This document shows, in pieces, positions 1-64,000 of a DNA stretch of 64,000 nucleotides. This DNA comes from Zygnema circumcarinatum SAG 698-1b (lineage: Eukaryota; Plantae; Zygnematophyceae): NCBI GenBank assembly GCA_037447605.1, contig CM074808.1, forward strand, positions 3,658,001 through 3,722,000, written 5' to 3'. Positions within the stretch are counted from its first letter, which is position 1, and every line of letters begins with the position of its first letter. A program made the position numbers and the translations under genes. Below the pieces are notes generated by a model. That model had not been told where the DNA came from. It saw nothing but the letters and a program-made list of their open reading frames with translations, and made no database searches.

Positions 1-199
1 TACGAAATTTTGGGTTCCTCAAAGTTACTACCGTACGACATTTGTACGGACAAACTGTCGAGGCGACTTTGGCGGGATACGTGGGCTCGTGCCATTCGCT
101 GTGACCGAGCCCGGCTGCAGATCAAATAGTGATCTGTCGTGTTGGGATTTGCGAGGGAATCGACGGCTGTGATTGACCGCACGCGTGAAAAGAAATTCA

Positions 200-243
200 G
201 GTAGGCGGGATATTCAAAATGGGGTGACGGGTTATCATTTTCC
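200..243. mobile_element. Right terminus of a MULE-like element (same TIR family as 33998-35053)
   Basis: Reverse complement reads GGAAAATGATAACCCGTCACCCCATTTTGAATATCCC, resembling the TIR GGAAAATGATACAGCAGCCCCACTTCTTGGATATCGG at 33998. The left end was not found in the window. Confidence 0.45.
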
Positions 244-809
244 TTGTTTCGCAAAAATAAAATCTGCCGATGGAGGGTGGGTATCGATTCCAAAAAGGTG
301 TGAAAAAAGCATTTTCCGTTTTTAATCCTTTTTGAAATCTGCCCGGCCGGGAAGGGGTGTTTGGATCCAAAAAAGGGGTGGAAATATCACGACCCTAAAT
401 TTTTGACTTCATTACAAAACGACAGGTGACGGTACGGTACCGATAAAAAATCTCAGAAATCGACAAAACTAATCCCCCGAGATCTGAGATTTGATGCTAA
501 TTTTGGCGGTAAGGCACAAAAAGTATGAGATATTTTTCCTGAAAAAAATATATCAAGGTTAGTATACCGCTTATATGCTGCTTCGTATTAATCATAAAGT
601 AAAAAGTACTTATTTCGAAAACGTTGTCGTCGCCAAATGGCAAGGCTGACCTTACTATCCCAGATCCAGCCCGAAAACTCAGATTTTATTTTCTATTTAT
701 AGATTTCAGTGTGGCTGACCGTAAAACCGAACGGGTTGAGAAAAAAAAATTTAAGATTTTTGGCTTCTCAAAAACAAAAAAACTTTCAAAACCAGTTTCT
801 CAAAGCAAA

Positions 810-1285
810 ACCCTGTATTTGTGAACATGATTTATTTTGAGAAATGAGAAATGAATTTCTATTTTTTCTTCTCAATACAGTTTTTATGGACAACCAATTG
901 AAAATTGAACGATTATTTATTGTTCGTGTTCAATGTGAGTCTTCCTTGGGTCCACCGATCAACATGAGATTTTAGCGGATCGCAAAGCGCGTGGACCTGG
1001 AGGTCTGTACTGAAATTGTTGATCCGCTCGTGGGAAGAGTCGTACGAAAAAAATGGGTTAACCAGGATTAACCGGATCCCTCGGATCGCATGGAGCCAAA
1101 CGTGACAAAAACTGGAATCCACACGTGCGACCGAACCATTGAGTCTTGAACTTTTTTCTGTAATCTTTTCGCTTTCTTAAATCGAAAAAGTTTCGCCCTC
1201 TAGCGTTCAAAGTTCAACCCTATTCAATAACATGGACAATTGACAAATTACGTAAACTCGTTTCTCAATTTCTCAACCTGTTCGG
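810..1285 (+). repeat. Dispersed repeat of about 470 bp, diverged copy of 36510-36985 (inverted)
   Basis: Collinear blocks (e.g. TATTTGTGAACA, CCAATTGAA, TTGGGTCCACC, AAAGCGCGTGGACC, AAAAACTGGAAT, CACGTGCGAC, AATTGACAAATT) match the reverse complement of 36510-36985. Confidence 0.75.
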
Positions 1286-1739
1286 TTTTACGATATTCGA
1301 AATCAAAACCGCAATTCCTGGAATCCCTTCCTAAATATGATATCCTGTATACTCGTACTTCCTTCAAAAAAAAGCAAATTCTAGGTCGATTTAGTACCAA
1401 CTCCCTTCTGAAAACGTTTCAGTCGCGGGCAGCGCTCACCAAACGACAAGCCAATCTTAACCCCATTCATTTGTATCCACAGATCGTCCAGTTGTACACG
1501 TGGCAGTGAATCCACTCGTCACGTGACCAACTCTATTTTTTGACTTATTTTTCGGGTCGGGCAAAAGGCACATGGCGGTCACATCAAATTTGAAGACAAC
1601 CAATCACATGGCATTACTGACGTCAATTGACCGTCAGTACCTGAGTCGTCCAGATGCCCATTGCCAAACCGGGCGGTCTCGCTTGTCGTATCTTAAGGCG
1701 CCCCGTTGCCGTACGTCCCTCCGTATATCTCGTACTGTA

Positions 1740-2258
1740 CAGTAGACCCCCCCAATATTTTCGCCATGGTTTCGGCAAATATTGGGCGAAAATATTGGGT
1801 AGCGAAAATATAAGGGTGTCTGTGTTAACAGTAGGCGGGCGGTATTAGGTTAGAGTTACTGTTTGTTCGTACATATCGTATCGTAGCGTATCGTATCTAA
1901 TCCAAGAAGAAAAGGAGAGGAGCGAGCGCCTCTTACGGCGGCAGGTGCGGGAAGAGTCGGTGAGCCCATAACGGCTAGTACAGCTAGTACGGCTAGTAAG
2001 GCTAGTACAGTACGGCTAATACGGTGAGTACGGCTAGTACAGTACGGTTAATACGGCCAGTACGGCTAGTAAGGTTAGTACAGTACGGCAAATACGACTA
2101 GTACGAATTTTAAAGCTAGTACAGTACGGCTAATACGTCCAGTACGGCTAGTACGGTCAACACAGACTTACCGTACAAAAAAGTGGTTTTGGCAAAATCA
2201 GGGCGAAAATATTGGGTAGCGAAAATAAGAGTGGCGAAAATATTGGGGGGGTCTACTG
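1740..2258. mobile_element. 519-bp Tc1/mariner-like MITE
   Basis: Perfect 27-bp TIR CAGTAGACCCCCCCAATATTTTCGCCA / TGGCGAAAATATTGGGGGGGTCTACTG flanked by TA on both sides. Internal (TCGTA)n and GTACGGCTA-type tandem repeats; no ORF. Confidence 0.9.
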
Positions 2259-2465
2259 TATACATACAGAAGCCGACAATCTATACGGCCTTTGTACGAT
2301 GTGTCAGACGAAGTCAGCCAAGTCAATTCGCAACAAGCGATTGGTCCACGTCAGATATGAGGTGTGCCGTTAGGTGGCTGCAGTGTGCCCATTAGCGGCT
2401 GCAGCGTGCCTTTAGGGGCGCCCCCCCTGCAAAAACAATCAGAGGCGAGGGATCCGGTCCGCCGC

Positions 2466-2485
2466 AAACCCTAACAAACCCTAAA
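2466..2485 (+). promoter_or_regulatory. Tandem telo-box motifs (AAACCCTAA x2) just upstream of the ARM gene ATG
   Basis: AAACCCTAACAAACCCTAAA ends 5 bp before the ATG at 2491. Telo-boxes are known plant 5' regulatory motifs. Confidence 0.45.
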
Positions 2486-2490
2486 TCAGC

Positions 2491-5306
2491 ATGGAACACC
2501 TCCTCCTGGAGGATTTCATGGCGGTCGAGGGAGGGCTCCAGGGGCGGCCTGGAGGCTCGAAGGAGGAGGAAATGAGGTAACTAGAGGCTCCATGGCTGCT
2601 GGAACAAAACTGAACTGAACTGAACTGCAAAAGTGAGCTGACCCTGACATGCGCATGGAACGACATTGCTTCCTTCCCTGAAACTCGTGGTTTTGCTGCA
2701 AAGCAAGGGATGGATGGTGCTGCTTCCTTTCCTGGCGTGTAATGGATGGCAATGGATGATGCTCAGGCCGTGCCTGGTGCAGTGTGAGCTCCACTGCAAC
2801 GACGGAGATGCTGGCGGAAATAGGAGGGAAAGGAGGAGGAGGCGGCGGAGGCGGAGGAAGAGGATTAGATTATGTGAAAATGTCCAAGGAAGACCTCTTA
2901 TGCGACCTTGAACATGTTCTCTGGCAGCACAACTGTGAGCGCTTCCTTCTCCTCACGGGCAGACATGACCTGCTGCCAAGCTCTTTCCAAAACGGAGTTC
3001 GGCACATGGAAACCCTAAACCAGGCGAATGCGCAGCAGAGGGATTCGGGGGAGACTGCGGCGGTCGAAGCAGGCAGACAGGAAGAAGGGGTGGAGGGCAG
3101 ATCGGGATTTGGGGAGGGGATGGGAGAGGAGTGGGAGAGAAAGGTGGAGACAGGGGATAGAAGGGAAGGAGTGGAGAGAGAGGAGCCAGGCGGCAGAGAG
3201 GGGAGAGCGGAAGCAGGGGAGGGAGAGGAGAGAGGGGAGGCAGGGGAGGGAGAAGGGAGGGAGAAGGCAGGGGGCCGAGAGAAGAAAGGGGAAGTAGGGG
3301 TAGGAAAGGCGAGGAGGGAGGCAGGAAAGAAGGAAGAGAGAAAGGAGGCAAGGGTGACAGTGGAGCGTTTGGCAAGTGTGGATTTGAGGGGGCGCAGGCC
3401 GAGACGGTACAAAGGGGAGGAGGAGAGGATAAAAAGGGAAGGCAGGGGAGTGAGTATCAGACAGCTTGCGGAGGCTGCAGAGCCTGGCAATGTAGGGTGC
3501 TTGATTGGAGCATCATGGCCGTCACGATTGCGGAAGGGGGAGAACGAGGAGGAGGTCAATGCTCCAAAGGAAGGAAGGAAGTTGAGAGGGAATTCTCGAC
3601 TCGCACGTTCAATATTTCCCATGAGGGTTTTGGAGGCTCAACCTCCAAGAGAAAAACGAAAGTCAGTTAATGGAACGCTGGGTACGAGGGAGGGAAGCGA
3701 AGATATGGAAAATGGCAGGAAAACGGGAGAGAAGGTAGTTTTTGAAAAGCCGGACCTCATTCGACGACTGGGGAGCCATACTGATTTGGAGTCAGTAACT
3801 TCCGACATAGGGGTAGGGCATTCGGAGGCGATAATCATGTTTAGTTCTTCAACAGATGGAACCGATTCGGGGTGGAACATCCCAGAATCTGCTGTTTTAG
3901 GAGCGAGCAGCATTCATGGAAATTCTTCGAATCGCTCCTACAGCAATGGAAGCAGTTGGTTGCGTGGGAGCGGTGCAGACAGTGTTTCACAATCGCCGAG
4001 AGAAAGTGTAAGTTTCGACGTTGGAAGGGAGAAAGTCTGGCATGGAGGAACAGCAGACGAGGTAATAAAGCAGATGAAGGAGGGAAATGGCTCTGCTGTA
4101 GCTGAAGCCATTTCTGTATTAAGGACGACGGTGGTCTCACAAATGTATGGCGAAGAAAGTGGAGAGATCCCGTCTGTTTTACGTTCAAGCAATAGAGCTG
4201 AAGTCGAGAATGCAGATTCTGCAAGTCTTGCTGTGATACTTAAAGTTATCGATGTTCTCTCATCCAGTGAACAAAGGGTTCGACAGAGGGCAGCAACTGT
4301 GATCCTCCAGATTGCGAAAGTGAATCGATTCGCCGGAATATTAGGTCGAGCAGGATGCATCCCTCCCCTTGTAGATCTTCTCTCTTTCAGCAAACCCTCT
4401 CCCTCGTGCTCCCCCACTGCCAGTATAGACCGAGGACTACCAATCAATAGCCCCATCATCTCTCCCTCAGAAACTCCAATCAATTCAGCGGTTGAAGGCC
4501 ATCGTCTGCGTGTGCCTCCATATCTCAGCTCCGTTTCCACTCCCTTCCTATTGAGAGACTCCGCTAGAGGAACGGGAAAGAAGGGAGAGGAGGGGCCATG
4601 TCCTCCGGAAAGCGTTATCCCACCCGATTCAGAGCAGCATCATCCTCTTGATGATGGGTTAATAGGACATAGAGCCGCTGCTAGAGCACTATACTACCTT
4701 GCCCTCCACCGTCCTAACAAGGTGAAAATTGTAAGGGCCGGAGCAGTTCCCATACTTCTTAGGCTTCTGGAGGAAGACGCGAAGTCAGGGCTTGTTACAG
4801 ATGCCGTTCGGCTCCTTTCTAGTTTAGCAATGAATCCAACTGCTCGGGAAATGATAGTAGACCTTGAGGGGATTCCTCTGCTTGCGGAGGTTGTGGAAAA
4901 CGGAACTGATCTCGGCAAAGAAAACGCCGCGGCTGCCTTGCTTCACATGGCCGGAGCAAGTCCGGAGTGGCGGCAAGCAATGGTTGCAGAAGGGCTATTG
5001 CCAATACTGCAGTCAATGCAGCATACTGCCAAGGGCGTTCGGGGAAAAGCTAAAGTGAGATATGGGTTTGGGTGTGTGTGAAACATTGCGCTGATTCGTT
5101 GAATCTGTTCATGATTTGGGTTAATGCACTCGTTGAGCTGTTCGTGGGGGGGGTTAGTGTTAAGAGCAACATTTGGTTATCTTCTCATCGATTGTTGTGT
5201 TGTTTGGTTACTGTGGCAGGCAAAGCTGTTGTATGAACATTTGCGAGATCGACCGAAGGGCCCCGGACAGGGCCGACGTGAGCATGTTTTTTCGTCTTTT
5301 TCTTGA
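2491..5306 (+). CDS. Armadillo (ARM) repeat protein, paralog 1; exons 2491-2576, 2783-5054, 5220-5306
   Basis: ARM repeats (AGCIPPLVDLL, RAAARALYYLALHRPNKVKIVRAGAVPILLRLL, GTDLGKENAAAALLHM). GT-AG junctions are in frame (phase 2, then phase 0: RGKAK|AKLLYEHLR). Long E/G/R low-complexity N-terminal region. Confidence 0.85.
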
Positions 5307-6993
5307 TCTTCCCTTTTTTGCTATTGGCCGCTAATAACGAATTCGACATGATGTGTCTTTGAAGACGGCGTTTGGTGCTGTCATCCAGGAGCATATCTTT
5401 ACAAGCACACAGTTCTTGGGTGTATTTCTTTACTTATAATTGTTTGTTACCTTAACAGTGTTGAAGCCTTTGAGAAAGTATAAGTTAGCAAGTTAGCATA
5501 GAAGAAGCATTACGGACACAGTTGAAAGAAGCCGGAGAAAGTGGACAGTAGCTGTACCGATTCTGGAAGGCCCTGTTCATGGTGCTGTTTGCGATTTGAA
5601 CATAGAATAAGTACTAGGCTCACAGTTGAAATGCTCTAGGCAGCGACGTTCCAACTCCAAATGGCCGTGTCCTAAGGCCTTTGAGGAGTTGTCATTTTCA
5701 AGTTTACCTTGTAGCAGAGGTGGTCCACTTCTTCCCCTTTGAAGGAATCCCTTGTGCTTTTTATGTTATATGGAGACCATTGCTCAAGTGAAGGCGTCAA
5801 ATCTTTAACAGTGTGGCAGGTTACGTTTGGCTTAATCTCGTTTCACTTCATTTCTTAGTTTCATTTAGATTATTACTTCTAAACTTTGGTCGTTTGGTGT
5901 AGCTTTGGTTTAAGGTTCGCTCGGTTGGTTTGGTTTAGTTTAGCTTATCACTCTTAGTTTCAGTCCTTAAGTTCAGTTCTGGTTCGTTTCCTCTTCTCGT
6001 CGTAGGTTCCTCGTTCCTTCCTCTCTGTGTCGTTAGTTTTGACTTAGTAGACCCTTTCGTTGTGTTATGCCCCTTGTGGACCCTGGTGAGGACCTCGATA
6101 AAGTCATTCTCATTCAGTCACTCTCAGTCTACATGAAACGTGCGGTAAAAATTTCATCACACACTCTTAAGGGCACCCCCCGCCTTTCTAGCGGAACTTA
6201 ACTTTATCGAAACCTGACTATACTGATCTTTATCTCCAATTTCCTTCTTGCTTCAATATGTGATGGAACTGACTTTATCGACATTAACTTTCCTGTCGCC
6301 TCTTTACCGTACAGTTTCCTTGAAATATCTGATGGACTGACTTTATCGAACGTGTCCTTATTCCTTAATCGTCCTTTACCGTACACTCAATTCCTTTGAC
6401 TAACCATTTTAGTCATTGTCGTACGATTAGGAAGGTACCGTCCGTACATAGTTCGTAAGCTTGTTGAAATTTCGAAATTCTCCGTGTTGACCAATCTGGG
6501 CCGCCCATTTCGATCTGTACGAATTGAATCGTGACCGTTGGACGACTCCGCGTATCGGGCCCTAACGCGCAGTGTCGCCGGCGGCTGGCAGGGCCCGTGC
6601 CTGTACAAATCGTACGGGCCTCGATAAAGTCATTTAGAAGTCACGAGGGGAAGTTGACTGTTTAGGTTACCGTACTGCCATCGGGGAGAGGTAAGCAGGT
6701 AAAGGGAGGGGGGGGGGGGAAAGGGAGAGGGAGAGGAAAAGTGGGAGAGAGGGAGAGGAGAGGGGAGGGGAGAGGAGGGGAGAGGAGGGGAGAGGGAGAG
6801 AGGGAGAGAGGGAGAGAGAAAGAGAGGGAGAGGGAGGGAGAGAGCGGGGGAGGAGGAAGGAAAGAAGAGACACCTGGTGGGAGGGAGCGAGTGAGAAAGA
6901 GAAAAAGTGGGGGAGGAGTGAGGGAGAGCGGAGGAAGAGAGTGGGAGAGGGAGGGAGAGGCAGGGAGAGAGAGAGAAAGTAAGGAAGGAGAGG

Positions 6994-9132
6994 ATGAGCG
7001 AGGCTTTCGCAGTGCCATGGATGAAGCCGACCAAAGCAGAGGTACGGAATAACGCTATTGGTCGCCCTTCTGTTGTGAAAGGAGGATCACCATTTTGACC
7101 GAAATTCAAACCCTAATTTAACCTTAAATCCTTGAACCGTAATCATCTCTCGTTGTTCCTGTTCTCATAAAAACTTCATTTACATTTTTTGTTCCATTTT
7201 TAACCAAGCTTTCTCTCCGTCCCCCCCCTCCCCCCCTCTCCCGGTGGTTTGGGCAACAGGATGGAGGCGCGAAGGAGAAGAAACAAAAGCATGTTGCGCA
7301 GACTACTGCCAAAAAGGCATTCAACTTAACTCCATTTCGTGAGGCAATAACTTTCAATGGCAGTAATAAAAAAAAGGCCTCGACATCACAGGAGGAAGGA
7401 GCGAATGTCGTTGAAAAGAGTTCAGCAGATTTCCATTCGGGAGACGATGCACATCCGGAAAAATGGGACCCAAATGACCTGAAAAATCGTGCTTCACCTG
7501 GAGGACTTTCAGAGAGGCGCTCATATGGAGGACATGAAGGGAAGCGTCTGCATGATCCTCTCCCTGTCAGACCTGTAACTGTAACTGGATTGAAGGCTTT
7601 CAGAGAACTACCGCCTGGAAAATGCCCCGACGAATTGATAATTCGAGCTTCCGTACAAGTTTTTTTGGCAAATGAAGATGGGAGGGATGGGGGTGGGGAG
7701 AGAGAGGGGGAAGGGGAGGGAGAGGATGAGAGAGTAGGGGAGGGCGAGGAAGGGGAGGAGAGAGGAGTGGGGGAGGGGAAGGGGGAGGGAGAGGGAGAGT
7801 GGGAGAGGGAGAGGGAGAAGGAAAGGGAGAGAGATATGGAGATAGAGAGGGAGAGGGAGAATGCAGCAGAGATGCTTCGACGGATGTCGAAACTGTCGGT
7901 GTCACATCGGATATGTATGGGAGAATTTGGGGCCATCCCAGTATTAGTGAAACTTTTGGAGTCCAAAAATGACCTATTGGTGGAACATGCAGTCACAGCA
8001 TTGTCGAATCTTTTGTTAGAGCGGAAACTGAAACTGGAAATAGGTACCCCAAAAACTATAGAAGCCTTTTCCGATCTCATGGAAAATGCGAGACGGCAGA
8101 AGGCCCGGGAAAATGCAGCTGGGGCAATATGCAACCTTTCTGTTTCGGAGGATCTTTCGAAGTCAATAAGAGAGGCAGGAGCCATACCTAAACTGCTCAA
8201 CTTTGTTAAATTTTCTGAGGATTTGCAGGTCAAAAGAGACGCGGTAGTGGGGCTTCTTAGTCTAGCCCTTAATGAGAGCTGTAGAAATGACATTGTGGAA
8301 TTGGGGGCTGTAACCCTAATGTTGGAGCTTCTTAAGGAGCCAAAGTTATCTTTTGAAGATGAAGTTACGGCTCTTATTGCCACTTTAGCGAAGCATCCGG
8401 ATGGCTGCCGGATTTTGGCGGATGGAGGAGGGGTAGAAGCTCTAGCCGAAGTTTTGGAGATTGGGAAGCCGAGGAGTAAAGCAGCGGCAGTTTCTGCATT
8501 GTTAAGTTTGTCGATGTCGAGCGAAGACTGTCTGGAATCCGTTGCAAATGAAGGACTTCTGCCCTCTCTCACAGCCTTGATTTCGAGCAAAGAAGGGAGG
8601 GGGAGAGAGAAGGTGAGACATCTTTAAACTGAACTGGACTGGAACTGAAACTGAAACTGACTCTGAATTGATATAAACTGAATTTGAACCGCTTTTTTTA
8701 AGCGGGGGCGATTGCTGGCAAAGTCTGTTTTAGGGTTGCATGAAAGTTGAATGCATGGCAGCAGTAAGACAAGTGGGAATGGAAGCCGGAAACAGGAGAG
8801 GAGAGTGGGAGGAGGGGGGGGGGGGGCGGGGTGGGGGGCAGGAGGGAAAGAAGGGATAAATGGAGAGAGAGGGAGAGAGGTAGCCTGCCCCTCCGTTTCA
8901 AGCCCTAGCTGGAGAAAAAAAGGAGAAGACAGGCTTTGACAATGATTTTTTGATGTTAGGGTTTTCGGGCAGGTCTTCTCACCCTAACAACCCTAAATAG
9001 CCTAAAAGGCCTAGAAACCCTCTAGCCTTAAAAATCTTTCTCTAATTATTCGCAGTCGATATCTTCTGCTTGCAGGCCTCGGCTCTTGCCGCATTGCTCC
9101 GAGAGCATTGCAATGGCAAAACCTCAAAATGA
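6994..9132 (+). CDS. Armadillo (ARM) repeat protein, paralog 2; exons about 6994-7041, 7260-8612, 9076-9132
   Basis: ARM repeats (GAIPVLVKLLES, ARENAAGAICNLS, AGAIPKLLNFV, GAVTLMLELL, KAAAVSALLSLS). The frame is open from the acceptor at 7260. Last intron is phase 0 (RGREK|ASALAALLR). First exon is less certain. Confidence 0.82.
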
Positions 9133-10185
9133 GCGATCGCGGACTGGCGGTGACTTTTTTGTACACATTCTCCACGGAGGCGGTGAAGCCTCTGAGAGAG
9201 GGTGGCACTGGAGGACTGAGGTTTTTGTCAATAAATAGCATTCATATTCATGTAGCATTCATTTGCTAATACTTTCGATTAGCAAGTATCGAAAGTATTC
9301 GTGTTATATATTTCAAGTTAGGGCAGTATTTTGGTGTAAGAAACGACAGATGAGGTCGAAGAGCGTGTCGTGCTGGCATGCTCGTGCCGGTGAAGGGACG
9401 CGATTGAGAGAGAGAGAGGGAGAGAGAGAGAGAGAAACGGAGAGGAATTGGGAGTGGGAAAGGGCGGCAGGTATGGGTAGAGAGGTGAGAGTGGGAAAAG
9501 TCTTCTTATCTGACCTTTTAACCTTTATCAATTTACCAATATCGTTACACAATCAGTCTACGGATGTTGCCCATTCGATGGCCTTCTTAAGGGTTGAAAG
9601 ATGCCCTGTCTAGTTTTACTGATGGATGACATCGTCATCCTGATGATGATAATGATGGAAGCATGATGCCATGGGCATCATCCACGAGTTGCCATCATGC
9701 CCATGGACGCGGATGGGCATGGGGCCTTCAGTTGGACGGGACTACGCCAAAAAGGAGAGTGTTTGACTTCCCATGAACTCAGGCACGACCTTTACAGTAA
9801 CTCATCTGTTCTAGTATCTGCAGAATCTCCGCTTCCCTTCGACGGTTCAAATCTTTTTTTTAGTAATAGGAATGTTCAAAGCAATGAGAGCTGGGTGTTC
9901 AAGTGAAAATTCCAACTTGTGGTAAAGAAAACATAATGAAAAAAGATGAAAATGCATTTTGCAAGAGGCAAACCAGATGTTTCATCTGCAAAAGTGGTTT
10001 TAACCTGATATGCAAAATCACAGCAATACCAACTCCAGTCGCTAGTGAACATTGGAAGTGGCAAAAAATGCCCTTTCCCATTTCCTTAAATCATCTGGAC
10101 AGCCTAAAAGCTCTGCAAAAACTGCTTCTACCAAAAATCGTACATATGAAACAAAAACAGTGAGAAGGGCGGAGCCAGTTTAACC

Positions 10186-10914
10186 CTAATATGGATAAGC
10201 GCTCTCTACGGCCGCATTGAGACCAAGCATTGCATTAACTGTGAAGTACATGAAGTACAACCCTAATCCAAGCCCAAATGAAACCAAAACTGCGGAAATT
10301 GGGCTCCGAAACAAGTCGAGGATTGGCTTTGTGATCGCATACACCCCTCCAGTTGCAACCGTGAAGAAATATACAATGTATCTAGACACATTATCCCAAA
10401 ATTCTTCCACTAATGGGCCCTCCGGACCTAGGGCTAAAGCAGTCATATCCATATCCACAGCGCTTTTTGTATGAAGGGATTGCAGAGCTGCTGCAGGTTC
10501 CGCATTCATCATCGCAAGTGCTGTAAATCCAAACCCTAATAGCGCAACAGCAACATGAAGCTCCATCTCTTTTCCGCTGAAATGCTCTCTCACACTTCCT
10601 TCCTCCTCATTCCCGTCCCTCTCTGTCATTGCGGAAATAGAACTCCTTTCACTACCGCGCCTGCTTCCTCCAAGTCCTGCGCCACCGTTTATGCCGAACC
10701 CCAATTCTCGCTCTGAGAAATTAGCATCCGCCATCCCTGACCGAGAAGATAGAGGCTCCTGTAAATCTTGGCGCTCTGCTCGTATTATTTCGCATGAAGG
10801 AGAGATCCTTCTTGAATGCTGCGCCAAACCACCTCTCCGCCGTGGCTGCATGGAAGGCGTCTGGTGGGCAGCCTTTCCGCAGTAGGTTGCGCCGACAGCT
10901 GCAGCGGAAGCCAT
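10186..10914 (-). CDS. ycf33: Ycf33 (DUF751) family plastid membrane protein with putative transit peptide, single exon
   Basis: C-terminal FWDNVSRYIVYFFTVATGGVYAITKPILDLFRSPISAVLVSFGLGLGLYFMYFTVNAMLG matches the Ycf33 pattern. Ala/Ser/Arg-rich N-terminus MASAAAVG. Confidence 0.85.
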   Translation of the reverse strand: MASAAAVGATYCGKAAHQTPSMQPRRRGGLAQHSRRISPSCEIIRAERQDLQEPLSSRSGMADANFSERELGFGINGGAGLGGSRRGSERSSISAMTERDGNEEEGSVREHFSGKEMELHVAVALLGFGFTALAMMNAEPAAALQSLHTKSAVDMDMTALALGPEGPLVEEFWDNVSRYIVYFFTVATGGVYAITKPILDLFRSPISAVLVSFGLGLGLYFMYFTVNAMLGLNAAVESAYPY

Positions 10915-11127
10915 GGCTTCTCCTACTGCTTGTCCTGCACTGCCGCGGAGAGAGAGAGAGAGGGAGAGAACGAGAGCGGGAGTGGGAGGGAGGGAAAGAG
11001 CCGGATGTTTGGAAGTGGTTCGTAATTTCATGCTTCTAGTGTTCGCGATTTGCGTAGGGTCGTAGGTTTACGATCGTACGAATGGCCCTGGTAGTACGGA
11101 CATCGTTGAAATATCTGCTTGACGTGA

Positions 11128-11170
11128 CACGTGGAGAGATAAGAATGGTCGCAATAAATGTGACGTGGCA
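11128..11170. promoter_or_regulatory. G-box (CACGTG), I-box (GATAAG) and TGACGTGGCA upstream of ycf33
   Basis: CACGTG 11128-11133, GATAAG 11138-11143 and TGACGTGGCA 11161-11170 lie about 215-255 bp upstream of the ycf33 ATG. This is a known light-responsive motif pairing. Confidence 0.4.
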
Positions 11171-11425
11171 ACGCAAAGTGTACGGACTCTGACGTGACGA
11201 AAAATTCGCGTCAAATAATGAGTCGTTTCGGAATTGTTCGATTTCGAAAAAGCGTCGCGGGATTTGGACACCGCGGAGGGTAGAATAAGCGGCACGGGTC
11301 GGACATTGGTTGGATCAACCATTGGAACAGATTGGCTGCCAACCACTGATTCATGACCCTGCCAACCATTGCCAATGGTATCAACCATTGAATTCGATGG
11401 TTGAGCCAACCGTAAGTAACGCAAA

Positions 11426-11520
11426 CTTTCATTGAACTCGCGATGGCGAGGCCATCAAATTTACATGGATAAAGGCAAAATGTGGAACCACGAAGGACTG
11501 GTCACAAAGGTGTTGCTATT
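11426..11520 (-). repeat. Copy 1 of a dispersed repeat of about 100 bp (possible SINE/LINE 3' end)
   Basis: CGATGGCGAGGCCATCAAAT...TGTGGAACCACGA..GACTGG core is shared with 36395-36497, 46206-46312 and 51245-51348. Confidence 0.7.
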
Positions 11521-11531
11521 ATTAGTTGCTA

Positions 11532-14500
11532 TTACATCGCGTCAAGCTCAAACTTAGGCATACTAACCCCAAAATTCCTGCGATGCTCTAAGACGAGGAG
11601 CCGAGTGAGGCTCGTAAGAATTCTATGCTCTGAAGTTCGCTCAATGTATGCATGAGCAGGTCCGGTATGTCTTGGCTTTATCTTTATGTTCTGCATGCCC
11701 TTCTTCTGCACTGCAGCGAGAGCCTGTCCCAAAGTGGGGTTCCCTCTAACGCCCATCGCTGCTATCTGAATCTCATAGTGAGCCTTCACTTCTTTGATGT
11801 TCACCTGAATGCATCAACAGTCAAAAAGAAACATGAATTTGGGTCATATGTTTTAAGGAAGGAGAGTGTTCCTTTCTTCTCTGCTTTACTTTACTCTGTT
11901 TACTGGACATATACTTTGAGCTTGCATTGCACTCTGTCATACATTTGAAGCTTCTAAGGCCCATACTTTCAAGATTTTCATCCTAAGTTTGCAACTTAGG
12001 AACAAGCCTTTTCAATCGAGTCAACTATGAACTCTCCCACTCTCTCTTCCTCCCGTAGTCTCTAAAGTCCAAATTTTTCTGCCCGACGGGCAGAAATCTG
12101 CAACACTTAGTCTTGAAACCCTGAAGTTTGTAAAAGTTCACCTTTTCAATCCTTCACAGTAGTATCAAGTTTTTGGAAGTTTCCAGTTTCGTTCTGCTCA
12201 CCAGTTTGATGCCTCCGTTGATTGACTGCAAAGCCGGTCCTCCGAACGGAATTCGTTCCGCGGTACGTTCCAACGCTTCCATTGTCGGCATATGTGTGAA
12301 AACCGTTGCATGCAGAAGTTCTACCTCTTCAGAAGATCCAAAAATTTCATGGCTCGATCCGAGACACATTTCTAATAGCCCCAAAGCCGCTTCTGCCACG
12401 TCAGGAACTCCCGGTATCTACATAAAAAATCCCAAAAAAGAAAAAGAAAAAACAGAGAGCGTTCAGAATTCCGAGTTTCAGTTAATGTATTTAAAAAGTT
12501 GACAGTGAGAGAGGTGTCTATTGAAGTTTTGGAGATGAAGGGATAGATAGAGAGGAGAATCTGAGACGTATGGTGAAAGAAAGAGAGAGAGAGAGAGGAA
12601 GAAAGAGAGAAAGAAAGAAAGAGAGAAAGAAAGACAGAGGCAGAGAGAGCGAGAGAGAGAGAGGGAGAGAGAGCGAGGGGGAAAGAAAAGGCGAGGGGCT
12701 TCACCTGAAATATTTTTTCATCGCTGCACCAATCGCAGATCTGAATGAGAGCCTCCCAAAGAAGCCGAAAGTTGATCGAGTTTGATCCGAAAGGCCTCCC
12801 CTTCCCTCTCACATAGTTCAACACAATTGTGACAACTGTCACGGCCCGGAGGTAAAGGTCCGGGTCCGCAACTTCGGACTTTTTCGCGGGGTCTTCCGCC
12901 AACATAGAAATGACCAAATCCGTAATGACACATGTCAAGCCGCGATGGGTCGAGGGGGCTGCATGGCCGTTGGATTCAGCTCCTGAAAAAGTGCAAAATG
13001 TACATACATATATTTGAATTCATGTATACAGTTTAGGGTTTCCCCACACGCATAAAAAAACCTGAATGCACGGTTCAGGACTGCTTTCGGGTTTCCTCTC
13101 ACCTGAAGTGTTTGAATTTGCTTCAGCCAACTGAACCAAAGTAAAGGTTGTTGGGTCACATCTCAACAAAAAATCGCTTGACACCGGATCTTCAAGTAAG
13201 CATCTTAATATTACAAGAGTAAGTTTTGCCTGAGGAACTCCGTTTAGTGTGGAGGTATTTTTGGCTCCAAGGACATCGGGCAGAAGAAATAGAAAGGCTC
13301 GAAACACATCTCCCCATAGTAAAGCGAGAGCTTGCCCAGGCCCCGGAGTGAAGCCTGCACTTGCCCAAATCTGTTCAACAAATTCAACACAATGTGGGAC
13401 ACGGAACATGCAATCAGAACATAGAACATACAGTTAAAAGGATGTCTTTCGGACCCATTGTTTTTTATAGGATTTTGATGGTGTGCGTATGTGTATGTAT
13501 GTATACGTGGAGGGTTGGTGAAGGGGGATGTATGCGGATGTGAATGCGAATGTGACGTGAAGTGATGGGTCTTTCCACCGAATACATGTGTCAACTTCTG
13601 AACAAGCTGTTAATAAGATTGTTATTATGACCAGCACATAGTTATAAGATTTGAGTGGAAAACAAAGACTAATGAAGGGGAAAGAGAGCAAACTTACCAT
13701 TGATGATTTCATGGCTGGATTGAGATATATCAAAACGTACAGCAAAGCAACGCCGGCTGTCACATTCGACCATCCAAGGTCGATTCTCGCCTCAGAAGCC
13801 GCCATGTCAGTGCCACCTGGCGCGCTCCCATTGGCCGTAACCCCTCCCCCTCCCGGAAGGGCCAATCCCAGCCATGCATGAGCATAGCTGAAAATAGTCC
13901 CATTGCTGGCAGCTGACGATTGGCTCAACTGTTGCTGAACGGGGGCCCCTCCCGCTCTCTTCTCGTTAGGGCGGGAGAGGAGGCTACTGGCAGCGTGAAG
14001 GAGAGGGAGGACAAGAGTGGTAGAGGAGCCCAATCTTTCAGCATATATGTTGGAAGACTCTCTCCAGAGGAGGAGTAGGAGGAGGACAATACTAGAGTCC
14101 AGCTCCAGCCTTTGCCGTTCATCCGGGATCTTGATGGTGAGAACGGATACAAGAGCATCGCTTATATCGTGCACGAAGCAGTAGCTGGCAATGAAGTTTG
14201 TGTTCACATTATCTGTGGCGGTTAAGATGATAAGAAAGAGCCTGAAAAGAACGAGAGGAAAGGAGCTAAAACAAACTCAGAAAGAGTCAAACCTTGGGAG
14301 GTAGCTCATGGGTGAATGAACAGAGCAGAGCAGTGGATGGTTGGACTTAAGGGCCTGATGAGGAAGGATTTCAGTGACGAATCCCGCACTGCCAGGTGGA
14401 CTCTGACATGCAACGATTGGCCGAGTCGGCTGAGGCAAGGACCACTGACCAATCACCTGAGCCCGAGTGCTTTGATGAGTGTTGGCACATCGTCACGAGT

Positions 14501-15920
14501 GAGAAGAGTTGCGACATCACAAATAAGGCGCTTGAAGAAAGGGTCCGCATTCTCGGTCGAACCCGCCAATAGTGTGATGATAGTAAAGCCCTGCCAACAT
14601 TCAAACATACACTTTAAACTATCAGCACACAACAAATCCTTTAAAAACGGCGAAGGAAAGAGTTGCTCAACATATTGTGAACCATGTTTCAAAGCTCAAG
14701 TGAGAGGTGAGGCAAGCCTTGCCATGGCATTATCACTCTCTTCAAGCCGGAATTTGAATTAGCGTGGAAAACAATCACATCCCTTGTGCAATTGGATACG
14801 ATCTTTCGCCCCAACCCAAGTTATCACCTGTTCGTTGAAACGCTTTCGAAAAATTTCTCGTAACAATATTGTCAGTGTCTCTAAAGCATGTGCTACTCGA
14901 ATGAAGCTTACGTCATTCAAATACCTGCAACTCTTCCCCCACAACCAATTTTTTCTTGTCTGAGAACTCCGCTTTGTGCTCTGATGAGGGTCATCGAGGT
15001 CTCTGCATGCATATTGCCGGTGGGTCTCACTATTTACCAGCTTTAGCAGTCAATTTTATGACTACTTAAAGCGAAAATGCTAAGTTCGAAGTCCACTGTT
15101 TTCCTGTGATTATGTGCTATCAGGTGCAGCATAATTGTGGGATGCAGAAAAAAGTACCGTACGCAAGTGCCTATAAGGTCATTCATAGTATTCCTTAAAG
15201 GGCCTGCCAACTGATCCTCCGGTGTCCGAGCCACACATTGTGCCAGAAAAGCCTCATTCACCTGCATGGCCCCATCCTTGCAGTTATTGCACCGCTAACG
15301 CCGTCAATTCTTACAGATGCTCCTACGGATGATGCTTCAGTACCTCTCCCTACTCCCTCCCAGATCTCCCTCTCCCTCTCCCTCGTCCATCCTCCCCTTT
15401 CCACTACCCTCCCTCCCGCAACCGCCTCTCCACCTTCCTCCCTCTCCCAAACTCCCTCACCACCCTCCCTCCCGGACCCCCCTCTCCATCCTCCCTGCCT
15501 CCCTACCACTCCCGTCGCTCTCACTCTCTCACCACCGTCCCTCCTGCAACCCCCTCTCCACCTCCCTCCCTCTCCCTCTGCCCTCTTCCTTCCCTCTCCT
15601 CACTCTTCACCATCCTCCGTCCCGCACCCCACTCTCCATCTTGCTCTCTCTCTCCCAACCACTGCCCTCTCTACCTTCCCTCTCCCTCACTCTCTCCCTA
15701 CCTTCAGCAGCAGAAGCTCATCGCAGAACCGCCGCAGCGATTGCCGCCCTGCAAATCCTTCATCCCTAGCAGTCTGAATAGGACTCTTTCCTGCGAATAT
15801 GTCTTCATATAGAGAAACAAACTTCTCCTTTAAGGCAGGCCGCAGTCCAGACCGCGATCCCTGACGCCGCTGTACCAGACCGGCGCTGTTTGCAGGAGCG
15901 CTGCTTGAAGAGGTCCACAT
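11532..15920 (-). CDS. ARMH3 / C10orf76 (DUF1741)-like protein, multi-exon; first exon 15702-15920, last about 11532-11800
   Basis: N-terminal LRPALKEKFVSLYEDIF...FCDELLLLK|VNEAFL resembles the conserved ARMH3 start (PLKEKVVLMYDEIF...FWEELFLMKVN, from recall). Coding-like minus-strand segments continue with GT-AG borders. Internal exons were not all resolved. Confidence 0.72.
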
Positions 15921-16024
15921 ATTTCAATCTGAGAGGCTTAAATTTTAATGGATCTCACTTGAAAAAAATTGCGGTAGGAAAAGTTTGTGGTAATACGAGA
16001 TGCTGAACTTGCTTGCTTGCTTGC

Positions 16025-16026
<2 letters not shown>

Positions 16027-16074
<48 letters not shown>
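16027..16074. repeat. (GA)n microsatellite
   Basis: Uninterrupted GA dinucleotide run. Confidence 0.95.
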
Positions 16075-16076
<2 letters not shown>

Positions 16077-17095
16077 CTAGAGTGCATGTGCATATGTTAT
16101 AGCATGGCATGGCATGCCCACCATGCGCTCAGGCATGCGCCATGCCATGCCTGCGTCCTCCATTGCCCTCTTTCCCCTACTCCATCCTCCTGCAAATTAG
16201 GGTTCCGCTTCCCAGGCTTTATAAAAGCAAGACTTACCCTACCCTACCCTAGCGTACCCTAGCACCGAGGAATTTGAACAGAAAAGTCGTTCTTGAGAGA
16301 ATTCAATAAGCATAAACCATTAAATATTTGCAATTTTATATCCACTTGGCACATTGCGTTTTCATTGGTTCATTTTTTCCAACCGGTTGACGGCCAGGTT
16401 GCAAACTGAGGCCAAAAAGTTTGCAACCTCGGAACGAAGTTCTTCAACTGCTTGAGCTTCAACCGCCCACACGTGCGACAGTTCGTCAGCAAAGTTTGAG
16501 CCACGTCAGCAAAAATACCCAAAGGTGTCCGTCCACACGTGTCGGTTCGGCTCCTTCAAAAAGGCGCAAACCCTAGCTCGGATCTATGCGATAAGCGTTC
16601 AATCACAGTTACAAAACCGGTTCTCTGTTACTCGCAACAAGAGATCGCACATGGATCGGTCGGCATTCGTGCAGTTCTTTTACTGGAACTGGCGACACGG
16701 AACTGTTTGCGCGACCAAAAGCCCTTCGAGCACCAACTGCCATTCGCGTCCGTACGGACAAACTTAACAGGAAAAACGGCCGTTGGTGCTTCTGGTAACG
16801 TACGAGTATAAATACCGTTACCTTACAATTTACCGTTGAAATTACCCACCGTACGGTCTGAACTCTCAACTTTTTCCCTCTGTTTTGGATGGTTCTCCGA
16901 ATCTGGACTCCGAGTTTGCTTTTCTATGTAACTGACGACACATTTGAAAGCTTAGTTCAACGGCCATTTTAAAAACAAGAATCCATGTGATGCTCTGTCG
17001 TTCTGTGTCCAACAGCAGGTGAGTTTTACATGGGAAATAATGAATCTTCACCAATTTTGTTTTTTGTTTTTTTCTTTCCAAGAATTGAATAATTA

Positions 17096-17372
17096 GGGGG
17101 AGTCAGACCTTGACCAGCGCCAAACCAATTCCGCGAGCCCGTCGGGCCAATTCCGCATTGTACGGCAGGCCTTTTCCGCCAAAAGTGAACGTTCGACAGG
17201 CTCGGGCGCCGAGCCTGTATCTCATTTTTGTAACCTATTTCGAAGTACGGACGGGACAGACAGGTTCGGGGGGAGCCGCGGTTTCCGAACCGAATTCTGC
17301 AATCGAAATCAATACCTTTCCGCCGGCGGAATCTTTCAATTCCGCGGGCGATGGTCAAGGTCTGACTCCCCC
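17096..17372. mobile_element. 277-bp MITE, copy 1 (near-identical to 33710-33986)
   Basis: TIR GGGGGAGTCAGACCTTGACCA / TGGTCAAGGTCTGACTCCCCC with TA on both flanks. Same length and almost the same sequence as 33710-33986. Confidence 0.92.
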
Positions 17373-17933
17373 TAATGTAGACACAAGAAATTGACCCCAC
17401 TGCAGTGCAGACCTGCACTTACCCATGTACTCATTGCGCTGAAAGGATCCTTGAGAGCACAACACACAGTCAATGCATTCATTTTAATTCACAACCCCAA
17501 AATCCAAAAGCTCAATTCAGTATGTACAGGCAAAAAGCTTCCTTGCAGTACAAAAACAGATGAAGCTTTTCAGAAAGTGAAGGGGCGCCCTCTTCTCATT
17601 CATCTGCAGAGCAGAGGCTCCTCAAACAGCAACGATTAAAATGGTAATGTAATGTACACCTCCCCTCCTGCTTAGCTTCTTCCTCCCTCCCCTACAGCAG
17701 ACAGTAAATCGAACTCAACGGTTTCCCAACGACACAATAAAAGTGATTTTTTACATATTTGGGACCTGCTAAGCAACCTATTATTCACTGAACCTTCACA
17801 GCTATCTTTCCTCCAAAAAATTCTGCACCTATCTTGCCTCCTGTACCGTAATGCTGTGAACTTTTTGACCGGTTTAAACCCCTCACATAGCTCACAGTTT
17901 TCCGAACCAAAATGTAAAAGAAAAATTATAGCC

Positions 17934-20900
17934 CTAACTTCCGCATGAAAGACACTCGTCCTTATTTTCCAAGGAGCAGACAATGGCCGACATCTTCGCC
18001 TCCAACTCCTCGGCCACATCCTTCACCGCTCTCTCTTGATTCTTCTGCACTCAAAACCACTCAAAAGAGACCGACTATTAGACAACATCCAAAGGCGAAC
18101 ACCTTCCTCCATCCTGGGAAGTTTATCTTTAAAAAAGAAGAAACAGACTAAATTACATACCGCTAAGTTAATAGCAGATTGGTCAACGGTGAATTTGATC
18201 GCATCTGCAGCCGACCGTGATCGCAGATAATACATCCCTGTTTTCAAACCCTGCACAATCAATCACCCTCGTGCATGTCAATTTGAATGACCAAAAAAAG
18301 TACATGGAAAAGCCGCTTTTCGCAGTCCAAAAAGTAAATTCTGTCATGCTTTGGAGCTATGCTTACCGATCTCCAGGTGTGGAAGTGCAACGATGTCAAC
18401 TTTCCAAAATTTGGCTGCTCCAAGTGAATGTTCAGACTCTGACTTTGGTCAATAAAGGCTCCACGTTCGGCTGCCATATCGACAATCGTCCGCTGCTTGA
18501 TCTCCCACACAGTTCTGCAGAGCAAAACCAACAGATGCTTAATCACATGGAATACACTCTTGAGCAAAGTCTCGTGGAGGTTATATTCAGAAGGAATCAA
18601 GCAGCCTGAGCTGAAAGATAGAACAGAGCTTCAAACAGATTTCAGCTGCATAGAGATCCAACGTACTTGTAAATGGCCTTCAGGTCTTCTGGAATTTCGG
18701 GCGTATGTTGCACCGACCCATTGTGATAGATAACACTATTCTTCACCTCCGGTGTCCAAATTCCCATCGCCACGAGGTCACTCAGCAAGTGCTTGTTCAC
18801 AACCACGAACTCTCCACTGCACACAAGAAAGAAAAAAATCAGTGAGCAGTGTATGTTAACATTCACTTGCGTTCAGCCAATTAGGTTACGAAAATAAATA
18901 TGAGACATGGGTCACTGATATATTGTTGGTTCAAGTAGCGACATTTTGGTGCTGAAGGATGCTTTGAAACTAGCATAAGAGTCATATTATACCTCAGCAC
19001 ACGACGAGAGTAGATGTTGGAAGTGTAAGGCTCAAAGCATTCGTTGTTCCCGAGGATCTGACTGGTCGAGGCAGTGGGCATGGGAGCGATCATCAAAGAA
19101 TTTCGAACCCCATGTTCTTTTATCATGCTTCTAAGCTCTGGCCATGACCACCGGTCAGTGGTCAGTGGTTGGTCCTTTGGTTTCGTCCACATATCAGGTT
19201 GCACGATGCCCTGCACACAACAATAAGAACGAATCTATAAGGGCACAAATTCACCGCTCTATAAGGTCACACATCCAGCAATAAAGCAATTAAAGGAAAC
19301 AAGATTCTAAGCTGCATTGCCCCCAGTAAGTGCGGAAGACCTGTCAAACAGATTCCAGAGATTCACATACCTTGCTTATTGGGCTGCCCTCGTATGAATC
19401 ATAAGTCCCCTCTTCCCGTGCCAGTTGACATGAAGTGAGGAGAGCGTGGTAGTAGATGGTCTCAAAGATGTCTTTGTTTAGCTGACGAGCCTGCATCCCA
19501 TCACCACAGACCAAAGCCTTCCAAATCAAGCCCCTGAAGCCAGAATCGACGAGTAGAAAAGAAAGCACTTTTACCAACAAAAAAGTTCAACAAGAGCAGA
19601 AAATTACCTCTGGTGAATCAAATGCAAGTCCCAGGAGTATGAACGTGTCTGCCAGCCCTTGCACTCCGATGCCAAGGGGCCTGTGCCGCATGTTGGACGA
19701 TCGAGCTGCTTCAGTTGGATAGAAGTTCACATCTATAACCCGATTCAAGTTCCGAGCCACCACTTGTGTGATCTGCATGAAGACATCAAACCATCTGTCA
19801 CATTCTTTGGTAGTTGTAGGATTCTTCCCTGAAACTTATTAAACAGGCCCAGTCTAAGATACTACTCCATTTTGCCTTCATGCAGCAGCGTCAATCGATT
19901 CCCGCAGTTTCAGGCTTTAAAAACTACATAAGATCAACTCGGAAAACAAGTTCTCACCTCTCCCAGTTTTTCAAAGTCAAAATGACGGTTCATGTGTCCT
20001 CTGCTCCCAATCAGCTTCTGCTCCATAGGTACTCCCTGAAGACATTGGGGAGCCATAATGAAATGATGAGTGATCTTCAAGACTATGAATGGTTCTGTAC
20101 AGAAAGAGATGCAGATGCCGAGTGTACGCTGATAAAAGCAAAACTAATAGACACTCACCTGTTCTCGAACAAAGCGTGGAAGAGCAATGGACGCAAGATT
20201 ACAAACGGCAGTCTCTGTGGGGCTCGTGTACTGAATAATCTCTGTGCACAGGTTAGACGATTTGATGGTTCCAAGGTTCTTCTGGTTGCTTTTCTTATTG
20301 CAGGAATCCTGCACAGAAACAAACATCAAGCTTTTTCAACATATAAGCATCCACCAAAACAAATACTGGACAGCAGACGAAATCAAACCAAACACTCAGG
20401 CGCCTTTGCAGCAAAACCTGATCGTAAGCTGTCCAGTAGATAAGAGAGCTACGAGAGCGAAAGCAGAACTGGACAGCCTTAACTCCGCTCAACATAAATC
20501 ATCATCAGGCATACCTTGTAAAGCATGTAAGGGTTGCCAGTTTCAATTTGAGCTTCAAGAATGGCAAACCATAACTTTTGCGCTGGCACCACCTTCTTTG
20601 CTTTTCCCTGCACATACAGATCAAACAGTTCACATGAGCTATGGATTCCAGCTTTCAGATGGACATGCTTGTTCCAAGACTTCCCAGCATTTCCAAAAAG
20701 CAGAGGCATAGCAAATCTAGAAAGTAAGGAGCAAGTGCATTGGGAACCTTAAATAGCCAAAAGCTTATCAGAGGCAGGCTCTACCTGCTCCTCATACTTC
20801 GCATACAGCTTTTCGAATTCTTCTCCCCAGCAATCTGCAAGTCCAGGAGCTTCATTCGGACAGAAAAGTGACCATTGTTTATTTTCTTCTACACGATTCA

Positions 20901-23493
20901 TGAATAGATCCGGCACCCATAGACCATAAAAGAGATCGCGTGCTCGGGCCTCCTCCTGTAATGAGGAGACAAACAAGGCCATTAATGATGACGCCGCTGT
21001 TTTCAATACTCTACAGGGGCAGCTGCACATTAAAAAACAGTGCCATTCGAATTCAAAAGAGTCGACTTAAACAGACGCATAAGCAAACCTAAGTACAGTA
21101 GACAAATGTGCAAACCAGTGAAGTGACATAAGCCTGGAAAAAGTCATCAACATGCTGAAAATAAAGGCAGGGCAAAAACTAAGGAAGCATTTTGTCAACG
21201 CGCACCTTCCCATGATTTTTCCGCAAGTCTAACCAATCAAAGACATCCGCATGCCATGGCTCCAAATACACGGCGAACGCTCCTGCAAAGACCAAAGGAA
21301 CAGTCAATCAATCAGAATAAGCGTGCCTTCTTCCGCACAAGTTGACTTAAGTTAACCAACGGAACAGGGCGATCGCACTATGAAGTAAATCTACCCTGTC
21401 AAACATATGTCTACCTTTGCTTGCAAGATGAGCCCGCGGTATATAAATTTTAAACCTGCTACAGTTCCGCAACCGTATAGCACTTACAATCCCGTTACAG
21501 TTAAGGAAATTTCTCTGGCAACACTAGATGCTTCTTCTAAAGTTTAGATGTAATCCAAAATGATATCGATTTCCAACTCGTCGTCATGCGACCTTCATGT
21601 TTCTCCGTTTTTCAAGCAACAGTTACTCACCCTTGCGCTTGCCTCCTCCCTGGTCTACATATCTTGCTGTATCATTAAAGACCCTCAACATAGGCACAAT
21701 TCCATTAGATGTTCCATTCGTGCCCCGAATGTAGCTGCTGGTCGCCCGAATATTGTGTATCGACAGCCCAATGCCACCGGCACTCTTGCTGATGACAGCA
21801 CACTCCTTCAAGGTATCATAGATGCCTTCTATGCTGTCCTGTTTCATGCATACAAGGAAGCAGCTGCTCAACTGCAAACAACAACAACAACACAGAACAG
21901 CATTATCCCAATCAGTCCCCGCGTCTTTTGCATTTACTGTTATGATACATACTTTTACCAGAACCAGCATTATTAAAAAACTTTACATTTTTTAAGTTTC
22001 CAGTATCCAAAAGAAGCAATCGCCACATCCTGGCAGCAGGCGCCCCAAAGAGCTGATAAGAAAGAATTCTCACCTGCGGCCTTTCAGTCCCCGCATTGAA
22101 GAGTGTAGGCGATGCATGTGTGAACCAGCGCTGAGACATCAAGTGATAGGATTTGATCACCGCTTCGATATCGGTCTTATGTATCCCCACAGCGACTCGC
22201 ATCAACATATGCTGAGGCCTCTCCACCACCTTCCCATTGACTTTGAGAAGGTACGACCTGTCAAGAGTTTTGAAGCCGAAGTAGTCGTAGTCGAAGTCGC
22301 GGTCGTATATGATCTCACTGTCCAATCGCTCCGCATTCTGACGAAAAATAAACCAAGGACAGAAATAAGAAGGGAGAAGAGGAAGCAATCAAAACATGCC
22401 TTCAACATATTCACAAAATGTAGAAACTATCCCTTCCCCTTCTTCTGCTCTATACCTTCACTTACTGAAAGGATAGAGAAGAGGGAGAGAGAAAGAGAGA
22501 AAAAAAAGGGTACCTTCATAATTATCTGAAAGACATCATCTGCTATCAGAGGCGCCTTCAGCCCTGACTCAAAATTGACGTGGTTATACATTTTCTTGAC
22601 CCTGCAATCACATGCAGAAAAAAATGTACATAAAGCAGAATTAGCATATGCATTGCTCCCATTGCAGGTTTGAGCGTGCTGGAATACAGTTAAAACCCAA
22701 GTTGACTAAACCTCATCCACCCAAGTTGACTAAACCTCTTCCACCCAAGTTGACTAGAAAGCAGCTAAAGACAGCCCTCTCTCTTCCCTTCCTTCCTCCC
22801 CCCCCTCTCTACCCCCACTCTCTTCCCTCTCTTCCTCCTATTACCGCCCCTTTCCCTCCCCTCTCCTTTCGTCCTTCCCTCTCCCTCCCCTTGCCTCTTC
22901 CTCCCCGCAAATTTCCCTCTCTCGTTCTGTGAACACCACGACTGACAATTATAAATAACTTACGTCTCTGAAAACGACTTCATGGTATTCTTGTGAAGAT
23001 TAGAAACTGCAATCCTCGCCGCCAGCTGCAGTACACGCCAAAGTGACAGAGTTCAGGCAACAGACCCAGCGTTCAAGCGTTTCAAATTAAAAAACCAAAA
23101 CTAATAAGAAACCAAAAAAACTAAAACTAAAAACACCCTGCAACCTTGGCATTAAAGTAATTAAAAGGTAATTTACATTATGCATTTTAAAAAAGGAACA
23201 GGAAACCACCAAAGCACTAAACAATTAATTAAGTAATATACAGGTAAATGTAAAGATGATCTGACCACGGCATAGTCGGGGTGCGAGGCGGTCATGGCGG
23301 CAGCAGTCTCAGCCGCGAGCTCATCCAGCTGGCTCGTGGTAACCCCCTTGTACACGCCCGCGCAGACCTTCTGCGCCACCGCGCAGGGGTCGCAGTGCTC
23401 GCTGTTCAGCCCATAGCTCAGCTTCTTCAGCCGCGCCGTTATCTTGTCGAAATGGACCGACTCGTGCCTCCCATCGCGCTTAATCACAAACAT
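17934..23493 (-). CDS. RNR1: Ribonucleoside-diphosphate reductase large subunit (class Ia), multi-exon
   Basis: ATP cone [68 protein letters not shown] and C-terminal CLSCGS*. Canonical GT-AG introns at the junctions traced. Confidence 0.98.
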
Positions 23494-24085
23494 CGTGCCC
23501 CTCTCTCACTCTCTCACTCTCTCACTCTCTCTCTCTCACTCTATCTCTCTCTCTCTGCTTCACGCTCGCCTAATAGGCAAGAGCAAGAAGTAAGAAGAAT
23601 TTAAATAGCTGGGGAAGAATTCTGTTCTGTTCTGTTGGAAAATTCAAGTTAGAAAGCCTCCCGCAGCTGAAGCTTCACGAAAAGAGTAGAAGACGCGCTC
23701 AGCCTGCTGTGCACCACGACTGCGCTATGAAGCCACGCAGTGAGAGGCTCACTACCGCTGCGAGATCAAGCTGCTGCAACGACAAGCCTTTATACAACTG
23801 TAGAGCGCGTCGTCCTGAAGAAAACCCACTTCTTACTCTTTTGAAATTGGGTTCAAATTTGAATGCCGCCATAGCCCGCCCTCGCAGCTCTCTAACGAGG
23901 AAACGAAAAGCCTTCACTCAAACAGAGGGCTCAGCGCGGGAGAGCGAAAAGGGGAGGCCGCCTCCCCGTGAGAAAGGCGGGGAGGCCTCCTTTTGGGCGA
24001 AACGCGATCTCAGCCGTCGATCGCAGGAATCAACGGTAGAGATGAGGCCGATCTCGATCCGGCGTCGCGCAGATTTGAAATCCGA

Positions 24086-24316
24086 TTTGGCGGCCGCCCC
24101 GCGCTTCACGAACACGCAGAGGGGCCGCCGGCGGGAACAAGAGGGGGACGTTTCGGCCAATGGAAGACTGCCACGTCTGCATTTTGATCACGTGGCACAA
24201 TATAATTAGACGATGGGTCGTACGGACATCGAGAACTTCTTGGCGAACTTTTTTGTATTTGTTAGCAGTAGGAAAGCGAAGTTGAGCGGTAGGAAAGCGA
24301 ACTAGTTCGCGGGAAA
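24086..24316. promoter_or_regulatory. Two E2F-consensus sites in the RNR1 / O-FucT intergenic region
   Basis: TTTGGCGG at 24086-24093 and GCGGGAAA (reverse of TTTCCCGC) at 24309-24316. Plant RNR genes are known E2F targets. Confidence 0.5.
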
Positions 24317-24702
24317 ATGTGTACGGAAGACAGAATTTTTTTGGGGCTGCGAACTTTTCTGTACTTTGGGCCAATAGGGAGGGGGACGAAGCGGCGGGTG
24401 TGTCGGTGGAGCCAATCAGTGGCGAGTTCAGAGACCCAACCAGCATCTGCCACGTGACTGTATGTATTGACGGTTCCATGTGTGAACTGAGAGCTCTAAA
24501 CTGAGAGTGCCTGGAACATGTGAACAGTTCCAGAATCTGTTTTACGGGGAAGAAACTACGAACTATGCAAATTAGGGTTTGATGCTTGCTCTTTTTTTTG
24601 CTCCGAGGGTGAAAAGAAACGAAGAGGAAATGATGAAATGGGGCGCAGAGGAAGAAACTAATTTTTTGTGGGGCATGTTTGTAATTATTTTTGAGGCCTG
24701 TG

Positions 24703-25820
24703 ATGGCCGAGGAGGAGAAGCCGTTCTTCTTAAACTTCATTTTTTTTAGGTTAATTTTATTAGCGGCTGCATTGGGAGGCGTTTTGTTGAGCTTTAGGGC
24801 GCTGGATGGGCCCGGTAAGCAGGTCTACTCCTCTGCTTAAAAAAAAATTGCCGCTTTAAATAAAGGGTAAAAAATCATTTGATAGATGCGTGGCTTCCAT
24901 CTATTGATCTTAAAAAATTAATGGAAATTAATTTTCGTTGTTTTTTTTCAATTTGTTGTTTCCTTTGCAGGTCATGTCCTGACAAACAGCGAGTTCTCGT
25001 CCTACGCGTGGCGGATACTTTCTGGACTCAAATTTGAAAAGAAAATTTCTGCATCCAAAAACACGGCTGAAATACTGACAGATTTTGACGAGCAATGTGG
25101 CGACAATGCCGCCGATGTTCACTCCACATCTGAGCTTCTTGAACCGCTCTTGAACCTTCAGGATGATGATGAAGCTGAAGCCAAACAAAGGGCTTTGCTT
25201 GTGCTTGAAAGCGTCGGAAAAACGATGGATGCTCTCAATTCCAGCATCCAAACATTGCTGCAGGCGGTCGAGGCTTGGAATACCCTAAAAAAATTGATTC
25301 ATTTGCAGGCAGACCGGGCATTCAGTCAGCTTGAAGATGGCATGAAAAAGAGAGAAGGCGCTGATAAGGACGCAGGGGAAGTGATAAAGAGAGAGACGTT
25401 ATCGAATAGCTTTTTGAAAGTGAAGGAGGGAGTCGTGAGGGACTTGGAGAGAGAGCGGGAGTTTTGGAAGTTTGGGAGGGGGGTTGGGAAGGGGGAGACA
25501 AAGAGTTTTGGGCGCTGTAATGAGGCTGGAGATGGGGACATGTATTTTCGATCTTCGCGAATTTTGACTTGGCAAGCGCAGGAAAATAGGTATATAACCC
25601 CCTCCCCCTTCCCCCCCCTCTTTTTTTCATTCTTTTTTGCGTTGCTTGAAATGTTTGGAGCTCCTTCTAATGTTGTTGAAACCTCGTCGCATTCTGCACT
25701 TGTGTGAAGTTGTCGGCGAGAAGAGGGAGGGAAGAAAGGGAGAGATTGGAAGAGAGAGGAGAGAGTGGAAGAAAGTGGAGGCGCGGGAGAAGAGAGAGAG
25801 AGAGATAGCCAGAGAGAGAG

Positions 25821-25860
<40 letters not shown>

Positions 25861-28455
25861 GAGAGAGCGTAGAGAGAGAAATAGAGAGAGATAGAGTGAG
25901 GTAGAGTTATAAAGAGAGAGGGGGTGGGGAGGGGACAGTAGAGGGAATGCAAGGTGCGGGAGAGAAGGGAGGTAGAGAGCGGGAGAGAGGTAGAGGTTAT
26001 TAACTTGCTGTTGGGGAGGATGTGGAGTGGACAGGTATCTTTTGGCGCTTTGTAAGACAGGGCAGATGAGCAACCGCCTCACCTGCCTGCAGTCGTACAT
26101 CGCCTTTTCAGCACTTCTGAATCGGACGCTTATTGTTCCGGAAGATGATTTATCCCCAGATACAAAGTACAATATGACTGCTATCGTTGATATCCCGCAC
26201 GCGCAAAGGTGTGTAGGTGATCGAAATATTGTTAGCGTTCGGGAGTATTTGGAAAAAAGGAATGAATCCTCAGTGAACGTAAAGGTGAAAACTTTATGGC
26301 CTTGTTGGAAGTTGCATGGCTTTATAGTATGTTATGATATGCAATTGGATATGAGCACTAGTAACCTTATAAATTATCGAGTTGAAATTTGTGATTCTTC
26401 TGCATCGCACAACTGAATATGCCCTGTTGGTGTCTCCTGCTGTGTGATTTAAGATGCTAGAAAAGAACTTCGAATTCTGTAACTTTTGGACCCAAGAGAT
26501 CAGTGTAAATCTTTAGTTGGAAGTGACAGTTCGTAAATCGAACTCAAGCAGATATGCAGTGAATTGTTCTAAGTCTTCTATCATTTTGCACGATCATAGA
26601 GCTTCTTGATGTTCTTTACTAAGTAGTACTTTCACTGTTGAAAAAGATTTAGTGCAGAAAAATCTCAATCGACAGAACATTTGTTATCCAACTCACACAT
26701 TCTTTATTTAGAGAAACAAACAAATCAGTCAATTATAGTCTAGTCTAATCTAGTCTAGTCAGTCATCTTCTACTTTTTCATCACATGCAAGTTTTCCATG
26801 CTTGGCAGATTTTCTGCCTGCACGACAAATCATGCGGGGATTGGCTGGCGTGGCAAACATCAATGCGAGATTTGAACAAAAGCTTTGCAATAAGCATCGA
26901 CGGAACGCCCGAGGGGGCCAAAATGTCACATGACAGTTCAGAGGGCGTCTTTTTGGACGTGTATGGAAAGCTTTCTGATAAGGTTATAAGGTGCTCAAAA
27001 TGCACACCTCTTTTTTCCTCCAAGAAACTTCAGCACAAGCTATCCTTATAATTCGAGTATCTTGTGGTGTTTGGGGCTTGTTTTATCTCGTTATTGAAGC
27101 TGACATTGTATGCTTCTACTTGAAGTTACTGGCACACTTTTTTCCTTTCATTCACTCTCTGTCGATTTTCCCTTTCTCTTTGCTTCTTATGTATTGCTTA
27201 CAGCTTCGGAGAGATGGTTTTTTTCGGTTACCTGCATCATCCCCATATGATGTTCCTGCGCACATTGCCGAACGGTCCCATCAGTCTCAAAGACCCTTCA
27301 TGCAAACTTCTCCTGCAAGTGAGTCCTTCCTTTTCCGTGGATTAAACACTTTTAGTATTGAAAAGAACATGAAAAGGAACAGTGTTACTCCTTGCTGTTG
27401 TACTTTTACGCATCTCGTACTCTGCAGGATCACTTGTCCCTAGAAGGAAAGGCCCTCAATGTGAGGGACTATCTGTTTCCATGTGTTTGGTAAATCAAAA
27501 CTGAAACTGAGGAAAGCCAAGGTGGCATGGAACTGGGAGCTGTGACTGGGCAGCCGGATCAGGCCATTCTGCAAACTGCAGAGAACATCGCTCAGAGCTT
27601 TCTGTCAGAGGACTATGCGGCAATGCATCTTCGAAGAGGAGATTTTTTCTCGTTTTGCACGCGAAAAAGAGCTGCCAGGGACTGCTACAAGCCACTCAGC
27701 GAGCTCGCCAGCTGTTTCGCCGCAAAGCTGAATGTCCTCGATAGGTGAGAGAGCGATGCCAATGTTGGAATGAACAGATCTATCGATAGACATCTAACAG
27801 TTCAGCACGTTAGGGTTTTTTTCTTAGTATTTTTTGTTTTCTGACTGTTTTCGTGTTGTTTTTATCTTCAAAATGTTGCGTGTTTAGAAGTGTGAAGACG
27901 GTCTACTTAGCCACCAACGGGGGGAAGGATGAGTTGGAGTACTTTCAAGCCGCGGTCCTTGTGAGAGAACTGCTCTCCTTCCTTCCTTCCTTCCTTCCTC
28001 CCCATCTTTGAGCTTCCCATACCTCTCTATCTATGAAGCTCGAGGACCATTGGTTGGTCCATGCAGACATGCAAAACATGCCCCATGATCGCATTTTGTT
28101 TAACACGACCATCATCATCATCATCTTCCTCATGCTTCCTTCTAACTATGTACTGTCTTACCATCCCAATATTGTTATTGTAATCTTTCTTTGTTTCCAG
28201 GCGAGCGCACATGGCAACTACACGTTCTTAACGCTGCAAGACGTGTGGAGTTCGGAGGCAGTTCGGCCCCTCAAGGAGAGGAATTGGCACGAGCGGGAGG
28301 AGGCCCAGGCCATGGTCGATAAAATTTTGGCCTCCAAGGGGCGCGCCTTCACGGGGGCGCGCGGGTCCACTTTTTCGGAGCACATCGTCCGCTTAAGGGC
28401 GGCGGCGGGCACCGCCACCTGCTGGGACGAGCTGGGTTGTACGGCTGGCGGTTGA
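24703..28455 (+). CDS. O-fucosyltransferase family (PF10250-like, GT-B) type II membrane protein; exons include 24703-24814, 24971-25589, 26035-, last 28201-28455
   Basis: N-terminal TM anchor FIFFRLILLAAALGGVLLSF, coiled stem, RYLLALCKTGQMSNRLTCL, AMHLRRGDF, VYLATN, and FTGARGSTFSEHIVRLR. The junctions checked are in phase. Confidence 0.8.
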
Positions 28456-28630
28456 GGTTGTACGGAGGGTGGTTGGGATTGCACAGGTGACGGTTGGGAT
28501 TGTACGGACAGTGGTTGAGAGTGTACGTGGTGGTTGATAGTGTACGGATTATGGTTGAGAATGTACGGAATAAGGTTGAGATTGTACGGCGAATTTTGTA
28601 TGAGTTCTGGTTGAGTTTGTACGGTGTATA
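28451..28630. repeat. Degenerate minisatellite with units of about 21 bp (GGTTGAGATTGTACGG core)
   Basis: About 8 tandem variants start at the O-FucT stop codon. Confidence 0.8.
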
Positions 28631-29840
28631 GTTGAGTTTGTCCGGTATGCGATTTTTGGTTTTTAGGGTTTGTAAGCGCAGGAAACCACAAACCAGAAAC
28701 CGGAAGTCGAAAACCAGCGCTCAAGTTTCTTATGTCACGTCACGCTTGGCTAAACTCGCTGTACCGGTAGCTTGAACATCGCTGTCGTGCTAATTGACAA
28801 ACATTTTCGGGCAGCCGCCAAATGTTTGCGACATGGGGCTGGCGTCGCAAACTTTCTGCTCGGGCAGGCGGGAGTTCTTGACCTCTCCCTCTCTCTCCTT
28901 GTAGCGGGGCGGGCGGCTCCTCCGCCCCTTGTATAGTATGGACCATGGTAGCTTGGGAGACGGGGACTGCCCGTTTTGAAAATCTGCCCGTGATCCACGG
29001 TCTGCCCGTCATAAGAAAACGTGCCACGTTTGGTGGCGTGTGAATGTGCGATGACGTCATCACAAACGCTGCTGGTGTCAGCAAGTTTTCAGGTTTGCCG
29101 GTTAAACACTACTACCCTGCTGCAGCATCACCCAATAGGGATTTGCCACGTAGTCATTTGTCCAACGTGGAGTGCTCTAATTGAAGGGTGCGTTCCAGGG
29201 GGGGGAATAATCCAAATGTAGCCGATTCTTGTATTAGTTTGAGGATTTTTCGAATACAATTTTGAAGGGTGTTTTTCAACCTTCAATCAAAGATGAACAT
29301 TTTCATTATAACCCTATTCCTGACTGCAAAAGAAATGAAAAAAAAAGGGGAGGGAAAGAAATTGATGGTGGCACAAGTCCAAGGATTTTTGTTCTTCTTT
29401 TCACATGTCAAAGTGATGGGCAGCCAAATCAGTCAGAAGCGTCCCAAACAGTTGAACTGGCTCGCCGTTCACTGTAACGGAACAGTGCGGGGCATTTCAA
29501 CACATGTGACGGCACTAAGGGAGCTCCGAGCTGCAGCTTCAAGGGGCGGCCTTCACTAGGATCCTCTTCAGGCTCCAGATCTAAATCAAAACTCTACAAA
29601 TCGCTAATGGAAAAAAAAAAAAAAAAATGAGAAATAATTCAATGAGCAGGGTTTAGACCCAGCACGCGTGCTCTTCGCTAACCTAAAACCCTTGCCCCCA
29701 TGGATTATTTAGACGATAGTACGCCTAAAACCTTAGAAACAATTTGAAGTTAATGAGGTGGGCTTCTTTCTTTTCTACCCCCAATGAGGGGGTTCATTAT
29801 CTGCTTTGTCGCTATATGGATCTTCTCCAAAAAGAAGAAA

Positions 29841-30997
29841 TCAGGGAGCTTTCCAAGGAAGGGGAACCTCAAAGGGAAGCCAACTCCAGCTCCGAACATC
29901 GTTTGTGGTTGTGGGAGGAGGATCCACATTAGTTGGGCGTTCAATGGCTTCCGGTGGAGGAGGAGATGGGGGAGGGGGAGAGGGAGAGGGGGGAGGAGGA
30001 GAGGGAGGAGGGGGAGGGGGCGATGGAGGAGGGGGAGGGGGAGAGGGAGGAGGGGGAGGGNNNNNNNNNNGGGAGGGAGGAGGGGGAGGGGGAGAGGGAG
30101 GGGGAGGGGACGAGGGAGGGGGGGGAGAAGCCTCAGGCGGAGGGGGAGAGGGTGGGGGAGGGGAGGGAGAGAGTGGAGGGGGGGATTCTGCGGGGGGTGA
30201 AGGAGGCGGAGGAGGAATATTAGCAGCCCAGGAGTAGACCATGTAGTTATTCCTATATTCCATCATAGTGTTCCGCTGGTCGTCTGAGAGAACCTTATCC
30301 CAGGGATTGCGTATAGTAACGTCACTACAATCAGGATTAGGGGTAACCGGGTCGGTACCGCATGCGTTGAACTCGAAATCTTTGTATGAAGCTGAGAAGG
30401 GCTCATAGCTGTAGTCGGACTGAAAACAAGAAACAAGCGAAACTTGCACAATAGCTCAAACATCTGAAAAGTAGGAGTAGAATGCTCAGAATAGAATTGA
30501 ACGAAGAACAGTAAGAAGGTGCAAAATGAACCCTAAAATGATTCAAGGCTTACCTTAATGTCTCCGTTTTCTGTTGCCCATTGAGAGCCATCCCAAATGC
30601 TCCCGTACGCATACATGGGCTGATGGATGCTCTCATCCGACCAGGGGTCGGACGGGTCGAATCGAATCTCACGGAGAGGGATATCATCGATAGAAATGCT
30701 GCATGCATGCCACGTGCTGGAGGGTTAGGCTCACTCTGTCACGTGGGAGAGGGAGAGAGACGGGGCGGAGATGCGGGGAGCGCGCAGGGAAGAGCTGGAA
30801 GAGGGAGGAGAGAGGAGCAGGAAAAGGAGAGGGAGAAGGGAACGGTAGTGGTAGCAAAGCCAGAGGGAGCAGGAGATGAAGAAAGAAAGAAAGAAAGGAC
30901 TGGAAGGGGAGGCGGTGAGGGCTCTGTAGATGTTGAGGAGAAAGAAAGGGAGGGACAGATGCAGGAGCAGGAGAGCATGCGCGAACAACGCAAGGAG

Positions 30998-31057
<60 letters not shown>

Positions 31058-32665
31058 GTACATGACGTTGAGCCAGTTCCATGTGATGGTGTACTTGTGG
31101 TAGTCCGCTGAGGGGTCAAACCAGAGGTGGAACTGCTCCTCGTGTCCGCCCACGCCCTGAGCGAAGTAGTTCGTGTGAAGCTTGATCTTGGTCGGCTCCG
31201 TGTGGCCCAAAAACTCGAGATCAAGCTCGTCGTGGGTCTCCCAGTCGCCCTTGGAGATCATCTGCAAGCGGGAGGGAGGGAGGGGGAGGGAAAGGAGGAG
31301 AGAGGGAGGGAGGGAGGGAGGGCAGACGAAGAGAGCGTCAAGGGCTGCGTGCGGCTTCGCTCCCGCATCTCTCACACTATTCTCTCTAGCTGTGTCCCTC
31401 TCATTCGCTTTTTCCCTCGTGCTCTCTTCTCTCCCTCCCATCATCCCACTCTCTCCCCACTCCCCATTCCGCACTGAAGCAGTTAAGACAACCCCATGAG
31501 TAGACACAGTTTTCTGTTCGGCATAACGGAACGGTAGGACTTACATAGAGGGTGGAGACTATGCCGGCGGAAAAGCCTGAAGGGAGCTTAATGTAAGCCG
31601 TAAATTCTCCGTGCAGATATTCATATTTGCTTCCCCAAATTCCACCTGCATGCAGAGATAAGACGATAACTTTCTAAGTATCAGTTATCTTCTTAGCTTA
31701 AGATTACTTTTGATACCGTTTGGAAGCAGGCAATCAAGATAAAAGGACTCAAACAGAAAAATAGAATTGCAATTCGACTGACTCCACTTTTGAATTCCTT
31801 TCCTTTTCTTCGATAAATCGCATTTCACAGCAATACCTTAATACACGCAATACTATAAAAAATACGAATTTCAGAAAAACCACCACCTTCGGCTTAAAAA
31901 TAATTCCGATATTTTTGTGCTTTTAATATCTCGATGCGGGCGTTCGGACCCAAACCGTACACCTCTAAAACACTGAAAATCTTCCGAACGAAAACCCATC
32001 CCTCCTCCCTCTTCCCACCTGTCCCTCTGCTTCTTCTCTCTCTGTCTGTCGCTCCCTCTCCTCCTTATTTCTCTCCCTCCTCGCCTACCTCCCGTTCACC
32101 ATTGCGAGTTGGCGACCTACCTCCCTCTTCCTCCCTCCCTCCGCTCTTCTACACTCGCCCTCCCCTCCCCTCTCCCTCCCTCCCCTCTCTCCTCCTCCCT
32201 CTTCGTCCCCTACCTCTTCTGCCCCATTGCGAGTTGGCTACCTCCCTCCCTCTCCCGCCCTCCCATCCCTCCCCACTCCCACCCTCCCCTCTGCCTCCCC
32301 CTGCCTCCCTTCCCTTACCCCTCTCTCTATTCCTCCCTCTCCCTCCCCTCTTCTAACCTCCCCCCTCTCCCTCATCCTCCCTCTCCTCTCCCTCATCCTC
32401 CCTCTCCCTCTCCTCTCCCTCTTCATCCCTCTCCCTCATCCTCCCTCTCCCTCATCCTCCCTCTCCTCTCCCTCTTCATCCCTCTCCCTCTCCCTGCCTC
32501 ACCTCCATAGCTCCACTGCGATATGGTCACCGCCCTGTTCTCCTCGTCCACATCGACCTGGTTCGGCACGCTCCCCGCCACCCAGATCGCGTCACTCAGC
32601 GATCCCGCGCGCGCCCTCGCCACCGCCGCCAACAGCACCGCCGCGAAGACCAGGACCTGCGCCAT
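29841..32665 (-). CDS. XTH: Xyloglucan endotransglucosylase/hydrolase-like (GH16) with C-terminal Ser-Pro(n) extensin-like tail, 5 exons
   Basis: Signal peptide [18 protein letters not shown]; [29 protein letters not shown]; catalytic [10 protein letters not shown]; [18 protein letters not shown]; [16 protein letters not shown]; [14 protein letters not shown]; then SPPPP repeats spanning an N gap. Confidence 0.9.
30061..30070. other. Assembly gap (10 N) inside the XTH Pro-rich tail
   Basis: NNNNNNNNNN in the sequence; the true tail length and frame across the gap are uncertain. Confidence 1.
30998..31055. repeat. (GA)n microsatellite in an XTH intron
   Basis: Long GA run. Confidence 0.95.
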
Positions 32666-33709
32666 CCTCTCTCCTCCACTGAGAGATCGGAGAGAGAGAG
32701 TGAGGGAGAGAGAGAGAGAGCTAGGCACGAAGGCGAAAGCCACTTAGGAGGGCCCTTCAGACACCATATACTGCGCTACAAGGAGAAGTCGTAGTAGTAT
32801 TATATTATATTAACCCCTCGCTCTCCCCCCTCTCGTTCTCTCTCTCCCTGCCTCCCCCACACCATGGCGGCGGCCCCGACCGACCAACGGCTCGCCGTGG
32901 CGGCCGCGGCTGACAGCCCCCCGACCAATGGGAGGGCTTGTACGAACGGGCCTGGCAGGGGGGAGACCGTACAGGGGACCTGTACGAACACGTCGCGACG
33001 CCCAGCGGCAACGGCGCCTACGGGAGGAATCAGCGGGCAGGGAAAAAATTGGTTAAAAATGTTTAACGGAAGTTTTCGGGCAGATTGGGCGTTGGGCAAT
33101 TAGAGGGTGACTAGCGGGGAGACCAGGAATGAGGTTATTCTCGGGAGTTGTTTCTTACGGGCAGCGAAGCCGTTGAACGGTATGATTCCGGAACGGCTCA
33201 GCCGCAGAAAAACGCAGATTTGGACTGGACAGGAACTGACCACGGGCAGGTGAAACCTTTCCTTGTTGTCTACCCGTACAACGTAGAAGCATTTTCATTG
33301 GCTGATCCAATTGCGGGCACGTACGAAACTCTGCTTTTTGCTGACAGGATTTTACTGTACGGAAAATGTCTTTTGTCGTTTAGGGGTGCCAAGAACCGCT
33401 ACAGTCGCTACAGCCAGCCGGGACCACTTACGGTCCTGAGACTCAAAGCTGTAGCTATCATGCCACGTGGCACCATTCCGTGAGATGCGGAGGTTCCACC
33501 AATCGGGTTCCACTACCCGTTGACCCAGAAAGCGCCGGAGAATACGACACGTGGCAAGGGCTTGTCCTGTTCCCATCCTGTCAAGTCCCTGTGCTCACTA
33601 CAGACAAATCATTCGTACATATTCTATTTTTGGACCGTACTGGTTTGTCTTTTATCAACTACAGTAGGACCCCATCATATTTTCCACCTCCAAAAGTGCG
33701 TCACCAATA

Positions 33710-33986
33710 GGGGGAGTCAGACCTTGACCAGCGCCAAACCAATTCCGCGAGCCCGTCGGGCCAATTCCGCGTTGTACGGCAGGCCTTTTTCGCCAAAAGT
33801 GGACGTTCGACAGGCTCGGGCGCCGAGCCTGTATCTCATTTTTGTAACCTATTTCGAAGTACGGACGGGACAGACAGGTTCGGGGGGAGCCGCGGTTTCC
33901 GAACCGAATTCTGCAATCGAAATCAATACCTTTCCGCCGGCGGAATCTTTCAATTCCGCGGGCGATGGTCAAGGTCTGACTCCCCC
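33710..33986. mobile_element. 277-bp MITE, copy 2
   Basis: Same TIR and length as 17096-17372; TA flanks. Confidence 0.92.
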
Positions 33987-33997
33987 TAATAAATTCG

Positions 33998-35053
33998 GGA
34001 AAATGATACAGCAGCCCCACTTCTTGGATATCGGCGCCCCCTTTTGGGAAAAAATGTACTTTTTTTTTTTGGCTAATTACCCCCCCCCCTTGGATCTTTC
34101 GGGAGGAGAGATCTTGTAGACAATCGGACCCCGCGCCTCGCGCGCAGGATCCGACTGTGCACCGACGTACGGCGCCGCACATCGCGGCGTGGCCCGCGAG
34201 ATGCGGCGAGCCTACGGAAAAGTTGTCCTCACCTGACCCGTTTGGGTCGAGGTTGCCACGTGGCAGTCTGCCATTGGACAGCCCTGCTGCCGGTCCCCCA
34301 TGCCCATACAGTGGACCCCCATAATATTTTCGACATGGTTTCGGCAAATACTGGGCGAAAATATTGTAATTTGCAAATATAAGGTCCGTGTTACCAATAG
34401 GCGAGCGGTATTATGTTAGAGTTCATGTCTGTTCGTATGTATCGTATCGTATCGTATCGTAGCGTATCGTATCGTGATTTAAATACACGAGCTCCTATTG
34501 GTGCCGTACGTATATCGTACGACTCAGAGATTTTATTCGTACTTACCGTACAGCGTAAAAGCGTGACCCATGTTTGAAATCCGTTTCGATTAACAGATTT
34601 ATTATTGGAGAATAGGTCAGGTTAGGTTAACACCCCTAATACGTTAACATTGAGTTACCGTACAAAAAGGTGGTTTCGGCAAAATTGGGGCAAATTTCTT
34701 GGGGACGTACTGTACAAGGTGGAAAATATTATGGGGGTCCACTGTATCGGCATGGGGGACCGGCAGCAGGGCTGTCCTATGGCAGACTGCCACGTGGCAA
34801 CCTCTGACCCAAACGGGTCAGGTGAGGACAACTTTTCCGTAGGCTCGCCGCATCTCGCGGGCCACGCCGCGATGCGCGGCGCCGTACGTCGGTGCACAGT
34901 CGGATCCTGCGCGCGAGGCGCGGGGTCCGATTGTCTACAAGATCTCTCCTCCCGAAAGATCCAAGGGGGGGGTTGATTAGCCAAAAAAAAAGTACAATTT
35001 TTCCCAAAAGGGGGCGCCGATATCCAAAAGGTGGGGCCGCTGTATCATTTTCC
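33998..35053. mobile_element. MULE-like foldback element (arms of about 310 bp) with 8-bp TSD TAAATTCG
   Basis: 33998-34308 is the near-perfect reverse complement of 34745-35053. Termini GGAAAATGATACAGC / GCTGTATCATTTTCC. TAAATTCG at 33990-33997 and 35054-35061. Confidence 0.88.
34309..34744 (+). mobile_element. 436-bp Tc1/mariner-like MITE inserted at the foldback centre
   Basis: 23-bp TIR CAGTGGACCCCCATAATATTTTC / GAAAATATTATGGGGGTCCACTG, TA TSD, internal (TCGTA)n as in 1740-2258. Confidence 0.9.
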
Positions 35054-35174
35054 TAAATTCGCACCAATTTTGCCGAAACCACTTTTTTGTACGGTAACTT
35101 TGTGTTATCCGTACTATTCGTACTATTCGTACTAGCCGTACTCGCCGTACTAGCTGTACTACAGTAGTCGTCAC

Positions 35175-36039
35175 CAGGGCTCGTCAAATAGGGGAGATCC
35201 CCTAAATATCGTAAATAGCTTATTTATGTACGATTTTGAGATTAGTTTACGTGATTTCAACTTAAATACCACACAAGCCCCAAAAAAGCATTTTTTTGGT
35301 TAAAAACAAAAAGGAAATGAATTGCATTTGCAACCATGATAGCAATGATGTATATGACCTTTACTTGTTGGTATAACAACACGGCTTTAGAAACTGGTGC
35401 AAACTCTTCGACTCTTATAGATTGGTAAATTTTACCAATCAATTAGAACAACTGTGCATTTGGCAATCACAACATATAGTTGCTTATTCAAAAACCCAAT
35501 TGTTCGAAAACTTTGTAGATCCAATCCTAAGCTCTCTATTTCCTTTTCCATCCATCATTAATTACTCCCAAGTATCACTTTAGAATCCATCATAGTCTTG
35601 AAATTTCCTCACAAAAACTCTATTCCAAATCATAACCTCTGAAATTCTAGGTGTAGTCACAAAAGAAAAACTGAAATAGGAACTAAAATTAGAAATGAAA
35701 TGAAAAATGGTCTCACTCCCTTAGGAGTTTTAGGCTGAACAAGACAGCTATAGAAGTGATGCAAACTACTCAAAGAGACCCTCGAAGAGCGGTCAAACTA
35801 TCAAACTGTTTGCAGTGAAGAATGCCTTCCAATGAAAAGTCTGTCAACCTCTTTCGAAACTCGTCTTTCTCCCATCCAATTACTGAAAAATCAGACTCGA
35901 CGGTAGCAGTGTTGGGAAATAATAAACGTCCGTACGTGCACGGTTTCGTCCGTACAGTCCATATTTACGTGTTTTTACAAAACCAAGTTAGGGGACAGTC
36001 CCCTATCTTAAGCCGAAATCCCCTATTTGAAGAGGCCTG
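35175..36039 (-). mobile_element. 865-bp internally deleted hAT element with transposase C-terminal remnant
   Basis: TIR CAGGGCTCGTCAAATAGGGGA / TCCCCTATTTGAAGAGGCCTG; 8-bp TSD GTCGTCAC (35167-35174, 36040-36047). Minus-strand 35770-35919 encodes FPNTATVESDFSVIGWEKDEFRKRLTDFSLEGILHCKQF, a hAT dimerisation-domain-like motif. Confidence 0.88.
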
Positions 36040-36394
36040 GTCGTCACGGGCTTACGCAAAACTCACCCAATCTCCCCGCAACTGCCGTCGTCTTGGATTC
36101 GATACGATACGACACGATACGACACGATACGATATGGATCGATACGGTACTGTCCGTACTATCCGTACGAGCTCTAATAGCGATATGACAGCAAACGATA
36201 CGATACGATACGTACGAACATACATGAACTCTAACATAATTCCGCTCACCTATTGGTAACACGGACCTTATATTTGCCAAAAACAATATTTTTGCCGGAT
36301 ATTTGCTAAAACAAGGTGGAAAATATGATGGGGTCCTACTGTAGCTATGGAGTACCGTAAAATCGACCATGTTGAGAAACATGTTGTTGTTGTT

Positions 36395-36497
36395 GTTTTA
36401 TCTTTTGTGCCTAGGTCCTTTGCGGCCAGTCCCTCGTGGTTCCACATGCTGCTTTTGTTCATGTGCATTTGATGGCCTCGCCATCGTGAGTGCAATG
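36395..36497 (+). repeat. Copy 2 of the 100-bp dispersed repeat, next to a (GTT)n tract
   Basis: High similarity to 46206-46312; preceded by GTTGTTGTTGTT (an (AAC)n tail on the minus strand). Confidence 0.75.
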
Positions 36498-36509
36498 CGA
36501 TTCCTTCCC

Positions 36510-36985
36510 TGTTGAGAAATTGTTAAACGAGTTAACTTAATTTGTCAATTCTCAATCTTGTTGAATAGGGCTGAACATTGAACACTCGAGGTCGATTATT
36601 TTTCGATTTAAGAAACCGAAAAGTTTTAAAGGAAAAAGTTCAAAGACTCAATTGGTTCAGTCGCACGTGGGAATTCCAGTTTTTGCCACGTTGGGTCCGT
36701 GCGATTCGAGAGATCCGGTTAACCCGGGTTAGCCCAGTTTTGCAGTACTGTACTGCAGGACAATTCCCGCGAGGCGATCAACAATTTCTGTACAAAATAC
36801 CGGGTCCACGCGCTTTGCGGTCCTTCAAAATCTCATTATCGATAGGTGGACCCAAGGAAAACTCAAATTGAACACGAACGATAATTAATTGTTCTATGTT
36901 CAATTGGTTCTCCGTAAAAATTGTATGAGAAAAAAAAATAGAGATTCTAATGAGAGATGAATCGTGTTCACAAATATTCGGTTTT
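36510..36985 (-). repeat. Dispersed repeat of about 470 bp, inverted copy of 810-1285
   Basis: See 810-1285. Confidence 0.75.
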
Positions 36986-37351
36986 TACGGTAGGGCCCAC
37001 CGACCGTTTCCGTACTGTGAAATTTAGTAATGTTTGCGGCTTCAAATTCCGCACAGAAATAATTTCTAAAACGTTATCCCTTTTTTGGACGCGACATGAC
37101 CGCAACGAAGCGACATAGAGCCGCAGTTTTAGTCGGCTCCCCGTTAGTCATTTTTAACTAACGATCCCTTTTTAACCATGGCAACCCTAACCAGGTAGTT
37201 ATTCAGTTAGTCACTAACAAACCAGTTCCTGCCTAATGGTTAGTCACGAACGAAATCCAATGTGGAGTCTGAAATTAAGGGCCATCGCCCTCTACCTTTT
37301 CCCCCGAACCTATTTCCCAAACATGGCCCAAAATCCTATTTACCCTAAACC

Positions 37352-40231
37352 TTAGAAAGCTTCTGCCTTAGTCATGAAAGCCATGATTTTGTTGAACACG
37401 TCGGGGACGACGGAGTCGCTCATGAGCAAGTCGAGGTGGGCGTACTTTGGGAGGACCAATTGTTGGGGGGCGGTCCCGTACGCGCTCGCGAGGCGGTACA
37501 CGTCGAGGGGGGCCGACAGCAGGTCGCGGCCGCCGCTCACAATTAGGGTTTGCAGGGAGGGGGGGATGCGGGCGAGGGCGTAGAGGGGAGGGGGGTCCGA
37601 CCCGTAAGCCGCAATGTTGGCGGGGCTGCTCAAGCGGTCGAGCCTTCTGAATGTGGAGGTGCGGATGGCTGCAGCAGCACCAACAGGCTTTTGATTCCAT
37701 GGTTTAGAAGCAGAGGAAGAAGAAGGAGAAGAGGGTTTAGGAGGAGGGAGGAAGGAGAAGAAGATGGTTGAAGAAGGAGAAGGGTAGTTGAAGCATATCG
37801 CTGACTCTTTGAGAAGTATGAGAGTTCAGGTGACGGTGAAGGAAGAGTCAGAGTTTGGGCAAGTGCGCTGTATGACTGGCCTTGCTGAAAGTGGAGCAGA
37901 TTCCGGTATGAAGCAACCGCCCAGTTCAAGTTCACTCCCTCTCCAAATGAACGAGCACTTGCTTCGGAAACGCAGCAGTTGGGTCCTTCATGCAGAATGG
38001 AATCAAAATACCAAATTCGTTTTACGCAGCAGAAATAACCGAAGCGGCAGCATTGCGTGTATAAACAAAGTTGAAAAGAGGTGGTAGTATATTCATCCTT
38101 GTATTCTGCTTCAAAGAATAGGGAACTACGACAGGCAGTAATTATGCAAACGTTGTACCTGTGATATTCTGAACCGTACTGACTGAATCAGCTTCTGAGC
38201 TGGCGCTGATTCTCCAGCTGGAAAAAGGCAACAGGAGCAAAGAAACAAAAAAAGGCTCATCTTTACTCTCACTCCCTCCCATGCCAAGGAAAGCAGTCAT
38301 CTGCTTTTTAATGCCCCGAGGGAAAAGGGACGTGCAAATGTAGGGAGAACTAGCAATCAGGACCTCTATCTTGCTGCATCTCCTTCAAGCCAAGCTCTTT
38401 TTAGGGTTTGCAGAGCACGGAATCTGCATGTGGATACTCAGTCAACGGCCGCCTCGCTTATAGGGGATTTAGTTGTTTCTTTCTTTTCCAATTTTCTTAC
38501 CAAAGTTCTTTCATATATACCTTGAGAGGAATTGGAGTGTTATGCGCACCTAGTGCTGTTGAACAAGCCGTTGAAGAGGCGCAATTGGTAAAAAATCTGT
38601 CCAAAAACCACCTCTGCTTTTTGAAGTCAGTCATTCCTTCTGTTAATTTCAACATCCTTTGTCAATGAAACACACGTTCACGCCTGCATTCAGATGCATA
38701 CGGTGATGCCAAGTCGTGTCAATCCCTTCACCAAAGAAACCCTAAATCTGAGATCCTGTGAACCCTAATCCATCTGAACCACCACACGCATCTTCATGGT
38801 CTAAACGCGGATGATGCGCAAACCTGATCCCATGTGACGATGCTCCCGTTCGCCCATTGTATGAGCGTAGGCGAAATTGTGTTCCCAAGATAAGTCAATG
38901 GAGCGATAAGAACAGATGAAGCGATGTTTTCCGCAGCCCATGTTGGGTTTCCTGCAGCAAGTGCAACAGGCAGCATCGCTCCCTGCAAGTAACACTAAAA
39001 GTACACTTAGATTTATGGGCTTTGATGTTATTCAAACCCTAATTTTCTTTGGGTTCAATGATTTCACTTCAAGAAATACATGCACACCCTAAGACATTGA
39101 CTTTGCAGGAAACGGCACCTGGTTGAAGCCGACTAGGTGAACACGATTTGCGCCAGCGATCGACTTCACGAGACTCACTGCAGCAGGAATGTCTATGGCG
39201 GCTAATTGGTCGTAATCAAAATCCCAAAAATCCTGCGAGGAATCCCAAATCTCAGAAATTGGGTATGTCCAGACCTATGCCATGATTCATTCTCTGAAGT
39301 GAAACAACAACTAGGAGCGGAGTCACTACGTTCTTGACTCTTCGTTGCAACTCGAAACAGGTTACGAAACTTTCCATATTCTACTTTTCACCGGAAATCA
39401 GTGGATTATGATTATGATGCGATGGAGACATAGAATAGATGAAGGGAGGAGAGGGTGGGAGAGGGGGCGAATCAACATACAAATTCAGTGCGTGAGAGGT
39501 TGATATGGTCGGGAGAGTGTTCAGTTCCGCGGTGGTTTATCATCCACACCTCGTACCCTGCATTGGAGAGAAGGAACGGAAGTCTTGTATTGGGAGGAGG
39601 CCCAAGAAACCACAAGTCGGAGTCGAAGAAGACGGCGTGGTCGAGGAGGACTGGGAGGTGACCTGCATAACCCGGGAAAGGGAGCATTCTTTCACGTTAA
39701 GTGTTCAGGTCTTGCTAATGTGATATCGATCAAGAGTATCTGTAGCTAGAGAGGCTTTTTTGTATTGCGTAACGAATTGAATGTGGTCATGGAGAGAGTC
39801 TAAAGGTTAGTTTTTGTATTTACCAATTGCATTGGTCTGTGTCTGAGGGCTGATCCTCTGCAAGTTCAAGATGTAGCCATCGTAAGTTGTAGTCTGCGGA
39901 CACGAGTGGGGAAAGGCCCAGTTTAGGCATTCGTCATTGAAGGATATAAACTTAAAACCCGAGCAGATAGATATGTACAAGGCATTGAAGCTTTACTAGA
40001 TTTTCTATGTTTCAGCCACTTTTTGCTAATGACTGCACAGGTAGCATGCAGCGAATCCATTAATGAGGGCATGCATACAGAGAGAACGCCGCTTGCCTGA
40101 TGTTCCGCGCATGCATATCCGTTCACTGTGACGTATCGTCCGCAGAAATCGGTTTCTGCAACGGTTATCAGAGCACAAAAGAACAACGAAAAGAACGCCA
40201 CAAGGAGCACCATAAACGCCGCAGCTGCCAT
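37352..40231 (-). CDS. Acid/gastric-type triacylglycerol lipase-like protein A (alpha/beta hydrolase), nucleophile Ser replaced by Asn
   Basis: Signal peptide; TTYDGYILNLQRI; PVLLDHAVF; LSNAGYEVWMINHRGT; FWDFDYDQLAAIDIPA; HLVGFNQ|GAML; RNLLHFQQ; GGRDLL; YAHLDLL. Two GC-AG introns. Confidence 0.88.
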
Positions 40232-40958
40232 GTCTATCAAAATGTTGCAATCTGCCCTTTCATTTTCCTCCACGTTCCCAAAAGGCGGCATTACAAAACA
40301 GAGAAAACATCCGCTCATCTGCCTCAAGACCACGTTCAAGACTGTTCCTTTCATTCCTGGCGGCGCAGATTGGACGGCTGTCACAGGCCGTCACGTCGAC
40401 GCCGATTTGCCGACCGGCGATGTCACCCGGCCTCGGCTCCGCTGTGAAGGTACCGTTTCGTACGCTGGGACCGTATGGATGAAGGTACTGTACGGAAGCA
40501 TGGATCGGCTGTTCGGTTGTATTGAACAATACAGGGCCACGATGTTCCGTGTACGTAGTTGTGTAACAGAAAACGGGAACATAGAACGGACCCAAAAGGC
40601 CCAAAAAAAGTTGAAGGCATGCGCTTATTCGTCATCGAACAACATCGGCGATCCATGCAAGCAGTTCGGGACGAGCTCCAACTTTCAAGTTCATGAACTG
40701 ACAAGCTTCTTGAAGGAAAGACGAAGTTTACTCCATGTCTTATCTCGAAGAACGTTTGAAATAAGGAAATATCCAATTTCCAATATTAAATGGAACAAAT
40801 ACAAACCTCTTAGGGGAGCGTGTTCATGGGCTGGAAGCTTGAAAACCGTACTCATACAGAAGACAAGAAGCCCATTTTGTAAAGTCTAAATAGTATTGTA
40901 GTAGGACGTTCTATTGCCTCTCAACGGTTTCTCAATTCTTCTTTCATTCAAGCCCCTT

Positions 40959-43900
40959 TTAAGAACCCAAGAAATCTATGATTGGGTTGTACACATCTGC
41001 CACGATCGAGTCGCTCATTTGAAGATCAAAATGAGCATATTCCGAAAGGAACAATTGTTGTGGAGCAGTGGCATATGCGCCCATGAGCTTGTTCACATCC
41101 GCGGGTGCGCACAGCCAATCATTGCCGCCGCTCACAATGAGCGTCCTTATGGTCGACGGAATGTTCCCAACTTCGTATGATGGGGGCGATATCTGTCCGT
41201 AGGCTCCAAGGTTTGAGAAAAGATTCAAACGGTCCCAGCTTTGAAAAGTTCCAGTTCGAATGGCTGCCACAAAACAGCTCAGTTCAAGTGTTTAAGCTCT
41301 AAGGTTGATAACCATAAACGATGTAAATCTTGATAACAAGATCTTGATCTTGATCTTTATCTTGATATCTTGATCTTGATCTTTATCTTGATATCTTGAT
41401 CTTGATCTTGATATCTTGATATCTTAATTGCAAGTGGCAAAGCGTCAGCGTAGTAATTCATATATAGAGATTATGGGCCCTTTCTTGTATAAAATTCGAC
41501 CTTACCTTGTTGATAATGTATGAGATTGCGCTCACTGGCGACTGACCAATTTAGATCAAGTCCCGCATTGAGTGATTGCGCACTCGCTTCCGAAAAACAG
41601 CAGTTGGGTCCTAGTCACGGAGTAACAACATTGAAGAATTGGTTAGCAAAGTACGCTTAAAATAGTCATCTCTTCAATATAGAGCCAATGGCAACAGAGG
41701 AACAGGGACTTCATTTACCGGTAACATTCTGAATGGTGTTCCTTGTTTCCGTTGGATCGCCGCCGGACCCGTTCGCTCCAACACTGCTCAAGAGGATACT
41801 CCAACTGCACACAAAGTATAGTGAATCCAAAATTTCAGAATTGGCCACACTCGGTATAGTTTATTCAATCACAAAAATAGGAGCGCTTTGCGTTTCTTCG
41901 AGTGCATGACAAGAATTTCAAAAACCACTTTCTACGCGAGACATGCGTTGACCATCTTAGAGGCATTACAGCATCGCATGGAGCATCAATGGCAGGAAAA
42001 AAGCCATGCATGGTCCAGTCAGTCAAGCTGAGTAAACAGCTTTCTAAAAACCCTAAAAGGGGCGAGGACGGGGGCGTTTTGCGGCTCAAGGAAAAGTGGC
42101 AACCCGTGGCGGGTGCGGGCTCGCGCGTTGGCACTTTTCCTTCGCCGTTTACACTGCCCGAATCAGTCAGATTTGGCCAAATCTGGTAAAATAAGCACGG
42201 TTTAGGTCGAGTTTCACGCACAATGAGCAGAAACGAAGTGCTTCTATGCTTCACGTGCTGCATGGTTTCACTAGCCAGCGGAAGCAGCTGCATTTATGTA
42301 TACAGGTATTCCTCTATGCCTCAATATTCCGTAGCACAGAATGGAGGCTCACTCTGTGATATTGAATTCGCCATGGAACACTCCCAACTGGTAAAAGATC
42401 TGCGTAGTCATGAAAAAGGAAGGAGGAGTAGTCAGCATTTGGTTCATACTCAGATCTAGTTAAAGTGAACGGAAGATTTATGCAAAATCTGGAGCCCGGG
42501 TACTGCTATTTTGAGGAAAGTGAAGACCTGATCAAGTGTGATAGCTGAGGAATTGGCCCATTGTATGATGGTCGGTGACGTTACGTTTCCAACAAAAGCC
42601 AATGGAGCTATGAGGACGGATGACGCAATGGTTTGTACAGCCCATGCCGGGTAGCGGGCAGCGAGAGCTATGGGTAGCATGGCTCCCTGCATGAGTGCAT
42701 GCCATGGCTACTCAGGGTTTAAGGGTCGCTCTCACGTGCCAACTTTGATCACAGTAGCCTGACTTCCGAGATTTTACTTCCTTTAGACGTTACCTGATTA
42801 TAGCCGACTACGTGGAGGAGGCTGGCCTTTGTGGTAGACTTCACGAAATTTGCTACTTCTTGGAGATCGATGGTAGCCAATTGATCATAGTCAAATTCCC
42901 AAAAGGCCTGCAAAGGAATGCCACGCCGGATTTCGTCACACCAGCTCTTTTAAAAGCTACTCTCAAGGAGTAAGGTGCAGCTTAAACATGCCTAGCAATT
43001 TCAGGCTATCGTCTGTATATATGGGAGCTTAAACCAACATCGAATGCAACCCCTGATTAACGCAACCAGGCATTGCATCTTTCATTCCCGTACCACAAGA
43101 TCAAGACATCACGATTTCAAGCAGAATCAGACTTAGGGCTATGAATGAATAGTGAAGTTATGCAACGCCAAGCCTCTCGAATGCTTACAGAGTCAAGCAC
43201 CGTCAGGTTGACATGGCCGGGCGAATATTTTGTTGCGCGATGGTTTATCATCCAAACGTCGTAGCCGGCATTGGAGAGGAGGAATGGCAGCCTTGTGGTA
43301 TAGGCAGGGCCGAGGAACCATAACTCAGCCCCATAGAACACAGCGTGGTCGAGGAGAACTGGGAAACGGCCTGCCAGGCCAAGGGAGGGTCGACCACTAT
43401 GCTTTCAGATTTATTTATCAGGAAAGTGATCTGAATCGCTTTTACGAAAGGGGAAATTTGAGAAGTGGATGCTGAAAAGTCTGAAATTCCTAAATCTCAT
43501 TCACCTCAAAAGCTGCATGACCGTTTATTAGGTACAAATATCACGGAAAATGAAGAAAGGATGCGTTGGCTGAACATAACAACACGTGTTTTAATCCTTG
43601 CACAATCTGTAAGCATGCGCAACGCTACCTGTAACATGAGCATTGTTTTTAGGACTGATTCTCTGCAAGTTCAAGATGTACCCATCGCTTGTCGTGACCT
43701 GCATGCGCAAATTGGATGCGTGGTGGAAGTAGAAAAAAATGAAGAACATGTCAATAATCTGGGCTTTTATTGAACGTTTTTTTTTTTTTTTTTGAAAATG
43801 ATATGATTAGAGACGCCACGGTCATTTAGAAACTGCATGAGCACGTCCGAATGTATGTAAGCGCAACGATCGAGTACTGAGAATGGCTAAGTGGCCTTCA

Positions 43901-44058
43901 AATTTTTGAAGATGGCTCACCTGACATTCTTTGCATGAGTATCCATGAACCGTAATGTAAGCTTCGCAAAACCCCGTGTCTGCCTTAGTCAGCTTTGCGA
44001 CAAGGAGCGTGGAACAGAATGGTAATAAAAGGAGCAACGAGAGCTTCATAGCGCCCAT
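40959..44058 (-). CDS. Acid/gastric-type triacylglycerol lipase-like protein B (tandem paralog), nucleophile Ser replaced by Asn
   Basis: Signal peptide; VTTSDGYILNLQRI; PVLLDHAVF; LSNAGYDVWMINHRAT; FWEFDYDQLATID; HVVGYNQ|GAML; RNLIHYQQ; GGNDWL; YAHFDL. Intron positions match copy A where checked. Confidence 0.88.
41341..41425. repeat. (ATCTTG)n-like microsatellite in a lipase B intron
   Basis: Repeated ATCTTG / ATCTTT units. Confidence 0.85.
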
Positions 44059-44642
44059 GGCTTCCCCGGATGATAAGAAAAAAATAAGTATTCAAACTGC
44101 AATCAATGCGCTGACTGTGGCATCAGAAGCTAATATTAGCCCAGCGCAAAATAAAAATTTCTATGGGAAAAACCTCACCGATTAGTGCTATTGTTACATA
44201 ATTGCAGAATGGCTTACTTGAAATGTTCACGGCTGGTTCAGACCTCGCCCGCCCGCCTGCTAGCGCCGCCGGCAGACTGCAACTGACTGACCTCCATGCA
44301 GGCCGCCGGCCTCATGTAGAACTGCCGGCCAGCCCCGTCCGTCGTCCGTCCTTTTTGACGGCCCCGTTGGCCTCCCCGCCGGCCGTCTGGTCGCCGTCTC
44401 CTTTCCGGCCGTCAGGTCGCCCGTTATTCCCGACTGCGAAACCACGAGCCTTGGGTGACCGATTTACGGAACTGTAACAAGCACAGCATGGTACGGTTTT
44501 CTCTCACATGTGAAGGCTACATGTGTACGGTCTGTCGATTGACCGCCTGAGAGGAGTCGGTGACATCGGTGACCTTCGCGGCTGCTTCTAGGGGCTGTAT
44601 TGTTGCGCCTAGGCGTAGTTTTCCGCTCTTAGCTTTTATCTT

Positions 44643-44964
44643 GGAGAACTATATACCGCCCCCTTTTTTTGGTTATCCCGCCACTGTTTTTTTGAAATCC
44701 GACCCTCCCATTTCGGCTATTCTGCCCCCCTCCCCCATTTTGGATATTTCGGCAGGAGATCGCCCCCCTGTTTTGAACATTTCTTTCCCGCCCCTCCCGT
44801 CCTCTCCCCTCCCCTCCCCTGCCCACCCCTCCCTTCCCTTCTTCCTCTCGGTTTGCGAGTTTTTCTATATTTAGGAACTTTTTATTCTCTTTTTATCCTT
44901 TTTCTTTTGGTGGGTGTGAAGCTCTGTCATGATGTAATGGTTGGCTTGCTTGCTTGCTCTCTCT

Positions 44965-44996
<32 letters not shown>

Positions 44997-45172
44997 CTCT
45001 AGTCTTTCTCTCCCCTCCTCTCTCTCCTCTGCTCAGTCTTTCTCTCCCCTACTCTCTCTCCTTTGCCTCTCTCTCACTTCTCTCTCCCTTTGCTCTCTCC
45101 TCTGCTCATTCTCTCTCTCCTTTGCTCTCTCCTCTGCTCATTCTCTCTCTCTCCTCTTCTGCTCTCACTCTG

Positions 45173-45224
<52 letters not shown>

Positions 45225-45347
45225 CTCTTCTGCTCTCACTCTGCTCTCTCTCTCTCTTTCTCTCTCTCTCTTCTCTCTCCTTTGCTCTCTCCTGTAGTCT
45301 CTCTCCTCTTCTGCTCTCACTCTGCTCTCTCTCTCTCTTTCTCTCTT

Positions 45348-45381
<34 letters not shown>

Positions 45382-45733
45382 CTTTGCTCTCTCTCCTCTA
45401 GTCTTTCTCTCCTCTACTCTCTCTCCTTTGCTCTCTCTTGTGCTCTCTACTCTAGTCTCTCTCTCCTTTGCTCTCACTCCTTTGCTCATCTCTCTCTCCT
45501 TTGCTCTCACTCCTTTGCTCTCTCCTCTGCTCTCTCCTCTGCCTCTCTCTCTCCTTTGCTCTCACTCCTCTGCTCTTTCTCTCTCTCTCTATCTCTCTCT
45601 CTCCTCTCTCTCTCGCTCCTTTCCTCTCTCTCTCTCTCTCTCTCTCTCTTTCCGCTCTCTCTCCTGTAGTCTCTCTCCTCTCTCTCTCCTTTGCTCTCTC
45701 CTGTAGTCTCTCTCCTCTTCTGCTCTCACTTTG

Positions 45734-45782
<49 letters not shown>

Positions 45783-46205
45783 CTTTGCTCTCTCTCCTCT
45801 AGTCTTTCTCTCCTCTACTCTCTCTCTCTTTCTCTCTCTCCTTTGCTCTCACTCCTCTGCTCATTCTCCCTCTCCTTTGCTCTCTCCTGTGCTCTCTACT
45901 CTAGTCTCTCTCTCCTTTGCTCTCACTCCTCTGCTCATTCTCTCTCTCCTTTGCTCTCTCCTGTGCTCTCTACTCTAGTCTCTCTCTCCTATGCTCTCAC
46001 TCCTCTGCTCACTCTCTTTCTCTCCTTTGCTCTCTCTCTCGAACGTTGCGCTGATGTGTGAGAAGGAGAAAACGGGAGGGAAATTTCCAAAATAGGGGGG
46101 GCGGGATATTTCAAAACAGGGGGCAGAATAGCCGAAATGGGAGGGTCGGATTTCAAAAAAACAGTGGCGGGATAACCAAAAAAGGGGGGCGGTATATAGT
46201 TCTCC
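44643..46205. mobile_element. Non-autonomous MULE-like element (TIR about 90 bp, 8-bp TSD TTTATCTT) filled with a CT-rich simple repeat
   Basis: GGAGAACTATATACCGCCCCC...GGCTATTCTGCCCCC at the left matches the reverse complement at 46118-46205. TTTATCTT at 44635-44642 and 46206-46213. Interior about 44945-46040 is a CT/CTCCTTTG repeat. Confidence 0.85.
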
Positions 46206-46312
46206 TTTATCTTTTGTGCTTAGGTCCTTTGAGACCAGTCCATCGTGGTTCCACATGCTACTTTTGTTCATGTACATTTGATGGCCTCGCCATCGTGAGT
46301 TCAATACCATTT
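46206..46312 (+). repeat. Copy 3 of the 100-bp dispersed repeat (target of the MULE-like insertion)
   Basis: Matches 36395-36497; its first 8 bp are the TSD of 44643-46205. Confidence 0.75.
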
Positions 46313-47439
46313 TCTCATTAATTTTCTTTCCTTCAATGGGGTGCTGACTGTCTCTATGCAGTTGAAATTGAAGCAGCGAATCAGGAGACGCCACGTCAGA
46401 CCCTGGATTCACACGGGAGCCCCTCATGTTGGCCATGTCATGTGGCATGCATCATGGCACATGTGCATACCCGTTATACCCCATTTAGACCCGTCCAAAA
46501 TAATTATAAAAACAGCCTGCAGTCTTTTCAAGCCAGAGAGCCGTTACTGCGGGCGGCAAGGGATGCGCTACGTGACAAAACGTCCCTGTGGATGCGACAG
46601 ATGTAACGTGAAATTTTGTCGTATTCGTCTTTCAGTTTTACCTACGTGGCTCGATCTCCGCCATCGAAGCTCAACGCGCTTTTTCGAGGTGAAATCAAAA
46701 CCGTCATTTCAATTTTTTCGTAACAGTAAAAAGCTTCGATTAAGACCCAAATAGAAAGATCCAATTTATAGTTTGTCGTGTTGTGTGCGGACCTGATCAC
46801 CGGCCTTGACTGATATTGACCTTTATTGACGGAGATTGACATTTTTGTCTTTTTATCTTGCTGTATGTACGGATAACCTTGTACCGTATCCAGCATTTGT
46901 CGGCAAGCTTCAGCCCGTCCAAATAAATGTACGAAACGCTTCAGTAGCTGTACGGACCTGGTGGCGGCAGCTGGCGCGTGGCACATGCGCCACTCTCTCT
47001 GATTTTCGTACAAGTTCCGCAAATAACTTCATTTAAAAAAACAAAAAGAAATAAAAGAAATTGTCGATTTTCGTTCTGGCTTCCACATTTTCCACGTCAG
47101 CACTATCCACCTGCCCGCTTCAAAAAACTCCATCTTTCCTTTACCTCGTCCGCAGGAATCGACCAATGAATGTCCGTTTTGGTACGTGCGGAGTTTTTCA
47201 ATGGCCTTTGCTTTGTTAAAAAATGTTTTTTTTGCCCGGATCTCCCCGCGCCCAGAATTGTGATAATCTCCGAGCGGCTCTGGAGGGTTCCGGCGGTCAA
47301 AGGCCGCGCGTTGACCGTCAGCTTCCGCGCAAGCGATCGCCTGTCCGCTGTTCGATTCGCACGTGCGAGGAAGCAGCGCCGTCCGATGGCACCAGCGATC
47401 GGTGAAGGAGAGGGAACAGTCGATACGACAGCTGTCAGC

Positions 47440-48280
47440 CGGCGACAGAGGGGAAGGGGGGACGGGGGGCGGGAGAGGGAGCGGGAGAGGGGGAGAGGGA
47501 GAGGGAGAGGGGACGAGCGGGAGAGGGGGAGGGAGTGGGAGGGAGGGAGAGAGTGGGAGGGGGAGGGGAAAGGGGAGAGGGGGAGAGGGAGAGGGAGAGG
47601 GAGGGGGAGAGGGAGAGGGGGAGCTGGAGTGGGAGAGGGAGAGGGGGAGGGGGAGGGGGAGAGGGAGAGGGAGAGGGCAAGGGGAGGGATAGGGGCAGAG
47701 GGAGCGTGGGAAAAGAAGGAGAGTGCGCCTGCGGGAGAGGGAGAAAGAGAAAGAGGATAGGAAGGAGAAGCAAGAGGGAAAAAGTGGTAATGGTGAGAGT
47801 GGGAGGGCGGAGACGATGAGGGGGTAGGGAAGAAGCAGAGGGAAACCAGGGATCGCAAGAGAAAGGAGAAGAGGAGCAGAAGCGAGTAGAGGAGCAAGAG
47901 TTAAAGCCGGAGGAAGGAGCGGGAGAAGGGGCAGGAGCGAGCGGGAGAGAGAAGAAGCGACCCGCGAGAGCAAGCGGGAGCGGGAGGAGGTACGATAGTT
48001 GGAACAGGAGCGAGCGTGCGAAAGGGAAAGTGCGGGCGCAGACGTGGGAGTGGGAGTAAGAGCGAGTGATCGAGGGGGAGGGAAAGAGGGAGAGGAGTAA
48101 CAGGGGAACAGGGGAGAGCGGGAGTACCAGTGAAGCAGGAGGAAGCGGGATCGAAAGGAGAGAGCGGGTGGGAGAGAGGGAGCGGGTGCAGGTGCGAAGG
48201 GGCCGCACAATCGTGAGCGAAGAAGAGAGTCAACGACCGACATAGGGACGACGGAGGGAGGGAGGGAGAGAGAGAGGACA
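47440..48280. repeat. Purine-rich (GA/GGA) low-complexity tract upstream of the kinase-like gene
   Basis: Strong strand-biased G/A composition, which produces several spurious ORFs. Confidence 0.85.
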
Positions 48281-50107
48281 ATGCGGGACCCCAAGTTTGC
48301 CGCCTCCCCGGGTCGCTTTGCCGCGTCTCCCGGCCGCATTTTCGCCCCCTCTCCTGGGAGAGCCTCCCGTCGACCCCCCCCGGAATCCGGCTTCATCTCC
48401 CCCCCTGGAATAGAAGTCGCGAAGCTTCTAGAAGGCCATCCCCACATTCAGCAAGTGAGCCGAGAATGGCGCCACGCCTCCCGCGCCGCCGCCGCTGCCG
48501 GCCCCGACCAAATGGAACCGCTCGCAGAAACCCTGGCCGACGAGCTCGCTAAGAGAGGAAGGTTTGAGGAGAATGAGGCCGCCCACATTCTCCTTCAGGT
48601 GGCGCAAGCTCTCGCATTCTGCCATCTCAAGGGAGTGCTCCATCGCTCCGTCTCTTTGGAGCATTGCTTCCTCGCCGAAGACCCAGATCTCATCTTAAAA
48701 AAGTCGAAATTCGGGAAAGAGAAGAAGAAGGGCCGGCGCCGATTCGCCCCTTTGTCTCCCGCCACGACTCCGACGGGGGTCTCACGGCGTGACGTGACAG
48801 GCGCTGAACCCTTCGAGGATGTGGGAAACGGGGGGTTTTCGCCCGCTGGCGGAGGGGGGGGGTTCAGGAGGCGGCACGATAGAAAGAGTACTCGGCAGGG
48901 CCATTCCGCCTCAGCGCCGGCCTCGCCAGGACGCGAATTCTGGTTTTCACCGTCGCCCGCCCGGCGTGTCAACGGGACAGAGACCGTCTACATGGCGGAA
49001 AACGGAACTGGGAACGGAGCAGGGTTCGGGACATGGTTCGGGGGTTCGCATGGGACGGACAACGGAACGGAGAACGGAACTGAAACGCCAGCGTCGGTGC
49101 CGAACTCGCCGTCACGTGAAGGTTGGCGGAAACCGCGACGGACGAAACTGCATGGAACGAAATCGTTACGGTTATTGCCGTCCGAAACTGAGGGGTTCCA
49201 TGAGGGAATTGCGGAAATCTCAATTTCCATTCCGAAATCTCCCTCTGGTTTCATTTCCAGTATTTTCTCGCCGTCTCCGCCAAACCCTAACTGGCACATG
49301 GAAACGGCTGCAAGGCCGCCGGCTCAGGCTCAGAGCAAGAAGGCGCTCATAGTGAAGCTGGGGGGCTTCGATTCCTCTCTAATTTTAGGGTTAGCGGATC
49401 CGCAGGTCACGGAGCTTCCTCCCAGAGGGAGCAGGTTCCCTTTTCTCGCTTGGGAGATAGTCTCTGGGAAGCCCTATGGGCAGAAATCAGATGTGTGGAG
49501 CTTGGGGGTGGTGCTTCACCTTCTGCTGAGCGGGAAGCCGCCATTCCATAGCGGTGTGAATCTTCGACATGGGTCGGCTTCACTGCATCTCCGGTTTGGG
49601 GAGGGAAGGTGGCCGTGGGTCTCGCCGGCAGCGAAAAATCTGCTCAGAAGAATGCTTGATCCGGCTCCTTCTAAGAGACCCACTGTGTTGGAGGTGCTGA
49701 ATGATCCATGGCTTGTAGCAGCGACTGCGCCTCCTGCAAGCGAGGCCGGAGAGGTGGGGCAGGAGGTGAGCAGCAAGGAGAAGGAGGCGGAGAAGGAGAA
49801 GGAAGAAGGCGGAGGGGTGCCCCTCTCTCTCCCAGTGGAGAATGATCAGGATACGTTTAGTGTGGTAGTGGAGGAGGAGGAGAAGGTGCCTATCATCTCG
49901 CCCAGAAGAGAAGAGCCGAGCGCCTGCTTGAAGGAGGGAGTGAAGGAGGAACCTCCGGCCCCTCCTCCAGCCGTGGACTGCACTCCTCCGGCAGACCCTG
50001 CAAGTGGGGATGATAAGGAGAATTCTCCAAAGAAGAAGAAACATCGATCGCGGTTTTTTGGGTATTTATTTCAGGGCTGTCTGCTACAGAAGAGCAGAGC
50101 AGAGTAG
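48281..50107 (+). CDS. CAMK/CDPK-like protein kinase fold, probable pseudokinase, single exon
   Basis: EVAKLLEGHPHI, EAAHILLQVAQALAFCHLKGVLHRSVSLEH, IVKLGGFD, LAWEIVSGKPYGQKSDVWSLGVVLHLLLSGKPPF, VSPAAKNLLRRMLDPAPSKRPTVLEVLNDPWL. No Gly-loop or VAIK motif visible. Confidence 0.85.
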   Translation: MRDPKFAASPGRFAASPGRIFAPSPGRASRRPPPESGFISPPGIEVAKLLEGHPHIQQVSREWRHASRAAAAAGPDQMEPLAETLADELAKRGRFEENEAAHILLQVAQALAFCHLKGVLHRSVSLEHCFLAEDPDLILKKSKFGKEKKKGRRRFAPLSPATTPTGVSRRDVTGAEPFEDVGNGGFSPAGGGGGFRRRHDRKSTRQGHSASAPASPGREFWFSPSPARRVNGTETVYMAENGTGNGAGFGTWFGGSHGTDNGTENGTETPASVPNSPSREGWRKPRRTKLHGTKSLRLLPSETEGFHEGIAEISISIPKSPSGFISSIFSPSPPNPNWHMETAARPPAQAQSKKALIVKLGGFDSSLILGLADPQVTELPPRGSRFPFLAWEIVSGKPYGQKSDVWSLGVVLHLLLSGKPPFHSGVNLRHGSASLHLRFGEGRWPWVSPAAKNLLRRMLDPAPSKRPTVLEVLNDPWLVAATAPPASEAGEVGQEVSSKEKEAEKEKEEGGGVPLSLPVENDQDTFSVVVEEEEKVPIISPRREEPSACLKEGVKEEPPAPPPAVDCTPPADPASGDDKENSPKKKKHRSRFFGYLFQGCLLQKSRAE

Positions 50108-51244
50108 TCGGACGTTTGCTTGCAGGGAACGCAGTCAAAAAGTTTAACGGTATGGGAGGGTATAGCATGGAATAAGAATGTACGGAATGGGGTACTGGCA
50201 GAACAGGGAAACGGATGGAACACACAGGGAGTGGGAGCGGATTGGGAAGCGAATGGAATGAGAGACGTTGATTTCAGATTTTTTCTTGAACATAGATTTG
50301 GAGAGGACGATTTAAGGGACTAGTGGGTTCCTCTCATGCTTAGTTAAATTAAGAAGTGACCCATTTCTTGTGTTTTCAGTTGTACAGACGAGCTGAAAAC
50401 TCGCGGATTCTGCGGTCTATGTGGAGGCAGATTTGCCTTTTTATAAGAGAGAGTGATTGCAGCATTCTCCGATGGAGGTTTCTGCAATCTCTTTAGTGCA
50501 GTCAAGCAAGTTCAGGATGGTGAGGGAGAGAGGAGTGAGTGAGAAGGAAGCGAAGTGGAAGGGAGAGGGAAATTGTGGGGAAAGAGGAGAGAGGTAGGAG
50601 AGGGAGATGGAGACTAAAGCTTTACTGCCCTTGAGACTTAGGATAGAAACGATAGGAAAAACAGGGCTGCCCCTCTGAATGAAGGCTTACATTCAATCTT
50701 AAAAGAGCCCAATTTTAAAACCTAATTCACCAGAAGCTTCAGAAAACTTCTGTCTAGAAAACCAATGGAACTTCCTGTACATGTGTCGTTACACGATTTA
50801 GTGTAAAAATGTCTTTTGGCGTCATCACTGGTTTTGGTTTTTTGTACCGCATTCTATGCGTTGGCTGATTTGCGGCATGCGGTTTTAGGGTTTACAGTTC
50901 AGGAGGTTCACGAACTAGGACGTACGAGAATTTTGCCGCTTTACGATGTGATGATGGTGTCATCCTGTAGGATAGAACTTGCACTTGAGGACAGTACAAG
51001 CTCACAGTAGGTCCCAACAGAGAAAGTTTGCATCAGCAGCAATATTATTTCAGTAAGTGGGGAAGCCCTTAGGATAGAGAATATTTCTGCTGTCCTTCGG
51101 GCATATTCTTACCTCCCCTAAGCCATTCTTAAATGTCGGGAGAGCGCTCAAATGAACAAGAAATGGATACTTATTTGCTCAATACCAAACTGCTTGCAGT
51201 CCATTGTGTTTTTTACCTGACTATTATTGAAGATGAAGAAGTTG

Positions 51245-51348
51245 AATTGATCTCACGATGGCGATGCGATCACAGGTACATGGACAAAGCCAACATGGGG
51301 AGCCACGACGAATGGCTCGCAAAAGACCTAGTGACAAACAGATTATAA
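51245..51348 (-). repeat. Copy 4 (more diverged) of the 100-bp dispersed repeat
   Basis: CACGATGGCGATGCGATCA...GTACATGGACAAAG...CCACGA...GCAAAAGACCTAG. Confidence 0.6.
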
Positions 51349-51728
51349 ACTATGAGCTGAATCTGAACTACCCAGACCAAACAGGTTGAACAGGTGAACA
51401 TTTCTTGTACTGAATAGTTCAATGTCCAACTAGATTCGAATAAGGTTCGCATTTAATAAGGACCGGTCTCTCAAAAAACAAAAAATATACATATATATAT
51501 ATATATAAGAGAAACAAAAAGCAGAAACGGTTTTTTATTTGCCACAGCCAAAATCTTTTTCTTTTTTGCTTTTTTAACCTGTTTGGTTTTTATTATTGGT
51601 CAAGTCTTCCTAAAAAGGCAATCAAAGTCGACTGCTGAGTAGAAGGCAAGCTACCTCGCCTCAAGAGATTTATTTAAAAATAAATAAATAAAGAGCCCAG
51701 TTTTCAAAGCCTCTCTACTTTCGGCTTA

Positions 51729-53917
51729 TTAGCATCCATTGCTATAACCAGCTGATTTTTTAGGCAAACAATACAAAGCACCAACTTGCAGCTTGTCTTT
51801 GCAAGTTTGTCCGTTTACGCTACTGAAGACGGTTTGTGACGAGTGATAATGCGCGCTGAGCACAGCGGTGCAATAATCTCCCAATTTCACCTTATAACAC
51901 TGGCCGGAGGAACATGATGAGCACAAACAGCAGCTGGTTACAACTGCGTTACAGCTCGTCGCGACTAATGCGGGCATGATTACCAGACTCCTCCCCTCAG
52001 CTACCTCCGTTTTGGGAGGGACAATTGGCTGGTAAGGGTAAGTGCACACCTGGCAAGGAGATATGGGAGGATCAGGACATACGCATTTTGTTTTGCACGA
52101 GGGGAGGGGGAGAGGGGAAAGAGAAGAGGGAGGAGGAAGGAGAGGAAGTGGGGGGGGGGGGGGGACGATGGGAAGAGGGGAGGGAGAGGGGGGTGTGATC
52201 ATGTGGAGGGGAGAGAAAGGAGGGAGGTTGGTGGGAGAGGGCATTATGAAGGGGAGAGAAAGGGAGATGGAGAGACGCCTACATGAAAGACGGAGGAAGG
52301 AGGGAAGTGGAAAAGGAGGGGAGGGAGATGTTGAGGAACCGTACGAGAGGACGATAGAGAGAAAGAGAGACGGGCGGAGGAGAATTGAAGCGAGGGAAAA
52401 TGATGGACGAATAGAGTGGGGAGAAAACGAATTGCCAAAGGTGTGACGTAATGGAAAGGGAAATCAGATAGTGGGACACGGCGAGAGAGCGAGGTAAAAA
52501 CTGAGAGATAAAGGGAACGAGGGGGGAATGAAGAGAAGGGGAGAGGCAAAGTGGAGTGGAAAGTGAAGAGAGGAGAGAGAAGAGGTGAGCAGGCTCACCT
52601 CCTGCCCGGGCTGCAGTAGGTCACATTGTAGGCCAGGATTGAGTGTATAGTAGAGGAGGGGGAAATTGCTCGTTTTCCGAATAATGGAAGGACATGTGTC
52701 CCCAACTTCAGCCGCAACAAAGCTCCCGCAGGGATAGCCCAGCGCTGTGACGTAGCCAAACTGGACACATATCTGCAAAATGAAGGGGTCCCACAAACAT
52801 GAGGCTGGGTGGGAAGAGAGTGAGGGAGGGTGGGAGATTGGTAGGAGTGGGAAGATTTGTATTCAGGGGGTTGCTTACTTGACTGGTTTATACAGGTTTC
52901 CTGTCAAAAAGAGAGAATGAGGTAAACTCACTGTGGTTCGCGCTGTGCAGTTGTAATCCATATCGCTGTTTAACATCCTTAAATCAATCTCAGAAATTCC
53001 AAAGTTGGATGCTATGGATGTGCAGTTATCCGCCTGCATAAGCCAAAGCGCTAAGTTGAACGATCAAGCATGGAAATGTGCTAGAAAAGACGCGAATGTG
53101 CTATGTTTTACAGAAACCAAACTTTAGCTTCAAAACATGCCTTCGCAAGACCCTACTTCGCCCACAAGCCTTATAATCAATGTTCATACAATTACATTCA
53201 ACAACTTCTTCAAAATCACATTGAAAACAAAGCAACTCAAAAGGGCAGCTACAAGTGGATGATTGGCTTGCACGCTGCCAAGAATTCAGAAAAAAAAATT
53301 TAAAAAGAGGAATTAATGGGTCAACAACTGACCTCATCCGTTGTCTGAATCTGATAGAGAAGTGCGCATTGATCAGTGGTTTCGGAAACCGGACCAATGT
53401 TGACAACTGTTCCAGCGGTTATGTTGTTTGTACAGTCCAATCCCTGTTTGGAAATGTAAGGGAAACTTGTTATCATTCCAATTCATATCATATTCGTATT
53501 GGTTCGTTCCTATTTATAATTGCTGTTCAAATTACTGCATTGTTACAGTCACAATGTGGTATGCACTTTCAGCAGGCCTTAACCAGAGTATGTAGTCCTT
53601 AATAAACTGCACCGTAAAAATTGATAAATTGGAGAAGCTCCTGAGGCAGGCTAAGAAAATCTGCTCTAGTTGCCCTTTCCATGCATAGCAGCTTTCTACC
53701 TTACCTTTTGCTTTAAAGTTTATCCTTTCTCAGCTTCCCGTTCACAATATGCCAATGTATGAAGCAAAGTAATCAGAATTCAAGAATTTAAGCTGAGGCA
53801 TTACCGGATTAATGATCAAGAATGTGTACGGACTAAGCGCGCCTCGGAGAGTATCACACGTGTCCCCTTCTTCGGCAGTTAAAGAGTTGTTTGGGGACAG
53901 AGCATTGGTGTAAATAT
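51729..53917 (-). other. Four LysM domains (fungal/algal Cys-flanked type) within the mosaic gene
   Basis: [10 protein letters not shown]...FLIINP|GLDC; YQIQTTDE|[22 protein letters not shown]; [12 protein letters not shown]...[16 protein letters not shown]|VC; [12 protein letters not shown]...[17 protein letters not shown]. Confidence 0.8.
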
Positions 53918-56900
53918 CTGCTCATACAAACACACAAAAGCAATATAAATATCTCTCCGATCAAACACCAAGTCTGAGGGTTTGAGGTAAAAAGCGAGTC
54001 ACGAACAACCAAGACGACTTTTTTGAAATTCTCTTTTTGCATGGAGGTTATCTGTTTTCTATATTGAAATCCTTACCGGGTGCTGAACAGGTGATTGATG
54101 AATCCGCAAGTAGAGTCGGAGTAAAGCCTGCTTCCTCGGGGCAAGTACAAATGTACCCTCCGATTCCATCATTTTCACAAGTTCCGATCCCGCACGGATT
54201 TACGTATTGAGAATTGCAGACATCCACTGTGTAATCACACAAAAAAGTGAAACAGAAGAGCAAGCAAGTTCAGAAGGAGTTCAACTCGATGTACTACCCA
54301 ACCAAAGGGAACGGCGACCCCAAATTCATCAACTACAAAACACAATATTAATATTAAAAATAACACACGTCAAAACATAACAGCAAGATAATACAACTTA
54401 ATCACACAGTAATTATCATTACAGGCAGAATAAGGTAAGATAGAATGCAGGAGGAGCGTACCCAGAACGCAAGCAGGTCTCCCATCTGTATTTTGCAGAG
54501 TTACATATCCTTCAGGGCAATCACATGTGTATCCGACACCTGAACTTTGTTCTGAAGTGTCGTTTAGGACCCTGCATCTTCCTCCTCCACATGTGAGAAA
54601 TGGGATTCCAGTAGCAGTACAGCTATCTGGGAAAAAAGGGGGTGGAGGGCTGGGAGGAGGGGAAGGAGGAGGGGGAGGACTTGGGGGAGGAGGGGAAGGA
54701 GGTGGCGGAGAAGGTGGAGGAGGAGAAAAAAGAGGGGGGAAGGGAGGGGGAGGGGCAGTGGGAGGGAAAGGGGAAGAACTCCCTGGTGAAGGAGAAGGGG
54801 CGGGAGCAAACGGAGGGAAAGGGGAAGGAGGGCAAGGAGGTAGGTCGGAGAAAGGAGATGGAGTTGGAGAGTCAAGAGGGGGGAAGCTGGGGAAGGGAGC
54901 TGGTGCAGGTGCGGGAGAGGGCAATGGAGTAGGGAAGTAGAGAGGGGAGGGAGAGTAGCGAGGGATGGAGGGAGCGAGGGAGGAAGGAGAAGGCGAAGGT
55001 GCGGGAGAGATCGGAGAAGGAGGATCAGGAGGTGGGAGGGCTGCTGGTGATTGAAAGAGTGGAGCAGGAGAGGGTTCAGCGATGAAAGAGAGAATGTGGC
55101 GAAGTGGACCCTTGCGAAACGAGTTATATAATGGTAGAGGGTTTGCGAGTTGAGAGGGCTTTGCAGATTCCAAGATACGATTGGGTTCACGAGGGGAGGG
55201 AAGGGGAGATGGTGGCTCTGAATTGCGGGGCCCATAGCAGAAGATAGAACTGATGTAATGTGATCCTTTCAACCTCCTGTAGGTCACATTAAACAAATAA
55301 ATGAAAAGAATCAGGCGCCATTCTGGATAGACAAGTTGACATCACACTTCAAAAGCAAGGTTGATAAGATATCGATCAGACTCACAGTTGCAGTTCCGAT
55401 GTACTCCTTGTGTTGTCATAGTACAGGTAGTAGCTGCTTCTACATCCTCCTTCACTGTGAAGCTCAAACCCATAGCAAAGTTGATTCTTTTGTTGGAAAT
55501 CAAGAACGTTATTCTTGATTGTTATAAGCCCAAACCGACCAGCCTTCTCGCCGAGGTCCATACATGGCTTCTCGTAAGTTGGTGTTTCTATGGATGAATG
55601 TGAGTTTCCAAGAATGATGGTGGTAGGGTTTGGCGAAGGAGATGAGGATGAGAGGCCGAAAGCAGGCAAGTGGCATTGAGGTCGTACTTCATGTTGCGCT
55701 GCTTCAGCTATTTTCACAAATTCCAAAAAGCGGAGTGGAAAATTAGTAAAAACATAAAAGGAGACTACTCGACCACTAGTCAAAGGATCTTTACGTGCAT
55801 GGTGAGAGACGTGGGGAGGGCGGGGGACCGAGAGAGTCAGAAATAGAGAGGAGAGCGAGAGGAAAGCATTGAGAGGGAGAGGAAGGGAGAGGCATAGAGC
55901 CGTAGAGTGAGAGGGCGAGGGAAAGTTGGAGTAAGAGAGAAAGGGAAAGAGTTAATGGTTATGTGCATGGCAAAGGTGACGCTGAGCTTACTGCACATAA
56001 TGTAGGCATCCACATTCTGTATCGTTTCAAAAGTAGTCAATGTTGACAGAAATATACACTCCGAGGATGAGATTACGTAGTTGAATCCAACACAGTGTTC
56101 CTTCTGAAAGCACAAACTTGTACAGTCTTCCGGTGTGCCCCTAATTGAGTCTCCCCTATCGGATCCAAGCCACATTGTTGATGCTTGATATGTGAGGCCA
56201 AGACATGGTCCTCCGCACAAATTGCTTGCTGCCCCCACACATTCAATGTAAAATAAAGAAAAAAGTGTCAAAGCTCGAAGAAAAAACTTCCGTTCGTGAA
56301 CAAACTTGCGGTCTTCTGCACTCTCTCTCTCTCTGCCAAACACAAAAGATAACTTCGTTGCTGCAGTGGTGTTGTGTTGCTAAGCCTTACTTACCACACT
56401 TAATGTAGGAATTAAGCTCCTCTACCTCGACACTCGAGACAGGATTACGATAGCTGTTGATCAAATAACATTCGTCCCCACTTGCTGATGTCATGAAGCC
56501 TGCACAGTGTTCGGTAATGTCGCATATAGCAGAACAGTTGGAAGGAACCGACATTTGTAGGCGCGATGAGGGGTAAGTATACTTTGCTAGTAGACTGTGG
56601 GTGTACACAGTTAACGGTTGAAACGTGTACCCCCAACAAAGGCCGCCGCAGGAAGAATGATAGCCTGAACACATACCCGCACCACTACTCAAATTCCTTA
56701 GGCCATCATTATTGAAAAATTCTTTATACAGTACACGTGTCAAAGATGTTACAGGAACATTTTAAGCTAGGGTTCGCAAACAAATGCTAAAGATATGTCA
56801 TTTCATAGAGGCTCTGCTCATCATTTGAAGAAGTTTCGGAAAGGAAAGGGAACAGCTGCTGCTGCTTACTTGGAGGAAGGGTTTTGCCAGTCGCGAAGGG

Positions 56901-59900
56901 GTCGCCATACCCTCCAATAATACCTGTACATTGTAGAACTTGGATGAGACCAGCATCAAAATTCGTCCTTAAGAAGATTTGAACGACTTGGTAAGCACTT
57001 CACATATGGTAAGCATGAATATGCGAGTATCCGGATCTATCGCTTTACCTCCATTACTATCATGCGCAGACTCCCTGATCGACAAGGTTTGTTGGGCTCG
57101 ACGTCTCACAGGGAACGCGGTCGTGTCGGCTGCACATTACAGCAATTAAAGCATTAAAGCATTAAAGCATGAAAATCTTTACCAATGTATGGAGTCTCAG
57201 GTTCCCACATTGCAGACGAAGAAGAACTAAAACGAATAATAAATGGATAGAGGGTACTTCGGTGACGGTATAACTTACGGAAGGCATTGACGACAGGATA
57301 GAGAGGGGATACAATGAGCATGTTGCACACGCCGGGACCCATCGCCATGTCCCTTTGAATCTTTATGTACCCGTCCGTGCCCCAAGCAGAGCCCCATGAG
57401 TTTCGTGCGAGCCAGTACGGACTTGGATCGTCGCCATAGCCGACAATCAGGAGATTGTGATCGACTGTGTCGAGATTGCAAGTTGAGCCGTAGGTGCCAT
57501 TGTAAATTTCGTCCTGTACAAACGATTAAGTTGAATGAGCACAAAGGCACTGTAGGATAAATAGAACTGCTTTGAACAGCCTAATGGATGTATGACAGGG
57601 AGATGCAGGAGGTGATTTTTCTATTCATTCGCTTTGCTCATTTTATGAACTCTGTCAATTTAAGGATAGCGCTCACTAATGAAGGCCCAAAGTCTCAATT
57701 CATGGAAAACTTACAGTATCTGTTATCCAATTCAGGAGACCCCCTCTTGTGGAAATTCCGATAATCACCGGCTGGTTTGCAACAGCTCGCATCAATGCCT
57801 TTGGATCCAATGGAGGGACCTTCTCCCAACCGATCACGGTATCCATTGCGAGAGGGCTCGTCTGCAAGCACAAACAGCTTCCATTGATTTGAGTGAAGGA
57901 GATACACAAATTCTAACTATTTTCTTTGTTGAAGGCTGGTATTATAAAAATATGTCGAAAATAGCTGAAAGTGAAAGAGAGAGCAATTGCTGTAGTACTT
58001 ACGCTGCTGCCATTGCATGATCCTCCACTGTTGTACTCCGATTCAGTTTGAACAAAACCACCTCGAGCAACATACTCCAACGCATCTTCAGGAAGACCTC
58101 CCGTGCAGTTATCAAATGTTTTGATAGCTTCACCGACGCAGTCGATCAGCTCTTCCACCGACAGGCGCTCAGAATAAGTTGAGTTATTCAAAAAAAGGTT
58201 GATCATCTGTGCAGCTTGAACTGCATCAACCGCTGAGTAAGCCCAGCTAGCAGCTGCGTGGGAAGGAAAGCAAAGACATGCGATTAGGGTTGCAGACTTA
58301 GGGTTTCTGTGGTTTTATGGCAGCAACAGTTAAAGACGAAAAGCAATTCCGCGCTTGTCTGAATTGCATGCAATTGCCTTTAATGATGATACAACCAACA
58401 CATTCTGTGATCAGAGGCTCACCACATTCCATCTGGTTGCGCACCGACTCGGCAAAAATATGCCTCCAATCGACTACTGCAGGGAGTGCTCCATCAGGAA
58501 TGCTCTCATAACGAGAAAACACGTTTTTCTTGATGAAGGCTATGTCTCTATAAATGGATGAAATGTTCAGGTTTAAGCCCGTGGTGAAGTTTCCACTTTT
58601 CCCGCCTAAAATGATCCTCTCGCTGGGAACGGAGGGTGCACCACATGTCACGTAGTCCGGTGTCACGTCACACTGCTGGACTTCGTCTCCAAAGATAAGC
58701 GGCTCCGGACACACGAAAATTTCCAGGACGGTTCCGTTTCCAGAGCAGCTGCAGTAGTGGCTGTAGCACAGAGGAAGGCGGAAAAATCATCTGTAAATCT
58801 CGGGCAGAATGACAACGAAATGGATAACAAGGGAATGAACATTTTCTCTTTTTTTTTTTTTGAAAAACAAAAAACAATATGACAAAGACAACTTGTTTTG
58901 ATGTAGATCTATTTCCGCTCGTTGTATTAAACAAATTTGGAGGGCAGTATTTGTAGGTCAGAGTTGACCCACCTGCAAAACGGAGGCTCGATTCGGCGAT
59001 CAGCAAAAAGGCCAGCGCTCTTATTGACACAGCATGTGTCCTCTATTCGCAACTGCATTCAAAGGGAAATCGAAGCATGAGTTTTGAGTTTCTCGGTGTG
59101 GTAAAACCGAAACATATCCTCAGAATTTGTAAGACTTGCACATCCAATGATTGCAATGAGAAAAGCAGGAAAGAAACAGGCAGGAAAGGAACATTCAACC
59201 TGCTTACTTTAGTTGAAGGTTCGAGATATGGTGGAGGAGGAGCTTGAAAGATCGGAGCTGGAGGCACTGGTGGATATGGAGGAGAAGGTGGAGGTGGATA
59301 TACAGGTCTGCATGGTGGAGGTGGGGGTAGAGCTGGAGTTGGGGAAGGACCTGGTGCTAGTGGAGGTGAAGTTGGGGGAGGTGGTGGAAGTGGTAGGTTT
59401 TCTGTAGGTGGCGGAAATCCTTCAGGCGATGAAGGTGGTGTGGGGACTAAAGGAGGTGATGGAGTGGGAGGTGAGGGAGGAGGAGAAGGGAACCTCCGCC
59501 TCTTTCCAACGCCGGGAGGATGCTTTCCAATTCCTGGAGGGTGCCTCCCTACGCCTGGCGGGTGTCTTCCAGAGGGGGGTATTCCGGGGACCCGCCTATT
59601 TCCTACTCCTGGAGGGTGATTTCCTACTCCCGGGGGATGTCTTCCGACCCCGGGAGGATGCCTCCCCTTAGGAACGGGTTGTCCAGAGGTTATATGACCG
59701 CCAACACCAGGTGGGTGCTTTCCAACACCGGGAGGATGCTTCCCATTCGTCTGTGGTAGTGAGGAGGGTGAGGAAGGGAGTGGGGGAGTGGTAGTAAGGG
59801 CCTGCAGAGACTGCAATGGAGGTTTCAGGAGGAACATGAATAGGGTTAGGTGTTGCCAATAGTGAAACGAAGTCAACAAACCATGTTCAGATGGAGGCAA

Positions 59901-60590
59901 AACTTGATTTTAACATCAAGGAAACCTTTTTTTTTTTTCGTTTGAAGTTCGGTTGAAAATTTGAGGTTAAGTTAAAGGACGACATTGGATTGTTCGTTAT
60001 TTGATGCTGGAATTATGATTGAGGACAAATCGAGTCCTTTTTGAGATAATCAGGTTTATTTGCTAAAGTCATCATCAACTTTTTTATCCAAAACCAGGGG
60101 GAAGATCATTTCTGATTGCCCATAAAAATCACACAAATTTTCCAACATGCATAAAGCAGCTGCACTTGAACATGATAAGGATGATATGTGATTATATGTG
60201 GTCGGCTGTATAGGGGCCCACCTCATTCTCAGTACCCTGCCACGTGTCTCCTGCCGCATCCTCCCAGCTGGCAAGCTCCCGTGCTACCACCGTAGCTTCC
60301 TCCTCTCCCTCACCCGCCAACTCGTTTCTCTCTCCCTCTCCCTCTCCCTCTCTCTCGTTCGCCCCCCTCATACTGTACCATTTAAGGGCCAACTGCTTCA
60401 AAGAACTGCTAACTGAGAAAGTCTCTTGGTCGGAGAACTTTTCCATGTCAGTTTCTGTTGGTTCGAAAGACCGGCTGTTGTGCTTTGGGTCGTTGGGCCA
60501 TTGAAAGAGGAAGGGGAGGTGTTGGTAGGAGAGTCTTGCTGACATCAGCAGGAGCGTGATGCAGAGAACAAACTGGGCTGCTGGCGTCAT
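51729..60590 (-). CDS. Secreted mosaic protein of about 1603 aa: SP, Pro/HPPG repeats, CBM14, papain C1A (Cys to Ser), PAN x2-3, extensin, EGF x2, LysM x4; 19 exons
   Basis: Manual exons (minus strand): 60590-60222, 59801-59208, 59052-58973, 58760-58423, 58253-58003, 57861-57715, 57513-57279, 57129-57049, 56923-56870, 56721-56395, 56228-55992, 55698-55386, 55276-54462, 54226-54077, 53917-53805, 53443-53333, 53033-52932, 52772-52599, 52049-51729. All are GT-AG and phase-compatible; total 4812 nt. The exon 1-2 junction is the least secure. Confidence 0.72.
54077..54630 (-). other. Two EGF-like domains within the mosaic gene
   Basis: C-x9-C-GGGR-C...YTCDCPEGY...C and C-x7-C-GIGT-C...YICTCPEE...C six-cysteine patterns. 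Confidence 0.85.
55386..56721 (-). other. Two clear and one possible PAN/apple domains within the mosaic gene
   Basis: [15 protein letters not shown]...ECYL; [17 protein letters not shown]...ECIF; a third weaker NQLCYGFE...GC. Confidence 0.7.
57279..58480 (-). other. Papain-family (C1A) domain with Ser at the catalytic Cys position
   Basis: LPAVVDWR...RNQMEC|AASWAYS; LSVEELIDC; [12 protein letters not shown]; AVANQPV; [10 protein letters not shown]; [20 protein letters not shown]. Confidence 0.9.
58643..59034 (-). other. CBM14 / peritrophin-A type chitin-binding domain split over two exons
   Basis: Spliced product [59 protein letters not shown] fits the six-Cys chitin-binding type 2 spacing (C2-x5-C3, CP..L.F....C). 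Confidence 0.75.
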
Positions 60591-61869
60591 CTTATTTCTC
60601 AGTAGAGAAGCTCCGAGCTGGAACTGAACTGCAACTAAATTTAACGGATTTTTGGCGCTGGGAAGGGACGTTCCTGCTCAGTTGATTGACCTGCGCAGAA
60701 AGGTTCAGAGAATAGAATTAAGTGCAGGAAAAATACAGCTACAGAAAGAGTGAGAGACAATTTATTACTAAAAGTTTACAGTTTTCGTTGCTTTGACATT
60801 TTTCCTCAATCTCTTCTTCTGCCAGCTCTTTCCTCCCTTTTGCTCTTCTTTCCCATCCCCTGCTGGGTCCCCTCCTCTCCTTCGGCCTCTCCCGCCCCTC
60901 CCATCTCACTCTCCCTGTTCCTCTTCCTTCCCTTTTCCCTCCCTCACCGGGCTCCCTCCTCCTCCTCCTCCTCCCTCCTCCTGTCTCTCGCCTTCCCTTC
61001 TACCTTTCCCCTTACCTGCCCCCTCCCCCTCCCCCTCTCCCTCTCCCTCTCCGCGCTCCAAAATGCCCCTTGAAACACTGCTAAAGCCCAATTTTGAGCT
61101 GAACATTTTCTGAAGATAAAAGTTGACTACAAACATTCAGGAGCTCAGAATGAGGAAGAAAACGAAAAATGACTTCCAGAGCTTATGATCTGCAAAGTGA
61201 TGTAGTTTTCTCCTGGAAAGACCCCAGCAGAAAAAGACTAGCCGAGGTGGCTCTAGTGAGAAAGAAAGGAAAGAGCCCGTGGGAAAGCTGGCAAGGAGGC
61301 CGTAAGAAGCAACGGAACTGATGGGTTCTATGGAGAGAGGATATGAAAGAAGGAGAGGTAGAGCCACATTGAGGAGGAGAGGGAGGGAGAGGAGCAAGGA
61401 GGGGGGAGAAGACGCCAGTACAAGAGAAAGGAGAAAGTGGGAGACAGGCAGACATGCAAAAGGACAGACACGGTGAGGGAGAGAGAGAGAGAAAGAGAGG
61501 GAGAGAAAGCGAATTTTCCTCCTACCTTTACCTGACAGCTCTGGAGGACACCCACGTCTGCGATAGAAGACGGGTCTAATTTCCCTCTTCTAAAAAGGCA
61601 GAAAAAGAGAGAGAATAAGAGAAAGAGTGGGAGAGAGAGAGAGAGGAAGTAGAAAGAGAAGGAGAGTGGGAGAAGGGGTGAGAGAGGCTTCAAGAGAGAG
61701 ATTCCAGGCCTTAATTTTCTAACTATTAAAATCTGCTTCTCTCATTAGTTGTCTGATGCGCCGAATGGAGGAACGGAGGGCGGCCGTTGGCCGGCCATCC
61801 AAAGGGAAGCCAAAAAACTAGCCGTTGGAAGGAGCCGGTCCGGACAAGGCGCCGCCGGATGCGGCCAAC

Positions 61870-62500
61870 GGCGACATGGCCGAAAACCGACAAATCGTAC
61901 GCTGCAAAGAACTATCCGTACCATTTGGACGTACGGAGTCCGTACGGTTTTTGAAACGTTTCGCCGGCTTTGGCTTGCGCCGTCACTCCGACCAATCGCG
62001 TTCGTTCTTCACATGTCCAAACGATCTTGACCGTCAATCTCGTTCAATTGTACCAGTCAACGGCTCAAAAAAGTTGACTCAAGATTTTGTCCAGGCGATG
62101 TTTAGGACCCCTACAATACAAAAAAGAGATTCGCAGGTGCGAATACTGACCAATAGCAACATGTCATTGTCGTACGAATTTTTGTCCACACTGGAATTCG
62201 AACGAATGGCCTACTGCTATTGGTCAGTTTTCACACCTGCGAATCTATTTTTTGTATTGTAGCGGTCCTTAAGATCGCCTGTGGACGAAGATTTGAGTCA
62301 ACTTTTTGGAACCGTCGACTGGTAGGCTTTAATCAGATTGACGGTCAGGATCATTTATACGTGTAAAGGACGAACGCAATTGGTCGAGGGATGGCATAAG
62401 GCCAAAGCCGGCAAAACGTTTCAAAAACCGTACGAGTACGTAAAAACGGTACGAACAGCACTTTTTGCAGCGTACGATTTGTCGTTTTTTGCCAAGGCGG
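61870..62500. repeat. Long imperfect inverted repeat (arms about 290 bp, loop about 55 bp) plus a partial third arm at 62510-62670
   Basis: GACAAATCGTACGCTGCAAA / TTTGCAGCGTACGATTTGTC; TTTGAAACGTTT / AAACGTTTCAAA; ATTCGCAGGTG..CTGACCAATAGCA / TGCTATTGGTCAG..CACCTGCGAAT. Confidence 0.8.
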
Positions 62501-63439
62501 CACCATTTCCTTTTGTAGCGGTCCTTAAGGACAAGGACAAGAATTTGGAGTCAACGTTTCTAGACCGTTGACTGGACTGGACCGGCGGCTGAGATCAGTC
62601 GCACGTGTAAAAAACAAACGCGATAGGTCGGAGGAATGGTTTAAAAAAAAACGTTCCGTACGGTTTTGGCGGCACTAGGAAGAGTTCTTTCTTGGAGTCG
62701 GAAATATAAAAATAAAATGAACATCGCAAAATTGCGCGTTCCATGGTCCAAATTTTGCGAACTGGTTCAAAGCTCCGGAGTCGCAAACTGGGGCGGAAAA
62801 GTTTGCAACTTTGAAACCAAGTTTTTTAACTCGCTCCAACTTGTTTGAACGACAACCGTTCACACGTGCAAGATGACGTCGTCCGAGTTGGACTGCGTCA
62901 GCAAAAATTGAAGGACTGAGAAATGCATGGGACTGGACACAGTTGAACTGCTAGTTTTACGAACATGTGAACGTTCTGTAACACGGTGGCCTGCACATGC
63001 GTAGGCGCGTCGACGTGACACCAGAGCTTTTGAGAACGCTCTACGGCGCTCTATGCTCTTCGAAACGTACCGGTTCCTTGTCGCCACCTAGAACTAGTTC
63101 AGTTCCCCGTTCGGGCCGTAGCTCCCATTGAAGGGTTACCTCTCTTTCGCTCGCTCTCAGACGGCCTCAACATCGCTAGTATGGCAGCAGAGCACACACT
63201 CATCGACGGCGAGCAAAAGGTGCATTATGCAGGTCTGCATGGCCGGCGGCATGAAGGCCCCAAAAGACAGAGTGCGTCGATGAAAACCACACAACCTTCG
63301 GTAACAGAATCGGCTTGAAAATCACAGCCTTTATCACTAGGAACAACTATGGGTCTATGGCCTATGACATGCGGCACATGCATGCCCATGCCCCCATGCC
63401 TATCCCCCCATGCCAGCACTCAGACCCTCCATGGTATGC

Positions 63440-64000
63440 CTAAATCGTGGCATCGAGGCATGTAGCCGTACCCAGCCCTTGCCGCATCCGCACGACGTCT
63501 TCAGTAAAGCTCGAATTCCTTGATCCAAAGAATGCTGCTCCCAAGGCCAGCACGACTGCGTCTAGACCTTCAACCGCTTGCTCCCGTGTTGCCCATTTTT
63601 TTCTCCTCAGAGCCCAGTTCCATTGCTCGGTGTTCGCAACGTTACGACTTAAGAAGGCGAGCCTCCTTTCCGTTAGAGCCTGTCCCCAATGGATGGCGCC
63701 ACACAGTCAAGGAGAGCTCGATTACTTAGGCTGCAAGTCAAGCGTCTGCGGATGTAAGGAAAGGAGATTTTGTGAAAAATGGGCAGTTCTCTATACAACA
63801 TTCAGTAGCTACTTCAGTGCCTGGTATCAAGAGAAGGAGGGGGAGAGAGGGAGTAGATGTTCCTGTTAAGAAAATAGGTTTCGATCCGATCAGAATGCCA
63901 TAATACATGTGCTGCTTTGGAAGGTCTGGGTGGATAGGACCTTTACCGTAACAAGTTTACGAAAGTTGTCGATCAGTTCCGTTGGCATGTCCGTTGCCAT
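63440..64000 (-). CDS. 3' end of a second O-fucosyltransferase-family gene (last exon 63440-63679; previous exon ends 63947; runs off the window)
   Basis: MATDMPTELIDNFRKLVT|ALTERRLAFL...WATREQAVEGLDAVVLALGAAFFGSRNSSFTEDVVRMRQGLGTATCLD* parallels YLATNGGKDELEYFQAA|ASAHG...GRAFTGARGSTFSEHIVRLRAAAGTATCWD, with the same last intron position. Not in the supplied ORF track. Confidence 0.75.

Follow-up and report, generated by a model that had tools for sequence, protein, structure and literature searches.

A predicted secreted zygnematophyte protein with a serine-type papain fold between CBM14-like and LysM-like modules: a candidate wall- or matrix-anchored binder of GlcNAc glycans

What might a protein do that carries putative chitin-binding modules of two kinds, with a papain fold between them whose nucleophile position is occupied by serine, and is it the product of a single gene? 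This question is raised by a locus of Zygnema circumcarinatum SAG 698-1b found in the window, that is, the whole stretch of 64,000 nucleotides that was analysed and to which all positions refer. No other algae are as closely related to land plants as the zygnematophytes, so that their extracellular recognition proteins bear on the origin of plant surface immunity and wall sensing.

The gene was rebuilt from the sequence on the minus strand (60590..51729), where 19 exons, every border being GT..AG, join in frame into a CDS of 4773 nt without internal stop that encodes 1590 amino acids. In this sense, an earlier note made from the letters alone was right about 19 in-frame exons in one gene and about the giant size of the protein, while its figure of about 1603 aa gives way to 1590. 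The RNA evidence consists of Logan contigs from four public runs of three studies (X1, X2, X5 and X3), placed on 53300-59299. We found in these spliced contigs the 14 joints from exons 2/3 to 15/16, in three to four runs each, with CT..AC ends on the plus strand exactly at the exon borders of the model and zero letter differences. An exon of 81 nt (57129-57049) was recovered from the RNA and brings the count to 19, and the joints 57129/57279, 56920(+3)/57046 and 56663(+1)/56869 are present in all four runs. For junction 16/17, the RNA shows a loose contig end at 53332, with 30 nt that match the start of the following exon (53033...). One X1 contig of 3632 nt extends from papain exon 7 to 1009 nt past exon 16, and one X5 contig of 3830 nt from exon 15 to 816 nt upstream of exon 4; these overlapping RNA contigs of 3.6-3.8 kb connect the Pro-rich region with the last LysM modules and the 3'UTR. 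The share of words of the stretch present in these runs (0.45-0.59) is in line with an exonic fraction of about 0.53.

A trivial explanation for such a long protein would be an artefact, where an over-generous exon model merged neighbouring genes or pseudogene fragments. No RNA joint was seen directly for junctions 1/2, 17/18 and 18/19, which depend only on the reading frame, the GT-AG borders and the length of the contigs; chimeras can occur among De Bruijn contigs; and the protein has no entry in a library of 1.84 billion representatives, where a HMMER search with exon 5 gave no identical protein and only 11 weak matches. However, 15 consecutive junctions lie in spliced contigs of four runs at a word depth of 77-135, the contig overlap spans the Pro-rich region to the 3'UTR with no stop in the 4773 nt, a homologue shows the same module order, and the introns are all of 109-549 nt and therefore too short for gene boundaries. 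The artefact was rejected on the RNA evidence and we consider it extremely improbable. The locus is one real, expressed, single zygnematophyte gene that gives one spliced transcript, which settles in its favour the single-transcript claim for which the earlier note had proposed an RNA check. The donor of exon 1 at 60222 is a best guess among the phase-0 GT candidates 60414, 60291, 60288 and 60222, picked because of its consensus and of two contigs ending 133 nt upstream of exon 2, then inside a GGGAGAG repeat.

Table 1. Features of the gene and of the encoded protein, with positions in the window; all lie on the minus strand.
Feature	Position	Strand	Residues	Description and basis
Whole CDS	51729..60590	-	1-1590	1590 codons plus stop TAA at 51729-51731; in-frame assembly
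Exons 1-5, high to low	60590-60222, 59810-59208, 59052-58973, 58760-58423, 58253-58003	-		In-frame model
Exons 6-10, high to low	57861-57715, 57513-57279, 57129-57049, 56923-56870, 56664-56395	-		In-frame model
Exons 11-15, high to low	56228-55992, 55707-55386, 55276-54462, 54226-54077, 53917-53805	-		In-frame model
Exons 16-19, high to low	53443-53333, 53033-52932, 52772-52599, 52049-51729	-		In-frame model
Start codon and probable signal peptide	60534..60590	-	1 to ~19	Hydrophobic core, read by eye
Eight [K/R/N]HPPG[V/I]G heptads	59505..59741	-	147-225	Basic, His/Pro/Gly-rich; motif count
Pro-rich spacer	59208..59504	-	226-324	Translation
CBM14/peritrophin-A-like six-Cys module	58667..59034	-	331-382	Split by intron 3 (58972-58761); junction in RNA
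Linker of 60 aa where a prodomain would be	58487..58666	-	383-442	N[FY]TTGL[ND]L[ND] motif, common to L001
Papain-fold (Peptidase_C1) domain	57280..58486	-	443-674	Exons 4-7; PF00112
Ser at the catalytic Cys25 position	58246..58248	-	466	Codon AGC; residue 2 of exon 5, aligned to Cys25 of dionain-1 (5a24)
Pair of short linker exons, 81 and 54 nt	56870..57129	-		Both phase 1-1; RNA joints
PAN/apple-like module 1	56396..56656	-	723-809	One 1-1 exon; homologous to module 2
PAN/apple module 2	55993..56223	-	812-888	One 1-1 exon; Pfam and fold
Putative degenerate third PAN-like module	55237..55570	-	935-1009	Phase-2 intron inside; partial Cys/aromatic pattern by eye
Pro/Ser-rich rod ending in six SP3-5 extensin motifs	54625..55221	-	1015-1213	Single exon, RNA-covered
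EGF-like module 1	54469..54621	-	1215-1265	Six-Cys pattern, GYxCxCxxGY signature
EGF-like module 2	54087..54218	-	1271-1314	One 1-1 exon; six-Cys pattern
Four Cys-containing LysM-like repeats	51759..53882	-		LysM1 53882-53390, LysM2 53362-52761, LysM3 52724-52035, LysM4 51902-51759; introns split LysM1-3

The protein reads, from its N-terminus, as a signal peptide, HPPGVG heptads with a Pro-rich spacer, CBM14, the papain fold, two PAN modules with a degenerate third, an SP4 extensin rod, two EGF and four LysM modules, an order that agrees with the one proposed earlier according to the translation, the exon-wise Pfam searches and the PDB matches, the third PAN being read by eye. Eight introns lie from the papain C-terminal border to the first LysM, and seven of them are in phase 1, a predominance that had also been noted. 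The signal peptide is linked to the remaining protein through the predicted exon 1/2 junction. We found no TM-like hydrophobic segment in the translation, in keeping with the earlier reading, and the C-terminus is polar, without a hydrophobic tail; we infer that the protein is secreted and has no membrane anchor. A period of 21 nt was detected by TRF at 59502-59745, over the heptads. As a lead only, the Atlas features of this region are similar to those of streptophyte proline-rich wall proteins. In the rod, six SP3-5 motifs are contiguous at aa 1180-1208, and no YxY-type cross-link motif was noticed on reading the translation by eye.

All domain searches were run exon by exon, and the scores of LysM, EGF and CBM14 at or below the Pfam thresholds are partly explained by this and by the introns that split the domains. 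For CBM_14 (PF01607), the exon 4 part alone reached 20.5 bits (E=5.5e-4; cut-off 22.1) over profile positions 18-53 of 53; the remaining third of the domain lies in exon 3, and the six Cys are present. The homologous exon of L001 scores 23.4 bits, above the same cut-off. A PDB sequence search with the CBM14 exon gave no match. For the LysM repeats, Pfam (PF01476) on exon pieces gave E=0.0064 for the LysM2 exon, 0.11, and 0.056 for LysM4, all under the cut-off. The best PDB match of LysM3 is the chitinase A LysM 5bum (E=5e-4) and that of LysM4 the LysM effector Ecp6, 4b8v (E=1e-3), and LysM1 was picked up by a profile built from LysM3 and LysM4 (i-E=1.3e-3). The AF2 model of LysM4 (pLDDT 51) was too poor to use.

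For PAN2, PAN_1 (PF00024) reached 21.8 bits against a cut-off of 21.4, and PAN_4 E=1.4e-4. The AF2 model of this module (pLDDT 70.8) gave top Foldseek matches in the PDB that were all PAN/apple (TMq 0.61-0.69), including the HGF N domain, Eimeria PAN, SML-2, plasminogen and factor XI. A PDB sequence search with PAN2 gave nothing useful, and the sole PDB match of a four-sequence PAN profile was the PAN lectin SML-2 (E=0.07). PAN1 shares 30% identity with PAN2 (E=4e-5, tblastn self-hits), and the putative third module had no Pfam match. Pfam EGF (PF00008) scored 16.8 bits (E=0.0086) on the first EGF-like module and 19.3 bits (E=0.0014) on the second, against a cut-off of 21.5.

This set of modules might also suit a protein that builds the alga's own extracellular matrix or mediates adhesion there, be it in mucilage, in the contact of cells during conjugation or in the zygospore wall; the lectin-like CBM14, PAN and LysM would then have endogenous glycans or partner proteins as their ligands. 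Adhesion is the classical role of PAN/apple and EGF modules, and the PAN assignment is backed by the fold matches; the long Hyp-type rods and the wall-protein-like heptads would fit too, and animals have inactive cathepsin-like matrix proteins, TINAG and TINAGL1. None of the sampled words was present in runs X8-X10, which carry the same species label; this fits condition-specific expression but equally strain divergence. Nevertheless, the presence in a single protein of two independent types of putative GlcNAc-polymer-binding module speaks for chitin or peptidoglycan, desmid walls are not known to contain an endogenous GlcNAc polymer, and the LysM repeats have chitin binders as their best matches of solved structure. 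A role confined to the own matrix seems to us quite unlikely.

PF00112 gave significant matches to both lobes of the papain fold, over profile positions 26-91 in exon 5 (E=3.9e-10) and over positions 154-211 in exon 7 (E=7.3e-16), and the closest proteins of solved structure are papain-like proteases of plants (procerain, triticain, ananain and ficin, E ~1e-15). The catalytic Cys25 of an active C1 cysteine protease is absent and Ser takes its place, so that the Cys-to-Ser change announced in the earlier note is borne out by the alignment to dionain-1; the adjoining junction is present in RNA, with no letter differences from the genome at this site. On the other hand, Gln19 (58433-58435), His159 (57457-57459) and Asn175 (57400-57402) are kept, Trp177 and the Gly-Gly of the substrate cleft are retained, and the motifs RNQMEC, VDHNLL and ARNSWG stand at the expected positions. 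An I29 prodomain (Inhibitor_I29, PF08246) was not matched in exon 4, within the 60 residues that separate CBM14 from the mature-type N-terminus. The Atlas features of this linker are faintly like those of I29/C1 N-terminal fragments, with scores of at most 0.74, a lead only.

Homologues were found in two other public samples, L001 and L082. L001 opens with a canonical signal peptide and about 17 HPPGxG heptads, followed by a Pro-rich region, CBM14, papain, two PAN-like exons and an SPn stretch, in the same module order as here up to the extensin rod. Its active site reads C-N-G-S-W-A-Y-S, with Ser again, encoded by AGT (AGC here), His and Asn are kept, and the intron beside the active site falls at the identical codon position. 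L001 shares 55-60% aa identity with this protein, a divergence at which synonymous sites are saturated, and may belong to another species or represent a paralogue within a related strain. L082 combines a CBM14 half with a Cys-type papain. Therefore the claim that no described protein has this architecture has to be revised as far as it implies uniqueness: the gene does not stand alone but belongs to a poorly known family of algal genes. Our literature search found no paper on this architecture in Closterium or other zygnematophytes, and none that names the run SRR9302961. A homologue search from the EukProt relative P0007 returned its own isoform only, and P0007 is on record in no contig. Separately, an alignment scan of metagenomes with the papain C-lobe produced 80 loci, which were set aside as generic papain genes with no further module in common.

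The retention of all other active-site residues at the divergence of L001 could equally mean a catalytic Ser-His-Asn site. In this case the domain would be an active serine-type protease, esterase or transferase, delivered by CBM14 and LysM to chitinous or peptidoglycan surfaces for lysis or defence, and the protein would be a targeted enzyme more than a binder. Apart from Cys25, the whole catalytic machinery is conserved in L001 as well, both genes have Ser and their AGY codons are one step from TGY, and silicatein uses the same triad for catalysis; yet Cys-to-Ser papain variants are in general almost inactive as proteases, and there is no prodomain here to control an active one. For the papain-fold domain of Plasmodium SERA5, one study reports a chymotrypsin-like activity (PMC3265493), but the essential role of SERA5 was found in another to be non-enzymatic (PMC4671257). 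Taking both sides together, we regard an active enzyme as unlikely.

As a whole, the explanation that we favour, with moderate confidence, is that of a wall- or matrix-anchored GlcNAc-glycan binder in which the Ser-papain domain is a non-cutting binding module; taken by itself, the domain is probably such a SERA5-like module, by analogy. The protein would be exported, and its basic heptads, together with the Pro-rich and extensin rods of Hyp type, would retain it in the wall or the mucilage. Near the N-terminus CBM14, and at the C-terminus the four LysM, would bind GlcNAc polymers, either the chitin of chytrids and fungi or bacterial peptidoglycan. The Ser-type papain domain would no longer be a cysteine protease and may serve to bind peptides or proteins, a pseudoprotease on the model of Plasmodium SERA5. 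Exon shuffling, with modules of phase 1-1, may have built the gene and driven its diversification, in a lineage-specific family with a variable head and a papain-EGF-LysM body. Judging from the sequence, a function as sensor, trap or effector against chitinous parasites is plausible, as is one in adhesion.

A more speculative possibility, and in our view a distinctly improbable one, is an extracellular integrated-decoy sensor in the sister lineage of land plants, where CBM14 and LysM would hold the protein on the chitinous or bacterial surface of an invader, the papain cleft, catalytically dead yet intact in structure, would capture pathogen protease inhibitors or get cleaved, and PAN and EGF would relay to a receptor; alternatively, the Ser-His-Asn site would perform a new non-proteolytic chemistry on GlcNAc polymers. 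If true, the decoy sensor would constitute an algal counterpart of an Rcr3-type guarded protease and of LysM chitin perception in one polypeptide.

Returning to the wall- or matrix-anchored glycan binder, modules usually deemed animal-type (CBM14, PAN/apple and EGF) appear to have been shuffled via phase-1 introns with plant-type ones (LysM, extensin and papain-like protease) into one predicted secreted protein, which retains a Ser-for-Cys papain domain with an otherwise intact active site. If the binding of chitin or peptidoglycan is true, the family would represent a pre-embryophyte alternative to the LysM receptor kinase system, and it would offer a natural test case for pseudoprotease evolution inside mixed Cys/Ser families.

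Several known systems share parts of this design. Volvox carteri reportedly has a cysteine protease that is induced by wounding and by pheromone and carries LysM-type chitin-binding domains. It is said to be, like the protein described here, a green-algal secreted papain joined to LysM-type repeats via a Hyp-rich extensin-like spacer, and a defence role was proposed for it; in contrast, it is reportedly much smaller, with an intact Cys nucleophile and without CBM14, PAN or EGF. Chitin-binding LysM proteins of plants include those of the CEBiP/LYP type. The best solved matches of LysM3 and LysM4 are Cys-bridged LysM, in the chitinase A of ferns and horsetails (5bum, 4pxv) and in Cladosporium Ecp6 (4b8v); unlike our protein, these are small LysM-only proteins or chitinases without papain, CBM14, PAN or EGF. 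Regarding the papain fold, silicatein, a cathepsin L-like protein of sponges, has a Ser-His-Asn triad, and in TINAG and TINAGL1, matrix proteins of animals, the cathepsin B-like domain is inactive; TINAG also has EGF-like modules. They resemble this protein in a Cys-to-Ser papain fold outside the cell, devoted to non-proteolytic chemistry or matrix binding, but there is no sequence affinity past the C1 family, and the nearest solved relatives here are plant cathepsin L-like proteases. Finally, for Plasmodium SERA5 a non-catalytic Ser-type papain domain is described in a mixed Ser/Cys multigene family (PMC4671257, PMC5500368, PMC7132891), in a secreted protein with a non-enzymatic role that has Ser at Cys25 and keeps His and Asn, as here. 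The Plasmodium lineage and the context are unrelated, and SERA5 is without carbohydrate-binding or adhesion modules; the likeness would lie in a possible mode of action rather than in membership.

The gene, read on the minus strand (60590..51729), was assembled from six-frame segments and enumerated in-frame GT/AG pairs, and RNA evidence was added to an initial 18-exon model. The final model has 19 exons and a CDS of 4773 nt. An earlier note had claimed nineteen GT-AG exons joined in frame into about 1603 aa; the exon structure stands, while the length becomes 1590 aa. We found 14 joints in contigs of four public RNA runs (X1, X2, X5 and X3) aligned to 53300-59299, all matching the model exon borders exactly and ending in CT..AC on the plus strand, that is GT..AG on the gene strand (14/14), with no letter differences from the genome reported over this interval. 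Two RNA joints define an 81-nt exon (57129-57049), and a loose end at 53332 continues into the start of the next exon at 53033; the exon 1/2, 17/18 and 18/19 junctions are predicted from the model. An X1 contig of 3632 nt runs from papain exon 7 to exon 16 and 1009 nt beyond, which correspond to exons 17-19 (597 nt) and about 412 nt of 3'UTR. Also, an X5 contig of 3830 nt starts in exon 15 and extends 816 nt past the upstream end of exon 4, taking in exons 3 and 2 and about 133 nt of exon 1. The overlap of the two contigs spans the papain domain, the PAN modules, the extensin rod and the EGF modules; they therefore represent a single transcript, the point that the earlier note had proposed to check by RNA junctions. 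Furthermore, seven RNA runs (species label organism A) contain 0.45-0.59 of the sampled words from 52600-58600, near the exonic fraction of this stretch (~0.53), as spliced RNA predicts. Alongside these spliced contigs, the chance that the long protein is an artefact appears very slight.

Introns 15, 13 and 11 are read through by low-depth contigs (53449-53833, 54198-54491 and 55678-56019; X2, X3 and X5); their word depth is 8-10, compared with 77-200 in spliced contigs, and they come from unspliced pre-mRNA or from traces of genomic DNA in the libraries. In the SPn-coding stretch at 54692-54731, X2 and X3 contigs diverge into other GGAGG-rich sequence as loose ends, which suggests that extensin-like paralogues are also transcribed or that the repeat varies in length; because of this branching the assemblies break there. 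None of the gene's sampled words is present in X8-X10, three RNA runs from 2017 that share the species label, which reflects either condition-specific expression or strain divergence above a few percent. Purine-rich (GGGAGAGG)n-type simple repeats occur at 52060-52560, 55790-55960, 60300-60370 and 60800-61100; they occupy intron 18 and a section of intron 11, with further copies upstream of the gene and in the 3' part of exon 1, whose donor choice is uncertain because of the repeat inside it. Intron 7 contains a (CATTAAAG)5 microsatellite (57135-57174).

Module order of the protein, and coding segments of the related contig L082
Feature	Position	Remark
Signal-peptide-like hydrophobic N-terminus	aa 1 to ~19	
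Eight [K/R/N]HPPG[V/I]G heptads	aa 147-225	21-nt DNA period
Pro-rich spacer	aa 226-324	
Six-Cys CBM14	aa 331-382	interrupted by intron 3
Linker	aa 383-442	no I29 prodomain match
Papain fold	aa 443-674	
Two small 1-1 exons	between papain fold and PAN modules	
PAN modules	aa 723-809 and 812-888	one exon apiece
Degenerate PAN-like stretch	aa 935-1009	
Pro/Ser rod	aa 1015-1213	six SP3-5 motifs at its end
Two EGF modules	aa 1215-1314	
Four Cys-containing LysM repeats	aa 1330-1581	
L082 coding segments	499-588, 2326-2694, 3069-3916, 4939-5442	

Domains were searched exon by exon, and since introns split several of them the scores are lower bounds. The Peptidase_C1 match is unambiguous, with plant papain-like proteases as nearest solved relatives. 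CBM_14 scores 20.5 bits in Pfam from two-thirds of the domain, against a cut-off of 22.1, and PAN2 meets the PAN_1 cut-off; an AF2 model of PAN2 from a four-row alignment (pLDDT 70.8) gives top Foldseek PDB matches exclusively to PAN/apple structures. PAN1 and PAN2 share 30% identity. The EGF matches lie under the Pfam threshold and their Cys pattern is canonical. The top PDB match of LysM3 is the LysM of chitinase A (5bum, E=5e-4) and that of LysM4 the chitin-binding effector Ecp6 (E=1e-3); in Pfam, the LysM2 exon gives a partial LysM match, and LysM1 was picked up by a profile made from LysM3 and LysM4. As had been read earlier, no TM-like segment was seen in the 1590-aa translation, whose C-terminus is polar. 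Introns after exons 7-11, 13 and 14 are phase 1 and only that after exon 12 is phase 2 (7/8 in phase 1), which bears out the remark on exon shuffling.

The proposed Cys-to-Ser change is encoded at the exon 4/5 junction, TGT G|CT GCT AGC TGG, which is present in RNA and gives C-A-A-S-W-A-Y-S, its Ser aligned to Cys25 of the solved papain-like protease dionain-1. Gln19, Cys22, His159, Asn175 and Trp177 are retained, as is the Gly-Gly segment, so the papain fold is of the Ser-His-Asn type and not decayed, its cleft being otherwise intact.

The protein itself is absent from a library of 1.84 billion representative proteins, where exon 5 finds only 11 matches at E<1e-3. Through one of them we reached L001, a 6.5-kb genomic contig (run SRR9302961), read from reading frames and tblastn. 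Its head has a canonical signal peptide, ~17 HPPGxG heptads, a Pro-rich stretch, CBM14 (23.4 bits in the homologous exon, above the curated cut-off) and a linker that contains the NxTTGLxL motif as well. Its papain domain reads C-N-G-S-W-A-Y-S (Ser codon AGT), with His and Asn kept, and is followed by two PAN-like exons and an SPn stretch at the contig end. The active-site phase-1 intron lies at the identical position (65 nt in L001 vs 169 nt in the gene). Judging by sequence, a second genome or locus, 55-60% identical, shares both the architecture from head to rod and the Ser. In the prodomain's place (58487-58666; L001:4520-4700), the N[FY]TTGL[ND]L[ND] motif kept in both homologues includes an N-glycosylation sequon. 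In L082, an ENA contig, half of a CBM14-like module and a Cys-type papain domain belonging to the same family precede an unrelated ~140-aa module without match to the gene and an SPn stretch, so the family tail is as variable as the head. Both contigs agree with a family having Cys and Ser forms. Additionally, EukProt transcripts P0007 and P0013 show ~70% C-lobe identity and miss the N-terminus, and a metagenome search with the papain C-lobe gave 80 loci, all of them ordinary papain genes that lack the gene's other modules.

The data establish the gene, its transcript, the order of modules and the Ser-type site; the functional picture is inferred. From the module content, the most economical reading may be a secreted GlcNAc-polymer binder whose papain domain does not cut. 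Basic heptads and Hyp-type rods would hold it in wall or mucilage, both ends would carry GlcNAc-polymer binders, PAN and EGF modules would supply protein contacts, and the papain-fold domain would bind on the pattern of SERA5, the Plasmodium papain-fold protein with Ser at Cys25. The role of SERA5 is non-enzymatic, and Ser and Cys types occur side by side in its family (PMC4671257, PMC5500368, PMC7132891). A catalytic Ser-His-Asn site, the main rival, equally predicts that all other catalytic residues are conserved and is for this reason kept as an unlikely but serious option; a role in self-adhesion or conjugation seems more doubtful still. Our literature search found no description of proteins with this architecture in zygnematophytes. 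A Volvox cysteine protease induced by wounding and pheromone, attributed to Amon et al. in 1998, reportedly combines LysM-type chitin-binding domains with an extensin-like spacer, and to our knowledge this is the nearest published kind. Peptidase and LysM domains also occur together in green algae and moss, according to a survey of LysM architectures (PMC2728734). In contrast to the Volvox protease and the surveyed proteins, the protein described here has a Ser nucleophile, adds CBM14, PAN and EGF modules, and differs in size.

Follow-up and report, generated by a model that had tools for sequence, protein, structure and literature searches.

The question raised by this locus is what a papain-type domain may do in an alga when Ser occupies the position of the catalytic Cys while the rest of the active site is kept. 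The window analyzed here, that is, the whole stretch of DNA under study, comprises 64,000 nucleotides from Zygnema circumcarinatum SAG 698-1b (contig CM074808.1, positions 3,658,001 to 3,722,000), and its DNA is eukaryotic in character, with 48 % GC and GT-AG introns. A preliminary description made from the letters of the window had reported a papain domain with a Ser-His-Asn triad and no I29 prodomain at 57279-58480, and had proposed for it either a role as a binding pseudoprotease or an enzymatic activity of changed chemistry.

A complete papain-family (C1A) domain is encoded by four minus-strand exons, A to D (58760-58423, 58253-58003, 57861-57715, and 57513-57279), which were delimited by hand from the minus strand and its three-frame translation. 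The reading frame and all of the GT-AG borders are uninterrupted across this domain. Exon A begins within a CBM14 module, of which it encodes the second half, continues with a linker of 59 residues and, at its 3' end (58424..58486), enters the mature papain-type domain with LPAVVDWR...VRNQMEC, which was aligned by eye with the DWR...NQxxC stretch of papain; this piece is too short to give a scorable PDB match alone. The oxyanion Gln19 (CAG, 58433-58435) and Cys22 (58424-58426) lie in this piece, and the last base of the exon, 58423, opens a split codon. A phase-1 intron (58254..58422, GTGAGC...CAG) then falls inside the active-site motif, with Cys22 before it and residue 23 after it. Exon B (58003..58253) extends from A-A-S-WAYS to GGSCNGSS and supplies the Ser codon, Cys56, Cys63, and the cleft Gly-Gly (CTGG). 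The middle of the domain (VIGWEKVP...) is encoded by exon C (57715..57861), which has phase-0 GT-AG borders, and exon D (57279..57513) contributes His159, Asn175, Trp177, Cys153, and Cys200 and closes the domain with SPLYPVV; the donor C|GTAAGT follows 57279.

The assignment to the papain family was made exon by exon, with the exons not joined. Pfam Peptidase_C1 was matched by exon B with an E-value of 4e-10 (profile positions 26-90) and by exon D with 7e-16 (profile positions 154-211). Exon C was aligned by phmmer against the PDB to residues 109-142 of plant enzymes (the castor endopeptidase 1S4V, ficins, and triticain), and exon D had its best PDB matches, with E-values of about 1e-15, in procerain, triticain-alpha, ananain, and ficins, over the C-terminal third of these enzymes. 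Plant papain-like proteases were hence the best match for each of exons B, C, and D, while the cathepsin-silicatein chimera 2VHS came at rank 46 for exon D and was absent for exon B.

The replacement of the catalytic Cys can be read directly at the junction of the first two exons. On the minus strand, exon A ends with AAC CAG ATG GAA TGT G|GTGAGC at 58423, and exon B begins at 58253, where ACGCAG| is followed by CT GCT AGC TGG GCT TAC TCA. The joined active site reads NQMEC|AASWAYS, with the AGC codon (58246-58248) at the position of papain Cys25, and in the phmmer alignment of exon B with PDB entries the residue facing this Ser was Cys25 in dionain-1, caricain, and barley EP-B2. His159 (57457-57459) and Asn175 (57400-57402, in the NSWG motif) are both kept, as are Gln19, Trp177, the cleft Gly-Gly, and the Cys residues that form the three disulfides of papain. 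The split codon and the phases fit only the acceptor 58254/58253. The next AG acceptor, four bases downstream, was rejected because it breaks the frame, and no C-W motif that could belong to an alternative exon was found in any of the three intron frames. Since the catalytic Cys25 is lacking, the domain would be classed by the usual naming as a non-peptidase homologue of C1A and not as a cysteine peptidase.

A background set for this position was obtained from a metagenome scan with the exon-D alignment, which gave 80 generic C1A loci (35-60 % identity), 50 of them with a recognizable Q...C..xW motif. Cys was found at the active site in all of these motif-bearing loci (50/50), and none of the 80 loci was a member of the subgroup to which the window gene belongs. 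Ser at the Cys25 position appears, by this comparison, to be a rare state and no common variant. The change itself is small, as a single base separates TGC from AGC, and two of the eight residue-altering single-base changes of TGC give Ser.

Furthermore, the locus was followed in public sequencing runs, 20 of which contain the stretch or part of it. All of the sampled words of 56800-59100 were present in six DNA-type runs from three studies, possibly made from the source strain, and four other runs were aligned to 54650-60640. A contig of 295 nt from one of these, run X20, joined 58077-58253 to 58423-58540 and skipped the 169 bases in between, with GT..AG on the minus strand; it had 118 letters on its shorter side, showed 0 mismatches and carried AGC. 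Since this contig spans the junction without a mismatch, it documents the splice as well as the AGC codon in a spliced transcript. Its depth was 2.9, and the gene-body contigs of X20 were low overall (2-6); further ones lay inside predicted exons at 58555-58710, 59283-59331, 59302-59504, and 59603-59756. One additional X20 contig covered 60575-60640 only, within a doubtful signal-like ORF. Run X7 gave unspliced pieces over two intron borders with no mismatch, which may represent genomic DNA or pre-mRNA. The gene is transcribed, on the support of one run (X20). No paper was found in the literature on run SRR9302961.

These results settled most of what the preliminary description had stated about the active site. 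The AGC codon in place of the catalytic Cys was borne out by the minus-strand reading, by the PDB alignment, and by the spliced X20 contig, and the oxyanion Gln, the His, and the Asn were all found intact at their codons. No TGC was seen at this codon in the reads, and no splice restoring the Cys emerged from the intron frames.

The claims that no I29 prodomain is visible and that a CBM14 module occupies its place were likewise upheld. The linker between CBM14 and the papain domain (58487..58663, 59 residues) contains the motif NFTTGLNLN, with NYTTGLDLD in the related contig L001 (see below), and no Pfam family was matched at E up to 10 in this linker or in its L001 counterpart. An interpretation of the linker as the remnant of an I29 propeptide, suggested by the G-x-N-x-F-x-D-like stretch GLNLNIS, was dropped after Pfam gave no match. 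Directly upstream lies the second half of the probable CBM14 (peritrophin-A) module, at the start of exon A (58664..58760), which matched Pfam CBM_14 with an E-value of 5.5e-4 over positions 18-53 of the 53 in the profile, an equivalent match being obtained in L001; its score of 20.5 bits compares with a cut-off of 22.1 for PF01607, the other half being on a separate exon and not joined to it. This first half, on its own exon (58973..59052), was recognized by reading the sequence and has a phase-matched junction (AG|C) to exon A; no Pfam match was obtained for its 43-residue piece alone. Further upstream, a repeat exon (59480..59760) encodes about ten G-x-HPPGVG repeats and then a proline-rich stretch.

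A signal-peptide-like ORF starting from 60590 was covered at 64-99x, and at 10-30 times the papain-exon depth, in three runs with hardly any coverage of the papain exons. With such a high depth this ORF may belong to a neighboring transcript, and it is not claimed here as exon 1.

On the other side of the papain domain, the junctions were assigned from the phase, determined by hand, and the splice consensus only. A first PAN/Apple-like exon (56664-56395, minus strand) is in phase 1 with the donor of exon D, with GT-AG borders, and a second one (56228-55992, minus strand) is in phase 1 with the first. The second gave Pfam matches to PAN_4 and PAN_1 at about 6e-4, below the curated cut-off, and no Pfam match was obtained on the first. 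The minus-strand region 51756..55250 is the probable remainder of the same gene and encodes an SPPPP extensin-type stalk, two EGF-like modules (approximately 54597-54466 and 54203-54084), and a set of LysM-like modules, three or four in number (approximately 53873, 53033, 52709, and 51890-51756), both module types being recognized by weak Pfam matches on single open stretches. The types of modules suggest that the mosaic protein is secreted.

To place the domain among its relatives, exon B was used in a HMMER search over 1.84 billion protein representatives with E up to 0.001. Only three of the 12 matches obtained (P0002, P0006, and P0007) were true close relatives, and the product of the window gene itself had no match among these representatives. 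The matches P0001, P0003, P0008, and P0012 were set aside as repeat or low-complexity matches, P0008 being judged only from its length of 5436 aa and its short match. Word-index protein searches returned only Trinity isoforms of P0007 and two fragments already known. P0002 is an 85-aa ORF fragment on a Logan contig of 6.5 kb (L001), P0006 is a fragment on an ENA contig of 5.6 kb (L002), and P0007 is a EukProt Trinity ORF with the isoforms P0013 and P0014; the last three sequences begin at an internal Met of exon B (MINLFL) and hence exclude the nucleophile position. The window gene, L001, L002, and P0007 appear to form a distinct subgroup.

The contig L001 is the relative that can be compared over the greatest part of the gene. 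Its order of modules comprises G-x-HPPG-x-G repeats, a proline-rich stretch, CBM14 (Pfam 5.4e-4), the linker, the papain domain, a PAN-like stretch, and SPPPP repeats. Its active site reads SQGSC|N-G-S-WAYS, with Ser encoded by AGT, and is interrupted by a phase-1 intron (GTAAGT...CAG) at the same place. In global alignment, the identity of the L001 exons was 58 % with exon B, 48 % with exon C, and 59 % with exon D. The two sequences differ in composition, with a GC content of 43 % in L001 vs. 48 % in the window and a GC3 of the homologous exons of 0.34-0.46 vs. 0.43-0.63, and the introns of L001 are shorter. The divergence between the window gene and L001 gave a pS of 0.87, which is saturated, and a pN of 0.35; in each papain exon, pN was 0.28-0.39 and pS was 0.71 or higher. 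As the saturation of synonymous sites makes a dN/dS ratio unusable, the comparison to be read is that of pN lying well below pS, which indicates that the papain domain has probably been under purifying selection since the window gene and L001 split. The disulfide cysteines and the catalytic-site residues, except Cys25, survive in both. Given the differences in composition together with the saturated pS, L001 is not an allele of the window gene; it either comes from another organism or arose by a very ancient duplication. The possibility of a private allele of the window gene was excluded by this comparable homologue, which has Ser as well. No significant similarity was found between the PAN-like piece of L001 and the PAN-like exon of the window; therefore, the architecture shared beyond the papain domain is one of module order only.

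The contig L002 has an intron at the same position and the motifs GWEKVP, DHNLVVVGY, and PIYPVV, and its active site is NQQDC|N-A-C-WAFS, with Cys encoded by TGC. It is a more distant relative than L001. The presence of Cys in L002 and in 50/50 of the generic C1A loci indicates that, on the sequences compared, Cys is the ancestral state and Ser the derived one. Two Ser-type sequences were found in the subgroup, the window gene and L001, both with the HPPG-CBM14 architecture. Their shared architecture and codon family (AGY) suggest a single origin of the Ser. An AGY Ser is one transversion away from TGY, and it has been retained while about 40 % of the residues of the domain changed.

The best explanation of these observations, to which we assign a probability of roughly 55 %, would be that the domain is a non-cleaving papain fold that binds peptides or proteins on a glycan-binding mosaic protein. 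This agrees with the binding pseudoprotease of the preliminary description. Catalysis in papain needs a pair formed by the Cys25 thiolate and the His159 imidazolium, and a Ser hydroxyl is unable to form such a pair; hence, the domain most likely binds without cutting. According to this explanation, an ancestral TGY (Cys25) would have changed to AGY (Ser) and would have been retained ever since, with the fold, the substrate cleft, and the Gln, His, and Asn conserved, but with a site in which the thiolate-imidazolium pair could not form. The mosaic would be ordered as HPPGVG repeats, proline-rich stretch, CBM14, and papain domain, followed probably by the PAN-like modules, the extensin stalk, EGF, and LysM. 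The cleft would hold peptides or proteins uncut, as a substrate-trap, adhesion, or decoy module, and the flanking modules would position the domain on GlcNAc-containing glycans, either chitin or peptidoglycan, or would place it within the cell wall. Both the loss of proteolysis and the binding role are what we infer from this combination; the analogy with SERA5 of Plasmodium falciparum, taken with purifying selection on the fold and the cleft, would make a binding module the most likely outcome. The argument for a function seems to lie in the long retention of the Ser and not in the kind of change. In this respect, the earlier statement that the change looked targeted rather than due to decay held in its second half, given the intact frame, the transcription, and the divergent homologue with Ser, but not in its first, as one base change is enough.

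The retention of the site would also be expected if the domain were a working hydrolase with a Ser25-His159-Asn175 site, namely a papain-fold serine protease or esterase brought to chitin or peptidoglycan by CBM14 and LysM. An active Ser-His enzyme would equally retain His159, Asn175, and Gln19, and these residues, as well as Trp177 and the cleft Gly-Gly, are kept in both Ser-type genes despite the saturated synonymous divergence; moreover, the Cys was replaced in both genes by Ser, the sole other residue able to act as a nucleophile. Nevertheless, we regard such an enzyme as unlikely. Ser is the most conservative single-step replacement of Cys and needs no catalytic explanation, and the His is backed by Asn and not by Asp. 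Classic work cited in the study of SERA5 found that substitution of the Cys in archetypal papain-type enzymes ablates or greatly reduces their activity, and native SERA5, whose site is likewise Ser-His-Asn, gave neither detectable protease activity nor labeling by a serine-hydrolase probe (PMC4671257). The ease of the substitution, for which one base change was enough, and a transcript level that appears low would fit equally a neutral loss of catalysis in a redundant paralogue, in which case the papain domain would be a functionless passenger, retained only through selection on the binding modules that flank it, or would be in decay. This account is quite improbable, as the frame and all of the GT-AG borders over the domain are intact, pN is well below pS in each papain exon in the comparison with L001, and every disulfide Cys and every catalytic-site residue besides Cys25 survives in both genes.

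A silicatein-like catalyst or template for the condensation of minerals such as silica, the other activity put forward in the preliminary description, can be given hardly any credence. It shares with the domain a Ser-His-Asn site in a papain fold and nothing else, whereas the exons best match plant papain-like proteases, with 2VHS far down the list or absent, and the flanking modules bind sugars and not minerals. Silica deposition is not known in this algal group. Even for silicatein the triad mechanism is in dispute: it is contradicted by mutagenesis of silicatein and cathepsin L, and silica is formed in vitro by cathepsin L too (PMC6233156).

Returning to the non-cleaving, binding papain fold, the implications for the mosaic family were also considered. 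A broader proposal, that the Ser-type papain domains of this family are either conserved extracellular recognition modules for microbial capture or decoy, or else true papain-fold serine hydrolases, is speculative and has a low probability. In its decoy version, a dead protease cleft, borne on arms that bind chitin and peptidoglycan, would trap proteins of microbes or act as a sink for their protease inhibitors; if true, it would represent an early counterpart, within the streptophytes, of the way in which land-plant immunity uses proteases and decoys. Should the domain bind without cutting, the gene would be a candidate for a wall-anchored capture or decoy protein in interactions between microbes and algae. 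Additionally, the window gene and its relatives provide a natural Cys/Ser pair with which the capacities of a serine-type papain cleft can be tested.

Papain homologues with Ser in place of Cys are a known kind, and the change as such is not new. Papain-type domains of this sort arose several times (SERA, silicatein, testin, and TINAG), and their roles are still debated. What appears to be new is a conserved Ser-type subgroup with a head of HPPG repeats and CBM14, in two algal sequences. The case adds a streptophyte-algal lineage that seems to have kept the swap across a deep divergence, amid chitin- and peptidoglycan-binding modules. No paper on this mosaic family in streptophyte algae was found in the literature.

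The closest solved relatives of the domain are the papain-like proteases of land plants (procerain, triticain-alpha, ananain, ficins, and the castor KDEL endopeptidase), with which it shares the disulfide pattern, Gln19, His159, Asn175, and the NSWG motif. Unlike the algal domain, which has Ser, no prodomain, and lectin-type neighbors, these enzymes carry Cys25, possess an I29 prodomain, and consist of a single domain or bear a granulin tail. Mammalian testin and TINAG/TINAGL1 are extracellular homologues of the papain family with Ser for the catalytic Cys, and they are matrix or adhesion proteins; they fall within the cathepsin L or B clades of animals, have other accessory domains, and are of independent origin. 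Sponge silicatein-alpha has the Ser-His-Asn site as well, in a fold of the cathepsin L type. However, it is a member of the animal cathepsin L clade that keeps its propeptide and forms filaments in spicules, whereas the algal domain has its best matches among plant enzymes, has no I29 region, and lies within a glycan-binding mosaic. Judged by what its exons B, C, and D matched best, the algal domain would lie outside the animal cathepsin L/silicatein clade; hence, the Ser swap is probably convergent with that of silicatein.

Among the natural counterparts, the one studied in most depth is SERA5 of P. falciparum, which likewise has Ser at the Cys25 position, keeps the His and the Asn, and acts in an extracellular or secreted setting. 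Its lineage is unrelated and its substitution independent, it has its own flanks, which are without CBM14, PAN, EGF, or LysM, and its sequence is no more similar to the algal domain than that of any C1A member. Conversely, the apicomplexan SERA architecture is absent around the algal domain, which is flanked by CBM14 and PAN-like modules. The likeness to the Ser-type SERA proteins is one of function and not of descent. When the Ser of SERA5 was changed to Cys, an active cysteine protease was obtained (PMC4671257), which implies that the SERA5 cleft binds peptides. In the parasite, a change of this Ser to Ala was tolerated without a phenotype but a change to the bulky Arg was not, and the domain was essential; the authors concluded that SERA5 has an essential, non-enzymatic role (PMC4671257).

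Contigs of three runs covered window 60365-60640 at 64-99x and extended beyond 60640, whereas the papain exons of the mosaic gene were covered at 2-7x or left uncovered. This region holds an ORF with its start at 60590, whose translation, [23 protein letters not shown]..., is signal-peptide-like and is followed by a Glu/Gly-rich stretch. Because of this difference in coverage, the ORF may not be the first exon of the mosaic gene but belong to another gene that is well expressed. An assembly gap (10 N at window 30061-30070) was distant from the mosaic gene.

Three transcript ORFs from a protist or alga (P0007, P0013 and P0014; EukProt Trinity DN826) were 69-72% identical to exon D, the exon carrying the His and Asn of the papain domain, and then ran into an Ala/Ser-rich tail that lacked PAN, EGF and LysM domains. 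All three ORFs started at a Met within the equivalent of exon B, which suggests a stop upstream of the start in the assembled transcripts, perhaps from a retained intron.

In L002, the 5.6-kb ENA contig with the nearest Cys-type relative, no CBM14 was found upstream of the papain relative, which was followed by a 163-residue open stretch (4954-5445, plus strand; last residues [15 protein letters not shown]) that had no match in Pfam. Therefore, the architecture of this relative seems to differ.

CBM14 and the papain domain are joined by a linker (window 58487-58663, minus strand) that has its counterpart at 4514-4690 of L001, the 6.5-kb Logan contig with a Ser-type homologue. The linker gave no family match, and both genes shared a short motif, N-[FY]-T-T-G-L-[ND]-L-[ND], containing N-x-T glycosylation sequons. 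The linker might serve as a hinge that carries glycans, or as a short segment occupying the cleft.

Upstream of the proline-rich stretch and CBM14, the window gene carries about 10 tandem G-x-HPPGVG units with a 21-base period (59480-59760, minus strand). The Pfam search returned no match for the HPPG repeat. This His-rich repeat was kept in both the window gene and L001 (3480-3900, plus strand; units HPPGKG and HPPGVG), where the His-Pro-Pro-Gly unit is the same but the array is longer.
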